Positions 1 to 6,041 of a stretch of 6,041 bases of DNA are shown in pieces. The translations under genes were made by a program, and so were the position numbers. The notes beneath the pieces are model-generated. The model saw nothing but the letters and a program-made list of their open reading frames with translations, had not been told where the DNA came from and made no database searches. The stretch is taken from the IMG/VR virus record IMGVR_UViG_3300045988_001127, positions 1-6,041 of that record; one strand, given 5' to 3'. This stretch comes from a virus. How positions within the stretch are numbered: the stretch's first letter is position 1; the number at the start of each line of letters is the position of its first letter.

Positions 1-77
1 AGCCAAATGTTTCTCCCATTGAGAATTGCTGTAAAAATCAAAATAGATTTTCTGATAAGCAAGGAACGGAAGAGCAT
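1..77. repeat. Terminal direct repeat, copy 1 (identical to 5965..6041); overlap of a circular genome
   Basis: Base-by-base comparison: agccaaatgtttctcccattgagaattgctgtaaaaatcaaaatagattttctgataagcaaggaacggaagagcat occurs at 1..77 and at 5965..6041 with no mismatch. The capsid reading frame stays in phase across the join. Confidence 0.97.
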
Positions 78-669
78 TGACAATCTGTGAATTCTGATAA
101 ACCAAAGGATTATCCGCGTCACCAAGACTATCAACGCCTAAATACTTTTTCGTAATAGCAGCCTTTGCAGGATTAGAAGACGCAATCAAAGAACCATAAC
201 CAAGCAAATCAAGCAACTTGCAAGAACCATAAACAATAGGAAGACCTGCATCATCACGAGTATTAGACTGGTCACCAGCATTAGCTGTCTGAAGAAACTG
301 ATTAAAAGTACTCAGAGAAACATTAGGCACAGAAGTAAGTGCAGAGGTATTCGCAGTAGGACTAGCTGCACTAGTCATGTAATCCGTCATTTGAGTAAAT
401 GCCTGCGGGAGCGCGCGGGAAATCAAACGTAAAGGCACAGCGTAGAAATCATAATACTCTTTAATACGGGTATATGCAGCCGTATTAACCGGAACAGTGC
501 GGGTAAACCAGTCAGAGGAAATACGATACTTAGTATCAGGGATGGCAATCTGCCAATAACAAGGTAAAATTTCTCCAACTTTCGCTGTAAACAATTTTTT
601 ACTAGACAAGTCAAAGGAAGAGCGATGAGTAGGAATTTTCGCTCGGTCTAAGGGGTTAAAATCACTCAT
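1..669 (-). CDS. VP1: Major capsid protein VP1/F, N-terminal 223 codons (continues circularly at 5964)
   Basis: ATG at 669..667. I checked all 223 minus-strand triplets down to base 1 and found no stop. The ORF is absent from the track because it has no stop inside the window. Translation starts MSDFNPLDRAKIPTHRSSFDLSSKKLFTAKVGEILPCYWQIAIPDTKYRI, which fits the conserved Microviridae capsid N-terminus (FDLS ... G.L.P ... P.D). Codon 3..1 is in phase with codon 5967..5965. Third positions are T-rich. Confidence 0.93.
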   Translation of the reverse strand, partial: MSDFNPLDRAKIPTHRSSFDLSSKKLFTAKVGEILPCYWQIAIPDTKYRISSDWFTRTVPVNTAAYTRIKEYYDFYAVPLRLISRALPQAFTQMTDYMTSAASPTANTSALTSVPNVSLSTFNQFLQTANAGDQSNTRDDAGLPIVYGSCKLLDLLGYGSLIASSNPAKAAITKKYLGVDSLGDADNPLVYQNSQIVNALPFLAYQKIYFDFYSNSQWEKHLA

Positions 670-686
670 AATTAATAAAATTAAAA

Positions 687-2366
687 TTAAACCATACGGT
701 TGAAAATATTATTAGCATCATTAAGCTTTTTGTGCTTAATCATGTCACGACAGAATGTTGCACTACGGTACCGGAGTTGCTCAAGAAGCTCAGATGTTTC
801 ACTCGAAACGGTCTGCAAGACATCCATTTCGCACCCGTTCTGAGGGAACGCAAACATACAATCCGAAATATCCGGGTTTTGGGATCGTAAGTTGAATGCA
901 TCTCGTAAACTTTCATAATCTTTTTTCTTTTCATACTCTATGCCTGTTTTAATGATAAACATAATACGACCGGAGTAAGCACTAACATCAGAACCGAAGA
1001 GAGGCAAATGCCAGTTACGGAAGAACTTATAGACATATAAGAATAGCCGATATAGCTTATTAATATAAGATTCGATATCGACATCACTAGAACAGTTAAC
1101 AAACCTAGTAAGACACCGAGAAGCATGTAATATAATCTTGTCATCATCAGTAAGAATAGAATTGACTTTAAGATATTGATAATAAGTGCGGACAAGACTC
1201 AAAATTGAGTCCTGTTTGTAGGCAATAAATCCGAATTTTGCAATTCTCTTTGGCGTTGAGTGTACAGCGCGAAGAATTCGAGCAATCGCAATACTATCGT
1301 CATTGCGAGTAGACGAGAATCTGGGCAATAAGGTACGGATATACGACATGGGTGGAGTTGACCGAATACTGAGGCCGTTGAAGTTATGGATTCTTCCATT
1401 AACGACAGAATCGATTTTTTGCTCAATCTGCGCATAAGGGTCTTCACCTTCCACGAAATCGCAACCTTTCTCAAAGAATCCCAAAGACGCTCTCGAGCGG
1501 GGTTTAAACGCGCGGCATGAGCGATATAATAAGGGAGCAGAACTAAGGCTATTAACGTAACTCGCAATGTACGAAGAAGCTCCACCTCTGGCAATCTGGA
1601 AATCTGAACGACCGAACTTCCAACTCTTATCGTGACAGTATCGTAATACCTTTGAGACTTCTTCCGAGTTCGTGAATAATAAGATATGGTAATGCGGGCG
1701 GAAATGCACAGGGCCGTACTCACCAACAGCGTAGAAATGTAGCGTTTCATATTTTCCTAGTTGTTGAAATAAATATTTACGTAATCTTTTAATATAATTC
1801 TGAACATCAACATAGTTTAAAAAGGGAATAAGGTTATCACGACCGTATTGTTCAGAAGCGGGATAATCCGTTTTGTCAACCGATTGCGTCTTATAGATAA
1901 AACTACGAATAGCAGCCATACTAAGAAACCAATTGTCCTTAACAGGAACATATTCCTTAATCTCACGGTCAAACGGCACTGTACCTTGTACCTGTTCGAA
2001 GAATATATGACGCAGCATGGAGTCATCATCACATCGATACTCGGAAACAGGAATATATTTATGATATTCATCACCAAAATGAATATCTCCTGAGATACCT
2101 ACAACGTCCTCATATTCACTGTGGAGAACCTTACAATTCATAAGAGGAATATGTTCGTTGTCATACGTAAGAGTTACAAAATAAGAATACTTAAAAGCAC
2201 TTCCAGCGGTCTTCACACGCATGGACGCTTTCTGAGCACGCTTATGGATGCAATAATCGCATTGACCACAATCCACGGCAATACGTGCACCGTTATAACG
2301 ATTAGTAATAAACGAACGATGCTGGCAATGATCAGCCGCTTTCAGTAAATCAGGAGAAAATTTCAT
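687..2366 (-). CDS. VP4: Rolling-circle replication initiator (HUH endonuclease, Microviridae VP4 / phiX174 gpA-like), 559 aa
   Basis: ATG 2366..2364, TAA 689..687. N-terminal CGQCDYC (C33/C36/C39) resembles the CGxCxxC of Microviridae VP4. Motif I is FVTLTYD (aa 63-69). The HUH motif is HYHILLF, with HYH encoded at 1694..1686. The double-tyrosine motif is YIASYVNS (Y266 at 1571..1569, Y270 at 1559..1557), comparable to phiX174 gpA YVAKYVNK. Confidence 0.93.
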   Translation of the reverse strand: MKFSPDLLKAADHCQHRSFITNRYNGARIAVDCGQCDYCIHKRAQKASMRVKTAGSAFKYSYFVTLTYDNEHIPLMNCKVLHSEYEDVVGISGDIHFGDEYHKYIPVSEYRCDDDSMLRHIFFEQVQGTVPFDREIKEYVPVKDNWFLSMAAIRSFIYKTQSVDKTDYPASEQYGRDNLIPFLNYVDVQNYIKRLRKYLFQQLGKYETLHFYAVGEYGPVHFRPHYHILLFTNSEEVSKVLRYCHDKSWKFGRSDFQIARGGASSYIASYVNSLSSAPLLYRSCRAFKPRSRASLGFFEKGCDFVEGEDPYAQIEQKIDSVVNGRIHNFNGLSIRSTPPMSYIRTLLPRFSSTRNDDSIAIARILRAVHSTPKRIAKFGFIAYKQDSILSLVRTYYQYLKVNSILTDDDKIILHASRCLTRFVNCSSDVDIESYINKLYRLFLYVYKFFRNWHLPLFGSDVSAYSGRIMFIIKTGIEYEKKKDYESLRDAFNLRSQNPDISDCMFAFPQNGCEMDVLQTVSSETSELLEQLRYRSATFCRDMIKHKKLNDANNIFNRMV

Positions 2367-2368
2367 AA

Positions 2369-2677
2369 TTATTTACGTTTGTCTATCACCTGCCGACGAT
2401 TACGAGAGCAGAATGAAATATGAATAAATGTCGGATATATAATAAGCTGGTCGAATGGCGAAACATTATCAGAGAAAAAATGAATCGTTTCGAGCAAATT
2501 ATTAAATGTAGTAGAACCATAAGGTTTAATATCAACAGCCTCGCCTACAAGATGTTGGGAATTCGGAACACCTCCAGCAGCTTTATTCTGTTCAGGAGTA
2601 CGTCTAGCACTAGTCACCGAAAAATGAACATTAGAGTAAAGCAGATACTCAAAAAAATGCATAAGAGTATAATTCAT
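2369..2677 (-). CDS. Peptidase M15-family (LAS-type Zn D-Ala-D-Ala carboxypeptidase/endopeptidase-like) cell-wall hydrolase, 102 aa; candidate endolysin
   Basis: ATG 2677..2675, TAA 2371..2369. SARRTPEQNKAAGGVPNSQHLVGEAVDI ... IYPTFIHISF matches the M15_3/M15_4 signature (SGYR..N...GG...S.H..G.A.D ... H). The putative Zn ligands are H42 (2554..2552), D49 (2533..2531) and H86 (2422..2420). Third positions are T-rich. I see no signal peptide. Confidence 0.85.
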   Translation of the reverse strand: MNYTLMHFFEYLLYSNVHFSVTSARRTPEQNKAAGGVPNSQHLVGEAVDIKPYGSTTFNNLLETIHFFSDNVSPFDQLIIYPTFIHISFCSRNRRQVIDKRK

Positions 2678-2757
2678 AGTCCGATAGCATTAAGAATATA
2701 ACCAAGAGCAGCGGAAACAGCTCCAATTACAATTTTCCAAATATTATTGCTTTTCAT
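2674..2757 (-). CDS. 27-aa single-pass membrane peptide MKSNNIWKIVIGAVSAALGYILNAIGL; candidate holin-like partner of the peptidase
   Basis: This is the internal ATG (2757..2755) of the 74-aa track ORF. Only this part lies outside the 65-aa gene. 16 of its 27 codons end in T, the genome's coding signature. It has a polar N-terminus followed by about 22 hydrophobic residues. Its TGA (2676..2674) overlaps the peptidase ATG (2677..2675) as ATGA. Confidence 0.55.
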   Translation of the reverse strand: MKSNNIWKIVIGAVSAALGYILNAIGL

Positions 2758-2941
2758 TGTTTTGAGTTTTAAGTTCGATAAAACTATTAAATTCTTGAAT
2801 CGAATCCACAATAACAATAAGACCCAACGAAGAAACTCGCTCAGAATAATTTCCAAGACCATCGAGAGAATCGATAACATAAGGCGAAATAACATCACGA
2901 CCAGTGGTTTTGTCTTTAACTGAAATAATAAACTTTAGCAT
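2744..2941 (-). CDS. Hypothetical 65-aa acidic protein, first gene after the promoter (TTG start)
   Basis: 37 of 65 codons end in T, matching the genuine genes. The composition looks globular. The track's M is a TTG (2941..2939). The frame opens after TAA 2956..2954 and contains no ATG or GTG, so the start is uncertain. Confidence 0.55.
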   Translation of the reverse strand: MLKFIISVKDKTTGRDVISPYVIDSLDGLGNYSERVSSLGLIVIVDSIQEFNSFIELKTQNNEKQ

Positions 2942-2990
2942 AATTGTAAGAATTTTAAAATATTAATAATAGTTGTAACTCCTAACTGGG

Positions 2991-3021
2991 GCAAATATAC
3001 AAACTATTTTAATAATTCCAA
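2991..3021 (-). promoter_or_regulatory. Bacteroidota-type sigma-A promoter: -33 TTTG (3021..3018), 19-nt spacer, -7 TATATTTG (2998..2991)
   Basis: The minus strand reads TTTG-gaattattaaaatagtttg-TATATTTG, matching the Bacteroides consensus TTTG-N19-21-TAnnTTTG. It sits in the only long AT-rich noncoding stretch, about 50 nt upstream of the first gene, and is preceded by an A9 tract (3039..3031). Confidence 0.5.
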
Positions 3022-3112
3022 AAGAAATATCTTTTTTTTTAGATTGTACCATAGAGTGTGAGTTGTGCGTTTATGGACAAGGGATGGAGAATTCGAGAGG
3101 ATAACTCGAATT

Positions 3113-3139
3113 TGCTTTCGCACACAACTAGGGGCTTCG
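3113..3139 (-). other. Two DNA mini-hairpin motifs on the sense strand: GCGAAAGC (3120..3113) and GCGAAGC (3139..3133)
   Basis: Plus-strand gctttcgc at 3113..3120 and gcttcgc at 3133..3139 are the reverse complements of GCGAAAGC and GCGAAGC. Both therefore lie on the strand predicted to be packaged as ssDNA. Confidence 0.6.
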
Positions 3140-3216
3140 CTTAATTGACAAGTGAGTGTATACAGGGGTATATAGGCACGGCAGGTCAGATAGAACCTGC
3201 CTTTGCGCACTCCGTG

Positions 3217-3262
3217 CTAAAATACCGGAGCGGAACGCTCCTATAAGGAAGTCGCTCCGCTC
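3217..3262 (-). terminator. Candidate intrinsic terminator after the last gene (VP2)
   Basis: The sense strand reads GGAGCGGAGCG-(15-nt loop)-CGTTCCGCTCC: 11 pairs, 10 Watson-Crick plus 1 G-T wobble. It is followed by GGTATTTTA (3225..3217). The T-tract is short and interrupted, so this is weak as a classical terminator. Confidence 0.35.
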
Positions 3263-3344
3263 CATATTTCGATCAGGCCCTACGCGGGCGGCGGGTGTAT
3301 ATCGCTCAAACGCCGCGATAGGCTTCTAGTCCTGAAGTATGTTC

Positions 3345-4448
3345 TTATTTACGGCCAAAGTTACCAAAACGAGCACCGGCGCCAACAAAATTACCAGCAC
3401 CGGAGGCAATACTACCAACACCACGAGCAACAGATTCCCAATAATGAGTACGGCCTTGTTTACGAGCCAAGTCTGCGCCATATTCAGCAGCTTTCTGATT
3501 CGCCATAGAAGTTTTATACTCCGTATGTTTACGAAGCTTAACATTCTTATAATCATACGTACTATCACGATATTGCAATTCATTAGAGGCATTAGCTGCC
3601 TTAATCAAAGAATCAGCCGTCTCGGAAGCTACACGATTGTCAATTTTCTTACCGGAAGCCTCAGCAGAAGCAAGAATAGCACGCTGAATTTCAGTCTGTA
3701 TTTGCTTCTCAGTAAGAGCACCTTGAGACTGGAGATTGGCTAAAGTTTGAGCCTTAATAAACAAATCAGCCTGTTGATTCTGGTCCATATACTTATTCAT
3801 AATACGTTGAGCATCAGAATTAAGCAAAATCTGTGCTTCTTGAGCAGCAGATATACGTTCAGCAAACTGGGCGTTTTTTAAATTCTGAGCCTCGGTAGAT
3901 TGGTCCAAAGCAGCAGACACACGGCCTGTTTCCTTGTTCCAATAACCGGAAGAGCCAATAGCTAGATTCTTCCAGTTAGTAAGACCTCTATAATAATCAG
4001 ACAAAAGAGGAGTTACCGTATCAGTCTGACGCGCACGAGAGCCTGATTCACCAGCAGAAGCCTCAGAAGCCTTAGCTTGAGCAAGGGAAGCAAGAGACTG
4101 AAACACGCTAGAAAAATTAGGCTTATAGGCCTGCATACTAGGAACAGGAGCAGCAGTAGCAGCAGCTCCGCCTGAAGCAGGAGACCTAGAACCAGCCATA
4201 GCAGCAGAACCTTGAACAAACGGATTCAAACCACGAGAAATCATAGCGTCAGGAGAATTGTAGGCATTATTCATGCCCCACATCTGTTGCTGCCAATCAC
4301 GTTGAATCTGAGCCTGCTCTGCGTTAAAAGCGTTCTGCTCACGCATCATACGGAGATTAACCTTATTCTGATGATTCTGATTAACCATACCGACAACATT
4401 GTCGGTAAGGTTTGCAGCCGAGGAAGCTATAGCATCAAATAGGCCCAT
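3345..4448 (-). CDS. VP2: Minor capsid / DNA pilot protein (VP2, gpH-like), 367 aa
   Basis: ATG 4448..4446, TAA 3347..3345. The N-terminal region NAFNAEQAQIQRDWQQQMWGMNNAYNSPDAMISRGLNPFV fits the conserved VP2 pattern (Q..W...M.N.AY..P.....AGLNP). The central part is Ala/Ser/Gln-rich and coiled-coil-like, and the tail is Gly-rich. It follows the capsid gene, as expected. Confidence 0.88.
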   Translation of the reverse strand: MGLFDAIASSAANLTDNVVGMVNQNHQNKVNLRMMREQNAFNAEQAQIQRDWQQQMWGMNNAYNSPDAMISRGLNPFVQGSAAMAGSRSPASGGAAATAAPVPSMQAYKPNFSSVFQSLASLAQAKASEASAGESGSRARQTDTVTPLLSDYYRGLTNWKNLAIGSSGYWNKETGRVSAALDQSTEAQNLKNAQFAERISAAQEAQILLNSDAQRIMNKYMDQNQQADLFIKAQTLANLQSQGALTEKQIQTEIQRAILASAEASGKKIDNRVASETADSLIKAANASNELQYRDSTYDYKNVKLRKHTEYKTSMANQKAAEYGADLARKQGRTHYWESVARGVGSIASGAGNFVGAGARFGNFGRK

Positions 4449-4888
4449 TATTCAGGAGAGGCAGGGGCGGGATCCGAAGACGGCGCTGCCTTTTGCTCTG
4501 CCAACATAGATTCGGCATAAGCCGATAGTTCAGACTTCTCACTGGCCAACTGCTGTAAAACAGCCTGACGTTCAGACATAGTTTGACAATGACGGGAGAT
4601 AACACAATCAAAACGTTCTTCATCAGTCATACCATCCATTATAGTAGACTGAGTAGGATGCATTTGGGCAAGAATATTCTGAACATTCATATCACCAAGT
4701 AACCGGCGATATTTTTCCTGATTCAGCAAAATCTGCGTCATATCACATTGAATCAAGTCACCATCAGGAGATTCATCATACATAACTGTATCATATACAG
4801 ACTGCTGATAACACGGATTATCCTCAATCAACTCGGGAACAACCTCATTTTTAATATAATCGGGGTTTTTATAAGCAAAACTTCTCAT
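4448..4888 (-). CDS. Hypothetical acidic 146-aa protein between VP1 and VP2 (position compatible with an internal scaffolding VP3-like protein)
   Basis: ATG 4888..4886. The TAA stop (4450..4448) overlaps the VP2 ATG by one base (TAATG). Third positions are T-rich. I recognise no motif, so the function is inferred from position only. Confidence 0.75.
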   Translation of the reverse strand: MRSFAYKNPDYIKNEVVPELIEDNPCYQQSVYDTVMYDESPDGDLIQCDMTQILLNQEKYRRLLGDMNVQNILAQMHPTQSTIMDGMTDEERFDCVISRHCQTMSERQAVLQQLASEKSELSAYAESMLAEQKAAPSSDPAPASPE

Positions 4889-4899
4889 AACAATACAAA

Positions 4900-6041
4900 T
4901 TAATAAGGTAAACCATTTCTATCCAAGTTCTGTACAGCATATACTTGGAAATTAACATTACAGAGCAACTGGTCAAACGCAACAGAACAGTTCGCAGCAT
5001 CAATTTGAGGAACGAATATAGAATTCAGCTGTTGAGGACGAACTTTCATAGACTGGTAAGACCAAGCACCGGAAGAGGTTAACACCTGCCATCCATCAAG
5101 AGGAGCAGACCAAGACTGATAAGCAGCACCAGCACGGAATCCAGCGTGAACGGTATCAATATTAGATTTCCATTGCCAATAACGGAGGTTATAACCAAGA
5201 GAACCGGAAACATTACGGCCGGGGTTATTCTGAAGATTCAGAGCAGGAACAGCTTGCATACCAAGCTGGTCAAATGCAGGTTGCGGGAAGTCAGAGATAG
5301 CGGTCACAGTCAATTGAGGAGCCTGACCAGTCAAATTCCAATCCAACATGGGGACAGCATGGTATACACACATAATCACCTGATGTTCAGCGCCACAGTC
5401 ATAAGTAATAGTATGTCCGGAATTACTGGATACACCTTTACCAGCAATAGAAGCCTGAGAAGAGTCAGAATCAAGATTAGTATTAACTACCTCATTAATG
5501 TTGATAACACTGGACCAACCTCCAATATAATGAGCATGATTACCCATGTATTCGGGAGCCTTAATACCAAATTGAGCGGCCATTTGGTCAGAGTAGTCTT
5601 TGCTAGAGAATTGTACTACTTCTTTCCAGCGCTGGAGATATTCTGTGGCACGAATTGAGAGAGCGGAAAGATCGGAATTAAGAGAAACAGGATAATTAGA
5701 ACCGGTACCAGCAGAACTGAGGGCAACAGTCGTACCTGAAGTATTAACAAGGACAGAAGCGGTACCAGCAGCATTAGGAGCAACAAGATAAGATGAAGCA
5801 TGAGAAGAAAATTTAGAAGGTAATACAGCTACCGAACCATATTGAGAAGATGGCAACATACCCATAAAGTAATCTTTCGGGTAGTTTGCATAGCGAAGTT
5901 TAACCATTTCCGTAACCAGTGAGATCTGACCGGTACCAGACCAATAATCAACATTATAAGAATAAGCCAAATGTTTCTCCCATTGAGAATTGCTGTAAAA
6001 ATCAAAATAGATTTTCTGATAAGCAAGGAACGGAAGAGCAT
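4900..6041 (-). CDS. VP1: Major capsid protein VP1/F, C-terminal part (354 unique codons, 5964..4903, plus stop; 5965..6041 duplicates 1..77)
   Basis: TAA at 4902..4900. The track's M at 5970 is an internal TTG (Leu). The frame stays open to the window end and reads ...QWEKHLAYSYNVDYW across the 1/5964 junction. Joined length is 577 aa. Confidence 0.93.
   Translation of the reverse strand, partial: ALPFLAYQKIYFDFYSNSQWEKHLAYSYNVDYWSGTGQISLVTEMVKLRYANYPKDYFMGMLPSSQYGSVAVLPSKFSSHASSYLVAPNAAGTASVLVNTSGTTVALSSAGTGSNYPVSLNSDLSALSIRATEYLQRWKEVVQFSSKDYSDQMAAQFGIKAPEYMGNHAHYIGGWSSVININEVVNTNLDSDSSQASIAGKGVSSNSGHTITYDCGAEHQVIMCVYHAVPMLDWNLTGQAPQLTVTAISDFPQPAFDQLGMQAVPALNLQNNPGRNVSGSLGYNLRYWQWKSNIDTVHAGFRAGAAYQSWSAPLDGWQVLTSSGAWSYQSMKVRPQQLNSIFVPQIDAANCSVAFDQLLCNVNFQVYAVQNLDRNGLPY
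5965..6041. repeat. Terminal direct repeat, copy 2 (identical to 1..77)
   Basis: See copy 1: 77 of 77 identical. Confidence 0.97.

Follow-up and report, generated by a model that had tools for sequence, protein, structure and literature searches.

A conserved 27-residue membrane peptide gene beside an M15 peptidase gene as a candidate lysis determinant of gut microviruses

Phages with minimal single-stranded genomes can carry a sole lysis gene (Sgl) and no muralytic enzyme. The E protein of phiX174, 91 aa long, targets MraY. The 37-aa LysM of phage M targets MurJ (PMC12506998), the 75-aa L protein of MS2 is lesion-forming (PMC10688784), and Microviridae are generally viewed as single-gene lysers (10.1101/2022.01.20.477139). 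Outside the phiX174 group, lysis by microviruses is essentially obscure, even though few viruses of the mammalian gut are commoner. An M15_3 peptidase of Microviridae was reported as a probable endolysin by Roux et al. in 2012 (PMC3394797) and described again by Kirchberger et al. in 2022 (PMC9239249), and its horizontal acquisition, with the nearest cellular relatives in Bacteroidetes, was proposed in these papers. Both treat the enzyme alone and mention no membrane partner, and Kirchberger et al. by their own statement left out overprinted genes. The enzyme half of such a region was already known; its route across the membrane was not. In tailed phages, the membrane-protein gene of a holin–endolysin cassette lies directly 5' of the gene for a cytoplasmic muralytic enzyme, the stop of one overlapping the start of the other, and the locus described here has the same layout.

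The window, that is, the whole stretch of 6,041 nucleotides analyzed, holds a circular gut microvirus genome of 5964 nt, the host of which is probably a member of Bacteroidales. ORF65, a membrane peptide, an M15 peptidase, and the replication initiator VP4 follow one another in this order, every gene on the minus strand and with chained overlaps throughout the first three (Table 1). We put the chance that the ORF65–peptide–peptidase block is the lysis region as evenly balanced. The promoter-like element of Bacteroidota type ahead of ORF65 probably marks the start of a transcription unit reaching through to VP4: the pattern TTTG-N17-21-TAnnTTTG, placed 48–53 nt 5' of the ATG, was present in 62 of 101 unique relatives and in 0 of 2020 shuffles. 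No further membrane protein or lysin was detected in the genome from the ORF list, Pfam, and PHROG, and Rfam and tRNA scans of the window gave zero matches.

Table 1. Coordinates of the features of the ORF65–VP4 region within the window.
Feature	Position	Strand	Basis or remark
Promoter-like element, Bacteroidota type, TTTG-N19-TATATTTG	2992..3022	-	ends 50 nt 5' of ORF65 ATG
ORF65, small conserved acidic protein	2744..2941	-	final 14 nt overlap peptide start
Candidate 73-aa long form, peptide frame	2677..2895	-	overprinted on ORF65; selection evidence
27-aa single-pass membrane peptide ORF (MKSNNIWKIVIGAVSAALGYILNAIGL + TGA)	2674..2757 (2757->2674)	-	codon-position entropy, dN/dS
ATGA stop/start overlap, peptide ORF/peptidase	2674..2677	-	sequence
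102-aa truncated M15_3 (LAS-fold) zinc peptidase	2369..2677 (2677->2369)	-	Pfam, PHROG, motif, fold
VP4 replication initiator	687..2366	-	next gene; begins 2 nt past peptidase stop

The sequence-only reading had taken the 102-aa ORF for an M15 peptidase with an intact H/D/H zinc triad and no signal peptide, and profile searches bore out the family. Pfam Peptidase_M15_3 (PF08291; clan MD, LAS metallopeptidases) matched at E = 2.2e-9 with 37.8 bits (cutoff 23.2), and PHROG 894, labeled "endolysin", at E = 7.9e-15. The Pfam match spans only model positions 43–94 of 108, and the enzyme is a truncated form in which some 40 residues at the N-terminal end of the model are absent, unlike the published M15_3 genes of Alpavirinae and Gokushovirinae from human and animal gut (PMC3394797; PMC9239249), which belong to the same family. 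H42, D49, and H86 stood at the positions claimed and were invariant in 12 relatives with identity down to 44%, as was the stretch S40-Q-H42-L-V-G45-E-A47-V-D49, an SxHxxGxAxD motif whose first His and Asp are zinc ligands and which aligns with SKHITGDAID of the T5 L-Ala-D-Glu peptidase (2mxz) and NSRHMYGHAAD of 1lbu. The third member of the triad is a candidate ligand: H86 lies on strand 85–88 of the AF2 model (pLDDT 92.6), and the clade-C peptidases introduced below keep the region as F-[IL]-H-I-S. As for a catalytic base, there is no acidic residue 2–3 positions ahead of H86; D76 is invariant. The predicted model has the LAS core fold, its best Foldseek match in the PDB being the Zn DD-peptidase 1lbu (probability 1.00, TM 0.55, rmsd 2.4 over 80 columns); VanY, VanXY, LdcB, and the Sonic hedgehog N-domain (ShhN) come next. 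Motif and core fold are shared with M15/LAS endolysins (T5 2mxz, Ply500 of Listeria phage A500, and the VanY/1lbu fold), but similarity is weak (profile E = 3.7e-4, with the TM-score above), and the enzyme here has no cell-wall-binding domain. A phmmer search against PDB sequences returned nothing, all matches coming from profile and fold searches.

The N-terminus of the peptidase has no hydrophobic core (best 15-mer Kyte–Doolittle mean 0.62), so no signal peptide is apparent, again as first read. The enzyme is probably a signal-less endolysin and would cut peptide bonds in murein. In some tailless phages, wall-degrading enzymes are part of the virion, and the unusually small size of the peptidase would suit a protein that opens murein at entry and has nothing to do with the peptide. 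We regard such a virion role as very unlikely: a microvirus capsid is small, with little space for extra cargo; the peptidase is dispensed with in close relatives whose capsid and pilot proteins are the same; the PHROG family is one of endolysins; and cellular and prophage homologues occur in lysis-cassette contexts, those of Bacteroidales lying directly behind two-helix membrane proteins or Rz-like spanin-type proteins. The peptidase itself is not new: its publication for Microviridae dates from 2012, and dozens of GenBank microviruses have it annotated. We found homologues in 1863 clusters by protein search and at 245 loci in IMG/VR, which overturns the earlier impression that such enzymes are only sporadic in the family; their family and Bacteroidetes affinity agree with the published proposals (PMC3394797; PMC9239249).

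The real finding here is the peptide gene and not the peptidase. Hydrophobic ORFs in alternative frames are common in a genome rich in third-position T, for which reason neither an open frame nor hydrophobicity was by itself taken as evidence; the case for the peptide and its long form is limited to codon-position and dN/dS tests with control frames. Residues 9–27 of the peptide have a Kyte–Doolittle mean of 2.0, and its nine N-terminal residues carry a net charge of +2. The ORF shares the codon signature of the genome, as had been noticed, with third-position T at 0.59 in comparison with 0.45–0.58 in other genes. Across 84 unique nucleotide versions, the entropies of codon positions 1, 2, and 3 were 0.28, 0.02, and 0.86, and Ser15 switched between AGY and TCN codons. 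The dN/dS ratio in clade A, the lineage of this genome, was 0.085 in frame and 1.2 and 7.3 in the other two frames; it was 0.082 in clade B. Purifying selection on the peptide is stronger than that on the peptidase (dN/dS 0.21), and residues G12, A13, S15–G19, Y20, N23, and G26 are invariant. On these codon-level signals, the ORF is a real, selected coding gene and more than a product of chance. It was found in every clade-A locus examined, and the alignment of relatives showed its position, frame, and hydrophobicity conserved over synonymous variation. One locus (L055) looked disrupted, but its ORF is intact and is followed by a 33-nt duplication of the junction. None of 35 GenBank records annotates the peptide as a CDS of its own.

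Family searches placed the peptides nowhere. Pfam gave no match; the best PHROG match, to a family of unknown function, had E = 0.47 and was not significant, nor was the match of the clade-B peptide to a PHROG holin family (E = 0.13). No homology to E, L, LysM, or another Sgl was found in Pfam or PHROGs, and tblastn matches of the 27-mer were restricted to these microviruses. The clade-B peptide had no tblastn match, an outcome for which the low-complexity filter is probably responsible.

As the sequence-only reading described, the single-helix ORF runs directly into the peptidase, its TGA lying over the peptidase ATG, and the ATGA overlap, which almost every clade-A locus retains (offset d = 4), may couple translation of the two genes. 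Clade B has the peptide stop, 3 nt, and then the peptidase ATG, with spacing and frame relative to the peptidase varying over offsets of -3 to -32. We considered a fusion of peptide and peptidase by read-through or frameshifting and rejected it, as the junction has no slippery site and the clade-B spacing and frame vary. A 124-aa "peptidase" annotated in GenBank for Dulem viruses 238, 226, and 243 had pointed to a signal-anchored endolysin, an idea that we likewise discarded: the extension shares the frame of the peptidase and is non-hydrophobic and poorly conserved, the conserved frame being that of the peptide. The ATGA overlap and the overlaps chained through the whole block would also suit a leader peptide or upstream ORF whose translation, rather than its product, controls the peptidase or VP4 by termination–reinitiation, and in the B'-type genomes described below the peptide stop lies 2–3 nt ahead of the VP4 ATG. 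This is the least probable of the readings considered, and we give it hardly any weight. The amino acids themselves are selected, as seen in the almost invariant second positions, the serine codon-family switch, and the low dN/dS; the clade-B offsets vary; and a spacer of about 50 nt separates the peptide from VP4 in nine clade-A genomes that have no peptidase.

The frame of the peptide is open upstream to an ATG at 2895, with a GTG one codon further at 2898, giving an ORF of 73/74 aa laid over the 65-aa ORF, a feature that the sequence-only reading had omitted. ORF65 itself (dN/dS 0.37) has no Pfam or PHROG match; in clades A and B it accompanies the peptide, next to which clade D has a small ORF that may be the equivalent of ORF65. 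Starting at the codon that gives rise to the +1-frame ATG, the third positions of ORF65 are nearly frozen (mean entropy 0.30 versus 0.65 in the part upstream, p = 0.004). This ATG never varies (100/100), and the frame is free of stops in 98/100; the dN/dS of this frame is 0.54 in comparison with 1.03 and 1.45 in control genes. The peptide frame is thus under selection upstream of the 27-mer, which suggests, for this lineage, an overprinted, holin-sized long form of 73 aa. Its layout would comprise a hydrophobic segment (residues 1–31), a basic loop (residues 32–51), and the 27-mer as C-terminal helix, the conserved internal Met-Lys of clade A being the putative start of the short form; the assignment of start codons to the two forms is read from conservation. 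An ORF of this kind is called as a hypothetical protein of 73–74 aa in 224 protein clusters. The AF2 model of the long form is a single continuous helix (pTM 0.40) and uninformative on topology. Clade B has no long form, 29 aa being the maximum possible there. The earlier remark that the membrane partner is far below holin size holds for clade B and is weakened in this lineage by the long form.

Homologues of the peptide adjoin M15 peptidases in clades A, B, C, and D (at least four lineages of microviruses) and in three gene orders, the peptidases beside them being only about 38% identical. The conserved unit is 27–32 aa long, and all four peptide types combine a hydrophobic helix of transmembrane grade with a basic N-terminus; shuffle tests indicated a relationship beyond composition (A–C 2/5000, A–D 21/5000, C–D 0/5000). 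A related-locus search with the clade-C peptidase and a degenerate DNA scan of IMG/VR for the clade-C peptide found nothing, and one metagenome scan gave five matches, all unrelated. More than 90% of clade A and all clade-B genomes examined carry the peptidase. In at least 14 related genomes, nine of them close clade-A relatives and five of a B' type, the peptide occurs without any M15 peptidase, and this identifies the peptide as the conserved core of the region and not a dedicated helper of the enzyme. The asparagine at position 23 is found in 110 of 110 peptidase-bearing clade-A genomes, and serine takes its place in eight of the nine without peptidase. In other lineages, the slot of the peptide holds a hydrophobic or amphipathic 31-aa ORF (Dulem virus 216/220) or a 65-aa protein with an N-terminal transmembrane segment (Dulem virus 245).

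Many bacterial membrane proteins of 25–50 aa are regulators, and the peptide might serve a purpose other than lysis, for example in superinfection exclusion, in modulating a transporter or division protein of the host, or in assembly or DNA delivery. That the peptide outlasts the peptidase and that different small ORFs take the same slot elsewhere speak for such a role, as does the clustering of microvirus accessory genes in the VP2–VP4 interval (PMC9239249). With all accessory genes placed between VP2 and VP4, the adjacency of peptide and peptidase could partly reflect a permissive insertion site, and on the non-lysis account it would reflect nothing else. We nevertheless think this account improbable, since it would leave the peptidase-less genomes without a lysis gene and the peptidase, where present, without an export route, and since the overlap of the peptide stop with the peptidase start has been conserved and the residue at position 23 covaries with the presence of the enzyme.

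Among membrane proteins of known lysis systems, the peptide resembles holins in part. Its gene adjoins that of the probable endolysin in clades A to D, though not universally, and the candidate long form, of 73 aa with two hydrophobic segments, is similar to two-helix holins (class II) and to S21, the pinholin of phage 21 (dual start, 68/71 aa); its internal Met-Lys recalls holin dual-start motifs. Canonical holins, on the other hand, have about 60–150 aa and a charged hydrophilic C-terminal tail, whereas the conserved peptide ends within its helix and the long form, though of holin-like size, also has no such tail. No sequence or profile similarity links the peptide to any holin family. In comparison with holin cassettes, gene order here is variable, the peptide persists without an endolysin, conservation is far higher, and the virus has an ssDNA genome. 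In E. coli phages, a pure holin without endolysin is not known to lyse the cell; given the 14 peptide-only genomes, a holin-only role is not the whole story. The sequence-only proposal of a holin-like/endolysin pair is upheld as regards the neighboring genes in several lineages and fails insofar as the peptide is not simply a helper; a holin mechanism would be one way of explaining the pairing.

The Sgl proteins offer the other comparison: like the peptide, they are very small proteins with a membrane helix from minimal single-stranded phage genomes, and they are partly overprinted. An Sgl acts as the sole lysis gene without a muralytic enzyme, which is not the case here; in the 14 relatives, the peptide is the only lysis candidate. 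The peptide could accordingly be a stand-alone "protein antibiotic", its helix blocking a murein-precursor enzyme (MraY, MurJ, or similar) as E and LysM do, with the peptidase a dispensable addition that speeds wall breakdown after the first rupture. Genomes in two lineages have the peptide and no other lysis candidate, and its conservation, far above what is usual for holins, would fit binding to a specific host protein through the extremely conserved helix; a lysis protein of 37 residues targeting MurJ provides a precedent (PMC12506998), and one-gene lysis is the general view of the family (10.1101/2022.01.20.477139). We judge this reading unlikely, if less so than a non-lysis role. A signal-less endolysin that is selected and so widely retained in clades A and B needs a route through the membrane before lysis, and an inhibitor of precursor synthesis gives none; the repeated pairing with different peptidases in different orders suggests joint action; and the peptide has no similarity to E or any Sgl.

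A further likeness is to type I toxin peptides. TisB (29 aa) and the Hok family have a short polar head and one terminal helix, insert post-translationally, and depolarize the membrane. The peptide is of the same size and architecture, but these toxins belong to chromosomal and plasmid stress and addiction modules and are not phage lysis genes, and they share no homology with it.

We favor, with a probability of about 0.5, a membrane-lesion lysis protein assisted by an accessory, signal-less endolysin. The peptide would be translated as a product of 27 aa and, probably, in this lineage also as the 73-aa form from the upstream start within ORF65. It would enter the cytoplasmic membrane post-translationally with its N-terminus in and C-terminus out, self-associate via a small/polar face (G12, A16, G19, N23, and G26), and damage or depolarize the membrane late in infection. 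The lesion would let the truncated zinc peptidase, of about 12 kDa, reach the murein and cut its peptide stems or cross-links. The peptide would be the core of the system and the peptidase an accessory that several lineages have beside it and some have lost; where the enzyme is absent, the peptide must itself bring about release, for example via host murein hydrolases.

The peptide gene is more constrained than the enzyme, tied to M15 peptidases in several lineages, and kept upon loss of the enzyme, and it is the best candidate so far for host lysis by these common ssDNA phages. A broader proposal, doubtful as a whole though somewhat less so than the alternatives above, is that the 27–32-aa family is the missing lysis effector of the abundant gut microviruses associated with Bacteroidales, smaller than any phage lysis protein known. 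It could then act alone, either by forming membrane lesions or by blocking a conserved envelope enzyme of Bacteroidales, with M15 peptidases recruited several times and an overprinted extension making a dual-start, holin-sized protein in one lineage. Across hundreds of deposited microvirus genomes, overprinted extensions and selected genes of fewer than 30 codons escape routine annotation, and some records have a false N-terminal extension of the peptidase annotated in their place. The question is directly testable, as a synthetic gene of 81 nt suffices. Should the peptide act alone, it would count as a new minimal lysis protein and might point to a vulnerable target in the Bacteroidales envelope.

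The first and last 77 nt of the window are identical, so it represents a circular genome of 5964 nt with an assembly overlap. All genes lie on the minus strand, and the closest GenBank relatives are faecal microviruses from dog, human, lemurs and rodents. The genome's only membrane protein and only wall enzyme share one translationally chained block behind a Bacteroidota-type promoter, whose consensus was found at the same distance from ORF65, a small acidic protein, in 62 of 101 relatives and 0 of 2020 shuffles and supports a Bacteroidales host. Within the intergenic region between VP2 and ORF65, the G+C-rich part has a strong predicted single-stranded DNA fold (-40.6 kcal/mol, z = -4.3, 0/200 shuffles) and no match in Rfam; a complementary-strand origin or a terminator is a possible role. 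A 45-51-aa ORF (MERSDFL...) across the same region was seen again in relatives. Third codon positions are T-rich (0.45-0.59) over the whole minus strand, leaving the +1 frames of most genes open over long stretches that read as very hydrophobic "proteins"; such ORFs are no evidence for membrane genes.

Features of the window and of related loci
Genome or locus	Feature	Position	Strand	Description
Window	Direct terminal repeat	1-77, 5965-6041		exact
Window	VP1 capsid gene	spans circular junction	minus	
Window	146-aa ORF		minus	named internal scaffolding protein in relatives
Window	VP2 pilot protein		minus	
Window	Non-coding stretch			400 nt, listed between VP2 and ORF65
Window	Folded region	3140-3345	minus	includes perfect hairpin at 3227-3241
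Window	Promoter-like element, TTTG-N19-TATATTTG	2992-3022	minus	Bacteroidota-type consensus; ends 50 nt upstream of ORF65
Window	ORF65	2744-2941	minus	followed in order by the 27-aa ORF, peptidase and VP4
Window	27-aa ORF	2757-2674	minus	
Window	102-aa peptidase	2677-2369	minus	
Window	VP4 replication initiator		minus	
Window	Open +1 frames (examples)	938-1195, 4013-4219, 5616-5801		
Clade B	29-aa peptide, MKSETKSKIWSAIIAAAVSLLTSIAQIFS			upstream of a peptidase about 47-50% identical
Clade C (pig microviruses)	Peptide, MTKEQLNKISNALCALISAVCAALSYFFS			full-length peptidase, peptide overlapping its 3' end, VP4
Clade D (pig microviruses)	Peptide, MTKEKFNKIVNVVCALISAIGAAISTLLH			peptidase, small ORF, peptide, VP4
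L055	Junction duplication	328-470		
L378, L379	Shared region	4741-5428, 5040-5753		
Dulem virus 216/220 (L393, L394)	31-aa hydrophobic/amphipathic ORF, MKPVWKVVLYVAEALLSAIKAVFGGKDKDSK	4356-4451, 4303-4398		
Dulem virus 245 (L395)	65-aa protein	4176-4373		N-terminal membrane helix

The 27-aa mini-ORF has the ATGA overlap with the peptidase and the T-rich third positions described in the sequence-only reading, and it is in frame, with synonymous variation, at every locus examined in clade A, the window's lineage (>100 genomes). Among 84 unique nucleotide versions, third codon positions varied most (entropy 0.28, 0.02 and 0.86 at positions 1, 2 and 3), Ser15 codons alternated between AGY and TCN, and Leu codons between CTN and TTR. 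The dN/dS ratio of the reading frame was 0.085; the two alternative frames gave 1.2 and 7.3, and the peptidase of the same genomes 0.21. By these substitution patterns the mini-ORF is a real gene; that it acts as a leader peptide is very improbable. It appears as its own CDS in no GenBank record. In three Dulem virus species (L006, L007 and L008; PP511332, PP511396 and PP511322), the start of an annotated 124-aa "peptidase" or "hypothetical protein" has been placed 63 nt too far upstream; the false extension crosses the peptide gene out of its frame. The sole apparent disruption, at the clade A locus L055, was rejected: the ORF is intact, and behind it 33 nt of the junction between peptide and peptidase are duplicated, giving a further copy of its last 10 codons and of the ATGA.

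The 102-aa protein belongs to M15_3, in line with the proposed M15 assignment: it matched Pfam Peptidase_M15_3 over the curated threshold as well as a PHROG endolysin family, and its N terminus is not signal-like. Its AlphaFold model is confident (pLDDT 92.6), with LAS-fold enzymes as the best PDB matches (1lbu, VanY, LdcB and the Sonic hedgehog N-domain). The catalytic site is a prediction. All three residues of the suggested zinc triad are invariant down to 44% identity; the motif holding H42 and D49, S-x-H-x-x-G-x-A-x-D, aligned in the family profile with the zinc-ligand motifs of phage T5 L-alanyl-D-glutamate peptidase and Streptomyces zinc DD-peptidase, whereas the case for H86 as candidate third ligand is its invariance and predicted strand position. 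The protein is a shortened version of the family, missing roughly the first 40 model positions that are present in 124-150-aa homologues from other microviruses and Bacteroidales. Bacteroidales supply almost all of the nearest cellular relatives (33-49% identity), and there the gene often comes immediately after one for a two-helix membrane protein or an Rz-like spanin-type protein. Such placing is a lysis-cassette context, and we regard a function of the peptidase in entry as improbable. This part of the finding had been made before. Roux et al. (2012; PMC3394797) described M15_3 peptidases from both Alpavirinae and Gokushovirinae, for which they inferred acquisition by horizontal transfer and a role as endolysin, and Kirchberger et al. 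(2022; PMC9239249) listed peptidases among lysis-associated accessory genes, stating that overprinted genes were left out of their analysis. The earlier impression that M15 ORFs have been noted only sporadically in metagenomic Microviridae did not hold, given 1863 homologous protein clusters, 245 IMG/VR loci and many GenBank "peptidase" annotations.

Sequence comparison extends the peptide family beyond clade A. Peptides of clades A, C and D are alike in their core, I-[GS]-A-[VI]-x-A-A-[LI]-[GS], and composition-preserving shuffles support their relatedness (A-C 2/5000, A-D 21/5000, C-D 0/5000), more weakly so for clade B (A-B 84/5000); the A, C and D peptidases have just ~38% mutual identity. 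The clade B junction is usually a stop, 3 nt and ATG, with variable spacing and frame, and the peptide dN/dS there is 0.082. In every peptide type a short basic head precedes a helix of ~20 residues; small or polar residues make up about half of the helix, and the protein stops inside it. As read from the sequences, clades A and B place a small-residue stripe in the same register to a conserved Trp and an amide (N23 or Q26) at equal offset. In two otherwise distant pig microviruses (L378 and L379), we reproduced the roughly 700-nt stretch of raised identity noted by Kirchberger et al. (PMC9239249), at 77.9% over 723 nt; it takes in the peptidase and about 300 nt upstream, and reaches just 25 nt into the peptide gene downstream.

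The peptide frame stays open upstream across the ORF65 overlap, but hydrophobic alternative-frame ORFs abound in this T3-rich genome, so openness by itself is of little weight. In one set of 40 genomes, synonymous diversity was 0.18 in ORF65 against 0.35-0.52 in every peptidase and VP4 window, the ORF65 +1-frame dN/dS was 0.54 against 1.03 and 1.45 in control genes, and a stop occurred in the +1 frame of ORF65 in 0/40 genomes and of the peptidase in 40/40. Third positions of ORF65 show the usual variability through codon 15 and are nearly frozen from codon 16 (mean entropy 0.65 vs. 0.30, P = 0.004), where a +1-frame ATG, invariant in 100/100, arises at a conserved Asp-Val (GAT GTT). Gene callers have recognised this ORF of 73-74 aa in 224 protein clusters; nearly all label it a "hypothetical protein", and the few other labels are automated names that are evidently spurious. 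Clade B, by contrast, gave no such signal: synonymous diversity of the upstream ORF is normal, the +1-frame dN/dS is 0.98 and stops occur in 32/54. We read the ancestral unit as a 27-32-aa peptide, to which clade A would have added an overprinted N-terminal extension (hydrophobic segment and basic loop) while keeping the internal Met-Lys. An AF2 model of the 73-aa form was uninformative. ORF65 itself had no family match; several lineages, some lacking the peptide, have similar and possibly equivalent ORFs (45-65 aa, with a hydrophobic VVLL/IVIVDS-like stretch) directly ahead of VP4 or the peptide (loci L010-L013, L382-L385, L392 and L395).

Scanning with a degenerate DNA pattern of the peptide core gave 120 loci, 119 of them with the peptide. 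Nine complete genomes carry ORF65, the peptide (ending ...GYILSAIGV), an AT-rich spacer of ~50 nt and VP4, and tblastn with four peptidase types (E ≤ 1) detected no peptidase anywhere in them. In a neighbour-joining tree of VP4 with clade B as the outgroup, they are scattered among peptidase-bearing members of clade A, which points to peptidase loss or module exchange and not to ancestral absence. A separate lineage (B') is made up of Rattus norvegicus microvirus ON840043 together with four genomes from IMG/VR; its B-like peptide has 32 aa and stops 2-3 nt ahead of the VP4 start, and these genomes again have no peptidase. Within clade A (loci L211-L330), residue 23 is Asn in 110/110 peptides accompanied by a peptidase and Ser in 8/9 without one, and a parallel change separates B (Gln26) from B' (Thr27); as this covariation represents at most two events, it is a hint. 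Other peptidase-less lineages, among them Dulem virus 216/220 and Dulem virus 245, have different small ORFs in the same pre-VP4 slot, which may be a general place for membrane-active proteins. In annotations and the searchable literature we found neither the conserved micro-gene, its linkage to the peptidase in shuffled orders and its independence from it, nor the overprinted long form.

The peptide-only genomes imply that the peptide must also be capable of causing release when no phage enzyme is present. The main rival model, an Sgl-type protein inhibiting a membrane step of wall synthesis, would account for these genomes and for the extreme conservation of the peptide but leaves the retained cytoplasmic endolysin unexplained, and we consider it unlikely; a membrane role other than lysis is somewhat less likely again. 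A selected, signal-less enzyme would need a breach of the cytoplasmic membrane, for which the peptide is the only candidate maker. The holin/endolysin pair of the sequence-only reading is partly supported, while the presence of the peptide without any peptidase speaks against the peptide being simply a helper of the enzyme. The peptide is a member of no described holin or Sgl family and resembles them in position and architecture only. With a probability of about 0.5, the peptide brings about lysis through a membrane lesion, in the manner of a holin or of L, and the endolysin is an accessory to it; this model fits both the signal-less enzyme and the peptide-only genomes.

What the first reader, a model, noticed from the sequence alone, without database searches (positions are those of the whole stretch)
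3050..3330. Compositionally foreign, multi-hairpin noncoding module between the last gene and the promoter
Seen: about 290 nt with no credible coding frame. The 68-aa and 45-aa ORFs here have only about 20-30% T at third positions, against about 55-60% in real genes. GC is much higher than the flanks (58/100 against 29/100 in the segments I counted). There are at least four strong stem-loops plus mutually exclusive alternative pairings, for example GGAGCG/CGCTCC can pair in three ways across 3226..3262. Established: ssDNA phages use folded viral-strand hairpins as complementary-strand origins (phiX174 primosome assembly site, G4 oric for DnaG, Ff minus origin for RNA polymerase). Microviridae are normally packed so tightly that a noncoding block this large is conspicuous. 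Inference: this is a minus-strand origin, possibly doubling as the transcription stop for the genome-length operon. Alternatives are a structured RNA (3' UTR element or sRNA), or an attP/dif-like site for host Xer-mediated integration as proposed for Bacteroidota microviral prophages.
Basis: partly seen in the sequence, partly recalled or inferred. Interest (0 to 1): 0.7.

Follow-up and report, generated by a model that had tools for sequence, protein, structure and literature searches.

The report
Conserved folded origin-like module of gut microviruses
The GC-rich gap after the last gene of this small single-stranded DNA phage of gut Bacteroidales is a real, strongly conserved, multi-hairpin noncoding module, most likely holding the transcription stop and the folded-DNA signal where the host starts copying the incoming strand, though no experiment shows that function.

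Summary
Window 3049-3337 (gene-sense = window minus strand) is noncoding, GC-rich and folds better than shuffles. It is the best-conserved stretch of the genome across 212 relatives.

It has two parts:
- A roughly 190-nt 5' domain (3148-3337). It holds hairpins, a compact pseudoknot supported by covariation, and a terminator-like hairpin plus U-run.
- A roughly 95-nt three-way junction (3054-3147). It carries GCGAAGC and GCGAAAGC, the "mini-hairpin" sequences known from ssDNA priming sites.

Compensatory changes support the fold: 28 of 56 pairs across 116 sequences. A covariance model built from close relatives finds the junction, syntenic and on the sense strand, in 11 of 12 microviruses whose Rep is only 22-34% identical.

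The junction lies between a terminator and the only Bacteroidota-type promoter. It almost lacks G·U pairs. It persists where the 5' domain is replaced by a plain terminator.

There is no Rfam hit, no dif-like site and no prophage copy.

Best reading (about 0.5): a DNA-level replication-origin module with the junction as the complementary-strand origin. Rivals are a Rep nick site (plus origin) and a structured RNA. I class it as a new variant of a known kind.

The parts
3148..3337 (-). 5' domain of the module, about 190 nt. It is clade-specific and replaceable.
   Evidence: Conserved at 0.863 mean identity in 212 genomes. Helices are supported by covariation. It is absent or replaced by a plain terminator hairpin in L168, L193 and L041.
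3301..3319 (-). Hairpin Pa (AUCGC / GCGAU)
   Evidence: One pair shows GC 158 / AU 21 / CG 4 with no unpaired cells in 190 sequences. Its top mutual-information partner is its predicted mate.
3277..3293 (-). Compact H-type pseudoknot. Stem S1 is 3293-3291 with 3285-3283. Stem S2 is 3289-3286 with 3280-3277.
   Evidence: S1 outer pair is CG 171 / UA 10 / GC 9. S2 pair is CG 182 / GC 6 / AU 2. There are no violations in 190 sequences. The competing long-range pairing UAGGG/CCCUA is broken in exactly the 8 sequences that covary in S2. Both stems were counted.
3226..3264 (-). Terminator-like hairpin region with mutually exclusive pairings. Long form Pb is 3264-3257 with 3233-3226. Short form Pc is 3241-3236 with 3232-3227. 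It contains GCGGAGC at 3254-3260.
   Evidence: flags GGAGCGTTCCGCTCC + GGTATTTTAG as terminator-like. In Pc the pair m105-m117 is GC 111 / AU 71 with mutual information equal to the column's full entropy. The alternatives are listed.
3219..3224 (-). U/T-rich run (UAUUUU) just after the terminator hairpin
   Evidence: It is longer (T5-T6) in relatives L021, L152 and L148.
3207..3217 (-). Hairpin Pd (GCAC-GGA-GUGC), with a c-GNA-g type triloop
   Evidence: One pair is AU 147 / GC 43 with no violations.
3176..3206 (-). Hairpin Pe (GCA..GGCAGGU / ACCUGCC..UGC)
   Evidence: Compensatory and G·U changes are seen.
3159..3172 (-). Optional hairpin Pf (UAUAC / GUAUA). It contains two of the three TATACMCY repeats.
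   Evidence: It is deleted in the Dulem 237/254 group. One search gives the repeat count. One of its five pairs is badly aligned in A3.
3054..3147 (-). 3' domain: the three-way junction, the universal core of the module
   Evidence: The model R1 hit spans 3049-3147 at 110.7 bits. In alignment A5, 98.9% of cells are paired and 10 of 20 pairs show compensatory change. In alignment A6, which includes outgroups, 97.4% of cells are paired and 17 of 20 pairs are compensatory. Mean identity is 0.897 in 212 genomes, the highest of any region.
3134..3140 (-). Mini-hairpin 1, GCGAAGC
   Evidence: It is ACGAAGT in L123/L164, which keeps the pair. It is kept as GCGAAGC in outgroups L301, L302 and L303.
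3114..3121 (-). Mini-hairpin 2, GCGAAAGC. Relatives have GCGAAGC, CCGAAGG or ACGAAGT.
   Evidence: The outer pair is GC 68 / CG 42 / AU 4.
3061..3129 (-). Closing stem Pg of the junction (3129-3122 with 3068-3061). It encloses mini-hairpin 2, hairpin Pi and the linker.
   Evidence: Variants AGTTGCGT/GCGCAACT and AGTTCAAT/GTTGAACT keep pairing. Six of 8 pairs are compensatory when outgroups are included.
3090..3112 (-). Hairpin Pi with the conserved loop UUAUCCU
   Evidence: Five of 8 pairs are compensatory in the ingroup. All 8 are compensatory with outgroups included.
3069..3089 (-). Single-stranded, pyrimidine-rich linker ending in the conserved CTTGTCCATAAAC
   Evidence: It is conserved in the ingroup and, as CTTGTC.(A/T)-rich, in outgroups. 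It resembles the pC194 nick region TCTTTCTTATCTTG|ATAATA.
3055..3060 (-). Conserved unpaired tail CACACT just 3' of the closing stem. Outgroups have ACAG or ACAC.
3032..3040 (-). A9 run between the junction and the promoter
   Evidence: An A-run is present in most relatives.
2992..3022 (-). Bacteroidota-type promoter TTTG-N19-TAtaTTTG, which drives the 65-aa gene and the rest of the genome
   Evidence: It is the only match in the whole window. Both motifs are conserved in the alignment.

Best explanation
The module is the cis-acting control region of a circular ssDNA phage (Microviridae) that infects gut Bacteroidales. It works mainly as folded viral-strand DNA.

Proposed mechanism, in order along the gene-sense strand:
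- Transcription of the single genome-length operon ends at the hairpin plus U-run at 3241-3219.
- The downstream three-way junction (3054-3147) lies between that stop and the only promoter.
- In the incoming SSB-coated single strand, the junction folds into a very stable structure. That structure is nucleated by GCGAAGC / GCGAAAGC mini-hairpins.
- The folded junction marks where a host enzyme (primase, RNA polymerase or a primosome) lays down the primer for the complementary strand.
- The 5' domain (hairpins plus pseudoknot) is an accessory, exchangeable part: terminator plus helper structure.

What is shown: the anatomy, the conservation, the covariation, the position and the sequence motifs.

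What is inferred: priming at this site, and which enzyme does it.
For: Basic properties:
- It is noncoding and the best-conserved region of the genome. Identity is 0.897 for the junction and 0.863 for the 5' domain, against 0.82 for Rep, 0.76 for MCP and 0.53 for VP2.
- The fold is supported by compensatory changes. Each tested position's top mutual-information partner is its predicted mate.

Depth of conservation:
- The junction is found by covariance model R1 in the syntenic gap, on the sense strand, in 11 of 12 microviruses with Rep only 22-34% identical.
- Seven of those hits have E <= 1.3e-3.
- The junction remains when the 5' domain is replaced by a plain terminator. It is therefore the only universal noncoding structure.

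Pointers to a DNA-level role:
- It sits after a terminator-like hairpin (most outgroups as well) and before the only Bacteroidota promoter. It should therefore be poorly transcribed.
- G·U pairs are nearly absent in the junction: 2 of 235 cells in A6.
- Three of the six genome matches to GCGNAGC/GCGNNAGC lie in the module, all on the sense strand.
- These are the DNA mini-hairpins found at the G4 primase site and in RSF1010 ssiA (PMC13037366).

Precedent and necessity:
- Every microvirus needs a complementary-strand origin.
- Conserved intergenic hairpins have been proposed for this role in other microvirus clades (PMC9865509).
Against: - No primer start, host factor or orientation dependence can be tested here.
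- The viral strand and the mRNA have the same sense, so covariation cannot separate DNA from RNA.
- Folding z-scores are significant on both strands.
- The mini-hairpin consensus is not strictly kept in deeper relatives, which have GCGAACGC, GCGGATGC and CCCAACGGG.
- Genome-wide counts of the mini-hairpin motif are not above shuffles. Only their clustering in the module is notable.
- The near absence of G·U in the junction also fits a structure needed on both strands, such as a cruciform at a plus origin.
- Terminator efficiency is unknown, so the junction may still be transcribed.
- Most loci were collected by exact patterns inside the module, so invariance at those positions is partly by construction.
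Confidence: 0.5

Rival explanations
1. The three-way junction is the plus-strand (rolling-circle) origin. The HUH Rep (VP4) nicks and rejoins the viral strand in the single-stranded linker at or near CTTG. The junction presents that linker. The exchangeable 5' domain, or something else, serves as the minus origin. This would be a plasmid-like dso + sso arrangement. The reading is not exclusive of the best explanation, since both origins could lie in this region.
For: - The linker ...TCTCC.TTCTCTTG TCCATAAAC resembles the pC194 nick region TCTTTCTTATCTTG|ATAATA (PMC5037232). From my own knowledge it also resembles the phiX174 site CAACTTG|ATATTAATAAC.
- CTTG plus an A/T-rich stretch is kept in outgroups with about 25% identical Rep. 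This is typical of nick sites.
- Almost no G·U pairs occur, so both strands could fold.
- The 5' domain behaves like an exchangeable cassette.
- TATACMCY occurs three times, only in the module. That is iteron-like, but the pattern was chosen post hoc.
- In rolling-circle plasmids the sso usually lies close to the dso.
Against: - The match to CTTGATA is partial: the module has CTTGTC.
- In phiX174 the plus origin lies inside gene A and needs no junction (own knowledge).
- Genomes without the 5' domain would then have no obvious minus origin.
- Extrusion of a 95-nt three-way junction from duplex DNA is energetically costly.
- No nicking data exist.
Confidence: 0.22
2. The module, or part of it, acts as RNA. 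It could be a structured 3' UTR that stops and stabilises the genome-length mRNA, or a processed noncoding RNA of about 100-290 nt with a pseudoknot and a three-way junction.
For: - It has the same sense as the mRNA and directly abuts the VP2 stop codon.
- A terminator-like hairpin plus U-run is present.
- A covariation-supported H-type pseudoknot and highly conserved unpaired stretches are typical of functional RNAs.
- G·U pairs are tolerated in 5'-domain helices.
- The RNA-parameter folding z-score is -4.45.
Against: - No Rfam family matches even at E <= 1.
- The junction lies downstream of the terminator and upstream of the only promoter motif.
- G·U is very rare in the junction.
- Loops are c-GNA-g triloops, which are especially stable in DNA and are not the usual RNA tetraloops (plus own knowledge).
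- The 5' domain is dispensable in some relatives.
Confidence: 0.2
3. The module is an attP or dif-like site. It would be folded or duplex DNA used by host XerC/D to integrate the phage, as proposed for Bacteroidetes microviral prophages and shown for CTXphi.
For: - Prophage microviruses with dif-like att sites exist in Bacteroides and Prevotella (PMC3091885).
- The short string GTGCGCA (3208-3214, minus strand; within GAGTGCGCAAAGG) recalls the XerC arm of E. coli dif (own knowledge).
Against: - The window has no match to the 28-nt dif consensus with up to 3 mismatches.
- Two different junction patterns give no copy in one genome from each of 185,579 species.
- In the metagenome scan all hits were contigs of about 6 kb or shorter fragments, apart from CRISPR arrays.
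- 290 nt of covarying structure is far more than an att site needs.
Confidence: 0.03

Closest known systems
G4-type complementary-strand origin (oric) of Microviridae, recognised by DnaG primase
   Same: Both are structured, SSB-resistant hairpins of the viral strand in an intergenic region. Both contain the GCGAAAGC mini-hairpin sequence (PMC13037366; window 3114-3121).
   Different: There is no sequence similarity. blastn of the module against 50,697 phage records hit only this clade. The architecture is a three-way junction plus an accessory pseudoknotted domain, not three tandem hairpins. The host is Bacteroidales and the priming enzyme is unknown.
Ff (M13/f1) intergenic region
   Same: Both are one long noncoding region after the last gene's terminator. 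In Ff that region holds the folded minus origin next to the plus origin and precedes the next promoter (own knowledge).
   Different: Ff belongs to a different virus family and has no homology to this module. The Ff hairpins mimic a sigma-70 promoter. No Bacteroidota promoter mimic was found in this module.
Single-strand origins (ssoA/U/T/W) of rolling-circle plasmids, adjacent to the dso
   Same: Both are 150-300 nt, highly structured and strand-specific. Both have conserved unpaired motifs, can be exchanged as cassettes, and lie close to the nick site (PMC5037232).
   Different: The sso motifs RSB and CS-6 were not identified. This element is in a phage, not a plasmid. Function is untested.
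RSF1010 ssiA/ssiB priming signals
   Same: Both have a hairpin with a CCGAAGG mini-hairpin that stabilises a primase recognition stem. The same heptamer is the commonest variant of mini-hairpin 2 here.
   Different: The RSF1010 signals are about 40 nt and are recognised by a plasmid-encoded primase. This phage encodes no recognisable primase.
Intergenic hairpins of reekeekee- and roodoodoo-microviruses
   Same: Both are conserved intergenic DNA hairpins with compensatory substitutions. They were tentatively linked to negative-strand initiation (PMC9865509).
   Different: Those are single short hairpins in unrelated clades. Here there is a 290-nt composite with a junction conserved across Rep proteins only about 25% identical.
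phiX174 / pC194 plus-origin nick site (CTTG|ATA)
   Same: Both have a pyrimidine-rich run ending in CTTG, followed by an A/T-rich stretch. Rep is a homologous HUH protein.
   Different: The motif here is CTTGTC.ATAAA, and it sits as a single-stranded linker inside a junction. No cleavage has been demonstrated.

Membership tests
ssDNA-phage complementary-strand origin (generic) | Lies in a noncoding stretch of the packaged (viral) strand | tested here: met
   No conserved ORF is present. All genes are on the same strand. The module is syntenic in relatives.
ssDNA-phage complementary-strand origin (generic) | Stable secondary structure maintained by selection | tested here: met
   Folding z-scores are -4.45 and -4.48. 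Compensatory changes are seen.
ssDNA-phage complementary-strand origin (generic) | Structure specific to the viral strand | tested here: inconclusive
   G·U pairs on the sense strand occur in the 5' domain, but A·C cells also occur. The junction has almost no G·U. Both strands fold significantly.
ssDNA-phage complementary-strand origin (generic) | Primer synthesis by a host enzyme starts here, and function depends on orientation | not testable with these tools
   This needs in vitro ssDNA-to-RF assays or primer mapping.
G4-type oric | Sequence or architecture homology to the G4, St-1 or alpha3 origin (three hairpins, CTG start site) | tested here: not met
   blastn (distant mode) of the module against the phage collection hit only 34 records of this clade. 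The architecture is a three-way junction.
Any described RNA family (Rfam 15) | Covariance-model match | tested here: not met
   There were 0 matches at E <= 1 over the whole window on both strands. No tRNA or tmRNA was found.
Rho-independent terminator | GC-rich hairpin followed directly by a U/T run on the gene strand | tested here: met
   The site is 3241-3227, GGAGCGTTCCGCTCC + GGTATTTTAG. Relatives have T5-T6. Whether it actually terminates transcription was not tested.
dif-like / XerCD attP site | 28-nt dif-like sequence | tested here: not met
   There were 0 matches with up to 3 mismatches.
dif-like / XerCD attP site | Integrated copies with junctions in host chromosomes | tested here: not met
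   There were 0 hits in genome contigs with two patterns. Metagenome hits are contigs of about 6 kb, shorter fragments, or CRISPR arrays.
phiX174/pC194-type plus origin (dso) | Nick motif CTTG|ATA recognised by an HUH Rep | tested here: inconclusive
   An HUH Rep is present. The linker has CTTGTCCATAAAC, a partial match. Cleavage cannot be tested here.
Hirao DNA mini-hairpin (GCGNAGC / GCGNNAGC) | Exact consensus sequence | tested here: met
   GCGAAGC is at 3134-3140, GCGGAGC at 3254-3260 and GCGAAAGC at 3114-3121, all on the sense strand. The consensus is not kept in all deeper relatives.

The most novel reading that the evidence does not exclude
The three-way junction is the previously unmapped plus-strand origin of non-phiX microviruses. 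Rep would nick at CTTG in a single-stranded linker that is displayed by a conserved DNA junction rather than read in duplex DNA. The exchangeable 5' domain would be the minus origin. This would make a plasmid-like dso + sso cassette, conserved across a whole subfamily-level clade of abundant human-gut phages.
Probability: 0.22. Interest if true: 0.7.

Novelty: new variant of a known kind. Interest (0 to 1): 0.55.

Why it matters
These microviruses are very common in human and animal guts. More than 2,800 Rep relatives were found in public data. Their replication signals are unknown, and the phages are mostly uncultured.

A defined, deeply conserved roughly 95-nt junction gives four practical things:
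- a concrete target for in vitro priming and nicking assays with Bacteroides proteins;
- a noncoding marker, with a covariance model, for recognising and orienting this clade in metagenomes;
- a correction for spurious ORF calls in deposited genomes;
- a candidate minimal origin for building Bacteroides ssDNA vectors.

If it proved to be RNA, or a structure-displayed nick site, it would be a new class of element.

Tried and rejected
- Rfam at E <= 1 and ARAGORN found nothing.
- The dif consensus found nothing.
- Two genome-contig scans for prophage or host copies found nothing.
- Single-protein search for related loci and the search for homologous proteins with Rep returned only close relatives (>= 75% identity), so they did not reach outgroups. 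tblastn against annotated phages did reach them.
- RNAalifold on the whole module gave partly wrong long-range pairings. UAGGG/CCCUA and CGC/GCG at the mini-hairpin are contradicted by covariation. I therefore defined helices from stacked covarying pairs.
- Hairpin H1 (3337-3323) was rejected: it has 61 C·A cells at one pair.
- An apparent tertiary pair 3272-3270 / 3108-3106 was judged to be a phylogenetic artefact.
- MAFFT misaligned the outgroups by one register, so I realigned them with the covariance model.
- Folding energy does not tell the strands apart.
- Genome-wide counts of mini-hairpin motifs are not above chance.
- One literature search was set too loosely and was useless.
- I found no paper describing this module.

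Full report
**Context.** The window is a complete circular microvirus genome with a unit length of 5,964 nt and a 77-nt terminal overlap. All genes lie on the window minus strand. Pfam, PHROGs and annotated relatives identify the genes. In the order they are read they are:
- a 65-aa gene (2941-2744);
- an M15-type peptidase (2677-2369);
- the HUH replication initiator VP4 (2366-687);
- the major capsid protein (wrapping the origin of the record);
- a 146-aa scaffold-like protein (4888-4448);
- the pilot protein VP2 (4448-3345).

The finding is the gap between the VP2 stop and the 65-aa gene. I number it on the gene-sense strand, with m1 = window 3344.

**Checking the observation.** GC rises to 0.51-0.59 in 3150-3349, against 0.21-0.33 just downstream. 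Their third-position T is 0.22-0.29 against 0.44-0.57 in real genes, and they are open in only 7 and 14 of 190 relatives. The 305 nt at 3040-3344 fold better than every shuffle on both strands. The z-scores are -4.45 (RNA) and -4.48 (DNA) for the sense strand, and -2.85 and -3.97 for the other strand. The three competing partners for the single CGCTCC arm are real.

**Relatives.**
- blastn against annotated phages found the module at the same place in 34 microviruses from dog, lemur and human samples, at 75-87% identity.
- Exact-pattern scans found 109 and 114 viral contigs, and more than 120 metagenome contigs. Nearly all are about 6 kb.
- Across 212 genomes the junction (0.897) and the 5' domain (0.863) are the best-conserved regions. 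They are ahead of Rep (0.82), MCP (0.76) and VP2 (0.53).
- Caveat: most loci were collected by patterns inside the module, so invariance at those positions is partly by construction. The blastn set and the covariance-model search below do not have this bias.

**Anatomy.** I took helices from stacked, covarying column pairs. I then tested them on 190 sequences, by mutual information, and with the pair-count tool.

On 116 sequences the full structure has 95.9% of cells paired and compensatory changes at 28 of 56 pairs. None of 500 shuffles reached the observed values for paired cells, both-side changes or covariation score. Slid controls gave only 23-47% paired.

The 5' domain (3148-3337) holds the following elements:
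- hairpin Pa;
- a compact H-type pseudoknot, with S1 at CG 171 / UA 10 / GC 9 and S2 at CG 182 / GC 6 / AU 2 and no violations;
- a hairpin region with two mutually exclusive forms (Pb and Pc) that share the 3' arm and are followed by GGUAUUUU;
- hairpins Pd, Pe and Pf.

The 3' domain (3054-3147) is a three-way junction, made up of:
- mini-hairpin GCGAAGC;
- closing stem Pg;
- mini-hairpin GCGAAAGC;
- hairpin Pi with loop UUAUCCU;
- a 21-nt pyrimidine-rich single-stranded linker ending in CTTGTCCATAAAC;
- the tail CACAC.

**The two domains are separable.** Optional hairpins and a roughly 170-nt insert occur between them. In L168, L193 and L041 the 5' domain is absent, and a plain hairpin plus T-run precedes the junction.

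**Depth of conservation.** The next relatives by Rep are only 22-34% identical. They share the gene order and have 170-820-nt gaps after the pilot gene. A covariance model built only from 22 ingroup junctions (A5: 98.9% paired, 10 of 20 pairs compensatory) was run with filters off.
- It gave a full-length, sense-strand, syntenic hit in 11 of 12 outgroup genomes.
- Seven hits had E between 8e-9 and 1.3e-3, four had E of 0.19-0.28, and one genome had no hit.
- On the resulting alignment, 97.4% of cells pair and 17 of 20 pairs show compensatory change. The alignment is fitted to the model, so it leans towards the structure.

The junction is therefore an old, structure-constrained element of a large clade, not a recent foreign insert.

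**DNA or RNA?** The viral strand and the mRNA share the same sense, so covariation cannot decide. Four points favour DNA:
- Position. A terminator-like hairpin plus U-run lies upstream of the junction in the window. Clear hairpin plus T-run sites lie between the pilot stop and the junction in most outgroups. The only TTTG-N17-21-TAnnTTTG promoter in the genome lies just downstream.
- G·U pairs are almost absent in the junction: 2 of 235 cells in A6 and 2 variable cells in A5.
- Loop types. Hairpin loops are c-GNA-g triloops, and there are exact GCGNAGC/GCGNNAGC sequences. Three of the six such sites in the genome fall in the module, all on the sense strand. A review by their discoverer places GCGAAAGC at the G4 primase site, CCGAAGG in RSF1010 ssiA and GCGGAGC in the N4 single-stranded promoter (PMC13037366).
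- No Rfam family matches.

Three points count against a purely DNA reading. The covariation-supported pseudoknot and the G·U-tolerant helices of the 5' domain look RNA-like. Terminator strength is unknown. The mini-hairpin consensus decays in deeper relatives.

**Which DNA function?** A complementary-strand origin is required by every microvirus and is normally an intergenic fold. The junction is the only universal noncoding structure. Similar proposals exist for other clades (PMC9865509). This is my best explanation, at about 0.5.

A serious rival, possibly a co-function, is the plus origin. The linker resembles the pC194 nick region TCTTTCTTATCTTG|ATAATA (PMC5037232). CTTG plus an A/T-rich stretch is conserved despite very divergent Reps. 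The lack of G·U would suit a structure needed on both strands. TATACMCY occurs three times, only here, although I chose that pattern post hoc.

The attP/dif idea is not supported.

**Host.** The promoter type points to Bacteroidota. Independently, metagenome contigs carry type I-C CRISPR arrays with spacers matching the junction and other parts of this phage. On one array-bearing contig (L213), Cas1c lies next to the array. The neighbouring HydG on that contig is 88-89% identical to proteins named Bacteroides caccae and Bacteroidales.

**Verdict.** The feature is real, strongly conserved and previously undescribed in the libraries available here. It belongs to a known kind (origin/terminator control region of an ssDNA replicon) but has a new architecture and unusually deep conservation. 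Its function is inferred, not shown.

Noticed in passing
L213 3700-5060 (contig OOAF01000088.1, 125 kb); also L177, L187, L189, L221, L249: These contigs carry type I-C CRISPR arrays with the repeat GTCACACCCTRCGTGGGTGTGTGGATTGAAAC. Their spacers match this phage clade, including the junction (L213 4533-4559 = window 3052-3078) and window 4573-4610 and 5030-5061. Cas1c lies next to the L213 array. The neighbouring HydG is 88-89% identical to Bacteroides caccae and Bacteroidales proteins, which points to a Bacteroidales host.
   Followed up: partly
window 1199-1750 (minus strand): A 183-aa ORF is overprinted on the Rep gene in another frame. It is open in 193 of 212 relatives, with 76% median identity against 83% for the Rep frame over the same span. 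It may be an overlapping gene or a by-product of codon bias.
   Followed up: partly
window 1-77 and 5965-6041: The window is a complete circular genome of 5,964 nt with a 77-nt terminal overlap from assembly.
   Followed up: yes
between window 3148 and 3158 in relatives (e.g. L002 around 720-760; L013, L231, L250, L076): This is an insertion hot spot between the two domains. About 20 relatives have an optional hairpin CCCTAGATCTATTAGTAATGGATCTAGGAC. Four have a roughly 170-nt insert with its own hairpin plus T-run.
   Followed up: no
window 3155-3162, 3165-3172, 3294-3301 (minus strand): TATACMCY occurs three times in the genome, all inside the module on the sense strand. Shuffles average 0.62 matches. 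Similar TATAC(A)CC motifs lie upstream of the junction in outgroups. They could be iteron-like Rep-binding sites. The pattern was chosen post hoc.
   Followed up: partly
L009 1506-1832 (PP511392); L300 3581-3784 (PP511853); L005 and L010 small CDS next to the module: Deposited genomes annotate 'hypothetical protein' CDSs that overlap the conserved noncoding module or junction. These calls are probably spurious.
   Followed up: partly
protein cluster P0040: A Rep 91% identical to the window's is labelled Corynebacterium striatum in NCBI. This is probably phage contamination of a bacterial assembly.
   Followed up: no
L300, L302, L303 about 3480-3530: Outgroup genomes carry ACCGCGCGTAGCGTGGT followed by TATACACC. 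This echoes the ingroup GATATACACC + CGCCGCCCGCGTAGGGC pseudoknot region in permuted order. Parts of the 5' domain may therefore also be older than the ingroup.
   Followed up: no
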